64,000 nt of DNA from Octopus sinensis (Eukaryota): NCBI RefSeq assembly GCF_006345805.1, contig NC_043020.1:10292001-10356000 (forward strand), given 5' to 3'. Position numbers and translations under genes: made by a program. The notes under the pieces were generated by a model. It was not told the origin of the DNA, did not search any database, and worked only from the letters and a program-made list of their open reading frames with translations. Of this stretch, positions 1-64,000 are shown in pieces. Positions within the stretch are counted from its first letter, which is position 1. Every line of letters starts with the position of its first letter.

Positions 1-407
1 TAATACTCATTATCTTTTATTAAACTTTTAATACTTTTGATATATATTTAAAATAATATAAATTAATTAATTTTATGTATTGGCTTAAGTTTTTCATTGT
101 TTGATTTGCCTTATAGTGGTTTTATCTCTAATTTAATATAATATATATATATATATGTATCGCGTGGTACCTGTTTACAGTTAAGTAGACTGATTACATC
201 CGTGAACTGTATCATCTAATAACATAACATTTTCTGCTGTGGCAACCCTAAAGTTAATATTTTCCGGGACGAGGAAAGATTTTAATTAAAGAACACTGAT
301 TTTATAATTTTTTTATGCGTTATTTCACTCATTCCTTAATTTTTTTCTTCTTTTGATATCGCATATCATTGTGTGTGTGCGTGCAATGCTGGCGTAATCC
401 CAGTTGT

Positions 408-792
408 GGAAGCACTCCGTCGCTTACGACGACGAGGGTTCCGGTTGATCCGATCAACAGAACAGCCTGCTCGTGAAATTAACGTGTAAGTGGCTGAGCA
501 CTCCACAGACACAAGCACCCTTAACGTAGTTCTCGGGGATATTCAGCGTGACACAGATAGTGACAAGGTCGGCCCTTTGAAATACAGGTACAACAGAAAT
601 AGGAAGTAAGAGTGAGAGAAAGTTGTGGTGAAAGAGTACAGCAGGGATCACCAGCATCCCCTGCCGGAGCCTCGTGGAGCTTTTTAGGTGTTTTCGCTCA
701 ATAAACACTCACAACGCCCGGTCTGGGAATCGAAACCGCGATCCTACGACCGCGAGTCCGCTGCCCTAACCACTGGGCCATTGCGCCTCCAC
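408..792 (-). mobile_element. tRNA-derived SINE-A, full length
   Basis: Head GGAGGCGCAATGGCCCAGTGGTTAGGGC..GGTTTCGATTCCC (A and B boxes). TSD AATCCCAGTTGT (396-407, 793-804). Confidence 0.92.
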
Positions 793-975
793 AATCCCAG
801 TTGTACAGCAAATATGAGTGGAGTGTTGAATTTAAAACCTGCTTCTACGTTTCAAAAATTCTTTTGTAGACCAACTATGTTTTCAACGCCGAAGATAACG
901 ATTTTGTTCCCAAAATACCTTTTCCTTGTCTTCTACTTCCCATGTTTTGTTTTACACTAGTTCGAAAATTTTGTT

Positions 976-1404
976 GGCGATCTTTCGTCTCTAGTAGACC
1001 TTTCCGTCGATTTCCGTAAAAAATTTTTTCTTTTTTTACATATGGGCTTGCGGGAACTTTTGAAGTAATATACATATACACATACACCGAGTAAAAAATT
1101 TCAGTTATCTCTTTCTTTCACACATTACTCTGTCTCTTCACACACACTAACAGAAGAACTTCACTTACACAACATACTGTCTGTCTCCCACACCCCATCA
1201 AACACACACACACACACACGCACACACGTACATCAATGCTTCCCCTGGACGGTAACTTCAAAAGAACTTCCCTCGTCATACAATCGCTTTCTGTTAGTCT
1301 CTTTCGCTCTCATTACTTCAAAAGTTCCCGCAAGCCCATATGTAAAAAAAAAAAAAATTTTTACGGAAATCGACGGAAAGGTCTACTAGAGACGAAAGAT
1401 TGCC
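976..1404. mobile_element. MITE family J (Merlin-like), ~95-bp TIRs
   Basis: TIR GGCGATCTTTCGTCTCTAGTAGACC.../...GGTCTACTAGAGACGAAAGATTGCC. 8-bp TSD ATTTTGTT (968-975, 1405-1412). Confidence 0.9.
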
Positions 1405-1702
1405 ATTTTGTTTATTCATTTATGCATAATAACCACGTGGCGATAAATGGAAATTACGATGATTTTGAAAACAAGTTTTAACTCCTCCTCCTCGCTATTC
1501 AACAGCTGACACGCCCCCCGAATCCACAGCATTTTCCAGACTTAATATTCCGGATGTTTTTAAACTTGGCCACGCATTTGCGCCTGCGCAGATGTAGCTG
1601 TTGTGTTTTTGCTTTTTTTTCTTCAACTATCAAATGAAACGAGAGGATGGCATCAATGTGGTCGTTCCACATGATAAAAATATACTTTAAACTCTTAGAT
1701 AT

Positions 1703-1885
1703 AGGCGTAGGAGTGGTTGTGTGGTAAGTAGCTTGCTTACCAACCACATGGTTCCGGGTTCAGTCCCACTGCGTGGCATCTTGAGCAAGTGTCTTCTACT
1801 ATAGCCTCGGACCGACCAATGCCTTGTGAGTGGATTTGGTAGACGGAAACTGAAAGAAGCCCGTCGTATATATGTATATATACAC

Positions 1886-1923
<38 letters not shown>

Positions 1924-2117
1924 TTGTCCCCCCCCCCCCAACATCGCTTGACAACCGATGCTGGTTTGTTTACGTCCCCGTTACTTAGCGGTTCGGCAAA
2001 CGATAGAATAAGTACTAGGCTTACAAAGAATAAGTCCTGGAGTCGATTTGCTCGACTAAAGGTGGTGATCCAGCATGGCCACAGCCAAATGACAGAAACA
2101 AGTAAAAGAGTAAAGAG
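1703..2117 (+). mobile_element. SINE-B (tRNA head, CORE-like CTTGGGCAAGTG, internal (TA)n(TG)n, (AGTAAAAG)n tail)
   Basis: A box TGG(C/T)TGTGTGG, B box GGTTCAGTCC. More than 20 near-identical copies in the window. Confidence 0.9.
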
Positions 2118-2144
2118 TATATATATATACATACATTATATACA

Positions 2145-2620
2145 TTCTTCTTCTTCTTCTTCTACTGCATTGACCATTTCGTAATAGGGGACATTAGTTG
2201 AGGACGACGCAGTCAGATTTCACCACTTCTCTCGGTTTTCCGCGGTCCTCTGTGAATCGGTAATCTGGATTTTGGCCAAGTTTTCATCATTCCTTTCCGA
2301 GCTGTTATCCACTACCTGGGACATTCCTTGGTCCCAAAACCTTAGCCGTTGACCAGAGCAAGGATCTTTCTCAATAGACAGTCAGTCACACCTTGGGAAG
2401 CCCTACTCGGAGTCTTTCGCCTACCGGTGCAGTGTTAACACCATCCCTCACTTGGTTTGGTCCACCAGCTAAAGAGAACGCTCCAGGATGTGACGCTGTG
2501 AGCCATCAAGTAACAGATTAGGGGTTGAACGAAGACAAGCGATGCCTGTCCACCTGACCGTCCTAGGCAAGGTGCAACTGCCAAACACCAAAGGTACTAC
2601 TCCATTACTATAACTATGAT
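2145..2620 (-). mobile_element. Short RTE-derived element with (GAA)n tail
   Basis: Minus strand GQRLRFWD..AENREKW* (RTE ORF2 C-terminus) joined to ~230 nt of non-coding 5' sequence. Confidence 0.55.
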
Positions 2621-2635
2621 GATAGCAGTAGTATA

Positions 2636-2669
2636 CTATCACCACCACCACTACTACTACTACTACTAT

Positions 2670-2701
<32 letters not shown>

Positions 2702-2745
2702 ATAATAATAATAATAAAATAATAATAATAATAATAATAATAAAT
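2636..2745. repeat. (CAC/TAC/TAA)n microsatellite
   Basis: Direct reading. Confidence 0.95.
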
Positions 2746-3420
2746 TCTGGTTTATTGGCTACAAGGGCTAACATAAATCAAAAAATATGTAAGGACAAAC
2801 ACAGGACGAAAAGTACAAAGGGTTTTGCGAAAAAGAAAGGTCTGTGTAAACATTTAAATAACAGCGAAAATATATAACAAATAAAAACTCCCAATGGGGC
2901 GGGGGGGGGCGCTTCGAAAGGTTACTCGTGGAAAACCCATAAAAGCCAGGGGAGCCTGGTCAAAAGCGGGGTAGAGAGCCCCTTCTCCTTTTATATTACC
3001 TTTTTTTTTTACAGGTGGGCGATGCTTCGTGACTTTGTTTACATTTCTGAAGATAACAGAAACCATTTTCTCCCACCCCTAACTGTAACCCTAACCCTAA
3101 CCCCCCATATATAAAAAAACAAACACTTTCTTGAAATGTATCCGGTACTTATACCGAAGTTACGCCCTTTTTTTTTTTTACAGGTGTAATCTCAGAATTG
3201 GTCCGTTCATACTGGCTATTTTACCGACATTCACCCACCTTTCAATAAATTTGCTACGAGACACCATTATACAATGTAGTCTAATAAATGAAACTACATC
3301 AACAATTACAAGGGAACATTCGCTATATGATATAATCGTTAAAAGGACTGGATATCACGCCCAAAATGTACTCGATGAATTTTGCTTGTTAAGGCTACCT
3401 GTCGCTAATCAGCAACAACA

Positions 3421-3780
3421 AGCGGAGGCGCAATGGCACAATGGTTAGGGCAGCGGACTCGCGGTCGGAGGACCGCGGTTTCGATTCCCTGACCTGGTGT
3501 AGTGTGTGTTTATTGAGCGAAAACACTTAAAGCTCCACGAGGCTCCGGCAGTGGAGTTGTGGCGAACCCTGTTGTACTCTTTCGCTCCGACTTTCTCTCA
3601 CTCTTACTTCCTGTTTCTTGTCCCCGACATCCTACGCAACCGCTGAGCCTGGATGCGCATTCATCCATCCGTCGATGCTCTCGGTGTCGGGGGGTTGTTG
3701 ACCGGCTTTCTCTTCTGCGGGTCTTACGAATAGCAAAGGACCACAGTTCGGACCGCTCATCAGCAACAACAATAACAAAG
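3421..3780 (+). mobile_element. SINE with A head and a different 3' half ending in CAA-rich repeats
   Basis: Matches A up to CTTACTTCCTGTTTCT (~3618), then unrelated sequence. Confidence 0.75.
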
Positions 3781-3913
3781 AAACGACACGTAGGAGCCAG
3801 CATGGCAGAGAAAGCCATGGGATCATGTATTCTTTCTTCATTGAAGATTGATACCATCAATGTTTTATGACAACATACAAACAACCGGTCTGTTTTTTAA
3901 AAGTAATTTCTAT

Positions 3914-4337
3914 AGGCGCAGGAGTGGCTGTGTGGTAAGTAGCTTGCTAACCAACCACATGGTTCCGGGTTCAGTCCCACTGCGTAGCATCTTGGGCAAG
4001 TGTGTCTTCTGCTATAGCCCCGGGCGACCAAAGCTTGTGAGTGGATTTGGTAGACGGAAACTGAAAGAAGCCTGTCGTATATATGTATATATATATATAT
4101 ATATATAAGTGTGGTGTATATGTTTGTGTGTCTGTGTTTGTCCCCCTAGCATTGCTTGACAACCGATGCTGGTGTGTTTACGTCCCCGTCACTTAGCAGT
4201 TCGGCAAAAAGAGACCGATATAATAAGTACTGGGCTTACAAAGAATAAGTCCCGGGGTCGATTTGCTCGACTAAAGGCGGTGCTCCAGCATGGCCGCAGT
4301 CAAATGACAGAAACAAGTAAAAGAGTAAAAGAGTAAA
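3914..4337 (+). mobile_element. SINE-B
   Basis: Family consensus. Confidence 0.9.
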
Positions 4338-4534
4338 GTTTTCATATTTTGTTTCTAATTACTTCGGTATAGACCTACAACATAAAACTAGTGACAGGCT
4401 GAATGCAAAACTAAACATATTTTCACATCAACATACCCATATATACACCCCCTTCATACACGCTCATATTGTAGTATATGGACATATGCATACGTACCAA
4501 ATAATTGATAAATATATTGTACAGTATACTGAAA

Positions 4535-5000
4535 TCACGTACGTACATACATACATGCATACATACATACATACATGCATACGTACATACATACATACAT
4601 ACATACATACGTACGTACATACATACATACATACATACATACACACACACATACATACATACACACACACACACATACACACACACACATACATACACAC
4701 ACATACATACATACATACATACATACATACACACACACATACATACATACATACATACATACACACACACATACATACATACATACATACATACACACAC
4801 ACACATACATACAACATACATACATACACACACACAACACAATACACTACGTACGTACACACACACATACATACATACATACATACATACACACACACAT
4901 ACATACATACATACATACACACACACATACTACACACATACATACACATACATACATACATACATACATACATACATACATACATACATACTACACCATA
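4535..5000. repeat. (TACA)n/(CA)n compound microsatellite
   Basis: Direct reading. Confidence 0.97.
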
Positions 5001-5347
5001 CATAAAATATTGTTACCAGTTCAAATATGCTTGGAGGTATAAGATATATTCGATCCCGTGGGCTCAAAACGTCAAAGACTTTTCCATTCTTCCCGAGCGT
5101 TAAGCTAATACACCTCCTTGTTCTTCCTCCACCTGTCTTCGTCTCTTGTTTCCAATAAATCTGGACTAATATGTATGTATGTGTGCGTGTATGTATGTAT
5201 GTATGTATGTATGTATGTATGTATGTATGTATGTATGTGTGTGTGTATGTATGTACGTATGTATGTATTACGTATGTAGGTAGGTAGGTTTGTGTGTGTG
5301 TGTGTGTGTGAGGAGAGAGAGAGAGAGCGAGAGAAATAGGACATACC

Positions 5348-5885
5348 TATTTGTTTACTACCCACAAGGGGCTAAACACAGAGGGGACAAACAAGGACAG
5401 ACAAACAAGGACAGTGCGTAACTGGTACTTATTTAATCGACCCCAAAAGGATGAAAGGCAAAGTCGACCTCGGCGGAATTTGAACCCAGAACGTAGCGGC
5501 AGACGAAATACCTATTTCTTTACTACCCACAAGGGGCAAAACACAGAGAGGACAAACAAGGACAGACAAACGGACTTAGTCAAATATATCGACCCCAGTG
5601 CGTAACTGGTACTTATTTAATCGACCCCGAAAGGATAAAATGTTTTCTTATTACCCACAAGGGGCTAAACATAGAGAGGACAAACAAAGACAGACAAACG
5701 AATTAAGTCGATTATATCGACCCGAGTGAGTAACTGGTACTTATTTAATCGACCCCGAAAGGATAAAAGACAAAGACAAAGCCAAAGCCAACCTGGGCGG
5801 TATTTGAACTCAGAACGTAACGGCAGACGAAATACGGCTACGCATTTCGCCCGGCGTGCTAACGTTTCTGCCAGCTCGCCGCCTT
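5348..5885 (-). mobile_element. SINE-C array (three tails, one head)
   Basis: Head AAGGCGGCGAGCTGGCAGAAACG..GAGTTCAAAT, tail GCCCCTTGTGGGTARTAAAGAAATA. Flanking repeat GAGAGAAAT(A/C)GGACATACC. Confidence 0.85.
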
Positions 5886-6347
5886 AGAGAGAGAGAGAGA
5901 AATCGGACATACCTACCCATCGATCATCCGTCGTTATCCAATACTTGCTACGGAATGAACGTAAGGTGAAACTTTGCTTCTATCGTTTATACTTCGGCTA
6001 CTGCTACTTCTGTCTTTATTGCTGTTGTTATCATTAATCACGGGTTTTGATTGTCTCTCCGCCACCCAACAAACCGACCAGCCCGACCATCAGCTGACGT
6101 TCGAACTATTTCCTAATTGCGATGACAGTTGGAATAATCCTTCCTCCACCCACAACCATCTCTGTGGCGTCGGTTACTCCGGCTCTCTGTCTCTCTGTCT
6201 CTCTTTGTCTCTCCTTCAGTGTTTATATTGTTCACAGTGGCCATAAAAAACATCCATCAAATCGTTTCTTTTGTGAAGTATTTTGACTAAAACGGTGCGA
6301 GGTGAAATAATTATCGGCCGTGAAAGTTTTCCGTAGGAAATTACCTC

Positions 6348-6387
<40 letters not shown>

Positions 6388-6617
6388 CCTCTCTTTGTAG
6401 AAAAGGAGAAAGCAAAGTCTTCAGTGTGAGTATGTGGTTTGCGGGGTCAACTACGTCCTCCGCTTCATTTTTGTTAATCACTCATTCTCATATAATTGTA
6501 TATATTTTTAATTGTTTGTTTTTCATACGTTTCGTCTCATTCGATACCCTGACCCCCAACGTTTGTTTTGTCCCCTCTTTTTCTCAACCTTATGGTGAAT
6601 AAAGAATACTCTCTCTC

Positions 6618-6667
<50 letters not shown>

Positions 6668-6720
6668 TTCTCTCCTCTCTCTCTCTCCTCTCTCTCTCGA
6701 TAACTCGCTATCTATCCACT

Positions 6721-6868
6721 CTTATTCTATTACTCGTTTCAGTCATTTCACTGTGGCCCTGCTGGAGCACCGCCTTTAAGTCGAACAAATCGACCCCAGG
6801 ACGTATTCTTTATAAGGCTAGTACTTATTCTATCGGTTCTTTTGCTGAACCGCTAAGTTACAGGGACG
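6721..6868 (-). mobile_element. SINE-B 3' fragment
   Basis: Family consensus 3' part, abutting the foldback element. Confidence 0.75.
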
Positions 6869-8640
6869 GAGATGAAAATACTTCTTCCGTTTAGGGCATT
6901 ATTCCCTAGGTTTCTAAAGTTTTTTTTTTTTAAAATCATACTTTATTTAAAGAATTCCTATCATTTGCGTATGAATATATATAATAATAATGAAATTATT
7001 GTATACAGTGCTCAGGTGCACCACAACTTGTCAGAAAGTGCATATAAAGTACATGCAGTAGTGTAGAAATGTCTGGGAAGCGAACAATGTATGAGTCAGA
7101 TACATGCTTGTGTGTGTATGGAGGGGAGAAAATCAGGTGTAGTGTTGGCGAATCTCAGAAAGCATGGAAGTTTTGAAGGATGCAGTGCTCCGACAACTAA
7201 CAACTGATGCCGGCAGTTTGTTCCATGCTTCAGCAACTCTTAGCGTGAAAAAATGTTTCCGAAAGTCATGGGAGCTGTGCTGTTTTCTGACTTTGTAAAT
7301 ATGTCCACGGGTGTTAGACGGGTGGAGTTTTTAATAATAATAAAATAATGAAATTATTGTATACAGTGCTCAGGTGCACCACAACTTGTCAGAAAGTGCA
7401 TATAAAGTAATGCAGTAATGTACAAATGTCTGGGAAGCGAACAATGTATGAGTCAGATACATGTTTGTGTGTGTATGGAGGGGAGAAAATCAGGTGTAGT
7501 GTTGGCGAATCTCAGAAAGCATGGAAGTTTTGAAGGATGCAGTGCTCCGACAACTAACAACTGATGCCGGCAGTTTGTTCCATGCTTCAGCAACTCTTAG
7601 CGTGAAAAAATGTTTCCGAAAGTCATGGGAGCTGTGCTGTTTTCTGACTTTGTAATATGTCCCGGGTGTTAGACGGGTGGAGTTTTTAAATAATAATAAT
7701 AATAATGAATTATTGTATACAGTGCTCAGGTCACCACAACTTGTCAGAAAGTGCATATAAAGTACATGCAGTAATGTAGAAATGTCTGAAAGCGAACAAT
7801 GTATGATCAGATACATGCTTGTTGTGTGTATGGAGGGGAGAAAATCAGGTGTAGTGTTGGCGAATCTCAGGAAGCATGGAAGTTTTGAAGGATGCAGTGC
7901 TCCGACAACTAACAACTGGGCCGGCATCATTATTTTTAATGATAAAAGATAATTAGAAGAATCAATTTATTGGACGGGGTCGAATAAATATCATCAAATA
8001 AATGGAACAAATTTTGATCCTTATATGAATTATGTATTTGTTTAAACCAGACAGCTGTTTTTGTTGCAAAAACCCATATTTAGGGTATACAATTGAAGAA
8101 TATGAATTTCAACAAAAGTAATACACATAATTATATTATATTATTTGGGACTCATTGTGAGCGAAAGGAAGAAAACATAAATTAGTTAGAAAAGGAAATT
8201 AATATAAAATGATCGCAAAAATGAAAACTAATGATACAAAATCTAAATATTTAAATTAGTTAGAAAAGGAAATTAACATAAAATGATCGCAAAAATGAAA
8301 ACTAATGATATGAAATCTAAATATTTAAATATTATCCACGGATGAGTTACAGATAACATATAATTATGTGTATTACTTTTGTTGAAATGCCTATTCTTCA
8401 ATTGTATACCCTAAATATGGGTTTTTGCAACAAAAACAGCTGTCTGGTTAAATTAAATGCACAATTCATATTAGCGTAAAAACTTGTTCCATTTATTTGA
8501 TTATAATTATTATTATAATTATTTTTTAATCATATATATTCATACGCAAATGAAAAGAATTCCTTAAATAAGGTATGATAGGAAAAAATACCCTGGAAAC
8601 CTAGAGAATAATGCCCTAAACGAAAGAAATATTTTCCTCT
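6869..8640. mobile_element. Foldback element with long inverted arms
   Basis: 6869-6980 is inverted to ~8535-8640, and ~7985-8150 is inverted to ~8355-8510. A central ~75-bp direct repeat lies at 8180-8330. The CR1 array sits in the left arm. Confidence 0.75.
6981..7926 (-). mobile_element. Tandem array (2.7 units, ~355 bp) of a CR1-clade LINE 3' end
   Basis: RKHFFTLRVAEAWNKLPASVVSCRSTASFK (CR1 ORF2 C-terminus) + 3'UTR + (ATT)n tail. Units 6981-7334, 7335-7689, 7690-7926. Confidence 0.88.
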
Positions 8641-8664
8641 GAAATATATATATATATATATATA

Positions 8665-8996
8665 AAAGACCCCCTTCGGTCATGAATGACCATGGGATTG
8701 CACCTAGAAAGTTACCCTCCTAGACACAAGTCTGGGCAAGGTTGTTTTTATGGAAGGCCAGCAGTCGCCCATCGCATACCAGCCTCCCTCCACGCCACCA
8801 GTGTTATCCAAGGGAAAGACAAAGGGCCGATACAGCTTGGCACCAGTGACGTCGCAACTAATTTCTAAAGCTGAGTGAACTGGAGCAACGTGAAATAAGT
8901 GCTTTGCTCGAGAACACAACACGCAGCCCGGTCCGGGATTCGAGCTCACAACCTCACGATCGTAAGCTCGACGCTCTAACCACTGAGCCATGCGCC

Positions 8997-8998
<2 letters not shown>
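8665..8998 (-). mobile_element. SINE-F: E-type head and CORE-like segment with a different tail
   Basis: GAAGGCGCATGGCTCAGTGG..TTTCACGTTGCTCCAGTTCACTCAGCT, then an unrelated tail ending GACCGAAGGGGGTCTTT. Confidence 0.75.
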
Positions 8999-9092
<94 letters not shown>

Positions 9093-9151
9093 CATATACA
9101 TATAATATATATATATATATATATATGATATATAATATATATATATATATG

Positions 9152-9345
9152 CAGAGGTACATGAAGCCCAGTTACAACAACAGCCGGCTATTACCAGTAA
9201 AGGTCTTAGTTCCCATTTTTATACAAGACATCGTAGATCTTTAGCTGGGCTAAAAAGTCACATTCGATCACAGCACCAGTAACGTTAAGCTTCATGCAAT
9301 GGCCAAAATCGATAACGAGGGGGCAGCCATAATATATATATGTAT
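9152..9345 (+). mobile_element. RTE LINE 3' terminal fragment
   Basis: SLAGLKSHIRSQHQ* (C2H2 end), then CGAGGGGGCAGCCAT and a (TA)n tail. Confidence 0.65.
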
Positions 9346-9374
9346 ATATAATATATTATCTATATATATATATA

Positions 9375-9844
9375 CGAGCAAAACGCCCCCGTCCAATGGA
9401 CGGTGCTGAGTTGTCAAACTTTAAACCAATTTTCTCAAAACGACTTGTCCGGCCCGTCCCATAAGGCCTCCCCTTTGAGAAACACTGATTTTACCTAAAT
9501 TTGAGACACCAGCAAAAGAAGAAATAGACTTTTTTCCTATTCCAAAGAAAAATGATTTTAATCACACAAATATGCAACCGAAGAGTTTAAAGTAGCAGTG
9601 AGTACATCGCAATTCTGATGTACTTGCGCGTACAAATGCACGTTCCCACGGCTTTATCGATCGCATTCTCACCTGGAATCGATTTTTGTAATTTTTTCAA
9701 GACTTATACACGCCCTGATACCGTCAGTATCTACATATCAAATTTGAGCGCAATCGGATGGAAGATGCCCGAGGTCCTAAAAGACACACCACACACACAA
9801 CCACCACACACACACAGAACGGATTTTATATTATATATATATAG
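9375..9844 (-). mobile_element. Non-autonomous Helitron (diverged)
   Basis: Minus strand: CTATATATATAATATAAAATCCG..(TG)n 5' region, 3' hairpin CCGTCCATTGGACGG, then ..TTTTGCTCG|T. Confidence 0.6.
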
Positions 9845-9876
9845 CTTGGCGATAACTATCAATATATTGTATTATA

Positions 9877-9914
<38 letters not shown>

Positions 9915-9919
9915 TAGGT

Positions 9920-10400
9920 TATAAAATGAGATCGGGTTTGAAAATCAACCCACCATGGGATAATATATATCCAATATACTGCCAGATAGGTACCCAACAA
10001 GATTAATACATAGATGTTAAAAATTGTCAAACAATCAGTTCATCTATTGTATTATATGGGTAAAGGTAATAATATTACCGTAAATTAATACGACAAAATT
10101 AGAGAATGGAGAACATACTTAAATTAATAAAAAATCAACTATCCGATGATACCCAATCAATACTTTAATACACCATTACATATGAGTAAAGGCATTATAC
10201 AAAATGAGATATACAGTAATAGTAAAAAGATAAAGCTATAAGTAAACAATTTCAAATATAATATGCAATTAAATCAAAACTGACAGCTGTTTCGGCAGTG
10301 AGGGCAGTCATACTCATTTAACCCTCTAAGCCATAAAGGCAGGTATAAATGAGGCATTAACAAGTGATGCCCCACGGCCTCCTCAGAGAATTAAATTAAA
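9920..10400 (-). mobile_element. Penelope-like terminal repeat remnant
   Basis: AT-rich segment ending in a hammerhead motif, a configuration typical of PLE pseudo-LTRs. Confidence 0.55.
10276..10392 (-). ncRNA. Type I hammerhead ribozyme motif
   Basis: Minus strand CTGAGGA - long stem II (GGCCGTGGGGCA/TGCCCTCACTGCC) - GAAA - CAGCTG palindromic stem III - GTC cleavage triplet. Stem I is only 2 bp plus weak pairs. Confidence 0.65.
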
Positions 10401-10781
10401 TTTGTTATAATTGTGAAAATATTTATATAACCATATACATATAAATATAAAAATATAAAAATGTACTACTCTGCATTTCGAAGGTGAAGGCGATACGCAT
10501 CTTCGATAGAAACTTTCTTTCCCGCGAAAAGCAAATTAAATAAAATTTGAGATCTCTTTGCGGAGGGGTAAAAATGGTAACAAAAACAGGACAGGACAGT
10601 GACGACAGTACAAAATATAAACAGTAAAAGACAGGACAAGGAGAATAACAAGACAAGAAGGGCCGTTAAGCCGAACGAGATAAAGTATTACGAACGCTAT
10701 TTTTGAGAACGGCGAAGGAGCAACAGAAAATGCCGTCGTATGTACGTATGTATGTATGTATGTGTGTGTGTGTGTGTGTGT

Positions 10782-10789
<8 letters not shown>

Positions 10790-10813
<24 letters not shown>

Positions 10814-10985
10814 TGTGTCTGTGTGTCTGTGTCTACGTCCCTGTCACGATACTGATAGATTAAGTACCAGGCTCAAAGATAAGGATTGTGGTCGAATTGT
10901 TCGACGAAAACCTCGAAGGCGATGCTCCAGCATGACCGCAGCCCAGTAACTGAAACAAGATAAAAGATAAGAGATAAGAGATATT
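10790..10985 (+). mobile_element. SINE-B 3' part, diverged
   Basis: GCTCCAGCATGACCGCAG..CTGAAACAAG(ATAAAAG)n. Confidence 0.65.
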
Positions 10986-11190
10986 TTGTCCCAATTTATT
11001 GTAATATTATTTTGAGTAACGCTTTTCATTTTATTAATCTCTGAATATATTTTCGTGTCAATCGTTACATAAACACACACACACACAAACGATTCAAGTG
11101 GTTTCAGATCGAACTCAGCTTGATATTTCTGGCAGATAATCATTAAATTATTTGGAACTTCGATCCTCAGGGACAATGTGATCAACAAGA

Positions 11191-11350
11191 GGCGCGTAGG
11201 AGTGGCTGTGTGGTAAGTAGACTGCTTACGAACCACATGGTTCAGGGTTCAGTCCCACTGCGTGGTACCTTGGGCAAGTGTCTTCTACTATAGCCTCGGG
11301 CCGACCAAAGCCTTGTGAGTGGATTTGGTAGACGGAAACTGAAAAGAAGC

Positions 11351-11441
<91 letters not shown>

Positions 11442-11655
11442 TTGTGTGTCTGTGTTTGTCCCCCCCAACCTCGCTTGACAACCGATGCTGGTGTGTTTAC
11501 GTCCCCCTAACTTAGCGGTTCGACAAAAGAAGACCGATAGAATAAGTGCTAGGCTTACAAAGAATAAGTCCTGGGCTCGATTTGCTCGACTAAAGGCGGT
11601 GCTCCAGCATGGCCACAGTCAAATGACTGAAACAAGTAAAAGAGTAAAGAGTAAG
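11191..11655 (+). mobile_element. SINE-B
   Basis: Family consensus with long internal microsatellite. Confidence 0.9.
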
Positions 11656-11864
11656 ATGAAGTATCAGTGAAACCAGCTGAGATGGCGGGGTTACAGTCAG
11701 TGTACGGGGCAGTCGGTGCCATTATAAGGTATGGGCACTCGGAGCAGTTGTCCGGGTGCCTCACAAGTCTAAGGACCCAGTTCTGATCTGTGTTGTTGTT
11801 TACTATGAATAAATAAAAGCTATAGAATCAAGGGCATTCATTTGTCTGTGGGGACACATACTTT

Positions 11865-12205
11865 CGTACGTACGTACGTACATACATACATACATACATA
11901 CATACATACTTCCATACGCACGTACATTCATATATACATATGCTTATACACATACATATAGACAGACAGACAGACATATACGTATATACATAATACATAT
12001 ATGCGTACATACATACATCATTCATACATACATACATACATACATACATACACATACATACATACATACTTGCATACACATACATATATACATACATACA
12101 TACACACATAACACACATACATACATACATACACACATACATACATACTTACATACACATACATATATACATACATACATACATACACGCACATACATAC
12201 ATACA

Positions 12206-12239
<34 letters not shown>

Positions 12240-12290
12240 CATACATACATACATACATACATACATACATACATACATACATACATACAA
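11865..12290. repeat. (TACA)n compound microsatellite
   Basis: Direct reading. Confidence 0.95.
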
Positions 12291-12545
12291 GGTTGTCAAC
12301 TTGTTGACGAGTATGACTGCCGCTGACAAATTATCTTAACCTCGATGTTAAAGAAAACAGCTGTCGTCGGCAATGCCTATGCTGAAATTTAAAGTCAATA
12401 ACATCTTCTGCTACACCGATAAGACTCTCACCTACAAAATAAAGAGCAAGATCGGTGGGTGTTGAAGACTAGGAACCTCTCACTGCCATCAGTTGGATGG
12501 TCATTGACTCAATTGAGTTCATTCGTCCTTTGAGATACTCTCTCT

Positions 12546-12969
12546 CTCTTTTACTCTTTTACTTGTTTCAGTCATTTGACTGCGGCCATGCTGGAGCACC
12601 GCCTTTAGTCGAGCAAATCGACCCCGGGACTTATTCTTTGTAAGCCCAGTACTTATTCTATCGGTCTCTTTTGCCGGACCGCTAAGTGACGGGGACGTAA
12701 ACACACCAGCATCGGTTGTCAAGCGATGCTAGGGGGACAAACACACAGACACACCCACACACACACACACAAACCCACCACATAATATATATATATATAC
12801 ATATACGACAGGCTTCTTTCAGTTTCCGTCTACCAAATCCACTCACAAGGCATTGGTCGGCCCGGGGCTATAGCAGAAGACACTTGCCCAAGATGTCACG
12901 CAGTGGGACTGAACCCGGAACCATGTGGTTGGTTAGCAAGCTACTTACCACACAGCCACTCCTGCGCCT
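12546..12969 (-). mobile_element. SINE-B
   Basis: Family consensus. Confidence 0.9.
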
Positions 12970-13894
12970 ATGATGATTTATTTTTCTGCACTGTCTAACG
13001 AAAACCACCCTTCTTACCAAGCAGACTTGACAGGGTGGCCGGTTTAGTCACTGACGGTCTGACTATACTAGGCTACATGTCACCTGTAGCACTAAGAGTG
13101 ACTTTACATATGTAACGGTCAGTGTTTGATTTGTAAACAATAATATGTTGATGTTGAAGTCAGCAGTTGTTACGATAAGAGTTTGTTATTAAAACGGCAA
13201 GTTGTGAGATGTGTAAGATGAACAATGCATGAGGTTTCAAGGAAGTATTTATTTACCGTTACGTTACAATACCTTGCCTCGACGGGCAGGTTAATAATAA
13301 ATCCAAGAGCATGCGAAGTAAACTTTGTGCTTGTGTCCTCTTCATTGTTTTGTAGTAGTAATTGCTGAGACGGATAGAATGATGTTGTAAGAGAACAGAA
13401 TTAGAGCAAGAGAGAATTGTGGGGTGTGGAACGTTGTCTCACAGCTGTTGGCAGTAAACTCCCTTTCTCCCTCTGACCGGTCAGCCAGACTTCGTTCTCA
13501 CTGAGTTGTCACCGCAGTGACTAACTGATTTTTGCTTGTGGTATGCTTGCTTATATAACTATCCAGAAGGATAGATATACCTTTGAGAACAATAGATTTA
13601 GTTGGTGGTCTTGTTGTCTATTCTAGCTTTTGGTGAAGTAGAAGAGGTTAGAAAGGGTCAGGTGGTGAAGACATTGTTTCGGCCTAGCTAAAGGCATCTG
13701 GAAAATGTAAAACTGCTGTCAGAGAAAAACTGTTGTTCCTCCGTGGGAAAAGTTCTGTTGCAGTGTTAATTTAAATTTGGCTATGGTGGATCGTATCCAC
13801 TTCATGCATGCAAGATTCACTACACATACATTTATACGGCGGGCGATAGTTGTTGTTGACAAACAACGGCAGTAATTCTATTCAGCTGAATACA

Positions 13895-14086
13895 CGTCAT
13901 TGATTGGTTGAAATTACCGAAATATGACAACTTTAACACGAAATAACTTCGTAAACATAAACTTTTATAAAAAACGCTAAGAGTAAAAGATATTTTATAT
14001 GAGACATTCTACCAGTATACGAAGTTTGAAAGTATTTAGTTACAAAAAAATATTTTCTAAATCTGCCGGTCAAAAGGTAAAGATCC
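13895..14086. mobile_element. MITE G-related terminal fragment (diverged subfamily)
   Basis: GTCATTGATTGGTTGAAATT..CATTCTACCAGTATACGAAGTTT..AAAGATCC. Confidence 0.6.
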
Positions 14087-14454
14087 GTTTCCATCTACCA
14101 AATTTCACTCATAAGGTATTGATCGAACCAAGGAGATCGTAGAATCCATTTACTCATGATGTCGCGTCGTATGACCGAACCTTAAACCATGAGATTGCGA
14201 TGCAAACTTTTTCAGAAAACAACCACTTCTACGTCTATAATTATATTATTCCAAATCCACGGGATACAGTTTGAGAGAGGAAAGCCTGTAGCGATATTGC
14301 GAAAATATAAAAGATTGTTTTACCAGCTGTATTTTGATATGGTAGCAATCAATAACAGTTTTTGCTTTGCAGCTGTTTCGGGACGAAGGCATAATTATGA
14401 AGTAAAGTGTAATAAAAAAGCGGAGGTGGATGTGTTTAGGTCGAATAGTAATAA

Positions 14455-14490
14455 CTAGCGGGACCCGTGAGTATTTCACGGAACTTATTG
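14455..14490 (-). mobile_element. Helitron 3' end, interrupted by a TIR element
   Basis: Hairpin CCGTGAAATACTCACGG + GTCCCGCTAG|T on minus. Confidence 0.55.
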
Positions 14491-15380
14491 GGGTCGCCGG
14501 TGTAGTATGTGATCTACAGCAACTTAAAACTAGACTAACTTGTGATCTACATTCAAAATTTTGTTATAAATTCGCAATTATTATTAGAAGAGTGAGTTAA
14601 ACATTTAAGAAATAAAAGAAAATGTTTTATTGATTTTTGTTTCATCCAAGAAACATGAATACTGTAACAGCACGGATATCATTTAAAAATGCAATAAAGA
14701 GATTTTGTTCATTTGATCTTAAAAATCTTCCAACAAATAAAATCTAAATGAGATTGTAATGTTTGCAATGGAACACCGCTCATTTTTCTTTCTTTCTTTC
14801 CCTTTTTTTTTTCTTTTTTGAGAAGACGAATCTTAGCTTCCAGCCACGACCGCACAATGAATTGACCGCTAGATGAATTTTAAATGTAGAACAAAACAAA
14901 AAGTCGGTGTAGATCACAAACTATACCGTTTGAACTAATGTAAACCACAATCTATACCAGAAACATGAGTGGAGGCGCAATGGCCCAGTGGTTAGGGCAG
15001 CGGACTCGCGGTCGTAGGATCGCGGTTTCGATTCCCAGACCGGGCGTTGTGAGTGTTTATCGAGCGAAAACACCTAACGGCAGGGGATGGTGGTGATCCC
15101 TGATGTACTCTTTCACCACAACTTTCTCTCACTCTTACTTCCTGTTTCTGTTGTACCTGTATTTCAAAGGGCCGGCCTTGTCATTCTCTGTGTCACGCTG
15201 AATATCCCCGAGAACTACGTTAAGGGTACATGTGTCTGTGGAGTGCTCAGCCACTTACACGTTAATTTCACGAGCAGGCTGTTCCGTTGATTCGGATCAA
15301 CCGGAACCCTCGTCGTCGTAACCGATGGAGTGCTTCCATACCAGAAACATGTATGTAGATCACATTCTACACCGGCACCC
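14491..15380. mobile_element. Unclassified TIR element containing a SINE-A insertion
   Basis: TIR GGGT(C)GCCGGTGTAGWATGTGATCTACA at both ends. Flanking repeat TTATTG (6 bp; 7 if CTTATTG). Confidence 0.7.
14968..15337 (+). mobile_element. SINE-A
   Basis: Family consensus. TSD ATACCAGAAACATG (14 bp). Confidence 0.92.
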
Positions 15381-15991
15381 TTATTGGGTTATTTCTGAAA
15401 ATTTTATCAAAAAAACCCGAAAGTGTAGCCTGTGTTGTGTCTGTATCAAAGGATAGTCGCTCATCTGCTAATCATTGAAAAGTGAAGGAAATTGGAATAC
15501 GATGATTACTTAATGCACTTTATATACTTTATGCATAATTTTATAGACTTAATACAAAGAACTCTCACTCTTCGCCTTACTCTCTTTCCTTTCGCTCTTC
15601 GTCTTTCCCTTTACCTAATCACATGAAAGCGTTACTGACGGGCTAAGTAACGGAGGAAAAGTCTTAGTTTTAAAAAATTGCACATTTCACTTACCACCGC
15701 CTCCCTCCGCTCCCCTCTCTCCCCTCCCCATCTCCCCTCCCCTTGCCTCATCTCAACTGCGTCCCCCACACCACCAACCCCCATCCCCTCAGGGTTTAGT
15801 GGAAGGGGAAGGGATGGAGAGGGAGTAATTACCCAAGGGAGGTAATTGTCATGGGGTAGTTGTTGGGGGGAATTGTCCGGGGGAATTGTCCCGGGGGTGG
15901 GGGTGGAATTGTGGTGATACGATGAGGGTTATGATGGCTTTGCAGACTACAATTAGCGCTTTATATTTATTATAATTATTATTATATTTTT

Positions 15992-16170
15992 AATAATTTC
16001 CACATAAGTAAACACTTTTAAACTTCGTATACTGGTAGAATGTGTTTATTAAACATTTTTTCTCTTGGCTTTATTGAAAAAATTCTATAGTTTGTAAGAT
16101 ATTTGTTGCTTTTTTCTTCAATTTCTGCAATTTCAACCAATCAATGACGTCTATTGAGGTAAAAAACAAC
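15992..16170. mobile_element. MITE G internal fragment
   Basis: Matches the G interior (AAACTTCGTATACTGGTAGAATGTG..GACGTCTATTGAGG). No TIRs. Confidence 0.7.
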
Positions 16171-16483
16171 AACATTCTATTATAAAAATATAATAATAAT
16201 TATAATAAATATAAAGCGATTGCATGATTTGATACGAAGACAATAAAATTGTTGCTAAATAATAGTGATTATTGTTATCACGTGGAATTAAATAAAAGAC
16301 ATAAATATTTTCTGACAGAAAATAAAAAAAGACGAAAAAAACTCCGGAAAAACCAGTGAGCCATTTCCGAGTTGTTGCAGTTGTGGCTAAATTAATGTTG
16401 TAATGACTGCATTAACAACAGCAAAAGGACTTAACCTCAATAAAAACAGAACTGCTCACACCTCTGAAGAAAAATGAAACAGT

Positions 16484-16900
16484 GGCGCAGGAGTGGCTGT
16501 GTGGTAAGTAGCTTGCTAACCTACCACATGGTTCCGGGTTCAGTCCCACTGCGTGGCATCTTGGGCAAGTGTCTTCTGCTATAGCCCCGGGCCGACCAAT
16601 GCCCTGTGAGTGGATTTGGTAGACGGAAACTGAAAGAAGCCTGTCGTATATATGTATATATATATGTGTGTGTGTGTGTGTGTTTGTGTGTCTGTGTTTG
16701 TCCCCCTAGCATTGCTTGACAACCGATGCTGGTGTGTTTACGTCCCCGTTACTTAGCGGTTCGGCAAAAAGAGACCGATAGAATAAGTACTGGGCTTACA
16801 AAAGAATAAGTCCCGGGGTCGAGTTGCTCGATTAAAAGGCGGTGCTCCAGCATGGCCGCAGTCAAATGACTGAAACAAGTAAAAGAGTAAAAGAGTAAAG
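16484..16900 (+). mobile_element. SINE-B
   Basis: Family consensus. Confidence 0.9.
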
Positions 16901-17227
16901 AGAGTGAAATGCTTACACGGTTTTTTATAACAACAATAGAAAAGAGGAAGAAAGTCACAAAGATTCATTTATAATGGGAAAAAAATAATAAAATACAAAA
17001 GGTGCTATTTTTGTCTGAGGTTTACCGCAGTGTTCGTTCGACTACGCCGTGAAATATCTTGATCTGGGTTAGGAATAGCGCTAAGGTTTAAGGTGAGGGC
17101 TTAGGGTTACGGCCAGGGTCTTTACACACTCAAATCACAATTGTTGTTATAGTTTAGCTAGTGTGACCAAGTGAAAAGAATCACTAGACATAGATCAGCA
17201 CCTGAAGAAATAAAGACTATCTTGTAA

Positions 17228-17268
<41 letters not shown>

Positions 17269-17271
<3 letters not shown>

Positions 17272-17571
17272 TTATATATAAAAGTGAAGTTGTGTGTGTG
17301 TCTGTCTCCTACGATTTAGATTCCTAACTACTCCCACATTTTGCGGTGAAGTTTAACCAAAACCGGGTATCTTATAGTCGTGATTCATATCGAGCCCTTC
17401 TGGGTATTAGCGCGCGTCTACGATGAGACTACGATTAAAAAAAAAATTTACCATAATTTTTTCCCATTTTTAATGCATTTTTTTGCTATTATATAAGGGA
17501 TGTAACTATCTAAAAATGCTTATATAGTTATTTCCCTTACAAACCCGAGCAACGCCGGGCGATACTGCTAG
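17269..17571 (+). mobile_element. Non-autonomous Helitron, family H1
   Basis: A|TCTTTATATATAAAAG start, hairpin CCCGAGCAACGCCGGG, CTAG|T end. Inserted in (TA)n with no TSD. Confidence 0.9.
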
Positions 17572-17924
17572 TATATATATATATATATATATATTGCTAG
17601 GAACAATACATGCTTGCCCAAAGTAGTCAGCAACGGACAAGAAGAGGGGGGTCAGTATATATCTCTGAGCTAAGGCGGCGAGCTGGCAGAAACATGAGCA
17701 CGCCGGGCGAACCCAGAATCATGCGGCTGGGAAGCAAGCCCCCCCCAACCGCAATTGCTTGACAAGCGATGTTGGTGTGTTTGCGTCCTCGTAAGTTAGC
17801 GGTTCGGCAGTAGAGACCCGATAAAACAAATATTAGGGTTACAAAGAATAAGTCCTGGGGTCGATTTGTTTGGCCAAAAACCCCTTAAGGTGGTGCTTCA
17901 ACATGGCCGCAGTCAATAAAAGAA

Positions 17925-18515
17925 CATACATACGACGGGCTTCCACACAGTTTCCGTCTACCAAATTCACTCACAAGGTATTGGTCGTCCCGGGGCTGTG
18001 ACAGAAGACACCTGGGATCTTTTCTGTTTGAACGACAGTTTTTTCTAGCGGTGTCATATGAAATTGTCACCCATAATTATAACCCTAGTATCGATCTATT
18101 GCATTTCAATCTCTTTTAGGGTTAGGGTTAGTTAGGGTTAGGGTATCTTTTTTTCTTCACAAATGTAAATAAACCCAATCTGTTTCTTAAACGAGGGACA
18201 TATTCATACGGCATAGAATGTTTTTTTTACCTCAATGGACGTCATTGATTGGTTGAAATTACAGAAATTGAAGAAAAAAGCAACAAATATCTTACAAACT
18301 ATAGAATTTTTTCAATAAAGCCAAGAGAAAAAATGTTTAATAAACACATTCTACCAGTATACGAAGTTTAAAAGTGTTTACTTATGTGGAAATTATTAAA
18401 AAAAACTGGCGGTCAAACCGAAAAGATCCGACAACTGACCAAAATACTGCACAGTGGGACTGAACCGAACATCACGAGGCTAAAAAGCGAGCTTTTAAAC
18501 CTCACAGCCACGCAC
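17925..18515 (-). mobile_element. Diverged SINE-B 5' half split by MITE G (a + strand 3' fragment lies at ~17745-17915)
   Basis: AGAAGACAC..|..CAGTGGGACTGAACC halves on either side of the MITE. Confidence 0.7.
18015..18429. mobile_element. MITE family G inserted in a SINE-B copy
   Basis: GGATCTTTTC..GAAAAGATCC ends. TSD GACACCTG/GACAACTG (7/8). Confidence 0.9.
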
Positions 18516-18711
18516 AACATGAAAACTATATTGCCACTCTGAAATTATGTAACACAATAGAATGTCATTGTAACCTTATATAACATAAATACGGTAAGGT
18601 TTACTGTAACATTATTTCTATTATGTTTGTGTTCTTTATTTAACTTTATAGCGTGGCTTTGTGGTTTTTTTTATTGCCTCCTCTTGACGTTGTGAAATTA
18701 ATACATTTTGT

Positions 18712-19144
18712 GGATCTTTTCGGTTTGAACGGCAGTTTTTTTAAATAATTTCTAGGTAAGTAAAAAATTTTAAACTTCGTATATTGGTAGAATGTGTTTA
18801 TAAAACGTCTTTTTCTCTTGGCTTTATTGAGAAAATTCTACAGCTTGTAAAATATTTGTTGTTGTTTTTCCTTCAATTTCTGCAATTTCAACCAATCAAT
18901 GACGTCTATTGAGTTAAAAAGCATTCTGTGCGTATGAATATGTCCCTTGTTTAAGAAACAGATTGGGTCTATTTACATTTGTGAAGAAAAAAAGATACCC
19001 TTCCCCCTCCCCTAACTCTAACCCTAACAAACCCTAACCCTGAAACAGATTGAAATGCAATAGATCGATACTAGGGTTATAATTATGGGTGATAATTTCA
19101 TATAACACCGCTAGAAAAAACTGCTGTTCAAACCGAAAAGGTCC
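18712..19144. mobile_element. MITE family G, opposite orientation
   Basis: Same TIRs. Flanked by a ~149-bp direct duplication rather than an 8-bp TSD. Confidence 0.88.
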
Positions 19145-19211
19145 TGTTATTGTAACGTTAAATAACATAAATACGGTAAGGTTTACTGTAACATTATTTC
19201 TATTATGTTTT

Positions 19212-19386
19212 TGTAAAGTATAGAAGCCATCTTATCATGGCTAACCACATAGGGGAGGGGGTGTTACTGTAGCTTTATAGCCCCAAGAGATCGCTAACCC
19301 TATGTGGTTAGCCATGATAAGATGGCTTCTATACTTTACATTATCGAGCGATTACTGTTTCAATCTCATTCTGAGATTTAATTATG
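19212..19386. mobile_element. 175-bp insertion: perfect 43-bp-arm hairpin plus 46-nt tail
   Basis: IR 19212-19254 / 19298-19340. 12-bp flanking repeat CTATTATGTTTT (19200-19211, 19387-19398). Absent from the paralogous copy at 18563-18711. Confidence 0.8.
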
Positions 19387-19596
19387 CTATTATGTTTTCG
19401 TTCTTTATTTAACTTTATAGCGTGGCTTTGTGGGTTTTTTATTGCCTCCTCTTGACGTTGTGAAATTAATACACTTTGTTAAATTAGTCAATTGTCTAAA
19501 CGACGAATCAACTAACGCTAGCAGCAGTAGTGTCTTCAGTGAGTTTTGAAACACGTGACACGTAGCTACTCTTATCAGACGTCAATATCTGGAATG

Positions 19597-20015
19597 AGAA
19601 GGCGGCGAGCTGGCAGAAACGTTAGCACGCCGGGCGAAATGCCTAGCGGTATATCGTCTGTCGCTACGTTCTGAGTTCAAATTCCGCCGAGGTCGACTTT
19701 GCCTTTCATCCTTTCGGGGTCGATTAACTAAGTACCAGTTACGCACTGGGGTCGATGTAATCGACTTAATCCGTTTGTCTGTCATTGTTTGTCCCCTCTG
19801 TGTTTAGCCCCTTGTGGGTAATAAAGAAATAGGTATTTCGTCTGTCGTTACGTTCTGAGTTCAAATTCCGCCGAGGACGACTTTGCCTTTCATCCTTTCG
19901 GGGTCGATTAAATAAGTACCAGTTATGCACTGGGGTCGATGTAATCGACTTAATCCCCTTGTCTGTCCTTGTTTGTCCCCTCTGTGTTTAGCCCCCTGTG
20001 GGCAATAAAGAAATA
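19597..20015 (+). mobile_element. SINE-C dimeric array
   Basis: Internal junction AAATA|GGTATTTCG at 19832. TSD AATATCTGGAATG. Confidence 0.9.
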
Positions 20016-20028
20016 AATATCTGGAATG

Positions 20029-20351
20029 TGAAGGCGCGTGGCTTAGTGGTTAAGGGGCATTCGACTCATGAACGTAAGGTCGTGAGTTCAATTCCCGGCG
20101 GCGCGTTGTGTCCTTGAGCAAGACACTTTATTTCACGTTGCTCCAGTCCACTCAGCTGGCAAAAATGAGAAGTACCTGTATTTCAAAGGGCCAGCTTTGT
20201 TGCACACTGGGTCACGCTGAATCTCCCCGAGAACTACGTTAAGGGTACACGTGTTTGTGGAGTGCTCAGTCGCTTGCACGTTAATTTCACGAGCAAGCTG
20301 TACCGTTCATCGTATCAGCTGGGACCCTCGTCGTCGCAACCGACGGAGTGG
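20029..20351 (+). mobile_element. SINE-E: tRNA head + CORE-like segment + SINE-A 3' half
   Basis: GGCGCGTGGCTTAGTGG..GAGTTCAATTCCC, then GTGTCCTTGAGCAAGACAC..GCTCCAGTCCACTCAGCT, then TACCTGTATTTCAAAGGGCC.. shared with A. Confidence 0.8.
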
Positions 20352-20414
20352 TCCTATCGGGAATGACACAACTTGACTTGGTTGCTAGGCGATGATGGTT
20401 TCACTTCTCTATGC

Positions 20415-20602
20415 CACACACACACACACACACACACAAACACGCACGCACACACACAAACACAGACACAAACACGCACACACACACACACAAACACAGA
20501 CACACACACACGCACACACACGCAAACACGCACACACAGACACACACAAACACAGACACACACACAAAAACGCGCCGCACAAACACGCGCTCACACACAC
20601 AG

Positions 20603-20634
<32 letters not shown>

Positions 20635-20661
20635 ACACAGACACACACGCACGCACACACA

Positions 20662-20699
<38 letters not shown>

Positions 20700-20700
20700 C
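20415..20700. repeat. (CA)n-rich microsatellite
   Basis: Direct reading. Confidence 0.95.
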
Positions 20701-20859
20701 ATACGCGCTCACTCAGAAACATGTATGCGGAAGCGGATGAGAAGAGAGGAAGAGATGGAAGGAGAGAGAGAAACATTACAATTTATGAACTGAATGCGAT
20801 TGACGTCAATATTTTCTCTCTCTCCTCGAAAACTGACATAAAAATATGCTCACTCACAT

Positions 20860-20863
20860 AAAC

Positions 20864-20912
<49 letters not shown>

Positions 20913-22345
20913 GGAAGACAGAAGAGAGAAAGGGGGAGAGAAGGGGAGAGAGTGAGAGAGGATGAGAGAGAGAGGGAGGGGCGGGACCCGAAAGACAGAG
21001 GGGGTTAGAGGGGAGGGGGCGGAAGACAGATGGGAGAGGGGCGACGCCAGGTGAAGAAGGGTGGGGAGCTTTGGGTGAGTGGTGTGAGAGAGAGAGGGAG
21101 GGGTGGGCGCGGAAGACAGTTGGGTGAGAGGGTGAGAGAAGGGTGAGAGACGAGAGAGGGAGCGGGGGATTGGGAAGACAAAGGGGTGTTAGAGGGTTGA
21201 GAGAATGGTGAGTTGAGAAGGGTGAGAGTGAGAGCGGAGGGAGGGGGCGGAAGACAGGATGGGAGGGGGGTGAGAGAATGGTGAGAGAAGGATGAGAGAG
21301 AGAGGGAGGCGGAGGAGGGAGACAGAGGGTGGTGAGTGAGAGGGGGAGGAGGGCGGAAGCAGAGGGACGGGAAAGGGCGGGGGAGAGAAGGGTGAGTGGG
21401 TGAGAGCGAGAGGGAGGGTGGGCGGAGGAAGACAGGGGTGAGAGGGTGAGAGAAGGTGAGAGAGAGAGGGAGGGGGCGGAGGTGGAAGACAAGGGGTGGT
21501 AGAGGGTGGAGAGGGAAAATGGTGAGAGGCCTGAGAGAAGGGTGGTTGTGAGAGAGAGAGGGAGGGGGCGGAAAAGACGATGGGAGAGAGGGTGAGGTGA
21601 GAGAATGGTGAGAGAAGGATGCGAGAGAGAGGGAGGGGGCGGAAGACAGAGGGGCGGGTGAGAGGGTGAGAGAATGGTGAGGAGAGAGAGGAGGGGGCGG
21701 AAGACAGAAGGGTGAGAGAGGGTGAGAGAATGGTGAGGGAAGGGTGAGGAGGAGAGAGGGAGGGGGCGGAAGAGAGAGGGAGAGGGCCGAGAAGGGAGTG
21801 AGAAGCGGAGAGAGGGGGAGAGAGGGTGAGAGAGAGAGAGAGGGAGGGGGCGGAAGACAAGAGGGGAGAGAGAGAGGGTGAGAGATGGTGAGAGAGAGGG
21901 AGGGGGCGGAAGACAGATGGGAGAGAGGGTGAGAGGAGGGTGAGAGATGGAGTGGGGTGAGAGAGAGAGGGAAGGGGGGACGGAAGACAGGGGTGAGGGG
22001 TGAGAGATGAGAAGGGTGAGAGAGAGAGGGAGGGGCGGGAGACAAAGGGGTGAGAGGGTGAGAGAATGGTGAGAGAAGGTGTGAGAGAGAGAGGGAGGGG
22101 GTCGGAAGACAGATGGGAGAGAGGTGAGAGAGGAGAGAGGGAGGGGGAGGGATGGGAAAAAGACAGATGGAGAGAGGAGAGGGTGAGAGAATGGTGAGAG
22201 AAGGGTGAGAGAGAGAGGGAGGGGGCGGAAGACAGATGGGAGAGAGGGTGAGAGAATGGTGAGAGAAGGGTGAGAGAGAGAGGGGGAGGGGGCGGAAGAC
22301 AGATGGGAGAGAGGGGGAGAGAAGGGGGAGAGAGAGAAGGGGGAG
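20860..22345. repeat. Purine-rich minisatellite, ~55-65-bp unit GAGAGAGAGGGAGGGGGCGGAAGACAGATGGGAGAGAGGGTGAGAGAATGGT
   Basis: About 25 imperfect units, followed by GA-rich repeats to ~22820. Confidence 0.95.
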
Positions 22346-23194
22346 AGAAAAACATTACAATTTATTGACTGAACACGATTGGCATAAGTGTCTTCCCTTC
22401 CCCTCATACACATAAACACAGAGGAAAGTGAGAGAGAATGGAGAGAGTAGGAGGAGGAGGAGGAGAGAGAGAGAGAAAAAGGGAGAGAGAGAGAGGGGAA
22501 AAGAATACGAGAGAGAGAAAGAGACAACGAGAGAGAAAGAGAATGGAAGAGAGAGAGAGAAAGAGAGAGAAAGAAAGAACATGAGATCGAGAAGGAAAAA
22601 GAACACGAGAGAGAGAAAGAGAAAACGAGAGAGAAAGAGGATGGAAGAGAGAGAGAGAGAGAGAAAGAGAGAGAAAGAAAGAACACGAGATTGAGAAGGA
22701 GAAAGAATACGAGAGAGAGAAAGAGAATACGGGAGAGAGAGAGAAGGGGGGAATAAAATATGAGAGAGAAAGCGAAAGCAAATTCGAGAGAGAGAGATGT
22801 GGGGAAAGGATAGAGGGAGGGAAAGAATTAAAGGAACACTAAAACGTCCAATGTCAAATAGGGTAGCATCAAATCAGCGAGGCAAAATAAGTGGCGGCAG
22901 AACGGCTGCGCCCGAATGTCTCACACCCTTATCTAGCTACCCATCTGGGTTACTAATCTGTACTATAGCTGGGATAGTCAAACTTTCTCTTTTCTGCGAG
23001 AAAGTACTTCAGATGCAAGCAGATGTTACAAATACAACCTATTTTAGGGTACTATTTCTATATCTTCATTTGGCACCAACGTCGCTTCCGAAACCAGATC
23101 AGAACTTAGTTTTGGAAGTGTCGTTTCAAAGAATAGGTTACTCGATATCAAACAATCTTCAGCGCATGTAATTATCGCAGTAAATTATATGAAA

Positions 23195-23589
23195 CTAGCA
23201 GTATCGCCCGGCGTTGCTCGGGTTTGTAAGGGAAATAACTATAAAGCATTTTTAGAGAGTTATAGCCAAAAAATAGCAAAAAATGCATTAAAAATGGAAA
23301 AAAAATTATAGCAAATTTTTTTTTAATCGTTGACTCATCGTAGACATTTTAGAGAGTTCTTCCCTTATATAATAGCAAAAAATGCATTAAAATGGAAAAA
23401 AATGATGGTAAATTATTTTTTAAATCGTAGACTCATCGTAGACGCGCGCTAATACCCAGAAGAGGTCGATAGAATCACGACTATAAGATACCCGGTTTTG
23501 GTTAAACTGCACCGCAAAATGTGGGAGTAGTTAGGAATCTAAATCGTAGGAGACAGACACTCACACAACTTCACTTTTATATATAAAGA
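23195..23589 (-). mobile_element. Helitron H1 with ~95-bp internal duplication
   Basis: Same TC/CTAG ends and hairpin as 17269. The segment TTAGAGAGTT..CATCGTAGAC is repeated. Confidence 0.9.
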
Positions 23590-23755
23590 TTAATTATAAC
23601 TATAATCCATGTAATACTGTTTCGGATACGCCCCATCCTCGCCTCAGAAGCGAAATCAGAACATATCTGTTTTATCCATCCCAGAGGCTTGAAAAGCAAA
23701 GTCAACTTAAGTCGGCCAATCTACAGTTCTTCTAAAAACTTAATATTTAATATAA

Positions 23756-23969
23756 GAGCAGGCGTGGCCGTGTGGTAAGAAGCTTGCTTCCCAACCACAT
23801 AGTTCCTTGTTCAGTCCCACTGTGTGGCACCTTGTGACACCTTGCGCATGTGTCTTCTACTATAGCCTCGGACCGACCAAAACCTTGTGAGGGATTTGGT
23901 AGACGGAAACTGAAAGAAGCTTATCGTGTATATATATATATATGTGTGTGTGTGTATGCGTGTGTGAGT

Positions 23970-24008
<39 letters not shown>

Positions 24009-24298
24009 CGTGTGTGTGTGCGTGGGTGTGTGTATTTTTGTCTGTGTATGTTCCCCATCACCACTTGACAATCGGTGTTGGTGTGTTTACGTTCCTGTGA
24101 CTTAGCGGTTTGACAAAATAGAACAATAGAATAAGTACAAGGCTTAAAAAAAGTAAGTACTTGGGTCGATTCATTCGACTAAAAAGTTTTCCAACTGCGT
24201 GGCACCTTGGGCAAGTTTCTTCTAATATAGCCTCGGGCCGACCAAAGCCTTGTGAGTGGATTTGGTAGACGGAAACTGGAAGAAACCCGTCGTATATA

Positions 24299-24336
<38 letters not shown>

Positions 24337-24549
24337 TGTCTGTGTTTGTCCCCCTAGCATTGCTTGACAACCGATGCTGGTGTGTTTACGTCCCCGTTAG
24401 TTAGCGGTTCGGCAAAAAATACCGATAGATTAAGTACTAGGCTTTCAAAGAATAAGTCCTGGGGTCGAGTTACTCGATTACAAGGCGGTGCTCTAGCATG
24501 GCCGCAGTCGAATGACTGAAACAAGTAAAAGAGTAAAAGAGTAAAAGAG
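23756..24549 (+). mobile_element. Two adjacent SINE-B copies (23756-24188 variant; 24194-24549 5'-truncated)
   Basis: Family consensus. Confidence 0.85.
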
Positions 24550-24952
24550 CAGTCGACAATAAGTGGGAATAAAGTAATCTTGTATGATGGAAATGTAAAA
24601 ATAGTCTTTCAAAACTTACATATTTCAAGCTATCTTCCAGCAACGGCTGTCGTGACATTTGGCCATACGGAAGGACGGTGAAACAAGTAGAATTAGGTCG
24701 ACTTTGCCTTTTAAACTTTTGAGGTCGTTAAAATATTTTCAGATAGAATAACAGGGAATCATTATTGATTAAATTCCATTTGGTGTGACATTTACACGTG
24801 CTGAAGACGAGCGACTAGCCAAAGGTTGGGTTAACTCAATCGATTTGACTCTTCTCTTAACCGTGTATCTCTGATCGTCAAATGGTGGTGAAGGACAATC
24901 GCAAACCCAAAGACACATGTGCGCACACACACACACACACAGATATACATAC

Positions 24953-25163
24953 TCTCTTTACTCTCTTTTACTTGTTTCAGTCATTTGACTGCGGCCATGC
25001 TGGAGCACCGCCTTTAATCGAGCAACTCGACCCCAGGACTTATTCTTTTGTAAGCCCAGTACTTATTTTATCGGTTTCTTTTTGCCGAACCGCTAAGTAA
25101 CGGGGACATACACACACCAGCATCGGTTGTCAAGCAATGCTAGGGGGGACAAACACACACACA

Positions 25164-25213
<50 letters not shown>

Positions 25214-25629
25214 CAACAGGCTTCTTTCAGTTTCCGTCTACCAAATCCACTCACAAGGCATTGGTCGGCCCGTGGCTATAGCAGAAGACACTTGCCCAAG
25301 ATGCCACGCAGTGGGACTGAACCCGGAACCATGTGGTTGGTTAGCAAGCTACTTACCACACAGCCACTCCTGCGCCTATATCTTTACCTTTTTATCCTTT
25401 ATCAGTTATTTGACTGCGGCCATGCTACAGCACCGCCTTGATGGGTTTTATTCGAACAGATTGACCCCCCCCCCCCAGGACTTATTTTGTTTTAATGCCT
25501 AGTACTCATTCTATCGCCTTCTTTTGCCGAACCGCTAAGTTACGGGGACGTAAACACGTCAACACCAGTTATCAAGCGATGGTAGGGGACAAACACAGAC
25601 ACAAAGACACACACACAGAACAATACACA

Positions 25630-25630
<1 letters not shown>
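24953..25630 (-). mobile_element. Two adjacent SINE-B copies (24953-25377 full; 25382-25630 diverged 3' part)
   Basis: Family consensus. Confidence 0.85.
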
Positions 25631-25950
<320 letters not shown>

Positions 25951-26543
25951 CGGACCCAAGGGAGGGGCCTGAGGAGAACGTGACACACTGAAAAAAGATG
26001 TGCACCCTCGTAAATAATATTATTATGCTCTTTTCTCAAATATGCATGCACTTACATACAGTCACACACGCACATACACTCACGCATACATAATAAATAC
26101 ACACCCTCTCTTTCTCTCTTAGACGCACACACACACACATACATATAGGCACTCACACATTCACACACACATACACAGTCACACATGCCCTCACTCACAC
26201 ACACACATACACACGCGCGCATATACACTCAAATATGCACGCACATACATATTGCTGTTGCAGATGTGCAAGATGAAAGAAAAACAGTGATCAAAGTTGT
26301 AAATGAATATTTATCTACCGTTACTTAATATAATGCCACACCTCAACGAGCAGGCGTGATATTATTGAAAGAGCATGCGAGGTTAAGAAAGTTAATTTCG
26401 GCCTGTATGTGTGTACACGTTCTCATTGTAGTAGTAATCCACAGATAGTGATAGAATGATGTCAGAGAAAAGAAATTGAGCTAGCGAAAGTGATAGAGTC
26501 GTGGGCAGTTGTGTCTCTTAGTTGGCTGGTTGTAACCTTCTTT

Positions 26544-26980
26544 GGATCTTTTCGGTTTGGACGGCAGTTTTTTAAAAATAATTTCCACGTAACTAAACAC
26601 TTTTAAACTTCGTATACTGGTAGAATGTGTTTATAAAACATCTTTTTCTCTTGGCTTTATTGAGAAAATTCTATAGTTTGTAAGATATTTGTTGTTGTTT
26701 TTTTTCTTCAATTTCTACAATTTCAACCAATCGATGACGTCTATTGAGGTAAAAAAAAACATTCTGTGCCGTATGAATATGTCCCTCATTTAAGAAACAG
26801 ATTGGGTTTATTTAATTTTCTGAAGAAAAAAAGATACCCTTCCCCCTAACCCTAACCCTAACTCTCACCCTAACCCTAAAACAGATTGGAATGCAATAGA
26901 TCGATACTAGGGTCATAATTATGGGTGACAATTTCATATGACACCGCTAGAAAAAACTGCCGTTCAAACGGAAAAGATCC
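26544..26980. mobile_element. MITE family G
   Basis: Both TIRs present, CCCTAA repeats at ~26846-26878, no TSD. Confidence 0.88.
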
Positions 26981-27158
26981 GACCACTCGCTTTCTAAAAA
27001 CTGCCGCATTACTCCACCAGTAGTTGCAATTCTAGCATGCAATTCAACTTCCCGCCTTCCATCTTTCTACGAGATGATATTATAAACACCAAATTTAGCA
27101 GCAGCCACTGACGTCGTGTGTAACCTTCAGTAAGGTCACCGGTATGGACTTCCATTTT

Positions 27159-27184
27159 AGCCCCTTGTGGGTAGTAAAGAAATA
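27159..27184 (+). mobile_element. 26-nt SINE-C tail-only insertion
   Basis: AGCCCCTTGTGGGTAGTAAAGAAATA between perfect 18-bp repeats GGTATGGACTTCCATTTT. Confidence 0.85.
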
Positions 27185-27250
27185 GGTATGGACTTCCATT
27201 TTGTTTATCTATGATGTAAGTCTCTATCTCCGCCTCACTATTGTTAAATT

Positions 27251-27628
27251 CAGGAGTGGCTGTGTGGTAAGTAGCTTGTTTACCAACCACATGGGCAAGT
27301 GTCTTCTTCTTTAGCCTCGGGCCAACCAAAGCCTTGTGAGTGGATTTGGTAGACGGAAACTGAGAGAAGCCCGTCGTATATATGTATATGTGTGTGTGTG
27401 TGTATATATGTTTGAGTGTCTGTGTCTTTCCCCCTTGCATTGCTTGACAACCGATGCTGGTGTGTTTGTGTCTCCGTTATTTGGCGGTTCGGCAAAGGAG
27501 TCCGATAGAATAAGTACTGGGCTTACAAAAGAATAAGTTCCGGGGTCGAGTTGCTCGATTAAAGGCGGTGCTCCAGCATGGCCGCAGTCAAATGACTGAA
27601 ACAAGTAAAAGATAAAAGATAAAGAGAA
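27251..27628 (+). mobile_element. SINE-B with a deletion in the head
   Basis: Family consensus lacking the B-box segment. Confidence 0.85.
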
Positions 27629-27637
27629 GATAGGCTG

Positions 27638-28070
27638 GGCGATCTTTCGTCTCTAGTAGACCTACCGTCGATTTCCGTAAAAATTTTTTTTTTTTTTTAC
27701 ATATGGCCTTGCGGGAACTTTTGAAGTAATATACATACATATACACATACACCGAGTAAAAAATTTCAGTTATCTCTTTCTTTCACACATTACTCTCTCT
27801 GTCTCTTCACACACACTAACAGAAGCACTTCACTTACACAACATACTGTCTGTCTCCCACACCCCATCAAACACACACACGCACACACACACACATGTAC
27901 ATCAATGCTTCCCATGCACGGTAACTTCAAAAGAATTTCCCTCGTCATACAATCGCTTTCTCTTAGTCTCTTTCGCTCTCATTACTTCAAAAGTTCCCGC
28001 AAGCCCATATGTAAAAAAAAAAATTTTTACGGAAATCGACGGAAAGGTCTACTAGAGAGGAAAGATTGCC
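27638..28070. mobile_element. MITE family J, second copy
   Basis: Near-identical to 976-1404. 9-bp TSD GATAGGCTG (27629-27637, 28071-28079). Confidence 0.9.
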
Positions 28071-28124
28071 GATAGGCTGTTATCACACACACACACAACA
28101 ATAATAATCATACTTTCTGCTATA

Positions 28125-28729
28125 GGCACAAGGCCTGAAATTTGGGGGTGGGGATAGTCAATAACAGCGAGCCCAGTACTTAACTAGTACATATTCTACC
28201 GACCCCGAAAAGATGAAAGGCAAAGTCGACTGAGGCGGAATTTGAACTCAGAACATAAAGACGGACGAAATGCCACTGAGTATTTTGCCAAGCCTGCTAA
28301 CGATTCTGCCAGTTCGCCGCCTTAATAATAATAATAATCCCATCTGCTATAGGCACAAGGCTTGAAATTTTGGGGGGAAGGCCAGTCGATTAAATCGACC
28401 TCAGTACGCAACTGGTACTTCATTTATCGACCCTCGAAAGGATGAAAGGCAAAAATCAACCTCAGCGGGATTTGAACTCAAAACGTAACGGCAGACGAAA
28501 TACCTATTTCTTTACTACCCACAATGGGCTAAACACAGAGCGGACAAACAAGGATAGACAAACGGATTAAGTCGATTATATCGACCCCAATGCGTAACTG
28601 GTACTTAATTTATCGACCCCGAAGGGACGAAAGGCAAAGTCGACCTCGGCGGAATTCGAACTCAGAACGTAACGGTAGATGAAATGCCGCAAAGCATTTC
28701 GCCCGGCGTGCTAGCGATTCTGCCAGCAC

Positions 28730-28730
<1 letters not shown>
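28125..28730 (-). mobile_element. SINE-C cluster with an alternative tail (C2: GGCCTTGTGCCTATAGCAGA) and a standard-tail unit joined at GGTAT
   Basis: 28125-28323 is a C2 copy. 28338-28730 is a standard-tail unit followed at 28499-28504 by the rest of a C2-tailed unit. Confidence 0.8.
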
Positions 28731-28875
<145 letters not shown>

Positions 28876-28900
28876 TAATTAATTCTTTTATTGGCCACAA

Positions 28901-29104
28901 TGCCGGGCGAAATGCGTAGCCGTATTTCGTCTGCCGTTACGTTCTGAGTTCAAATCCCGCCCAGGTCGACTTTGCCTTTCATCCTTTCGGGGTCGATAAA
29001 TTAAGAACCAGTTACACACTAGGGTCGGTGTTATCGACTTAATCCGTGTGTCTGTCTTTGTTTGTCCTCTCTGTGTTTAGCCCCTTGTGGGTAGTAAAGA
29101 AATA
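28901..29104 (+). mobile_element. SINE-C, 5'-truncated
   Basis: Family consensus to the AAAGAAATA tail. Confidence 0.85.
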
Positions 29105-29819
29105 GATATTATATATGTTTTGTAGTTGAGGCAGGGGAAATCACTCTTAACTGATGAATGGGAAATAAAATAATGTATTGTTGAATGGAAGTAACTCACA
29201 TCCTCAACGTAGTTACAGAATTTTGGGATTCCGATACAACACTCCACCTACAACAACATTGCATACAAAGATTTTACAAGGAATTAACTCGGAAGAAAGT
29301 AAAACTATTACACCGGTATTGCCTTGATTTATTTTATACACAGTTCCATAGATTGAAGTTTAGTTCTTAAATTAAATGGGTTTTTTTACACGATCAGATT
29401 CAAAATACTACAAAATGAATTAAATACGGAACTCAAGCACTAGATTCTGTATTATGCTTTTGGTTCTAATACCAGGAATTATAAGCATTTTTCTGGTTCA
29501 CAGACAGAACCTTTAAGTAATCTGTAAGCGTGATTTCAGAACCACCGTTGTATTTATGGTATTCAGCCGTGTGGTGCAGAAGGCGTCACGGTGGAGAGAT
29601 TTTGTTGTTTTGAAGTTTTTGTTCGCTTTTCCCATTTTTATTGTTTTGTTTTATATTCATTGATTTTCCTCTTTTTTTTCCTTTTGTTTTCACTAACAAT
29701 TAAAACATTTTTGTCTGTAATTGTCATATCAGTACTGTTAGGGGTGGAATTCTGGTATACGTACCCGATATAACCGCTTATAACTTTTTTTTACTTTCTG
29801 AAATTTCAGAAAATTTTTG

Positions 29820-30236
29820 GGATCTTTTCGGTTTGAACGGCAGTTTTTTCTAGCGGTGTCATATGAAATTGTTATCCATAATTACGACCCTAGTATCGAT
29901 CTATTGCATTTCAATCTGTTTTAGGGTTAGGGTTAGGGGTGGCGGAAGGGTATCTTTTTTTCTTCACAAATGTAAATAAACCCAATCTGTTTCTTAAACG
30001 AGGGACATATTCATACGGCACAGAATGTTTTTTTTACTTCAATAGACGTCATTGATTGGTTGAAATTGCAGAAATTGAAGAAAAAAACAACAAATATCTT
30101 ACAAACTGTAGAATTTTCTAAATAAAGCCAAGAGAAAAAGATGTTTTATAAACACATTCTACCAGTAAACAAAGTTTAAAAGTGTTTAGTTACGTGGAAA
30201 TTATTTTAAAAACTGCCGTTCAAACCGAAAAGATCC
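29820..30236. mobile_element. MITE family G (Merlin-like) with internal TTAGGG repeats
   Basis: 29-bp perfect TIR GGATCTTTTCGGTTTGAACGGCAGTTTTT. 8-bp TSD AATTTTTG. Confidence 0.92.
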
Positions 30237-30621
30237 AATTTTTGCGAATTTAGGTTCTACATGCAGGAATTGAAAAAAAAAATGCAATTTTTTAAACTCC
30301 GACCCACCCAGAAATCTTAAAAGTTACACTCTTTTTCGATTTTGTTTTTTCAATTAGAATTTAAAATACAGAAAATCCGAATTTTTTGTTTAAATCCCAG
30401 CAACGAACCATCCTTAGGGGCATCTTCATGCCATTAAATGTTTTTTGGGAGGGAAATATATTGAAAAACATCAATACATATAGGCGTAGGAGTGGCTGTG
30501 TGGTAAGTAGCACACACACACACAAGCAGTTAGGCTATGCATACCTTTTGCTTTGGGTTGCCTGCTGAGCAGCTATGCTTACAGACACACATACACACAC
30601 ACACACTATATATATATAATA

Positions 30622-31009
30622 CATTCAAAGCTTTCTTCCAAGGGATCTAATGCGCTTAGATTTCCTTGGTGGCTTCCCAGGTCGGAGCAATCTCAAGATT
30701 AATCAGCCGAAATTGCAAAGATGATCCGGTTCTTGACTGATGACTGAGGGCTTCGAATGTCCCGTCCTGTGGTTCTTGTGTCGTCTTCTAGGTGTTTCAC
30801 GTTCTTGTCCCAGTTTGTATATATTTTTTACTTTTTACACACACATATATATATATATATATATAGATTAATCAGCCGAAATTGCTAGGATGATCCGGTT
30901 ATTGACTGAAGATTGAAGGCTTCGAATGTCCCGTCCGTGTTTTTTGTATCGTCTTCTAAATGTTTTACGTTCTTGTCCCAGTTTGTATTTTTCTACATAT
31001 AATATATAT

Positions 31010-31010
<1 letters not shown>
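30622..31010 (+). mobile_element. Family L (probable Penelope terminal repeat), two tandem copies in (TA)n
   Basis: 30700-30835 is repeated at 30866-30995. Contains CTGA(T/A)GA and GAAA cores. Confidence 0.55.
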
Positions 31011-31066
<56 letters not shown>

Positions 31067-31067
<1 letters not shown>

Positions 31068-31301
31068 ATATAGAGGGCATTATTACACATAAATGCCGCA
31101 CGCTAGGAGGGACTCTTAAAGTCAAAACTACCAAAATAAACATATCGTACCGAATGCAAGTCTCGAAGCAAGTCATTTAAAAACAGCTAAATTCTGTTTT
31201 TAAATGACTTGCATTCGGTACGATATGTTTATTTCGGTAGTTTTGACTTTAAGAGTCCCTCCTAGCGTGCGGCATTTATGTGTAATAATGCCCTCTATAT
31301 A
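31067..31301. repeat. Long near-perfect inverted repeat (96-bp arms)
   Basis: 31067-31162 vs 31206-31301, one mismatch. Inner hairpin GCAAGTCATTTAAAAACAG/CTGTTTTTAAATGACTTGC. Confidence 0.92.
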
Positions 31302-31390
31302 ATATAAATAAATATATTCAAGTGGAAAAAATTTTTCCCGCTAACTACTTGATAATTTCTTATGAAGATTTTATCCTATTTTTAAATTAT

Positions 31391-31752
31391 GTTTACCAAC
31401 CACTGTGTGGCACCTTGGGCAAGTGTCTTCTACTATAGCCTCGGGCCAACCAAAGCCTTGTGAGTGGATTTGGTAGACGGAAACTGAAAGAAGCCCGTCA
31501 TATATATGTATATATATATGTGCGTGTGTGTGTTTGTGTGTGCTTGTGTGTCTGTGTTTGTCCCCTAGCATTGCCTGACAACCGATGCTGGAGTGTTTAC
31601 GTCCCCGTCACTTAATGGTTCGGCAAAAGAGACCGATAGAATAAGTACTGGGCTTACAAAGAATAAGTCCCGGGGTCGATTTGCTCGACAAAAGGCGGTG
31701 CTCCAGCATGGCCGCAGTCAAATGACTGAAACAAGTAAAAGAGTAAAAGAGT
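31391..31752 (+). mobile_element. SINE-B, 5'-truncated
   Basis: Family consensus. Confidence 0.85.
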
Positions 31753-31962
31753 ATGTGTGTTTGTGTGCGTATGTGCTCACTATTACAACTTGGCTCTGTC
31801 TAAAGCAGGTTACAAAGAGCTTACAGACATATCAAAAATTTACATAATCAACATTGTTGTCTGGTTATGTTATATATCTGTCTGTATGAGGATGATGACT
31901 TTGCAAATCTAGAATCATGTCTCGTGTGAGTAGGGTCATTAACCTAGCATTTAGTGTATGAT

Positions 31963-32353
31963 TGTGGAGGTGCAATGGCCCAGTGGTTAGGGCAGCGGAC
32001 TCGCGGTCATAGGATAGCGGTTTCGATTCCCAGACCGGGCGTTGTGAGTATTTATTGAGCGAAAACACCTAAAAGCTCCACGACGCTCTGGCAGGGGATG
32101 GTGGTGATCCCTGCTATACTCTTTTACCACAACTTTCTCTCACTCTTACTTCCTGTTTCTGTTGTACCTGTATTTCAAGGGGCCGGCCTTGTCACTCTCT
32201 GTGTCACGCTGAATATCCCCGAGAACTACGTTAAGGGTGCACGTGTCTGTGGAGTGCTCAGCCACTTACACGTTAATTTCACGAGCAGGCTGTTCCGTTG
32301 ATTCGGATCAACCAGAACCCTCGTCGTCGTAACCGACGGAGTGCTTCCATCCC
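31963..32353 (+). mobile_element. SINE-A
   Basis: Family consensus. TSD AGTGTATGAT. Confidence 0.9.
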
Positions 32354-32436
32354 AGTGTATGATAGCTTTCATCCTTTAGACATTTAACTTACTGTGGCTT
32401 CATATTAAGATTAGTTTGCACAGGACTTTCTATAAT

Positions 32437-32637
32437 AGGCACGGGAGTGGCTGTGTGGTAAGTAGCTTGCTTTCAAACCACATGGTTCTGGGTTCAGTCC
32501 CACTGTGTGGCACCTTGGGCAAGTGTCTTCTACTATAGCCTCAGGCTGACCAAAGCCTTGTGAATGGATTTGGCAGATGGAATCTGAAAGAAGCCCGTCC
32601 TATATATGTATATATATATGTGTGTATGTTTGTGTGT
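32437..32637 (+). mobile_element. SINE-B 5' half
   Basis: Ends at the internal microsatellite. Confidence 0.8.
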
Positions 32638-33406
32638 TGTGAAATGGCCTTAACCTAAATTGTTATCACATCTGGCAAGACTGATAACAAAAATATATAA
32701 AAACAACAAAAATTTGCTTAAAAGTTTTAAGATAACTGATTTTAAAAAATTGAGGTTTATATTAACACTAGCATTAAAGACCCGTCGTTGCCGGGTCATA
32801 GTGCTAGTGCATGTATATATGTGTATATATATGTGTACATATTACATGTACATCTATATATATACATCTACACATAAAATACAAAATATAAAGTTATATC
32901 TTGATATCGCTAGTGATAACAATACTCAAAATATATAACAGACTGGAATTGTTAGCCCATCTCTTGTAATTTCGATCAATTGTATCTTGTCCTCCCTCTT
33001 GTATAGAAGTGTGGCTACAATCCAGCCTACCTCTACTTCTGGGGGTGGGGGTGGCATTTTTAATTTTCTTCCGGGACATCCTACATCCCAGATATAAAGG
33101 TAAAAATAAAATATTTCCACTTGGCAAGTTTGAGTCGAGTACTCCCTTGCACGCTCCGTTGACTCGAACCTTGCTTCTATTGTGGCGAATTTACCACCTC
33201 TGATTAGATACCTTTCATAGTCGCACCAAGACACTTTTCAAAGGTGCTTTCCTTCATGTTATTTCTTTATTACCCACCAGGGGCTACGAAGAATGGCGGA
33301 CATAACAAAACATGGGGGACATAGAACAATATGATTAAATTTATGAGCAAATGAAAATGAAAAAATGATAATATGAAAGCGATGCTAACGGCCCCCTCCG
33401 CCAGCA

Positions 33407-34501
33407 TCACTTACCTGTCCTTTTGTTTTCACTGTCACCTGAATGTTCATTCCCAATATTAAGACCATCCATATCCATTCTTACTCCGAAACTGTCCTCC
33501 ATATATTCCACGAATTCATCGCTCATTCTTGTATCTTTCACCTCCCAGTTCTCCCTTTCACACCTCAACACAAACTCATCTATATTCTTCTTTTCCAGCA
33601 CTGCATATCTGGTCCCATCCATTTCATACCATTCATACTCCTCCATTACCCTTTCAACCTCTTTCTGTTCAGTCACAATATAAATGTTCGGCCTGGGTTC
33701 ATTTTCAAACTCTTGTCTGTCTGTATTGTTATTTTTTTTTTGTTTTCTTGTTGGAGGGGAGCGGGTGGGTTCACTGTCTGCAGGGGAAGGGTGGGATTCA
33801 GAGGGTGCGGGTGGTGTTGGGGTGGGTTGGGGCTTCGCACAGTTTTTCTTTTTTTCCTTTTCTCTTTTTTCTTCCTTCTTCCACTCTTGTTGCATCTCCT
33901 CTTCTTCTGTCGTTTCTTTTTCCCTTTGGTTCTCTTTGGTTTCTTCCTCTTTTGGGGCTTCCGCGACGATTTCCTTTTCTTTTTCCTTTAGTGGGGGAGG
34001 GCAGTAGGCTCTTATGTGACCCCTCAGGCCACACTTGTAGCACCTGGGCGCCCTACCCTCCACCCACACTCTCATAATAATATTTCCAGTTTTTATACTG
34101 TCCGTAAGCTTTTCTATAACTTCCGCCTCCGTCTGTATGTTCATTACTAGTGTGGCACCTCTCACGCCTTCATATTTCATAATGGCGTGGAGGATGTCCA
34201 CTTTATCTTCATTTCCTTTGATAACCGCAGCCGTTATTAATTCGCCCTCTAGGTGTGGAGGTATTCCTTCCACCCTAATTCTGGTGGTCCTTCTATTCAA
34301 ATACGAGGGGAACAAGTAAAACTTTTCTGTACTCACCACCTTGGCTGCTATATTCCTGGCTGCTTTCTCACTTTTAAATTGTACCGTTATGGTTCCATAT
34401 TCTAATCCTTTTGTCATGTACACAATTTCTTCTCCTGTCCGTTTGAAAGCCTCTTCAATTGCTTCCATGTTAATCACTTCCATTTTTCTACCTCCATTCA
34501 T
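33407..34501 (-). CDS. Gag-like ORF1p of a non-LTR retroelement (L1/Tx1-like): RRM-like region, CCHC zinc knuckle, charged Pro-rich C-terminus
   Basis: 364 open codons. CYKCGLRGHIRAYC = CX2CX4HX4C, preceded by VEGRAPR. RIRVEGIPP resembles ORF1p RRM strands. Clade assignment is inference. Confidence 0.8.
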   Translation of the reverse strand: MNGGRKMEVINMEAIEEAFKRTGEEIVYMTKGLEYGTITVQFKSEKAARNIAAKVVSTEKFYLFPSYLNRRTTRIRVEGIPPHLEGELITAAVIKGNEDKVDILHAIMKYEGVRGATLVMNIQTEAEVIEKLTDSIKTGNIIMRVWVEGRAPRCYKCGLRGHIRAYCPPPLKEKEKEIVAEAPKEEETKENQREKETTEEEEMQQEWKKEEKREKEKKKNCAKPQPTPTPPAPSESHPSPADSEPTRSPPTRKQKKNNNTDRQEFENEPRPNIYIVTEQKEVERVMEEYEWYEMDGTRYAVLEKKNIDEFVLRCERENWEVKDTRMSDEFVEYMEDSFGVRMDMDGLNIGNEHSGDSENKRTGK

Positions 34502-34767
34502 AAATACTTTATATTAATGGTTCTACGATGGAACCAGTCTCCGCGCCCTGCTAGAGGCAACAGCTCAACCTCTCCGTTCTCCTCCTCCTTCATGAACTCC
34601 TGGAAGTCCGTCAACTTAGCCAGGTCTATCTCTTTTTCTGTTGACTTCTTCGTTATACCTGCATAGGTGCTTTCCATTTTTTTCACCGCCAACTCCTCCT
34701 CAGATGTCGACGAATTTTCAGAGAAATTTCTCCCTTCCATCTCATCCATTTGGTAGAGGCGGCTCAT
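34498..34767 (-). CDS. Probable N-terminal part of the same ORF1p (MSRLYQ..STYAGITKK..), in a different frame
   Basis: Its TGA overlaps the downstream ATG (TT-ATGA-ATG). STYAxxxKK resembles ORF1p N-termini. Confidence 0.55.
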   Translation of the reverse strand: MSRLYQMDEMEGRNFSENSSTSEEELAVKKMESTYAGITKKSTEKEIDLAKLTDFQEFMKEEENGEVELLPLAGRGDWFHRRTINIKYL

Positions 34768-35655
34768 AGTCGCCTCAGACCGAAAAACAGCCTCCCGAAC
34801 AGAAAACGTGCGACGCACAGAACCAGTGCGACGCGAAACCGCACCAACCGACGTTCCAATTCCGCAACCACAATTCACTTTTTGTTCTTTTTTCTTTTTT
34901 AACCGAATTTTACAGAGTGCAAAAAAACGCGACCTTTTTTCTCTACATTGTATACTTTATAGACAATAGTCTTTTCTTTAATTTAATTTTTTATTATCCA
35001 TCTGGACTATTCCATTTCTACACGCTAATTTTATTTTTAATTTATTCCCATTCATGTGAAACCACTTATTCAAGTTCAAGTCATTGATGCAATTTTATAC
35101 CAATTGATAGTTTTACTTTTGTTATGTTACGATTATATTATACTTTAGTTTGATTTTAATTATTACTTACTACATATAATTCAATTGTTATTATTATTTT
35201 TATTGTTAAAGTGAAAGTATCTGACATAAAATAGAGAAATGTTTTTGTTTCACTTTTAACACGTAATACTGAAATAGTGGAGAAGATATGATATTGCTAT
35301 GGGCTCGCTCTAGGCAAGAAGTTGAACATTTTTTTTTAGCTGATGACACTCCCCGGACCCTAAGTAAGGCAAGTGTAAAATTTAATGAAATTGGTTGTGT
35401 AGTTCTCAAGTTTTAGGGAAACACACAGACAGACAGACAGACACACATTCTCAGTTTTATATATGTAAAGATTGCTAAAAGTGCTCAGAACAGACAAGTA
35501 ATTTATTTGGTGAAAAAGCAGTCCTTTTTAGGAGAATGTTGCTTACTTTGTTAAGGGAGGGGTCTAGAAAATGGGACATGAAAGTCATCTGTTCATTTAA
35601 TGTGGGTTGGCAGCCTGTGGTTGATAGCAATTCATTATAGCAGGACAAATAATTG

Positions 35656-36425
35656 ATTCTGTTGTGTCTGGGGAGAGTCATTCTCTTTTAGTGCCTTATT
35701 ATTTAACACACTCACCAGTAAAATTTCCACTTATTTCTTATTTTTATTTTCTAAAATTTTCGTTGCGTCTTGCAACCTTTTCAATAGTCTTGACTCTTGA
35801 AATTTACCAGTAAGTATGTTAAATAATAATAGTGGAGGCACAATGGCCCAGTGGTTAGGGCAGCGGACTCACAGTCGTAGGATCGCGGTTTCGATTCCCA
35901 GGCCAGGCGTTGTGAGTGTTTATTGAGCGAAAACGCCTAGTGCCTTATTATTTAACACACTCACCGGTAAAATTTCCACTTATTTCTTATTTTTATTTTC
36001 TAAAATTTTTGTTGCGTCTTGCAACCTTTTCAATAGTCTTGACTCTTGAAATTTACCAGTAAGTATGTTAAATAATAATAGTGGAGGCGCAATGGCCCAG
36101 TGGTTAGGGCAGCGGACTCGCGGTCGTAGGGTCGCGGTTTCGATTCCCAGGCCAGGCGTTGTGAGTGTTTATTGAGCGAAAACACCTAAAGAGCTCCATG
36201 AGGCTCCGGCAGGGGATGGTGATCCCTGCTGTACTCTTTCACCACTCTTTCGTCTATTGGTCTGCTCGCTTAGGCAGCGGGGTGACGTCATTCGAAGGCT
36301 AAAACAATGCCAACGCATTGTGACCAGCGACGTGTAACAACATCTGATGGTCTGGTCGGTCATGTCACGTGATGTTAAATACTAAGGCACTAAAAGAGAA
36401 TGACTCTCCCCAGACATAACAGAAT
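35656..36425. mobile_element. Inverted-repeat-bounded element with a 249-bp internal tandem duplication and SINE-A insertion
   Basis: ~50-bp IR ATTCTGTTRTGTCTGGGGAGAGTCATTCTCTTTTAGTGCCTTA at both ends. 35689-35937 is repeated at 35938-36186. Confidence 0.65.
36079..36372 (+). mobile_element. SINE with A head and a third 3' half
   Basis: Matches A up to CACCACTCTTT (~36250), then CGTCTATTGGTCTGCTCGC... The head is also duplicated at 35830-35937. Confidence 0.75.
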
Positions 36426-36605
36426 ATGCTTCAACATGCAAACTCATATAAAAAATCTTGCAAACCAAATCCCAAAACGAAAAATAATTGATTATTTTAT
36501 GTTAAAAAATCCAAAGTAAATAAATGAGAGTATCAGAAAACTAACATCTTACAACAATTATATGTGTTTGCCTCAATTTTGGACAGTGATTATGAAGTAA
36601 TAATC

Positions 36606-37013
36606 AGGCGCAGGAGTGGCTGTGTGGTAAGTAGCTTGTTTACCAACCACATGGTTCCGGGTTCAGTCCCACTGCGTGGCACCTTGGGCAAGTGTCTTCT
36701 ACTATAGCCTCGGGCTGACCAAAGCCTTGTGAGTGGATTTGGTAGACGGAAACTGAAAGAAGCTCGTCATATATATGTATATATATATATGCGTGTGTGT
36801 GTTTGTGCGTTTGTATTTGTCCCCCTAGCATTGCTTGACAACTGATGCTGGTGTGTTTACGTCCCCGTAACTTAGCGGATCGGCAAAAGAGACTGATAGA
36901 ATAAGTACTGGGCTTACAAAAGAATAAGTCCTGGGGTCGAGTTGCTCGATTAAAGGCGGTGCTCCAGCATGGCCGCAGTCAAATGACTGAAACAAGTAAA
37001 AGAGTAAAAGAGT
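36606..37013 (+). mobile_element. SINE-B
   Basis: Family consensus. Confidence 0.9.
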
Positions 37014-37099
37014 ATTTCCCAAGATTTGAAACAATTTCTTCTACTCCAGTAAGTGATAAATTTCTTATTTTAGGGAATTTTCATGCTTGAGTTGAGAAA

Positions 37100-37290
37100 G
37101 ATAATATGGTCTGGGAACCCCTTTATATTCATGCTGAATGCAATATGAACAGCAATGGTCTCCTTCTCCTTCAGTTCAGCTCTGAATTTAATCTAGTCAT
37201 AGGTAATAGGCTCCATCAACAAAATGACATTCAAAAAGTGACATGGATTCACCTTAGGTCAAAGCATAGACATGTGTTGGACCCTGTAGT
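37100..37290 (+). mobile_element. RTE LINE endonuclease fragment
   Basis: NSNGLLLLQF.SE.NLVIGN..VTWIHLRSKHRHVLD resembles the BovB-type APE motif NSNGLLLL..SWMHPRSKHWHLID. Confidence 0.8.
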
Positions 37291-37344
37291 CCCCTATATG
37301 TGTACTTTTGTAGATATGTGCCTGGTACATGTTAAATGAGGTGC

Positions 37345-37915
37345 AGAGTGTGGTACTGATCATGAAATTTCTCGACCCAGCAGGACAAGTGAGTCCATAA
37401 CCCGTGGCCTCTACCTGGGATGTAGCCAGCCCACTTATGCATACCTTTCCTTCTTGTGACACAAACCCTACTTGTGTAGACCTGTTGAGGCAAGTGAAAA
37501 CGAAAATCAAAATCGAAATCGACCAACATCAATGGAAATTGTAGCTGTGATACCAGTGCTGATGGCACGTAAGAGAACCATCCGAACGTGGCCGTTGCCA
37601 GTGCCGCCCCGCCTGGCCTCCATGTCGGTGGCACGTAAAATGCACCATCCGATTGTGGCCGTTGCCAGCCTCGTCTGGCCCCGTGCCGGTGGCACGTAAA
37701 AAGCACCCGCTACACTCATGGAGTTGTTGGTGTTAGGAAGGGCATCCAGCTGTAGAAACAATGCCAGATCAGACTGGAGCCTGGTGCAGCCTTCTGGCTT
37801 CCCAGACCCCAGTTGAACTGTCCAACCCATGCTAATATGGAAAACGGACGTTAAACGATGATGATGATGATGATAATGATGGTGATCATGACGATGATGA
37901 TGACGACGACGATGA
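37345..37915 (+). mobile_element. Family D: RTE 3'UTR fragment with internal minisatellite and (GAT)n tail
   Basis: AGGAAGGGCATCCAGCTGTAGAAAC..GGAAAACGGACGTTAAACGATGATG. Confidence 0.8.
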
Positions 37916-38079
37916 AAAAGACAAGAAGGAATGAAAGGAAAATACTCAAACAAATTGGCATCAAAAACCTAATGGAATGCTAATTATTAAGTGTTATTAC
38001 CACAAGGATATGCTGGGGCTAATTTTGATGGTACTTGAAATAATTTTAAAGGAAAAGTATATGGTATTGGTGGAAAAAT

Positions 38080-38314
38080 AAGGCAGCGAGCTGGCAGAAC
38101 CGTTAGCACGCCGGGCGAAATGTCTAGCCATATTTCGTCTGCTGTTATGTTCTGAGTTCAAATTCCGCCGAGGTCGACTTTGCCTTTCATCCTTTCGGGG
38201 TCGATAAATTAAGTACCAGTTACGCACTGGGGTCGAAATATAATCGACTTAATCCGTTTGTCTGTCTTTGTTTGTCCTCTCTGTGTTGAGCCCCTTGTGG
38301 GTAGTAAAGAAATA
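38080..38314 (+). mobile_element. SINE-C
   Basis: TSD GGTATTGGTG(G/C)AAAAAT (16/17). Confidence 0.92.
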
Positions 38315-38566
38315 GGTATTGGTGCAAAAATTCCTTGTTTAACCAAAAATGTGCATAGACACTAGTTTGATGACAATAATAAGAATGAAAAAGTTCTTGA
38401 GCAAAGGTGTTCTCCTCACTTAAAAGCTATGAACAATTGTGAGGCTGAACATAATTCTGTTGTAACCTTTCTTGAAAACAACTGTCTCTACAAATATGCT
38501 TGTTGACAAGTGCAAAACAATTGATGGTCAAATATTTTCAAAGAAATGCAAAACACATATCATCAT

Positions 38567-39265
38567 CATCATCATTATCGTTTAGCATCTGCTTTCCATG
38601 CTAGCATGGGTTGGACGATTTTGGCTGAGGGCTGGCAAACCAGATCGCTGCACCAGGCTCCAGTCTTGATTTGGCAGAGTTTCTACAGCTGGATGCCCTT
38701 CCTAACGCCAACCACTCCAAGAGTGTAGTGGGTGCTTTTTACGTGCCACCAGCACAGGGGCCAGTCAGGCGGTACTGGCAACGACCTCACTCAAATCCTT
38801 TTACACATGTCACAAGCACAGGTGCCAGTAAGGCAACTTTGGTAACGATCACACTCGAATGGTGCCCTTTTACGTGCCACTGGCACGGAAGCTGGTTGGC
38901 TGCTCTGGCAACGATCACTCTCGGATGGTGCTCTTGGCACCCTACTAGCACGGGCACAAGTGCCAATAAGGCGACACTGGTAATGATCACGCTCGAATGG
39001 TGCCCTTTTATGTGCCACTGGCACGGAAGCCAGTTGGCTGCTCTGTCAATGATCACATTCAGATGGTGCTCTTTGCACCCTGATAACACGGGCACAAGTG
39101 CCAGTAAGGCGACACTGGTAACGATCACGCTCGAATGGTGCCCTTTAAGTGCCACTGGCACGGAAGCCGGTTAGCTGCTCTGTCAATGATCACGTTCGGA
39201 TGGTGCTCTTTGCACCCTGCTAGCACAGACACCAGTCATCGAGTTTAATTTTGATTTTGATTGAT
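38567..39265 (-). mobile_element. Family D copy with expanded ~55-60-bp minisatellite
   Basis: (CAT)n start. Repeated ACGATCAC.CTCGAATGGTGC..GTGCCACTGGCACGG units. Confidence 0.8.
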
Positions 39266-39339
39266 TTCACTGAGTGAAAGTATGCAAAGCAACTGTATAG
39301 CTCACTGAAGCAAGTATTCCATCCTCAAAGGACATCATT

Positions 39340-39560
39340 GAGTGTCATACGATGTTGCAACAAAATTCTGGTTTCCAAATTGTAGTGGCATTTTTCAACA
39401 GAATAAAAAACCAGTTCATGTTAGCAAGCAACCAATGGATTCCTTTCATTCAACATGGTGTAACACTGCTTGATTGGCCCCTGTATTCACCAAATTTAAA
39501 TACAATTAAAACCCTCCAGAGTGTATGCAAAAGCACATAAAGTTACTACAACCTTGAACG
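39340..39560 (+). mobile_element. Tc1-like transposase DDE fragment (decayed)
   Basis: GIFQQN..PVH and GVTLLDWPLYSPNLNTIKTL in shifted frames, resembling FQQDNAPxH and WPxxSPDLNPIENLW. Confidence 0.7.
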
Positions 39561-39679
39561 AAATGCGAAATTGTTCAAGCGTTTACTCCAGTGAAACACA
39601 GGAATGATGAAATTAAAGAAATGTGCCAAAAATTCTGCGGGAATCAATGTCCAGAAGAGTAACTGCTGTTGTTCATTCT

Positions 39680-40253
39680 ATCCTTCAAAACTTCCATGCT
39701 TCCTGAGATTCGCCAACACTACACCTGATTTTCTCCCCTCCATACACACACAAGCATGTATCTGACTCATACACTGTTCACTTTCCAGACATTTGTACAT
39801 TACTGCATGTACTTTATATGCACTTTCTGACAAGTTGTGGTGCACCTGAGCACTGTATACAATAATTTCATTATTATTATTATTATTTAAAAACTCCACC
39901 CGTCTAACACCCGTGGACATATTTACAAAGTCAGAAAACAGCACAGCTCCCATGACTTTCGGAAACATTTTTTCACGCTAAGAGTTGCTGAAGCATGGAA
40001 CAAACTGCCGGCATCAGTTGTTAGTTGTCGGAGCACTGCATCCTTCAAAACTTCCATGCTTTCTGAGATTCGCCAACACTACACCTGATTTTTTCCCCTC
40101 CATACACACACAAGCATGTATCTGACTCATACACTGTTCACTTTCCAGACATTTGTACACTACTGCATGCACTTTCTGACAAGTTGTGGTGCACCTGAGC
40201 ACTGTATACAATAATTTCATTATATATTATTATTATTCATTATTATTATTATT
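39680..40253 (+). mobile_element. Tandem array (1.6 units) of the same CR1 3' end
   Basis: Same unit and same junction (ATT)n-TTAAAAACTCCACCCG at 39887. Confidence 0.88.
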
Positions 40254-40791
40254 AAAAGAGGAGCAATAAAATATTGATTATAACTTGTATTATTTTTCTC
40301 TACCTAATTTCATGTGTCACTTTGAAAGATAAACTTGTGTACATGCACACTCACACACACACAAATGCACATGCACACATTCACAGACAACTGTGCATAT
40401 GTACACACACACAAATGTAAAAAGAAAGATATATGTATACATATATGAAGATAAGATATATAAACGTTTATGTATGTATATATATATGTATATAAGAATT
40501 GTTTGCGTAATAAGATAAAAAAAACCAAGTCTGTGTAGATATTAGACTACTTATAGATAAATTTTATTGATTTTAGACGTTCTATATATAAATGCTCTAA
40601 TATCTACACACAGTTTTTTATCTTATTACGCAAAAAATTCTTATATACACACACTGACATAGAACCAACATTGAATCCTTTATTTGCAATATTACCAAAT
40701 CTGGAACTTAACTATGGTATGTCTATAGCACTTATTCAGCATTACCTGACACCTTTGGGTCTGAATGACACCATTATCTCTTTTATATATA

Positions 40792-41240
40792 TCATCATCA
40801 TCATCATCATCATCGTTTAACGTCCGTTATCCATGCTAGCATGGGTTGGACGGTCGACCGGGGATCTGGGAAGCCAGAAGGCTGCACCAGGCTTCTACAG
40901 CTGTTTCTACAGCTGGATGCCTTTCCTAATGCCAACCACTCCGTGAGTGTAGTGGGTGCTTTTTATGTGCCACCTGCACTGGTGCCAGGCGAGGCTGGCA
41001 TCGGCCACGGTCGGATTGGTGCATTTTACGTGCCACCTGCACGGAAGCCAGTCAAGGCGGCACTGGCTTTGGCCACGATTCGGATGGTGCTTTTTACGTG
41101 CCACCGACACGGAAGCCAGTCGAGGCGGCTCTGGCATCGGCCACGATTCGGATAGTGCTTTTTACGTATCTCCAGTCCAGGGGTCCTGGCATCTGCCGGG
41201 TGCCAGTCATAGGATTGGTTCAATTTCGATTCCGATTTCG
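40792..41240 (-). mobile_element. Family D copy
   Basis: CATCATCGTTTAACGTCCG..CTACAGCTGGATGCC.. plus repeat units. Confidence 0.8.
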
Positions 41241-41271
41241 ATATATATATATATATGTGTGTGTATATATG

Positions 41272-41324
<53 letters not shown>

Positions 41325-41652
41325 TATGTATGTATATATACACACTGTATATATATATGACGTTATATACCCTATCTTTATATATGTATGCATATCTATA
41401 TCTATCTTGGTGATGTGTGCATGTGTGTGCATATGTGAGTGTGTATGTATGTATACTTATATATATACATACATACATACATATATATATATATGCATAT
41501 ATATATGTGTATATATATATGTATATATTTATATATATATATATATTATATATATATATATATATATATCCGGCCGTAGAAAACTTGCCACACGCATAGC
41601 GCTGCGTATATGTACATATATATAATATATATATAATATATATATACATATA

Positions 41653-42938
41653 CAAGATCTTATCAATAAGTATCTGGACTGTTGCCATAGTAACGAAGCT
41701 AAACCATGCAGAGTGAAGCTGCTTGGCGAAGATTCACCTTGAACTCTGCTGTGCATGCGCACTAAGTTTTAACGTTCTAGCTCACTTCTGCTGTTAACAG
41801 CAGTGCTTGGAAGGAAGGTGTGTAGCATGTGATCATTGCATTGACCATGACAGAGAAAGTTGTCATGCTCAGAGGCCTATGCAAAATCGCAGAAATTGTA
41901 TTGAGAGGAATGTATGAGCTGCACACAAGTGTACAAGTGGTTCAGGTGTTTCCAAGATGGCCAAAAACTGTTGATTTTCGCGAAGGTCCTGGGAGACCCA
42001 CAACCAGCAGAATTGAGAAAGACATCGCAGATGTGCATGCAGCGGAGAGGTGAAATCATTGAATCATCTGTGAGTTATCAGAGAATGTGCAGATTAGTTA
42101 TGGTTCAGTTCTGTCCATTATCGTTGAAGATTTGGGTACGAGATGCATATCTGCTAAGTTTGTGCCAAAAATGCTTTCAGCTGACCAAAGAGCTACTCAG
42201 GTTTCAGTTGCACAAGATCTCCTTCATTGTATTGAGAACTCTTTACTCTTTTACTCTTTTACTTGTTTCAGTCATTTGACTGCGGCCATGCTGGGGCACC
42301 GCCTTTAGTCGAGCAAATCGACCCCGGGACTTATTCTTTGTAAGCCCAGTACTTATTCTATCGGTCTCTTTTGCCGAACCGCTAAGTGACGGGGACATAA
42401 ACACACCAGCATTGGTTGTCAAGCAATGCTAGGGGGACAAACACAGACACACAAACATATACACAAATACATATATATATACATATATACGACATGCTTC
42501 TTTCAGTTTCCATCTACCAAATCCACTCACAAGGCATTGGTCGGCCCGAGGCTATAGTAGAAGACACTTGCACAAGATGCCACGCAGTGGGACTGAACCT
42601 GGAACCATGTGGTTGGTAAGCAAGCTACTTACCACACAGCCACTCCTGAAAACTTTTTGAAAACTCTGCATAGACCTCTGCGCAGGTATTGCCAAGCTTA
42701 AGGCAAAATTTGATACAGATTCTCTGCTCAAATTTCTCTATCATGGTCAATGCGACAATCACATGCTACACACCTTCCTTCCAAGCACTGCTGTAAACAG
42801 CAGAAGTGAGCTAGAACGTTAAAACTTAGTGTGCATGCACAGCAGAGTTTGAGGTCAATCTTTGCCAAGCAGCTTCACTCTGCGTGCTTTAACTTTGTTA
42901 CTATGGCAACAGTTGAGATACTTATTCATCAGACCACA
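41653..42938 (+). mobile_element. Decayed mariner element with long (>=210-bp) inverted ends, interrupted by SINE-B
   Basis: TA flanks. TIR-like TCAATAAGTATCTGGACT. Frameshifted transposase N-terminus: QVYKWFRCFQDG..GPGRPTTS..ISYGSVLSIIVEDLG..ISAKFVPKML. Confidence 0.85.
42240..42648 (-). mobile_element. SINE-B inserted in the mariner element
   Basis: Family consensus. Confidence 0.9.
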
Positions 42939-42939
42939 T

Positions 42940-43147
42940 ATTTACAAAATGTGACTGCGTGTGTACCATTGGTGATTTTTTTCCTCTGTCTTTCCTTCTC
43001 TGGATCTTTCCTTCTCCTATGTTTCCGACGAAGAGCTCCACTCGAAACGTTAAACCCTCCTTTCCTTCTTTCCTGAGCGTCTAATAATACTATATTTGTT
43101 CCACGTCCCCGCGTTGTTGTGTTTTTTTTGTGCTTTCTTGTTTGGAT

Positions 43148-43160
<13 letters not shown>
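42940..43160 (+). mobile_element. Family K (probable Penelope terminal repeat) with degenerate hammerhead at 43021-43055
   Basis: GTTT-CCGACGA-A-GAG..CTC-GAAA-CGTT-AAAC. Ends in (TA)n. Confidence 0.55.
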
Positions 43161-43182
<22 letters not shown>

Positions 43183-43244
43183 GCACACATTTATATGTGA
43201 ATGTGTGTGTAATATATATATATATATATATATATATAAGGGGG

Positions 43245-43627
43245 GGAAGCACTCCGTCGGTTACGACGATGAGGGTTCCGGTTGATCTGAATCAACGGAA
43301 CAGCCTGCTCGTGAAATTAACGTGTAAGTGGCTGAGCACTCCACAGACACATGTACCCTTAACGTAGTTCTCGGGGATATTCAGCGTGACACAGAGAGTG
43401 ACAAGGCCGGCCCTTTGAAATACAGGTACAACAGAAACAGGAAGTAAGAGTGAGAGAAAGTTGTGGTGAAAGAGTACAGCAGGGATCACCACCATCCCCT
43501 GCCAGAGCCTCGTGGAACTTTTAGGTGTTTTCGCTCAATAAACACTCACAACGCCCGGTCTGGGAATCGAAACCGCGATCCTATGACCGCGAGTCCGCTG
43601 CCCTAACCACTGGGCCATTGTGCCTCC
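43245..43627 (-). mobile_element. SINE-A
   Basis: Family consensus, flanked by (TA)n. Confidence 0.9.
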
Positions 43628-43683
43628 TATATATATATATATACATTATGTCATATGTAAATTTGTTTTTGAAGCGCTGAAAT

Positions 43684-44075
43684 GTATTGTAGTACAAGTA
43701 GAAAGACACATTTTTCAACATGTAAGTACTGGGAGAACAGCATATACAGAATAAAATCCTTACAGAGCAGAAAAATCTGTCAGCAACCAACCATGAGACT
43801 TGAACTCACATCCCTTTAATTTCCATATGACAAAATTTCTATTCCAACTAGCATTTCTAGATGAGTTTATAAGTTCTAGAATTGCAGGAGAATTTGTCAG
43901 TTAAGTAGCTTAGCTTAATGGTAAAGCGCTTTGACTGGAAATTAAAGGGATGTGAGTTTGAGTCTCGTGGCGGGTTGCTGACAGATTTTTCTGCTTTGTA
44001 AGGACTTTATCTTATATAAGCTGTTCTATCAGTAATTACGTGTTGAAAAATATATCTTTCTACTTGTAATATATA
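43684..44075. mobile_element. Foldback element with tRNA-derived sequence in its arms
   Basis: ~140-bp inverted arms (43684-43825 / 43935-44075). The right side reads TAGCTTAATGGTAAAGCG..CTGGAAA..GAGTTTGAGTCTC (A box, anticodon arm, B box). Confidence 0.7.
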
Positions 44076-44372
44076 TACCTCTGTGTGTGTGTGTGTGTGT
44101 GTATGTAATATATGTATAAATATATATATTTATATGTAATATGTGTGTATATATATGTATGTATATGGTAATAAAGTATACACTTGATATTTTTTTTGAC
44201 CTTGAATAAGATATTAAGAAAACGGACAAAGAGATAGTAAGACGTTATCTGGCAGACACGTGAAGTGGTTTATGAGAGGTTCGCCTGTAAACCTGTAGTA
44301 CTTTGTCGGTGGAGCTAGTTGCTGGTGATCAACTGAATTTGCAGGAAGAAATCAAGAAAATTCTTAGCAAGT

Positions 44373-44399
44373 ATGTACTACCAATGGAGAGATAAACAG
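44373..44399 (+). CDS. TTC38: TTC38 homolog, coding exon 1 (MYYQWRDKQ)
   Basis: ATG at 44373, donor CAG|GTAAGT at 44400. Phase 0 joins exon 2 as ..WRDKQ|AWK.., matching the recalled TTC38 N-terminus (RDCQ|AWK). Confidence 0.85.
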
Positions 44400-44635
44400 G
44401 TAAGTCTTTTGCCAACATCCTACTCTAACAAAAAAAAATGTGTGAATTCACATAGCATTGGTGTGTGTTTCAGAAGCTTGCTTTCCAACTATGTGGTATC
44501 AGGTTCAATCCCACTGCACGATAATTTGGGCAAGTGCCTCCTGTTACAACTCTGGATTGATCAAAGCCTTGTGAATAGAATTTGGCAGATGGGAACTGGA
44601 AAAAGCCCCTTGTGAATACACACACACATATACAC

Positions 44636-44671
<36 letters not shown>

Positions 44672-44792
44672 CACATATACATATGTATATATATATACAC
44701 ACACACATATATATATATGTATATATATATATATACATACATACTTACATACATACATACATACATACATGCATTCTTACATACATACATAC

Positions 44793-44823
<31 letters not shown>

Positions 44824-44843
44824 CATACATACATACTAATGTG

Positions 44844-44881
<38 letters not shown>

Positions 44882-44886
44882 TATAT

Positions 44887-45118
44887 AAGGAAGCGAGCTG
44901 GCACAATCGTTAGCATGCCGGGCATAATGCTTTACAGTATTTTGTCTGCCGTTACGTTCTGAGTTCAAATTCCGCCGAGGTCCACTTTGCCTTTCATCCT
45001 TCTGGGTCGATAAATTAAGTACCAGTTACGCACTGGGGTCGATGTAATCGACTTAATACCTATGTCTGTCCTTGTTTGTCCCCTCTATGTTTAGCCCCTT
45101 GTGGGTAATAATGAAATA
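44887..45118 (+). mobile_element. SINE-C
   Basis: Family consensus. Confidence 0.88.
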
Positions 45119-45234
45119 GGTGACTATTTCTAAGGAAAGCATGTGAAAACTTAGGTAAATAAGTTATTTTTTATTAACATAACTCGTCCAGGAGCCTTTT
45201 GATATCACCTCATAAATATTTCAATACCCTAAAT

Positions 45235-45622
45235 GTGGAAGCACTCTGTTGGTTACGACGATGAGGGTTCCGGTTGATCTGAATCAACGGAACAGCCTGC
45301 TCATGATATTAACGTGTAAGTGGCTGAGCACTCCACAGACACGTGTACCCTTAACGTAGTCCTCGTGGATATTCAGCGTGACACAGAGAGTGACAAGGCC
45401 GGCCCCTTGAAATACAGGTACAACAGAAACAGGAAGTAAGAGTGAGAGAAAGTTGTGGTGAAAGGGTACAGCATGGATCACCACCATCCCCTGCCGGAGC
45501 CTCGTGGAGCTTTTAGGTGTTTTCGCTCAATAAACACTCACAACGCCCGGTCTGGGAATCGAAACCGCGATCCTATGACCGCAAGTCCGCTGCCCTAAGC
45601 ACTGGGCCGTTGCGCATCCACT
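45235..45622 (-). mobile_element. SINE-A
   Basis: Family consensus. TSD AATACCCTAAAT. Confidence 0.92.
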
Positions 45623-45971
45623 AATACCCTAAATAACCCATTGATTATAAATGCTTTTCCTATAATCTAATATGCATAATTTTTCCTCCAAATTTTTAAT
45701 CCTATTTAATAGATAACTAATTGTTGTGACATACAATTTCTTTTTCCCTAATTGTCATGACATGAAATTTTTGATAAGTTTTTTTATTGCTGTGTTATCT
45801 ATTGATGTCATCAAAAGTTAAATACCAAACTGGTTTTTCTTTGAATATTTCTTCTAAACATTTTTTTTCACTTAAATTCATGCATTTGAGATATTTTCTT
45901 AGTTCATTTTGAATGATGATAATAAATGTGTGCACTATTTAATGTAATTCAAATATTCTGTCTTTCCCTAG

Positions 45972-46049
45972 GCTTGGAAGACATTTGGGATAGATATATC
46001 GTCACCCTCTGATGAAGCGTGTAAATTATTCGATATCAATGTGAATCAG
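45972..46049 (+). CDS. TTC38: TTC38 homolog, exon 2 (AWKTFGIDISSPSDEACKLFDINVNQ)
   Basis: Acceptor TCTTTCCCTAG, donor GTGAAA, 78 nt. Aligns ungapped to recalled human [26 protein letters not shown]. Confidence 0.95.
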
Positions 46050-46735
46050 GTGAAACTCATTCATTTTTATTCTATTTTAATTTTATTGTTTCTTTATTTT
46101 CCAGTTCTGATATGTAACTTTTTCTTTCTAATTTTCTTCTATATTTTATTCTTTGTTTCTTTTTCCAACATTTTATGTGTGGTCATATTGTTGTAGCTCT
46201 TCTTCTTCTTCTTCTTTTCTTCTTCTCTTCTTCTTCTTCTTCTTCTTCTTCTTCTCTCTTCTCTTCTCTTCTTCTTCTCTTCTTCTTCTCCTTCTCCTCC
46301 TCCTCCTCCTCCTCTCCCCTCCTCTCCCTCTCCCTCCTCCTCCTCCCTCCCGTCCCCCCCCTCCTCCTTTCGATATATTTATTTATCTATATAACACATT
46401 ATATATACATATATGTATGTGCATGTGTGTAATATATATATATATATATATATAATATATTATATATATATATGTATATATATGTATGTATGTTATATTA
46501 TTGAGTCATCTCATAAATAATGCAGTTTCTTTATACTTTTTTATTTTTCAAAATTATGATAAACAAAGTACGTTTATATATTTGCTGTGCAAGATTTTTT
46601 ATGTGAAGTTGTGTGTTGAAACAGACATTGTTATATTTCGGAATGGTCATTTTGCCAGTTTAGCCAATAAAAAGTTCTTTTTTAATCTAAAATATAATCT
46701 CTTATATTTTCTACAATGCTCTTCCATCATTTGTC

Positions 46736-48010
46736 TTACCATCCCTGTTGTATTCCTGTGGAACTTGGACTTGTCATGAAAGGCATTTTAAACTGTTAGA
46801 AAAATTCCACCAAAAATGCCTTCATCGCATTTTAAAAATTATATGGAGTTCTTTTACTCCAAACACAGACGTCCTTGCATCTGCAGGTATCACCTCAATT
46901 AAAGCTGTGATTTTGAGGAACCAATTGAGATGTTGTGGCAGGAGTGGCTGTGTGGTAAGTAGCTTGTTTACCAACCACATGGTTCTGGGTTCAGTCCCAC
47001 TGCGTGGCACCTTGGGCAAGTGTCTTCTACTATAGCCTTGGGCCGACCAAAGCCTTGTGAGTGGATTTGGTAGACGGAAACTGAAAGAAGCCTGTCGTAT
47101 ATATGTATATATATATATATATATGCATGTGTGTGTGTGTCTGTGTTTGTCCCCCTAGCATTGCTTGATAACCGATGCTGGTGTGTTTGCATCTCCGTCA
47201 CTTAGCGGTTTGGCAAAAGAGACCGATAGAATAAGTACTAGGCTTACAAAAGAATAAGTCCCGGGGTTGAGTTGCTCGACTAAAGGTGGTGCTCCAGCAT
47301 GGCCGCAGTCAAATGACTGAAACAAGTAAAAGAGTAAAAAAAAGAGTAAAATAATATTGTTCGAATAGCAGATGAACGCATGCTGAAACAGCTATTTTAT
47401 GGTTATCTTGCAGAGGGGAAACGCTATCGGCGTAAACCTAAAAAAGGTTCAAGGACAGCATAGGGACTACTATGAAGTCGCTTGGAATGGTTTCAGAAAA
47501 TATAGAAACCCTTGCTTTGGATTGAGTTGGATGGTGAACAAAAGTGTGGAGTGGAGTGAAAGCATTTGAAGAGACCAGGATAACTCAAGTATGACTCAAA
47601 AGAGATCTAAGGAAGAATGTAACAATCAAGAAGGCAAATGACAATGACCTTTTTGTGTGCAGAGTCTCTGATAGGCCATGTCTGGCTTTTGCTGGCCTCA
47701 AATCTCATTTGCGAACCCATGGAAAACAAAGCTCCACCAACTATTCTGACTATATGTCTGTGCACACCTTTGAATGCAGTGTATGCCAAAAGGTTTGCAA
47801 ATCCAATGGAGACCTCAAAAGACATGTTAAGATCCTGAAAGAGCAGAACTTATCTGCAGGTATTGGTAATCCAAATCAGAGGTGCAATCTACGTGGGTGT
47901 CTTTTCTGAACATTGTCTGGTTTAAAAAGCCACATCAGACACCGTGATGGTGCTCAGGTGTAGGTACAGGAAGTGGTCAAACTCTGTATAAGGAGTAGAC
48001 AACCACCATA
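46736..48010 (+). mobile_element. RTE (BovB-like) LINE 3' part with three decayed C2H2 fingers, split by SINE-B
   Basis: LLYSCGTWT..LEKFHQKCLHRILKIIW..LRNQLR|HIVRIADERMLKQLFYG..GKR..KRFKDS, then three CX2CX12HX3H-like motifs at 47658-47945. Confidence 0.88.
46937..47350 (+). mobile_element. SINE-B inserted in the RTE ORF2
   Basis: RTE reading frame resumes across it. Confidence 0.9.
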
Positions 48011-48031
48011 TAAATATTTATCATGGATATT

Positions 48032-48438
48032 AGGTGTGGCTGTGTGGTAAGTAGCTTGCTAACCAACCACATGGTTCCGGGTTCAGTCCCACTGCGTGGC
48101 ATCTTGGGCAAGTGTCTTCTGCTATAGCCCCGGGCCGACCAATGCCTTGTGAGTGGATTTGGTAGACGGAAACTGAAAGAAGCCTGTCGTATATATGTAT
48201 ATATATATGTGTGTATGTGTGTTTGTGTGTGTGTGTTTGTCCCCCTAGCATTGCTTGACAACCAATGGTGGTGTATTTACGTCCCCGTCACTTAGCGGTT
48301 CGGCAAAAGAGACCGATAGAATAAGTACTGGGCTTACAAAGAATAAGTCCCGGGGTCGATTTGCTCGACTTAAGGCGGTGCTCCAGCATGGCCGCAGTCA
48401 AATGACTGAAACAAGTAAAAGAGTAAAGAGTAAAGAGT
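48032..48438 (+). mobile_element. SINE-B
   Basis: Family consensus. Confidence 0.9.
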
Positions 48439-48992
48439 ATACATCTATATTACACACATACTTATATAGTATGTATGTATATATATATTTATCTGTATAC
48501 ACATATATAGTATATATGTATATGTATATTATATATATATATATATATATATAGTTAATTAAAAAAATGGAGAAAAAGTCAACAAGAAAAAGCAACAATG
48601 CGTGGACGTAGTTCATGTAAAGTAATAATAAGATGCTCAGAGAAGGAAAAGAGTGGTTGTTTTACATTTTGAGCATAGCTCTTGTTCGGAAACAGGAAAC
48701 ATGGGAATGAAAAGGAAGAAAAAGGAAAAAATAAATTACCAAGAATCCATGTGTAATTACATTTTTGAAATGACTGGAAGTAGAACGACAAAAAGAAAGT
48801 GTTTTCTGGGATAGGAGAGTATGAAGAATGGTTAGTATCTGTGTGTGTATGTATGTGTGTGGCAGTAACTGAGTGTGTGTGTGTTGTGTGTGGGTGTGTG
48901 GTGGTAACTGTATGTGTGTGCACGTGTCTGTGTAGTGGCATGTGTATGTGTGTATATGATAGCGTGTGTGTGTGTGTATGCATGTGTGCGTG

Positions 48993-49026
<34 letters not shown>

Positions 49027-49445
49027 GTGTGTGTGTGTGCTATTAACTGTTTGTATGTGTTTGTGTAAGTAATCTCTATGTGTGTGTGTGTTGTGTGTGT
49101 GTGTGTGCTATTAACTGTTTGTATGTGTTTGTGTAAGTAATCTCTATGTGTGTGTGTGTGTGCACTATTGCTGTAGTGAGAGATCAACAGCTATTACTGA
49201 CAGGTGTGTGTATGGGTGGATGTGACAGTGTGTAGGTGTGTTATAGCATGTGTGCATGGATGGAATAGTCAATAGTGAATTGAGGCTGTCTGAAGTAATC
49301 TGAAGGGTGTGTGAAAGGGTGGATGTGGATGAGGGCTCAGAGTGGAGTAAGTATTTTAATGCAAGTACTCTGTAGCTAAAATATAGAATAATAGAGACTT
49401 GATATGTTAAAAAAAAAGATTTACTAATCTTTTCTATCACACCAG

Positions 49446-49527
49446 CTGGTCCGATTCTGTAATGATGAGGCTCTCGGGGGCCTCACAACCACAACAACTA
49501 AAATGTTTGAGGCTGATCCAGATTTCA
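49446..49527 (+). CDS. TTC38: TTC38 homolog, exon 3 (LVRFCNDEALGGLTTTTTKMFEADPDF)
   Basis: Branch-like TACTAAT, acceptor CACCAG, donor GTGAGT, 82 nt (phase 0 to 1). Aligns to recalled [27 protein letters not shown]. Confidence 0.95.
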
Positions 49528-50104
49528 GTGAGTAATTAATTTAATTTTTTAAAAATTTAATTTTGAATAATTAGCTTAAAAAAGAACAACACACTGTCAC
49601 GTTCCTGTATCGATCTAAAGGGTACTTTTGTCAATTGTTGCAGTATCTGTTGTTCTTGTTGTCCTGTGTATCTGTTGTTGTTGTTGTTGTTATTTGGTCC
49701 CAGCTTGGCCCTGACCGTGCAGACCTATGATCAAAGGTAATCCAGCTTCAGTTATTGTCCCCTTTGCTCAGTCCCACCCTCTGCAGTACTTTGCTCAAGT
49801 GTATTCTACTATTGACTCGAGCTGCCAGATGTCTTGTGAGCGATCTTGGCTGACAAAAATTATATTAACCCTTTAGCATTTAAACTGGTCATATTTGGCC
49901 AGGAGTATTCTGCCTGTTTTATGTTCAAACTAGCCAGATCTGGTCTCTCACACCAACCCTACAATATCGTTTTAAAAATTAACAGCTACCTCATCATAAT
50001 CTCATAGCTACAAGATAATGCATGATTAGTTCAAAGCAGTGTGGATAAAAAAGGATTAATTTTGGCAGAATAATGCGAACACTAAAGGGTTAAGCCCTTC
50101 ATAT

Positions 50105-50425
50105 CATCATCATCATCATCATCATCGTTTAATGTCCACTTTCCATGCTAGCATGGGTTGGACAGTTCAACTGGGGTCTGGGAAGCCCGAAGGCTGCACC
50201 AGGCCAGTCAGATCTGGCAGTGTTTCTACAGCTGGATGCCCTTCCTAACGCCAACCACTCCGTGAGTGTAGTGGGTGCTTTTTATGTGCCACCGACACAG
50301 GTGCCATATGAGGCTGGCGAACGGCCACGCTTGGATGGTGCTTTTTACGTGCCACCGGCACGGAGGCCAGGCGAGGCTGGCAACGGTCACGATTGGATGG
50401 TGTTTGTTACGTGCCACCAGCATGG
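50105..50425 (-). mobile_element. Family D copy
   Basis: Same tail and motif as above. Confidence 0.8.
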
Positions 50426-50598
50426 AGATATATATGTATATATGTGTGTGTTGGTGTGTTTAAAGATATATATATATACATTACAGATATAGGGTGAAAG
50501 ATAATTAATTTAATAAAATCAACAAATTTCACCTAGTAGTTTTTCGGTATGGAAAAGGACCATATTCGTTAAAAACTTATACAAAAAGTTTTTTTTTT

Positions 50599-50706
50599 AT
50601 ATATAATTATAACAATAAGGGTTTTGCAACAAGATGCTTGACCACATACCAAATTTCTAAAATTTTTGGTATGTGGTCAAGCAACTTGTTGCAAAACCCT
50701 TATTGT

Positions 50707-50718
<12 letters not shown>
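50599..50718. repeat. Near-perfect hairpin (~55-bp arms), likely inverted Penelope terminal repeat
   Basis: AATTATAACAATAAGGGTTTTGCAACAAGATGCTTGACCACATACCAAA and its reverse complement. Adjacent decayed hammerhead-like motif at 50520-50570 (-). Confidence 0.85.
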
Positions 50719-50748
<30 letters not shown>

Positions 50749-50789
50749 TATATATATATATATATTCTATATATAATATTATAATATAT

Positions 50790-51109
50790 CACCACCATTA
50801 TAGGTGTCTACTCTTTGAACCCCCCTCTTCAATACGCTATTCACCATGCATTACCCCTCTCTCGATATCCTACGTTCTACTTGCCTAGAACCTGTCCTCT
50901 GACCACCCCTCCCACTGGTGCTCCCCTATATTTCTGCACCCCCCCCCACCACCATTATAGGTGTCTACTCTTTGAAGCCCCCTCTTCAATACGCTATTTC
51001 ACCATGCATTACCCCTCTCTCCTCGATATCCTACGTTCTACTTGCCTAGTACCTGTCCTCTGAACCACCCCTCCCACTGGTGCTCCCCTATATTTCTGCA
51101 CCCCCCCCC
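50790..51109. repeat. Tandem duplication of a ~160-bp unit
   Basis: CACCACCATTATAGGTGTCTACTCTTTGAA..TTTCTGCACCCCCCCC occurs twice (50790, 50947). Confidence 0.9.
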
Positions 51110-51111
51110 AT

Positions 51112-51345
51112 AAAAAGCACCATCCGAACGTGGCCGATGCCAGACCCCTCTGGCACCTGTGCAGGTGGCACGTAAAAAACACCCACTACACTCGCGGAGT
51201 GGTTGGCGTTAGGAAGGGCATCCAGCTGTAGAAACACTGCCAGACTAGACTGGAGCCTGGGGCAGTCCCGAGCTCCCCAGACCCCGGTCGAAACCGTCCA
51301 ACCCGTGCTAGCGCGGAAAACGGACGTTAAATGATGATGATGATA
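51112..51345 (+). mobile_element. Family D copy, 5'-truncated
   Basis: GGAAGGGCATCCAGCTGTAG..GGACGTTAAATGATGATG. Confidence 0.8.
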
Positions 51346-51347
51346 GT

Positions 51348-51585
51348 TAATCCAAACAAGAAAGCACAAAAAAACATAACAACGCGAGGACGTGGAACAA
51401 ATATAGTATTATTGGACGCTCAGGAAAGAAGGAAAGAAGGAGGGTTTAACGTTTCGAGCGGAGCTCTTCGTTGGAAACATAGGAGAAGGAAAGATCCAGA
51501 GAAGAGAAGACAGAGAAAAAAAAATCGCCAACGGTACACACGAGGTCACATTTTGAAAGACCGGAAGGAAAAGGGTATATATATC
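51348..51585 (-). mobile_element. Family K second copy
   Basis: Reverse complement of 42940-43160. Motif at 51444-51478. Confidence 0.65.
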
Positions 51586-51948
51586 TATATATAGGTATAT
51601 ATAGATATATATATATATGATTTCAATGGAGGCAATATCAGCAGAAAACTAGAGGAACATGACCTATTATCCAATAGAATATTCAATATATATGTGCACT
51701 CCATTGAAATATTGCTTCCATGGAAATCATAAATTGGAAATTAGCTCAATTAGAGCACTTTAATTCTCGCCTGTTTCTGAGTATTGTTAAATTTGACAAT
51801 CTCTACTTAAAATTGTATAATTTATACATATATATACATATATATATATATAAGTATATATATATATAGATATATATAGCAGTAATACACATCGTTGATT
51901 GAGTTATAACTTTTCCTCTTCTCTCTGGGAGCGACATTCAAAGTGTTA

Positions 51949-52314
51949 TCTCTCTCTATATAAACGGCAAAATGTCTGTGTGCGTGTCCTTTATACAAAT
52001 CCACAATTTGTCAGTTAGAGGGCTCGCACTTTCTATAGTCATTCAAAAGCATCCAAGGGTGGTCGTGCACATCTTTACATTTCCCCCAGTCACCCCCGCA
52101 AAGCCATTAAAAAATCAATAGAAGTGACTTTTTTGTGAATTTTCTATCCAAAATCCAATCAAAATGCCCGAAACTTGATATGCCAATTGAATGCCAGCTA
52201 GCTGTATGTGATTGGTCGGAGATTTGGACAGTACTCGCGTGTATGTGCGCATGCACGCAGCTGTATATGCATGCACTAGCACTATAACTCGGCGTTGTTG
52301 GGTCATAGTGCTAG
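51949..52314 (+). mobile_element. Non-autonomous Helitron, family H2
   Basis: A|TCTCTCTCTATATAAACGGC start. The 3' end GCACTAGCACTAT..GGGTC..GCTAG|T resembles the 32768 end. Confidence 0.8.
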
Positions 52315-52734
52315 TTATATATATAGATTTACTCCTTCTGTATGTGTGTATTTTATAAGAAAAAAACATGTTGTAATTGAAGTGGAAAAAGAATCAATTT
52401 CATACATGAACTTCTGTTTGTTTATTATATGATAATAATAAGTGAGTTGTATGTGTTATTTTATATATCAATGCAGTAATGCCTAAGTAGTGTCAATATT
52501 TTATTGTCAAAAAGAAACAGAGATAAAACCCAGTGCAGTATACTCAAATCTGATTAATCTGCATCTGGGTGGTGGGGGGCATAGTTGGCCCCAGAAATAT
52601 TTTTTAGTCAACAGCAATTTGAGGAGCCTAATTAATGTTTGTTGCAAATTTGAAGGAAAGCAACTGGATACTCTTCAAGTTACAGACCTTAATGCCATGA
52701 AAATGTTTTAAAAATGCAGTTTATCTGCCCTTGG

Positions 52735-52847
52735 GCCTGCAATTAGGCAAGAAGTTGAAAATTTTTTTAGCCCATGACACTCCATGGACCCTATGTGGAT
52801 CTCGAATTTTAACAACATGACTAATACACAGACAGACACACATCCTG

Positions 52848-52880
<33 letters not shown>
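52735..52880 (-). mobile_element. Helitron 5' portion (same family as the 35300-35471 end)
   Basis: TAGGCAAGAAGTTGAA..TTAGC..ATGACACTCC..GGACCCTA..CACAGACAGACACACAT..TTTTATATATA is shared with 35310-35471. Confidence 0.55.
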
Positions 52881-53174
52881 CTAGCAGTATCGCTCGGGTT
52901 TGTAAGGGAAATAACTATATAAGCATTTTTAGAAAGTTACTTCCCTTATATAATAGCAAAAAAAATGCATTAAAAATGGGAAAAAATGATGGTAAATTTT
53001 TTTTTAAATCGTAGGCTCATCGTAGACGCGCGCTAATACCCAGAAGGGCTCAATATGAATCATGACTATAAGATACTCGCTTTTGGTTAAACTGCACCGC
53101 AAAATATGGGAGTAGTTAGGAATCTAAATCGTACGAGACAGACACTCACACAACTTCACTTTTATATATAAAGA
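52881..53174 (-). mobile_element. Helitron H1 with the 3' hairpin partly deleted
   Basis: Collinear with the 17269 copy. CGCCCGGCGTTGCTCGGG is reduced to CGCTCGGG. Confidence 0.85.
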
Positions 53175-53186
53175 TATACATATATA

Positions 53187-53220
53187 CTAGCAGGCATAAC
53201 CGGCATTGCCCAGGCTGTTT
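53187..53220 (-). mobile_element. Helitron 3' end of another family
   Basis: Minus strand GCCTGGGCAATGCCGGTTATGCCTGCTAG|T. The other end was not found. Confidence 0.45.
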
Positions 53221-54200
53221 GGTAAGTATGCCTGTTTGGTTATTAGACCATTCACAGATGCACCTCTGAACTGAATGAAAGAAATCATAATGGCAGATGT
53301 TTCCTGCATTGTTTGATTTACTTAGCTCAATAGTGAACTTGCAGAGTCATACACCCACACCATTGTCATTGTTTTCCATTGGGACAGTAGGTCGATCTGT
53401 AAAAAAACCGGCAGTAATTGAGTATATTTTCCTTACCACATAATTGCTGACAGGAATTACAACTGTGTTTCATGGTCTGCTACCACAACAGCTCCTTTAT
53501 AGGATCCAGTTAACTCAAGACATCATCAGGAGGAACCACGTCCGGTTTTGGCCCCCTACTCCTCTACCGTTTTGACATGGCGGGGTCCCCACTTTCAGAG
53601 GTGTCTTCAGCTCTGGTGTTGGGTGCATGTCTTCTTTCTTCTGTTCCCTGGCCTCTTTGATGTATCGTGAGCGAGTGTCAGCCGGTTACTGACTGTCTTG
53701 TCAAATTTTTCTCTTTAAATACCTGCCGCATAGGCTCCAGCAAACAGCCCCAGCAAGTTGTCACGTGACACTGTCTCACCTTAACTGACTTGTGAAGGCG
53801 CATAGTTTTAGCCTGCGCTTTTCGTAAACGACCATCACCTGTCAGTCAGCTTGTCTCACCTAATGATGTTATTTCCTGTCGGCGTATTTATGACTTTCAA
53901 GCCATTTTCTGTCTTCCCGCTTCAGCCATATATAGAAGCTGGCTTTTTCGACCGCCTCCTGTTTAGCAGATGGAAAGGATGAGCCTAAAGATATGGTGTA
54001 AAGAGAAATAGTATGTTCACCTGTTGCACATACAACTGGGTTGTACATACAACATTATCTGAATAAAAAATTTGATGTATGGCCTGTGCAGCAAAGATGA
54101 AAAGTGTAGTATATGATGCCTACCTCACAATCGGGGGCGCTTAACAGAGAGCATGCTGTGAAGATTACACTAATTAAATAAATAAGGGGATAAGGGTATC

Positions 54201-54433
54201 AAAGGTGGCGCGCTGGCAGAAATGTTAGCACGCCGGGCGAAATGCGTAGCCGTATTTCGTTTGCCGTTACGTTCTGAGTTCAAATTCCGCCGAGGTTGAC
54301 TTTGCCTTTCATCCTTTCGGGATCGATAAATTAAGTACCAGTTACGCACTGGGGCGATGTAATCGACTTGATCCGTTTGTCTGTCCTTGTTTGTCCACTC
54401 TGTGTTTAGCCCCTTGTGGGTAATAAAGAAATT
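54201..54433 (+). mobile_element. SINE-C
   Basis: Family consensus, followed by GGTATT. Confidence 0.88.
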
Positions 54434-54658
54434 GGTATTGTTAGCTGATGTTTTCCTGTTTGCCGAATAGAGCAACATCTGTTATTGTCTTTCTCCTGTA
54501 GTCTCATTAGCATGTGCAGCAGCAATTGCTGCAACATCTTTTGTAAGTTGACCTGTGCTTTGGGCTGCAGTCTCTGCAGCTCGTGCAGAAGCAGTAGAGA
54601 AAGAATTTCTTGTTTAGTGTGCTGAATGTTGCTTGTTGCTTCAGGGGTGGCTCATTGT

Positions 54659-54819
54659 GAGTGGCTGTGTGGTAAGTAGCTTGTTTACCAACCACGTGGT
54701 TCCTGGTTCAGTCCCACTGCATGGCACCTTGGGCAAGTGTCTTCTACTATAGCCTCAGGCCGACCAAAGCCTTGTGAGTGAATTTGGTAGACAGAAACTG
54801 AAAAAAAGCCCATCGTATA

Positions 54820-54868
<49 letters not shown>

Positions 54869-55088
54869 TTGTGTGTCTGTGTTTGTCCCCCTAGCATTGC
54901 TTGACAACCGATGCTGGTGTGTTTATGTCCCCCGTTACTTAGCAGTTCGGCAAAAGAGACCGATAGAATAAGTACTGGGCTTACAAAAGAATAAGTCCCG
55001 GGGTCGAGTTGCTCGATTAAAGGCGGTGCTCCAGCATGGCCGCAGTCAAATGACTGAAACAAGTAAAAGAGTAAAAGAGAAAGAGTAA
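54659..55088 (+). mobile_element. SINE-B
   Basis: Family consensus. Confidence 0.9.
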
Positions 55089-55263
55089 GTGTAATACGTG
55101 GTAACCAATGACAATGCTGCTCTTCTCTTCCTCTTCTTCATGCTGAAGCCATCCTAAGTGCATTGAGAGAGTTCTTCCTGGCGGTGTCCTCAGCAGATTC
55201 ATTTGCATACATACATTTACTTTGCTTTGCAGTATTTGTTTGCCAACCTATATTGGATCTTTG

Positions 55264-55495
55264 GCGGCGAGCTGGCAGAAACGTTAGCACGCCGGGCGAA
55301 ATGCGTGGCCGTATTTCGTCTGTCGTTACATTCTGAGTTCAAATTCCGCCAAGGTCGACTTTGCCTTTCATCCTTTCGGGGTCGATAAATTAAGTACCAG
55401 TTTCGCACTGGGGTCGATGTAATCGACTTAATTCCTTTGTCTGTCTTTGTTTGTCCCCTCTATGTTTAGCCCCTTGTGGGTAGTAAAGAAATAGG
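55264..55495 (+). mobile_element. SINE-C
   Basis: TSD TATTGGATCTTTGGCG (55251-55266, 55496-55511). Confidence 0.9.
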
Positions 55496-55522
55496 TATTG
55501 GATCTTTGGCGTTATGGCAAAA

Positions 55523-55609
<87 letters not shown>

Positions 55610-55620
55610 TATATGTATAT

Positions 55621-56026
55621 CTGGCAGAAACGTTAGCACGCCGGGCAAAATGCTTAGCGGTATTTCGTTTGCTGCTACGTTCTGAGTTCAAATTCCGCCG
55701 AGGTCGACTTTGCCTTTCATCCTTTCGGGGTCGATAAATTAAGTACCAGCTACGCACTGGGGTCGATGTAATCGACTTAATACCTATGTCTGTCCTTGTT
55801 TGTCCCCTCTGTGTTTAGCACTTTGTGGGTAATAAAGAAATAGGTATTTCGTTTGCCGCTACGTTCTGAGTTCAAATTCCGCCGAGGTTGACTTTGCCTT
55901 TCATCCTTTCGGGGTCGATAAATTAAGTACCAGTTACGCACTGGGGTCAATGTAATCGACTTAATACCTATGTCTGTCCTTGTTTGTCCCCTCTATGTTT
56001 AGCTCCTTGTGGGTAATAAAGAAATA
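55621..56026 (+). mobile_element. SINE-C dimeric array
   Basis: Junction AAATA|GGTATTTCG at 55843. Confidence 0.88.
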
Positions 56027-56280
56027 TGTATATATATCAGATGCTGGTATGGTTGTGTAGTTAAAAAAATCTTTCTTCTTAACCATGTAATCTTGAGTTC
56101 AATCCTACTATACGGCACTGTGCACAAACATCTACCACTGGATCAACCAAAGCCTTGTGAGTGGATTTGGTGCTTGGAAAGAAAGTTTTCTATCTTTGGG
56201 TGTTAATATGTATAAAGTTGCTGATTTCAGTTTATTCTCCTTTTGTTGAGTTGTTTTCATTTTCTATTTCAAAAATCCAG

Positions 56281-56452
56281 TCATGGGACATGTTTTCCAG
56301 AAGGGTCTTGCTATTCTCTCACCAAACCAAAATTTACTTGGAAACACAAGTTTCCAAGAAGAAGTCAAGCAACTAAAGGAATTGTCAAAAGCTGCCACTG
56401 TTACACCATGGGAGGCACTTCATGTTGATGCTATTGAATGTGGTGCCAAAGG
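56281..56452 (+). CDS. TTC38: TTC38 homolog, exon 4 (IMGHVFQKGLAILS...WEALHVDAIECGAKG)
   Basis: Acceptor ATCCAG, donor GTAAGT, 172 nt. Frame is continuous with exon 3 (A|TC = Ile). Aligns to recalled VMGHAMATGL...REQLHVSAVETFANG. Confidence 0.95.
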
Positions 56453-56754
56453 GTAAGTAAATAAGGAACAAAGTTTAATATGGATAAAAAGCTAGAACTG
56501 GTGTGTCTGATGCAGTACAAAAACTGACCAAAATTTAGAATTTAATTTGAACTTATCACTGTTAGCTAAGTAAACTAGCCTTAAAAAAAAAGTAATTTTT
56601 AAGCAATTCTCCACGCTTATATAAACAAATGTTTGATTCTATTTAATGATTTAGCGATTCAGTTGTTAAACTCTTTAAAACACAGGTACAGTGAGTTTAT
56701 AGTTTCTTTGATGAGGCCAAATTAGTGTGAAATAACTACAGAGTTATCTTCTCA

Positions 56755-57110
56755 TCATTATCATAATCATCGTCATCATTTGGCATCCATTTTCCATCAG
56801 GAATGTGTTGGATAGTTTGACAGGATCTGACAATCAAGAGGACTGCGTTAAGCTCCTATGTCTGTTCTGGCATAATTTCTATGGCTGGATGCCGTTCCTA
56901 ATGCCAGCCACCATAGAGAGTGTACTGGGGTGCTTTTGCATGTCACTAGCATGAGTAAGGTCACTAGGTAACTTGCATGATGAGACTCCTTGACTAACTG
57001 GGGGTATAGTATTAAGGAAGATGGCTTTGTGCTGGGTGTTATGAGGCTAATGAATAATAGAGGTACAAAACCAAGTGTCTTACTGTAAGGGAGATACATG
57101 GCTACCCCAG
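56755..57110 (-). mobile_element. Older D-like RTE 3'UTR fragment
   Basis: Degenerate (CAT)n and GGCTGGATGCCGTTCCTAATGCCA motif. Confidence 0.5.
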
Positions 57111-57382
57111 TAGGAAGGGGCGATAAAGTGCCAGGATATACTCTCAAGGGACAGAAGGTGAAATTATGAGAGAAAAGGGACAGATAATTAAGAATTGATT
57201 GCTGTTGATGGGAATGACCAATTCTAAATTCTATTGGATTTTACTCATAAGGTATTGGAATATTAAATGTATACCATTCTGCCGTAAAAAAAAATGCAAT
57301 ATCCCTACATATCTCACATCTATTTTCTTTTCTATTTTATATCTTATCTAAATTAACTTATTCTTAACCATCCTCTCACACC

Positions 57383-57430
57383 GTCTCTGATGAAGGGATA
57401 TAATAAATGTGCTGGAAACAGTTGTAAGAC
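57383..57430 (+). ncRNA. Minimal hammerhead-like motif (decayed stem II) at the end of an AT-rich PLE-like repeat
   Basis: GTCT-CTGATGA..GAAA-CAGTTG-TA-AGAC. Stem I is 4 bp perfect; stem II pairs poorly. Confidence 0.4.
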
Positions 57431-57608
57431 CTGGCCTGGAATGTATCCAGGACCACAAAGCAATGAAAATGGATTGAGAAGTGAAGCAGGTGGATCTAGT
57501 TGGTGTGGCTTGAATTGGAACCTGACCATAATAATTATAATAATCTGCAAAATTTCATAAAAACTATATTTTTCAGAAAGTTATAAAGCACTCTTCCTGC
57601 ACCTCTTA

Positions 57609-58025
57609 TACTCTTTTACTCTTTTACTCTTTTACTTGTTTCAGTCATTTGACTGCGGCCATGCTGGAGCACCGCCTTTAATCGAGGAACTCGACCCCGG
57701 GACTTATTCTTTGTAAGCCCAGTACTTATTCTATCGGTCTCTTTTTGCCGAACCACTAAGTAACGGGGACGTAAACACACCAGCATCGGTTGTCAAGCAA
57801 TGCTAGGGGGACAAACACAGACACACAAACACACACACGCATATATATATATATATATATACATATATACGACGGGCTTCTTTCAGTTTCCGTCTACCAA
57901 ATCCACTCACAAGGCTTTGGTCAGCCCGAGGCTATAGTAGAAGACACTTGCCCAAGGTGCCACGCAGTGGGACTGAACCCGGAACCATGTGGTTGTTTAG
58001 CAAGCTACTTACCACACAGCCACTC
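57609..58025 (-). mobile_element. SINE-B
   Basis: Family consensus. Confidence 0.9.
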
Positions 58026-58176
58026 TCTCTCTGTCTTTCCTTTACTCACTTTTTCCTCCTCCTCTCTCTCTATAGTGACAGGAGGAGATATCAACAAACC
58101 AATCAACCAACATTTATATCAATTATTATCAAATTGAACATGCTTGTCCTCTTTAACAAAATTTTTGATGAAACGG

Positions 58177-58820
58177 AGGAGTGGCTGTGTGGTAAGTAGC
58201 TTGCTAACCAACCACATGGTTCCGGGTTCAGTCCCACTGCGTGGCATCTTGAGCAAGTGTCTTCTGCTATAGCCCCAGGCTGACCAATGCCTTGTGAGTG
58301 GATTTGGTAGACAGAAACTGAAAGAAGCCTGTCGTATATATGTATATATATATATATATATGTATATGTAAACAGTAAATAATAAATACAAACATGGACA
58401 AGAACGTGAAACACCAAGGAGACGACACAAGAACCACAGGACGGGACATTCGAAGCCCTCAGTCATCAGTCAAGAACCGGATCATCTTTGCAATTTCGGC
58501 TGATTAATCTTGAGATTGCTCCGATCTGGGCAGCCCCCAAGGGAAATCTAAGCCAAGCGCATTAGATCCCTTGGAAGAAAGCTTCGAATGTATATATATG
58601 TATGTATGTGTGTGTGTCTGTGTTTGTCCCCCTAGCATTGCTTGACAACCGATGCTGGTGTGTTTACGTCCCCGTCACTTAGCGGTTCGGCAAAAGAGAC
58701 CGATAAAATAAGTACTGGGCTTACAAAGAATAAGTCCTGGGGGTCGATTTGCTCGACTAAAGGTGGTGCTCCAGCATGGCCGCAGTCAAATGACTGAAAC
58801 AAGTAAAAGAGTAAGAGTAA
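58177..58820 (+). mobile_element. SINE-B split by a family L insertion
   Basis: 5' half to ~58370, 3' half from ~58590. Confidence 0.85.
58385..58590 (-). mobile_element. Family L copy inserted in the internal (TA)n of a SINE-B
   Basis: Reverse complement of 30622-30820. Confidence 0.75.
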
Positions 58821-58868
58821 ACAAAATTTATGATGATATATTTTACAAGTTTTTCTTTTAATTTTCAG

Positions 58869-59042
58869 AGATCTGTTAGGTGCCTGTAAAATCTGGCAGG
58901 ACATTTTGGTAGAGACACCTTTAGATATTTTGGCTTTGAAACTGTCACAGTTTGCTAACTATTATCTTGGGAAAACTCCTCAACTTCTCCACCCTGTTGG
59001 TAGTGTCCTCTGTCATTGGACTCCATCTGTTCCCAACCATGG
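58869..59042 (+). CDS. TTC38: TTC38 homolog, exon 5 (DLLGACKIWQDILVETPLDILALK...HWTPSVPNHG)
   Basis: Acceptor TTTTCAG, donor GTAAGA, 174 nt, frame continuous. Aligns to recalled [25 protein letters not shown]...FWTPDIPLS. Confidence 0.95.
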
Positions 59043-59467
59043 GTAAGACTTATTTTCTTCTATATATGTATGTATTTTTCTTTGAGTTTTATTCTATATC
59101 TACCCTAATTGCACCAAATCCAGAACTACTTACTTCCCTAACACATAATCTTTTTACTCAGGGACTAGTAGACCTGATACCGTTCAGTAATCGGTGTGCA
59201 TTCAAAGCAATGATTAGTAATTTTACAAAACCGGTATGCTTTTGAATCTCTTTAACAATTCACAATAATGACTTTCATTACTTTTATTCCTACCTCAGTT
59301 CATCTAACTGTATATATCTACCGTTACTTTTCATAAAATGCCTTTGCTTTTAAGCCAGTCACTAACAAAGTGACAAGACATTTTGAGTTAAGAGATTTCC
59401 TGGTATTCGTAAATATGCAGTTGAGTTGGTGTGTTGGTTGAGCTGTTGGTGCATGTGCCTAGCGGTA

Positions 59468-60052
59468 TGCATCATCATCATCATCATCATCATCATTTAG
59501 CGTCCGTTTTCCATGCTAGCATGGGTTGGACGGTTCAACTGGGGTCTGTGAAGCAAGAAGGCTGCATCAGGCCCAGTCTGATCTGGCAGTGTTTCTATGG
59601 CTGGATGCCCTTCCTAATGCCAACCACTCCAGGTGAGGCTGGCAACGGACACGAGCGGATGGTGCTTTTACGTGCCACCGTCACGGGGGCCAGGCGAGGC
59701 TGGCAACGGACATGAACGGATGGTGCTTTTTACGTGCCACCGGCACGAGGCCAGTCGGGGCAGCGCTGGCAACGGTCACGAACAGATAGTTCTCTTACGT
59801 GCCACCGGCACTGGTAACTCAGCTGCAATTTCCATTGATCGATTTCGATTCTGATCCTCACTTGCCTCAACAGGTCTTCACAAGTAGAGTTTTGTGTCCC
59901 AAGAAGGGAAGGTATGTAGAAGGCCACGGGTTATGGTCTCACTTGTCCTGCCGGGTCTTCTCATGCACAGCATACTTCCAGAGGTCTCGGTCTCTAGTCA
60001 TTTCCTCAGTGAGACCTAAAGTTCGAAGGTCGTGCTTCTATCCACCAAAAGA
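59468..60052 (-). mobile_element. Family D copy reaching the RTE ORF2 C-terminus
   Basis: Minus translation KHDLRTLGLTEEMTRDRDLWKYAVHEKTRQDK* at ~59940-60050, followed by the D 3'UTR. Confidence 0.8.
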
Positions 60053-60225
60053 ATCTCAGATGGAGAATCTTTGGAATGTCTTACAAATCTTCACTGTGCT
60101 ACTGATAGAGTGGATTTTGAGAATCCACATCAGTTTCTTTTGATCTTTCTCTGTGAAACCAAGTATTTCTAGGTTTTTGTGTGTGTGTGTATGTGTCTGT
60201 GTCTGTGTATACATACACATCTATC

Positions 60226-60290
<65 letters not shown>

Positions 60291-60354
60291 CTTATCTATC
60301 TCTCTATGTATACCTATATATCTATGTCTCTGTCTGTCTGTCTAAGTGGCATTT

Positions 60355-60510
60355 TGGCCGTGTGAGTTCAAATTCCTCCAAGGTCAACTTTGCCTTTCAT
60401 CCTTTTGGAGTTAACATAATAAGTACCAACTGAATCCTGGGGTTGATGTAATTGATTTGTCCCTTCCCCAGAAATTGCTGGCCTTGTGCCAAGATTTGAA
60501 ACCATTATCT
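60355..60510 (+). mobile_element. Old SINE-C with a third tail (GGCCTTGTGCCAAGATTTGAAACC)
   Basis: B box and GCCTTTCATCCTTT domain, diverged. Confidence 0.6.
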
Positions 60511-60574
60511 ATCTATGCTCATTGGAATTGTTGACTTTTTACCCTCTATTTACAAATGTGTTTATGAATGTGTG

Positions 60575-60840
60575 TGTGTGTGTATGTGTGTGTGTTTGTG
60601 TGTGTGTGTGTCGTATATATGTATATATATATATGTATGTGTGTCTGTGTTTGTCCCATCCAACATCACTTGACAACCGATGCTGGTGTGTTTACGTCCC
60701 TGTCACTTAGCAGTTCGGCAAAAGAGACCGATAGAATAAGTACTGGGCTTACAAAGAATAAGTCCCGGGGTCGATTTGCTCGACTAAAGGCGGTGCTCCA
60801 GCATGGCCGCAGTCAAATGACTGAAACAAGTAAAAAAAGA
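60575..60840 (+). mobile_element. SINE-B 3' half
   Basis: Family consensus. Confidence 0.8.
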
Positions 60841-60916
60841 AATATGTATATATAGAAAGGAGAGATATATAACTACTATATATCTCTCTCTTGATTTCTC
60901 TCTCTTGCTCTCTTTT

Positions 60917-60960
<44 letters not shown>

Positions 60961-61059
60961 CCAGCATGGCCATAGTCCAATGGCTGAAACAAGTAAAAGA
61001 TAAAAGCAAGATATATCCATACACATGTTTATATATTTGTTTGAAATATGCTTTCCTAG

Positions 61060-61135
61060 TTATGTCCATAGTATGATGGCATTTGGACTTGAAGAAAACA
61101 ATATGTATGAAGAAGCCGTGAAAGAAGCTGACCAG
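61060..61135 (+). CDS. TTC38: TTC38 homolog, exon 6 (YVHSMMAFGLEENNMYEEAVKEADQ)
   Basis: Acceptor TTTCCTAG, donor CAG|GTAACA, 76 nt. Carries the AFGLEE motif typical of TTC38. Confidence 0.95.
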
Positions 61136-61174
61136 GTAACATATTTCTGTCTGTTTGCACACCTGTGTATCTGT

Positions 61175-61397
61175 AGTCTGTGAGTCTGTGAGTCTGCGAG
61201 TCTGCGAGTCTGTGAGTCTGCGAGTCTGCGAATCTGTGAGTCTGCGAGTCTGTGAATCTGTGAGTCTGCGAGTCTGCGAGTCTGCGAGTCTGTGAGTCTG
61301 TGAATCTGTGAGTCTGCGAGTCTGCGAGTCTGCGAGTCTGCGAGTCTGTGAATCTGCGAGTCTGTGAGTCTGCGAGTCTGCGAGTCTGCGAGTCTGT
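61175..61397. repeat. 8-bp tandem repeat (GAGTCTGY)n
   Basis: About 27 units starting 40 nt after the exon 6 donor. Confidence 0.95.
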
Positions 61398-61675
61398 AGT
61401 GCATGAAACTGTAGTCATTCGTCTGTCATCTGGCTGCCTGCATGTTTGTGTGTCTGTCTTGTCCTTTATTTCTTTTGCCCATTTTCTCTTATATTCATTT
61501 CTAATTTACACTCACACACACACACATGGACACACTACCACTCACACAGTTGGGTATGAGACGTTTTGGCACAGCTGAACCGGCGCCACTTCTTTGGCGC
61601 TGCTGATTCCACACTCATTTCACATTAGACATTTTAATTTTTCTCTCGTTCTTTCTCTCTCCTCCACATTCTCTC

Positions 61676-62580
61676 TTCTCTCTCTCTCTCTCTCTCTCTC
61701 TCATTGTTACTCTTTCATTCTCTCTTTTACTCTCATTCTCTCTCTCCCTCTCTCTCTCTCTCATTGTTACTCTTTCATTCTCTCTTTTACTCATTCTCTC
61801 TCTCTCATTTTTACTCTTTCATTCTCTCTTTTACTCTCTCTCTCTCATTGTTACTCTTTCATTCTCTCTTTTACTCTCATTCTCTCTCTCCCTCTCTCTC
61901 TCTCTCTCATTTTTACTCTTTCCTTCTCTCTTTTACTCTCTCTCTCTCTCTCTCTCATTGTTACTCTTTCATTCTCTCTTTTACTCTCATTCTCTCTCTC
62001 TCCCTCTCTCTCTCTCATTTTTACTCTTTCATTCTCTCTTTTACTCTCATTCTCTCTCTCCCCCTCTCTCTCCTCATTGTTACTCTTCATTCTCTCTTTT
62101 ACTCATTCTCTCTCTCCCTCTCTCTCTCTCTCATTGTTACTCTTTCATTCTCTCTTTTACTCTCATTCTCTCTCTCTCATTTTTACTCTTTCATTCTCTC
62201 TTTTACTCTCTCTCTCTCATTGTTACTCTTTCATTCTCTCTTTTACTCTCATTCTCTCTCTCCCTCTCTCTCTCTCTCTCATTTTTACTCTTTCCTTCTC
62301 TCTTTTACTCTCTCTCTCTCTCTCTCTCATTGTTACTCTTTCATTCTCTCTTTTACTCTCATTCTCTCTCTCTCCCTCTCTCTCTCTCTCATTTTTACTC
62401 TTTCATTCTCTCTTTTACTCTCATTCTCTCTCTCCCCCTCTCTCTCCTCATTGTTACTCTTTCATTCTCTCTTTTACTCTCATTCTCTCTCTCTCTCCCT
62501 CTATCTCTCTCATTGTTACTCTTTCATTCTCTCTTTTACTCTCATTCTCTCTCTTTCTCCCTCTCTCTCTCTCCCTCTCT
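61676..62580. repeat. Pyrimidine-rich minisatellite, ~45-55-bp unit (CT)nCATTGTTACTCTTTCATTCTCTCTTTTACT
   Basis: Direct reading. Confidence 0.95.
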
Positions 62581-63032
62581 TTGTTTATATGTGATCATCT
62601 AGTTATGTTTGTATGTCTCTCTCAACTCACCATGGCTGTAGTGGAAAGCATAGCCTAGTGCCCCACGTTGAGACTGAACCCACAACCATGTGAATCGGAA
62701 GGGAAGCAAACTTCGTATCACACAATCATGTCTTTCCCTTATATATATACATATAGCAATATGAAATGAAGTGTTTTGCACAGCTGATCTGGGATTTGAA
62801 ACCATGATCTCAAGATCACGAGTGCAACATGACTAACCACTAGGTCATGTGCCTCCACAAACCTGGGCTAGTTGAATTCATTAGCTTTTTATATTCTGGA
62901 GTGTTTTTCTAGAAGGTTAGACCTGACATTTTGGTAGGGAAATTTTCACACATTATTTGAAGTTCACCATGTCAGCCAGTTGTGAGTTAGCCAATATCAG
63001 TTGTTCAAGCCATGCTCAGGTAGGCATTTATA

Positions 63033-63435
63033 TCTTTATTATTTTATTCTTTTACTTGTTTCAGTCATTTGACTGTGGCCATGCTGGAGCACCGCCTTTT
63101 TAGTCAAGCAAATCGCCCCAGGACTTATTCTTTGTAAGCCTAGTACTTATTCTATCGGTCTCTTTTGCCGAACCGCTAAGTTACAGGGACATAAACACAC
63201 CAGCACCAGTTGTCAAACAATGTTGGGGGGACAAACACAGACACACAAACATATACACACATATATATATACGACGGGCTTCTTTCAGTTTCCGTCTACC
63301 AAATCCACTCACAAGGCTTTGGTCGACTTGGGGCTACGGTAGAAGACACTTGCCCAAGGTGCCACACAGTGGAACTGAACCTGGAACCATGTGGTTGGTA
63401 AGCAAGCTACTTACCACATAGCCACTTTTGCGCCT
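63033..63435 (-). mobile_element. SINE-B
   Basis: Family consensus, ending ~35 nt before the exon 7 acceptor. Confidence 0.9.
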
Positions 63436-63470
63436 ATTGATTTCTTTTCTTATTGACTTTTTTTTTTCAG

Positions 63471-63590
63471 TCTCTTGCTATCAACAAAATTGATATTTGG
63501 GCAAGCCATGCCAAAGGTCATGTCTGGGAAATGCAAGGAGAATTTGAAAAAGGAATTGATTATTTTGACAAAACCGAAAAGGATTGGTCA
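63471..63590 (+). CDS. TTC38: TTC38 homolog, exon 7 (SLAINKIDIWASHAKGHVWEMQGEFEKGIDYFDKTEKDWS)
   Basis: Acceptor T-tract CAG, donor GTAAGT, 120 nt. W..HA..HV.EM motif. The gene continues beyond the window. Confidence 0.95.
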
Positions 63591-63728
63591 GTAAGTAATT
63601 TTTTTGTTGTTGTTGTTGCTGTTTAGCCCTTGGTCAAACCTGATCAGGCAGTCTGGAGGTGTTCACACCAATACTGTCCAGTCTTTTTAGTGATATCTAG
63701 AACTAAGTTAACCAGTGTGCCCTTTATA

Positions 63729-64000
63729 TTGGGTTGTCCGGAAAGTTCATGCCAATTTTTAAAGGAAAGAATAAGATCAAAAATACTTGCCATTACATTT
63801 TTAATCAACCAAATATGAACCATTTTGTTGCACAATGCGTCTTCATCTTTCCTTTAACTTGAAAATACCCTCTTCCCAGAATTGAGGTGGCTTCATGGTA
63901 AAGAATTCATCAAGGTATATTTTTATGTCATCCAAGGAATTGAAATTTTTACCATTAAGACTATTCTGCAGAGACTTGAATAAGTGGAAATCCGAAGGAG
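63729..64000 (-). mobile_element. mariner element 3' end (transposase C-terminus and TIR)
   Basis: Minus translation PSDFHLFKSLQNSLNGKNFNSLDDIK..LDEFF..KP..FWEEGI.KL.ER. TIR TTGGGTTGTCCGGAAAG after TA. Confidence 0.88.

What the first reader, a model, noticed from the sequence alone, without database searches (positions are those of the whole stretch)
33259..34885. ORF1-only (Gag-like) retroelement sharing its 3' tail with SINE-C
Seen: an open 364-codon ORF with a CCHC knuckle, a ~150-nt 3'UTR and no ORF2. Its last 27 nt (TAGCCCCTGGTGGGTAATAAAGAAATA) match the SINE-C tail at 26/27. Known: SINEs borrow the 3' tail of the LINE that mobilises them, and ORF1-only half-LINEs exist (HAL1 from L1). 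Inference: a three-part system of autonomous L1/Tx1-like LINE, ORF1-only helper and SINE-C. The ORF1 may be kept under selection, since nearly every other TE ORF here is shattered.
Basis: partly seen in the sequence, partly recalled or inferred. Interest (0 to 1): 0.85.

Follow-up and report, generated by a model that had tools for sequence, protein, structure and literature searches.

The report
Octopus ORF1-only LINE derivative inside a Helitron
This is a slightly broken copy of an octopus "half-LINE", a mobile element that keeps only the RNA-binding gene of a LINE plus the 3' end it shares with that LINE and an abundant SINE. It sits as cargo inside a Helitron transposon, which makes it a good new example of a known kind of genomic parasite rather than a new kind.

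Summary
There is a 364-codon ORF with one CCHC knuckle, a 147-nt 3'UTR and no ORF2. The 27-nt tail occurs 14 times in the window where 0 are expected.

Corrections:
- The ORF is the larger piece of a 453-codon ORF, split by a 1-nt deletion near 34514.
- The element runs 33260-34934.
- The tail shared with SINE-C is about 47 nt, not 27.

Eleven Octopus vulgaris and O. sinensis loci show that this is a family trait, not a one-off deletion. More than 25 ORF1-only units fall into two lineages (A and C). Several have target-site duplications (TSDs) or 5' truncation. dN/dS among A-type copies is about 0.25.

Full LINEs with endonuclease (APE), reverse transcriptase and zf-RVT domains carry the same tail, and their ORF1 is 30-46% identical to these ORFs. 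None lies in the window.

New findings:
- The window copy lies inside a non-autonomous Helitron (32768-35471). The same composite sits at another locus.
- Other copies of this Helitron hold head-to-tail arrays of ORF1-only units and LINEs.
- A covarying 17-bp hairpin spans the stop codon.

Verdict: a HAL1/HeT-A-like non-autonomous LINE derivative. The three-part system is supported, a "helper" role is unproven, and this copy is dead.

The parts
33260..34934 (-). ORF1-only non-LTR retroelement, A-type copy (5'UTR, frameshifted ORF1, hairpin, 3'UTR, tail)
   Evidence: Array units in L006 start at the position matching window 34934-34937 and end at the tail. Nucleotide identity is 97.7% to L007, 96.5% to L004, 94% to L006d, 72% to L003 and L005, and 67% to L001.
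34768..34934 (-). 5'UTR. Compared with L004 and L006 it has a 10-bp deletion at its very start, a deletion shared with L007.
   Evidence: Alignments of 5' ends and junctions.
34498..34767 (-). ORF1 segment 1: 89 codons from the ATG (MSRLYQ...), ending at a premature TGA created by the frameshift
   Evidence: The reading frame is continuous in L004 (453 codons) and in L006b.
34514..34515 (-). Frameshift site: one A missing from TTAAAT
   Evidence: Window ACCATTAATATAAAG against ACCATTAAATATAAAG in L004 and in two L006 units.
33407..34501 (-).
   Evidence: Homologues are found only in Octopus. It is 35-40% identical to the ORF1 of RT-encoding LINEs by tblastn, and 39-41% over the RRM-like-2 plus knuckle stretch.
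34052..34294 (-). Better-predicted RRM-like domain (residues 70-150 of the 364-aa ORF). A weaker RRM-like unit lies at residues 12-55 (34337-34468).
   Evidence: AlphaFold2 gives pLDDT 76-87 over residues 70-150 (beta-alpha-beta-beta-alpha-beta-beta). The top Foldseek hits are tandem-RRM proteins at E 6e-4 to 1e-2 with low TM-scores.
34001..34042 (-). CCHC zinc knuckle CYKCGLRGHIRAYC
   Evidence: Read directly from the sequence. Pfam zf-CCHC scores E 0.059 here and 1.9e-5 in a C-type copy. A profile search against PDB hits retroviral nucleocapsid knuckles at E 2e-4. C154, C157, H162 and C167 are invariant or nearly so.
33410..33700 (-). C-terminal domain of ORF1 (about 97 aa, TEQKEV...QRTGK)
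   Evidence: Repeated in P0001 and P0003-P0005. dN/dS is about 0.6. Other subfamilies carry a different C-terminal domain (L006b, L001, C-type).
33375..33415 (-). Conserved 17-bp RNA hairpin with a 6-nt G-rich loop. Its 5' arm contains the GTAAGT motif and the TGA stop, which overlaps an ATG as UGAUG.
   Evidence: RNAfold gives about -24 kcal/mol. Across 13 copies (9 distinct), 98% of cells pair, 5 pairs show compensatory changes, 0 of 500 shuffles reach the observed values, and slid controls drop to 33-58% paired.
33260..33406 (-). 3'UTR of 147 nt. Only its last ~65 nt are homologous to the LINE 3'UTR.
   Evidence: Multiple alignment of A-type, C-type and LINE 3'UTRs.
33260..33313 (-). 3' tail module shared with SINE-C, C-type units and the RT-LINE. 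The 27-nt core is 33260-33286 and includes a small GCCC/GGGU hairpin and an AATAAA.
   Evidence: Local alignment scores are 45-65 against a shuffle maximum of 23-28. The 4-bp stem is invariant and the centre of the loop varies, so there is no covariation to judge by.
32768..35471 (-). Non-autonomous Helitron that contains the element: 5' TC, a 3' hairpin, and a 3' CTAG
   Evidence: The same ends occur in L004 and L006-L011 with unrelated flanks. Every left junction read is A|TC and all five right junctions are CTAG|T.
34935..35471 (-). Helitron 5' arm (537 nt)
   Evidence: 85-98% identical in seven other loci.
32768..33259 (-). Helitron 3' arm. It begins with ACATGAAGGAAAGC (33246-33259), has the hairpin GACCCGGCAACGACGGGTC at 32779-32797, and ends in CTAG at 32768-32771.
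   Evidence: In the arrays of L004, L006, L008 and L010, copies of the first 5-14 nt follow unit tails at most junctions, like TSDs.
55264..55493 (+). Full-length SINE-C copy (230 nt) with a TSD, used as the reference for the shared tail
   Evidence: Other SINE-C tails end at 5348, 5513, 5641, 19831, 20015, 28505, 29104, 38314, 45118, 54433, 55842 and 56026.
27158..27184 (+). Solo 27-nt tail flanked by the 17-nt TSD GGTATGGACTTCCATTT, an extremely 5'-truncated insertion

Best explanation
Window 33260-34934 (minus strand) is a dead copy of an Octopus family of non-autonomous non-LTR retrotransposons derived from an L1-type LINE.

What the family keeps from the LINE:
- The whole ORF1: two RRM-like folds, one CCHC knuckle, a charged and proline-rich linker, and a C-terminal domain.
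- The ORF1-stop/ORF2-start overlap, now UGAUG.
- The LINE's last ~65 nt.

It has lost the APE and RT of ORF2, and it has gained a family-specific 17-bp hairpin over the stop codon.

Inferred mechanism: the RNA is translated into ORF1p, which coats it. ORF2p made by the autonomous LINE recognises the shared 3' module and copies the RNA into the genome by target-primed reverse transcription. SINE-C uses the same 47-nt module. That gives LINE, ORF1-only elements (A and C lineages) and SINE as three tiers on one reverse transcriptase.

Shown: the homology, the lack of ORF2 in many copies, the shared tail, TSDs and 5' truncation in family members, purifying selection between subfamilies, and the hairpin covariation.

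Inferred: trans-mobilisation and tail recognition.

This particular copy carries a 1-nt frameshift and has no TSD of its own. It lies inside a non-autonomous Helitron, and the same Helitron+A composite occurs at a second locus. It therefore most likely arrived by Helitron transposition.
For: Family trait:
- A-type units with ORF, 3'UTR and tail but no ORF2 occur in L001, L003, L004, L005, L006 (x4) and L007. L002 holds two 5'-truncated copies.
- C-type units occur in L003, L004 (x2), L006, L008 (x8), L009 (x2), L010 (x4) and L011.

Derivation from a LINE:
- A-type ORF against LINE ORF1 is 38-46% identical over the second RRM-like domain plus knuckle. A, C and LINE form three separate groups.
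- AGGTAAGT(A/G)ATG at the ORF end matches the LINE ORF1/ORF2 junction.
- The 3'UTRs are homologous only over the last ~65 nt.

Partner LINE:
- Exo_endo_phos, RVT_1 and zf-RVT domains.
- The closest solved structure is human L1 ORF2p at E 4e-51, against R2 at 1e-24.
- The same tail is present in L002, L004, L006, L009 and L011.

Retrotransposition hallmarks:
- 19-bp TSDs CAGAAACGTTAGCACGCCG in L001 and L003.
- A 12-bp TSD around the truncated dimer in L002.
- A solo tail with a TSD in the window.

Selection: dN/dS is 0.23-0.34 overall and 0.11-0.23 in the N-terminal domain. Intact ORFs occur in L001, L005 and L006b, and L004 is nearly intact.

Hairpin.

Helitron.
Against: - No experiment or expression data were available, so trans-mobilisation and tail recognition are inferences.
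- Loci were reached through annotated proteins of two assemblies, so the sample is small and biased. Eight of the twelve loci (counting the window) lie in the same Helitron family. Much of the copy number could therefore come from Helitron transposition, or from array expansion by unequal crossing-over, rather than retrotransposition.
- Arrays contain chimeric and deleted units (L006 U7 and U8), so ORF2-less forms can arise repeatedly.
- dS between subfamilies is partly saturated.
- The RRM assignment rests on a model with mean pLDDT 56.6 and weak Foldseek scores.
- Pfam does not reach its threshold on the window protein.
- The window copy itself shows no TSD.
Confidence: 0.78

Rival explanations
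1. The ORF1-only units are not a self-propagating retroelement family. They are by-products of recombination, template switching or deletion inside LINE arrays, and they are multiplied mainly by Helitron transposition and unequal crossing-over.
For: - Eight of twelve sampled loci lie in one Helitron family.
- The window and L007 carry the same Helitron+A composite at different sites.
- L008 has eight C-type units at a 1.78-kb period.
- L006 has chimeric units that join a LINE 5' half to a C-type 3' end.
Against: - Copies outside the Helitron have their own TSDs: L001 and L003 inside a SINE head, and the 5'-truncated dimer in L002.
- The A and C lineages each share one junction architecture across 54-95% (A) and 75-84% (C) protein identity, with dN/dS about 0.25 among A-type copies. 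This points to long propagation as ORF1-only units.
Confidence: 0.13
2. The window copy is a one-off internal deletion of a full LINE.
For: The ORF end retains the ORF1/ORF2 junction motif, so a deletion did happen once in the family's history.
Against: The same ORF-hairpin-3'UTR-tail junction is present in at least 13 copies down to 67% identity, in two species.
Confidence: 0.03
3. The tail is an independent SINE-C fragment inserted next to an unrelated ORF.
For: A solo 27-nt tail with its own TSD does exist in the window at 27158.
Against: - No TSD brackets the 27-mer at 33260-33286.
- The tail and upstream 3'UTR are conserved in every paralogue.
- The 20 nt upstream (GTCCGCCATTCTTCG) resemble the tail of the L002 LINE (GTCCCCGTCTTCG), not SINE-C (GTCCCCTCTGTGTT).
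Confidence: 0.02
4. It is a domesticated gag-like host gene.
For: There is a long ORF, dN/dS is below 1, and the gene models P0002 and P0006 are annotated as 'uncharacterized protein'.
Against: It is multicopy, has frameshifts in most copies, shows TSDs, forms arrays, lies inside a Helitron, and is found only in Octopus.
Confidence: 0.03

Closest known systems
HAL1 (half-L1) of mammals (from my own knowledge, Bao & Jurka 2010; papers listed mention HAL1 but I did not read them)
   Same: It is a non-autonomous derivative of an L1-type LINE that keeps ORF1 and the 3' end, lacks ORF2, and amplifies as its own family.
   Different: HAL1 ends in poly(A) and relies on L1's relaxed 3' recognition. 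Here the 3' end is a specific ~47-65-nt module with no poly(A), shared with a SINE. There are two ORF1-only lineages, a covarying hairpin over the stop codon, head-to-tail arrays and Helitron carriage.
HeT-A / TART / TAHRE of Drosophila telomeres (my own knowledge)
   Same: A gag-only element that depends on a related RT-encoding element. Mixed head-to-tail arrays of gag-only and full elements.
   Different: Those belong to the Jockey clade, are poly(A)-tailed, sit at telomeres and serve a host function. Here the clade is L1-type, the arrays lie at internal sites of a Helitron or in SINE heads, and there is no sign of a host role.
Stringent LINE/SINE tail pairs (Ohshima & Okada 'common tail' concept, cited in PMC9115989)
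   Same: SINE-C and the LINE share a 47-nt 3' end containing a small conserved stem-loop. 5'-truncated copies and TSDs are present.
   Different: A third, protein-coding tier of ORF1-only elements uses the same tail. Recognition of the tail has not been tested.
Tx1L inside Tx1D of Xenopus (my own knowledge); 'L1-Tx1' families are reported in O. vulgaris (PMC13282606)
   Same: An L1/Tx1-group LINE found repeatedly at a fixed site inside a DNA transposon.
   Different: The host element here is a Helitron. At least two sites in it are used, insertions also occur elsewhere, and placement in the Tx1 clade was not tested.
Type I ORF1p, RRM plus CCHC (Khazina & Weichenrieder classification; my own knowledge)
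   Same: One CCHC knuckle follows the RRM-like fold(s).
   Different: The RRM is only modelled, with moderate confidence. A long charged linker and a swappable C-terminal domain follow the knuckle.

Membership tests
ORF1-only (half-LINE) non-autonomous non-LTR retrotransposon | The ORF is homologous to the ORF1 of an autonomous LINE | tested here: met
   tblastn gives 35-40% identity to the LINE ORF1 in L002 and L004, and 38-46% over RRM-like-2 plus knuckle. The overall architecture is the same.
ORF1-only (half-LINE) non-autonomous non-LTR retrotransposon | ORF2 (APE/RT) is absent in many independent copies, not just in one | tested here: met
   More than 25 units in 11 loci lack ORF2. No APE or RT is found in the window at E<=1.
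ORF1-only (half-LINE) non-autonomous non-LTR retrotransposon | The 3' end is shared with the autonomous partner | tested here: met
   The last ~65 nt align with the LINE 3'UTRs. The tail is present on LINEs in L002, L004, L006, L009 and L011.
ORF1-only (half-LINE) non-autonomous non-LTR retrotransposon | Hallmarks of target-primed reverse transcription: TSDs and 5' truncation | tested here: met
   Met for family members: 19-bp TSDs in L001 and L003, and a 12-bp TSD around the truncated dimer in L002. Not met for the window copy itself, which has no TSD.
ORF1-only (half-LINE) non-autonomous non-LTR retrotransposon | Mobilised in trans by the partner's ORF2p | not testable with these tools
   This needs a retrotransposition assay or polymorphism data.
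L1 group of LINEs (partner element) | An APE endonuclease, an RT and a C-terminal zinc-binding domain in ORF2, plus a separate ORF1 | tested here: met
   Pfam finds Exo_endo_phos, RVT_1 and zf-RVT. Human L1 ORF2p is the best solved relative at E 4e-51. ORF1 lies upstream.
Tx1 clade specifically | Placement with Tx1 reference RTs in a phylogeny | not tested
   No reference LINE set was available. Database hits carried no clade names. 'L1-Tx1' families are reported for O. vulgaris, which is only a lead.
Type I ORF1p (RRM + CCHC) | CCHC zinc knuckle | tested here: met
   CX2CX4HX4C is conserved in all copies. The PDB profile search hits nucleocapsid knuckles. Pfam zf-CCHC is below its cut-off here (E 0.059) and above it in a C-type copy.
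Type I ORF1p (RRM + CCHC) | RRM fold upstream of the knuckle | tested here: inconclusive
   In the AlphaFold2 model, residues 70-150 have pLDDT 76-87 with RRM-like topology. The best Foldseek hits are tandem-RRM proteins, but at E of only 6e-4 to 1e-2 and TM below 0.25. There is no sequence-level hit to L1 ORF1p.
SINE/LINE pair with a common 3' tail | The SINE's 3' end is homologous to the LINE's 3' end beyond chance | tested here: met
   47-48 nt align, scoring 45-65 against a shuffle maximum of 23-28. There are 14 tails in the window where 0 are expected.
Helitron (carrier of the window copy) | 5' TC, 3' CTRR, a GC-rich hairpin about 11 nt before the 3' end, insertion between A and T, and no TSD | tested here: met
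   TCTTTATATA...GACCCGGCAACGACGGGTCTTTAATGCTAG. Every left junction read is A|TC and all five right junctions are CTAG|T, with unrelated flanks.
Helitron (carrier of the window copy) | A Rep/helicase gene (autonomous form) | tested here: not met
   The arms are 537 and 492 nt with no such ORF. It is a non-autonomous Helitron.
HeT-A/TART-type telomeric array | Jockey-clade elements at chromosome ends | tested here: not met
   The partner is L1-type. The sampled loci are internal to chromosomes (record coordinates). The resemblance is functional only.

The most novel reading that the evidence does not exclude
The LINE, two ORF1-only lineages and SINE-C could form a tail-directed community. In it, new cDNAs are laid down immediately 3' of an existing tail, or RT jumps from one tailed RNA to the next. 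This would build mixed head-to-tail arrays, which a Helitron then spreads. The ORF1-only elements would be maintained because they supply ORF1p (and a structured stop-codon hairpin) that the community, including the protein-less SINE-C, needs. That would make them a true 'helper' tier rather than a plain parasite.
Probability: 0.15. Interest if true: 0.75.

Novelty: new member of a known kind. Interest (0 to 1): 0.5.

Why it matters
SINEs make up about 11.6% of the O. vulgaris genome and LINEs about 12.9% (PMC13282606), and the SINE partners are largely unassigned. This locus does three things.

- It links one abundant octopus SINE to an L1-type LINE through a 47-nt tail.
- It shows a protein-coding middle tier (ORF1-only elements under purifying selection) using the same tail.
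- It shows that a Helitron carries these units around.

Together these give a tractable system outside mammals and flies for three questions: whether ORF1p is needed in cis, how RT recognises a specific 3' module, and how head-to-tail LINE arrays arise.

There is also a warning for annotators. O. vulgaris gene models P0003-P0005 start inside this element and appear to splice from its GTAAGT motif into unrelated downstream sequence.

Tried and rejected
- Pfam on the window ORFs gave only a sub-threshold zf-CCHC.
- A profile search of PDB sequences found only zinc knuckles and no L1 ORF1p.
- The homologue search with the LINE RT returned unnamed metagenome and Argonauta proteins, so no clade name was obtained.
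- Rfam and ARAGORN did not recognise the SINE-C head as tRNA. The only tRNA-like hit is elsewhere, at 43911-43968.
- RNAalifold on the tail found an invariant 4-bp stem with no covariation, which argues neither for nor against a structure.
- I looked for a TSD around the window copy. ACAATGTAGAGAAAAAAG against ACATGAAGGAAAG is not convincing, so I rejected it.
- At first I took the SINE-like 'head' in front of the L001 and L003 copies to be part of the element. It is the target SINE, duplicated as a 19-bp TSD.
- At first I took L004 to be the orthologous locus with an 8.6-kb insertion. The flanks outside 35471 and 32768 differ, and the shared block is a Helitron, so these are paralogous Helitron copies.
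- Literature searches found no description of ORF1-only LINE derivatives in cephalopods.
- No other Pfam domain was found in the window's large ORFs.
Full report
**1. What is in the window**

The feature lies on the minus strand.
- ORF 33407..34501(-) has 364 codons and contains the knuckle CYKCGLRGHIRAYC.
- After the stop comes 147 nt of 3'UTR, ending in TAGCCCCTGGTGGGTAATAAAGAAATA (33260-33286).
- This 27-mer matches 14 sites in the window at up to 3 mismatches, where 0 are expected.
- No endonuclease or reverse transcriptase similar to the partner LINE is detectable anywhere in the window, even at E<=1.

**2. Corrections to the anatomy**

- An 89-codon ORF (ATG at 34767) ends in a TGA that overlaps the ATG of the 364-codon ORF.
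- In the closest copies, L004 (O. vulgaris OX597830) and two units of L006, the two parts form one reading frame. In L004 it is 453 codons, running ...RRTIKYKVFMNGGRKMEV....
- The window lacks one A at about 34514-34515. The 'open' ORF is the larger piece of a frameshifted ORF1.
- Array units in L006 begin at the position matching window 34934-34937, directly after the preceding tail. The element therefore spans 33260-34934.

**3. It is a family, not a one-off deletion**

Protein searches hit only Octopus proteins. From these I fetched 11 loci from O. vulgaris and O. sinensis.

A-type units have ORF, hairpin, 3'UTR and tail, with no ORF2. Nucleotide identity to the window copy:

| Locus | Identity to window |
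|---|---|
| L007 | 97.7% |
| L004 | 96.5% |
| L006, four units | 94%, 89%, 75%, 73% |
| L003 | 72% |
| L005 | 72% |
| L001 | 67% |
| L002, two tandem 5'-truncated copies | 85-86% |

A second ORF1-only lineage, C-type, has the same layout but a different C-terminal domain. It occurs in L003, L004 (x2), L006, L008 (eight tandem units of 1.78 kb), L009, L010 and L011.

State of the A-type ORFs:
- Intact in L001 (384 aa), L005 (about 469 aa) and L006b.
- Nearly intact in L004.
- Most other copies have one frameshift.

**4. The partner LINE exists, outside the window**

Full elements lie in L002 (minus strand, 9582..4580), L004 (13694-18896), L006, L009, L010 and L011 (the L010 copy runs off the end of the fetched locus). 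In L008 only the 5' start of a LINE is seen before the fetched sequence ends.
- Their order is ORF1 (RRM-like plus CCHC), then APE, then RT, then a zinc-binding C-terminus. Pfam finds Exo_endo_phos, RVT_1 and zf-RVT.
- The best solved relative of the RT is human L1 ORF2p, at E 4e-51 against 1e-24 for R2.
- Where the 3' end is visible (L002, L004, L006, L009, L011), the LINEs end in the same tail, for example TGGCCCCTTGTGGGTAATAAAGAAATA in L002.
- Over the second RRM-like domain plus knuckle, A-type against LINE is 38-46% identical, C-type against LINE 30-40%, and A-type against C-type 32-42%.
- Identity within each group is 54-95% (A), 75-84% (C) and 58% (LINE).
- The two ORF1-only lineages are therefore old and distinct from the sampled LINE ORF1s.

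**5. Where the deletion is**

- The A-type ORF ends ...ACA GGT AAG TGA TGC.
- LINE copies have AAAGGTAAGTAATGG at the ORF1/ORF2 junction, where UAAUG overlaps the ORF2 start (M-D-Y-I-Y-V-G-C-L-N).
- The A family thus keeps the ORF1 stop and ORF2 start overlap, as UGAUG.
- The 3'UTRs of A-type, C-type and LINE align only over their last ~65 nt.
- The SINE-C match is 47-48 nt, scoring 45-65 against a shuffle maximum of 23-28.
- In the window copy, the 20 nt in front of the 27-mer resemble the tail variant of the L002 LINE rather than SINE-C, and no TSD brackets the 27-mer.

Together with its conservation in all paralogues, this rejects the idea that the tail is a stray SINE-C fragment.

**6. Evidence for retrotransposition of ORF1-only units**

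- In L001 and L003, A-type elements sit at the same position in the head of another SINE. That SINE has its own TSDs and a different tail.
- There they are flanked by a 19-bp duplication, CAGAAACGTTAGCACGCCG. L003 has a second, C-type, unit at the same site with a third copy of the duplication.
- In L002, two 5'-truncated A-type units are flanked by one 12-bp TSD, GTATGTGTACAT.
- In the window, a 27-nt solo tail has a 17-nt TSD at 27158.

**7. Selection**

- Nei-Gojobori dN/dS between A-type copies is 0.23-0.34 overall. It is 0.11-0.23 in the N-terminal domains, 0.2-0.55 in the linker and about 0.6 in the C-terminal domain. dS is saturated for the deepest pairs.
- Since all A-type copies share the same post-ORF junction, this divergence accumulated while the lineage was already ORF1-only.
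- Selection is thus a property of the family. The window copy itself is frameshifted.

**8. Protein**

- AlphaFold2 on a shallow alignment gave mean pLDDT 56.6, but 76-87 for residues 70-150, with beta-alpha-beta-beta-alpha-beta-beta topology. A weaker similar unit lies at residues 12-55.
- The top Foldseek hits are tandem-RRM proteins (SFPQ/NONO, IMP3 RRM12, hnRNP H, nucleolin, UP1), at E 6e-4 to 1e-2 and low TM.
- This fits a Type I ORF1p (RRM plus CCHC) but is not proof.

**9. A conserved RNA hairpin**

- From GG UAAGUGAUGCUGGCGG through the loop AGGGGG to CCGUUAGCAUCGCUU UC (33415..33375), RNAfold predicts a 17-bp stem at about -24 kcal/mol.
- In 13 copies (9 distinct), 98% of cells pair and 5 pairs show compensatory changes.
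- 0 of 500 shuffles reach the observed values, and slid controls fall to 33-58% paired.
- The splice-donor-like GTAAGT and the stop codon lie in its 5' arm.
- Its function is unknown. Candidates are an ORF2p or ORF1p recognition element, masking of the GTAAGT motif, or control of termination at the stop.

**10. Context: a Helitron**

- Homology between the window and L004, L006, L007, L008, L009, L010 and L011 begins at window 35471. In the loci where the right end was recovered (L004, L007, L009, L011) it stops at 32768. The flanks beyond are unrelated.
- The block starts with TC after a host A at every left junction read.
- It ends GACCCGGCAACGACGGGTC-TTTAATG-CTAG before a host T at all five right junctions. 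Several insertions are in (TA)n.
- This is the Helitron signature. With arms of 537 and 492 nt and no Rep/helicase gene, it is non-autonomous.
- L007 has the same Helitron+A composite as the window, including the same 10-bp deletion at the element's 5' end, at a different genomic site.
- The window copy therefore most likely arrived by Helitron transposition, which explains why it has no TSD.

**11. Arrays in other Helitron copies**

- Other copies of the Helitron hold arrays at the same internal site:
  - A-C-C-LINE in L004.
  - A-A-A-LINE-A-C plus deleted and chimeric LINEs in L006.
  - C x8 followed by the start of a LINE in L008.
  - C x4 and a LINE in L010.
- At most junctions in these arrays the tail is followed by a copy of the first 5-14 nt of the right arm (ACATG...ACATGGAGGAAAGC). 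Some A-A junctions in L006 join tail to the next unit directly.
- L009 and L011 use a second site about 300 nt further on, with ATTCCAGTCTGTTATA duplicated.
- New units are repeatedly placed immediately 3' of an existing tail.
- SINE-C dimers in the window are a full copy plus a 5'-truncated copy inside a single TSD, e.g. 19602-20015. They fit RT template switching between tailed RNAs.
- Which process builds the arrays is inference. The candidates are repeated nicking next to a tail, template jumping and unequal crossing-over.

**12. Comparison and novelty**

- The architecture is that of a half-LINE such as HAL1. The dependence on a related RT element and the mixed head-to-tail arrays recall HeT-A/TART/TAHRE. 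The common tail is the classical stringent SINE/LINE arrangement. Residence at a fixed site of a DNA transposon recalls Tx1L in Tx1D. The first, second and fourth comparisons are from my own knowledge.
- Papers on octopus repeats report RTE, Dong-R4, CR1 and L1-Tx1 LINEs and mostly unclassified SINEs. They describe no ORF1-only elements.
- I rate it a new member of a known kind with interesting extras: two lineages, a specific tail, a covarying hairpin and Helitron carriage.
- Interest is 0.5.

Noticed in passing
window 32768-35471 (-): A non-autonomous Helitron (5' TC, 3' hairpin plus CTAG, A|T target) encloses the element. Copies of the same Helitron elsewhere carry arrays of ORF1-only units and full LINEs at one or two fixed internal sites.
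   Followed up: yes
window 33375-33415 (-): A 17-bp RNA hairpin spans the ORF's stop codon and the GTAAGT motif, with compensatory changes across copies. Its function is unknown. C-type and LINE 3'UTRs also have hairpins with GGGG-containing loops (CCACTCGATTTCGGGGATCGAGTGG; GCTCGTGGGGTCCGAGC), which I did not test.
   Followed up: partly
window 19602-20015 (+); also 55617-56026 (+) and 5348-5880 (-): SINE-C dimers and trimers consist of a full copy followed by copies that start at the internal GGTATTTCG. The 19602-20015 dimer is flanked by a single 19-nt TSD (AATATCTGGAATGNGAAGG), as expected from RT template switching.
   Followed up: partly
window 27158-27184 (+): A solo 27-nt tail is flanked by the 17-nt TSD GGTATGGACTTCCATTT. 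Most solitary SINE-C TSDs also begin with GGTAT, which suggests a target preference.
   Followed up: partly
L001 9420-11300; L003 8585-12520: A second SINE family has a SINE-C-like head but a different tail (...CCTTGTGCCTAGAGTAGAAAAG). Its head is hit at the same position by ORF1-only elements in two independent copies, with the 19-bp TSD CAGAAACGTTAGCACGCCG.
   Followed up: partly
L006 16860-21061: The arrays contain deleted and chimeric units. One has only a LINE ORF1 N-terminus plus tail (about 1 kb). Another joins LINE ORF1+APE to a C-type C-terminal domain and tail. L006 4914-6578 is an A-type unit with a different, intact C-terminal domain, so the domains are modular.
   Followed up: partly
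L003, L004, L005 (gene models P0003, P0004, P0005): O. vulgaris gene models start inside the A-type C-terminal domain and appear to splice from the GTAAGT at its stop codon into unrelated downstream exons, one of them HAUS1-like. They are probably chimeric annotation artefacts or TE-initiated transcripts.
   Followed up: no
window 43911-43968 (+): This is the only Rfam hit in the window at gathering score: a tRNA-like sequence (34.1 bits) that ARAGORN does not call. It may be the head of another SINE.
   Followed up: no
window 20001-24000: A block with high GC (0.56), very strong GC and AT skew, and long overlapping ORFs (610 aa at 20854-22686) that have no Pfam match. It looks like low-complexity or satellite sequence.
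   Followed up: no
window ~28730-28850, ~28975-29080, ~44990-45060 and ~55540-55610: Long microsatellites, (ATG/CAT)n, (TACA)n and (CA)n, directly abut SINE-C copies.
   Followed up: no
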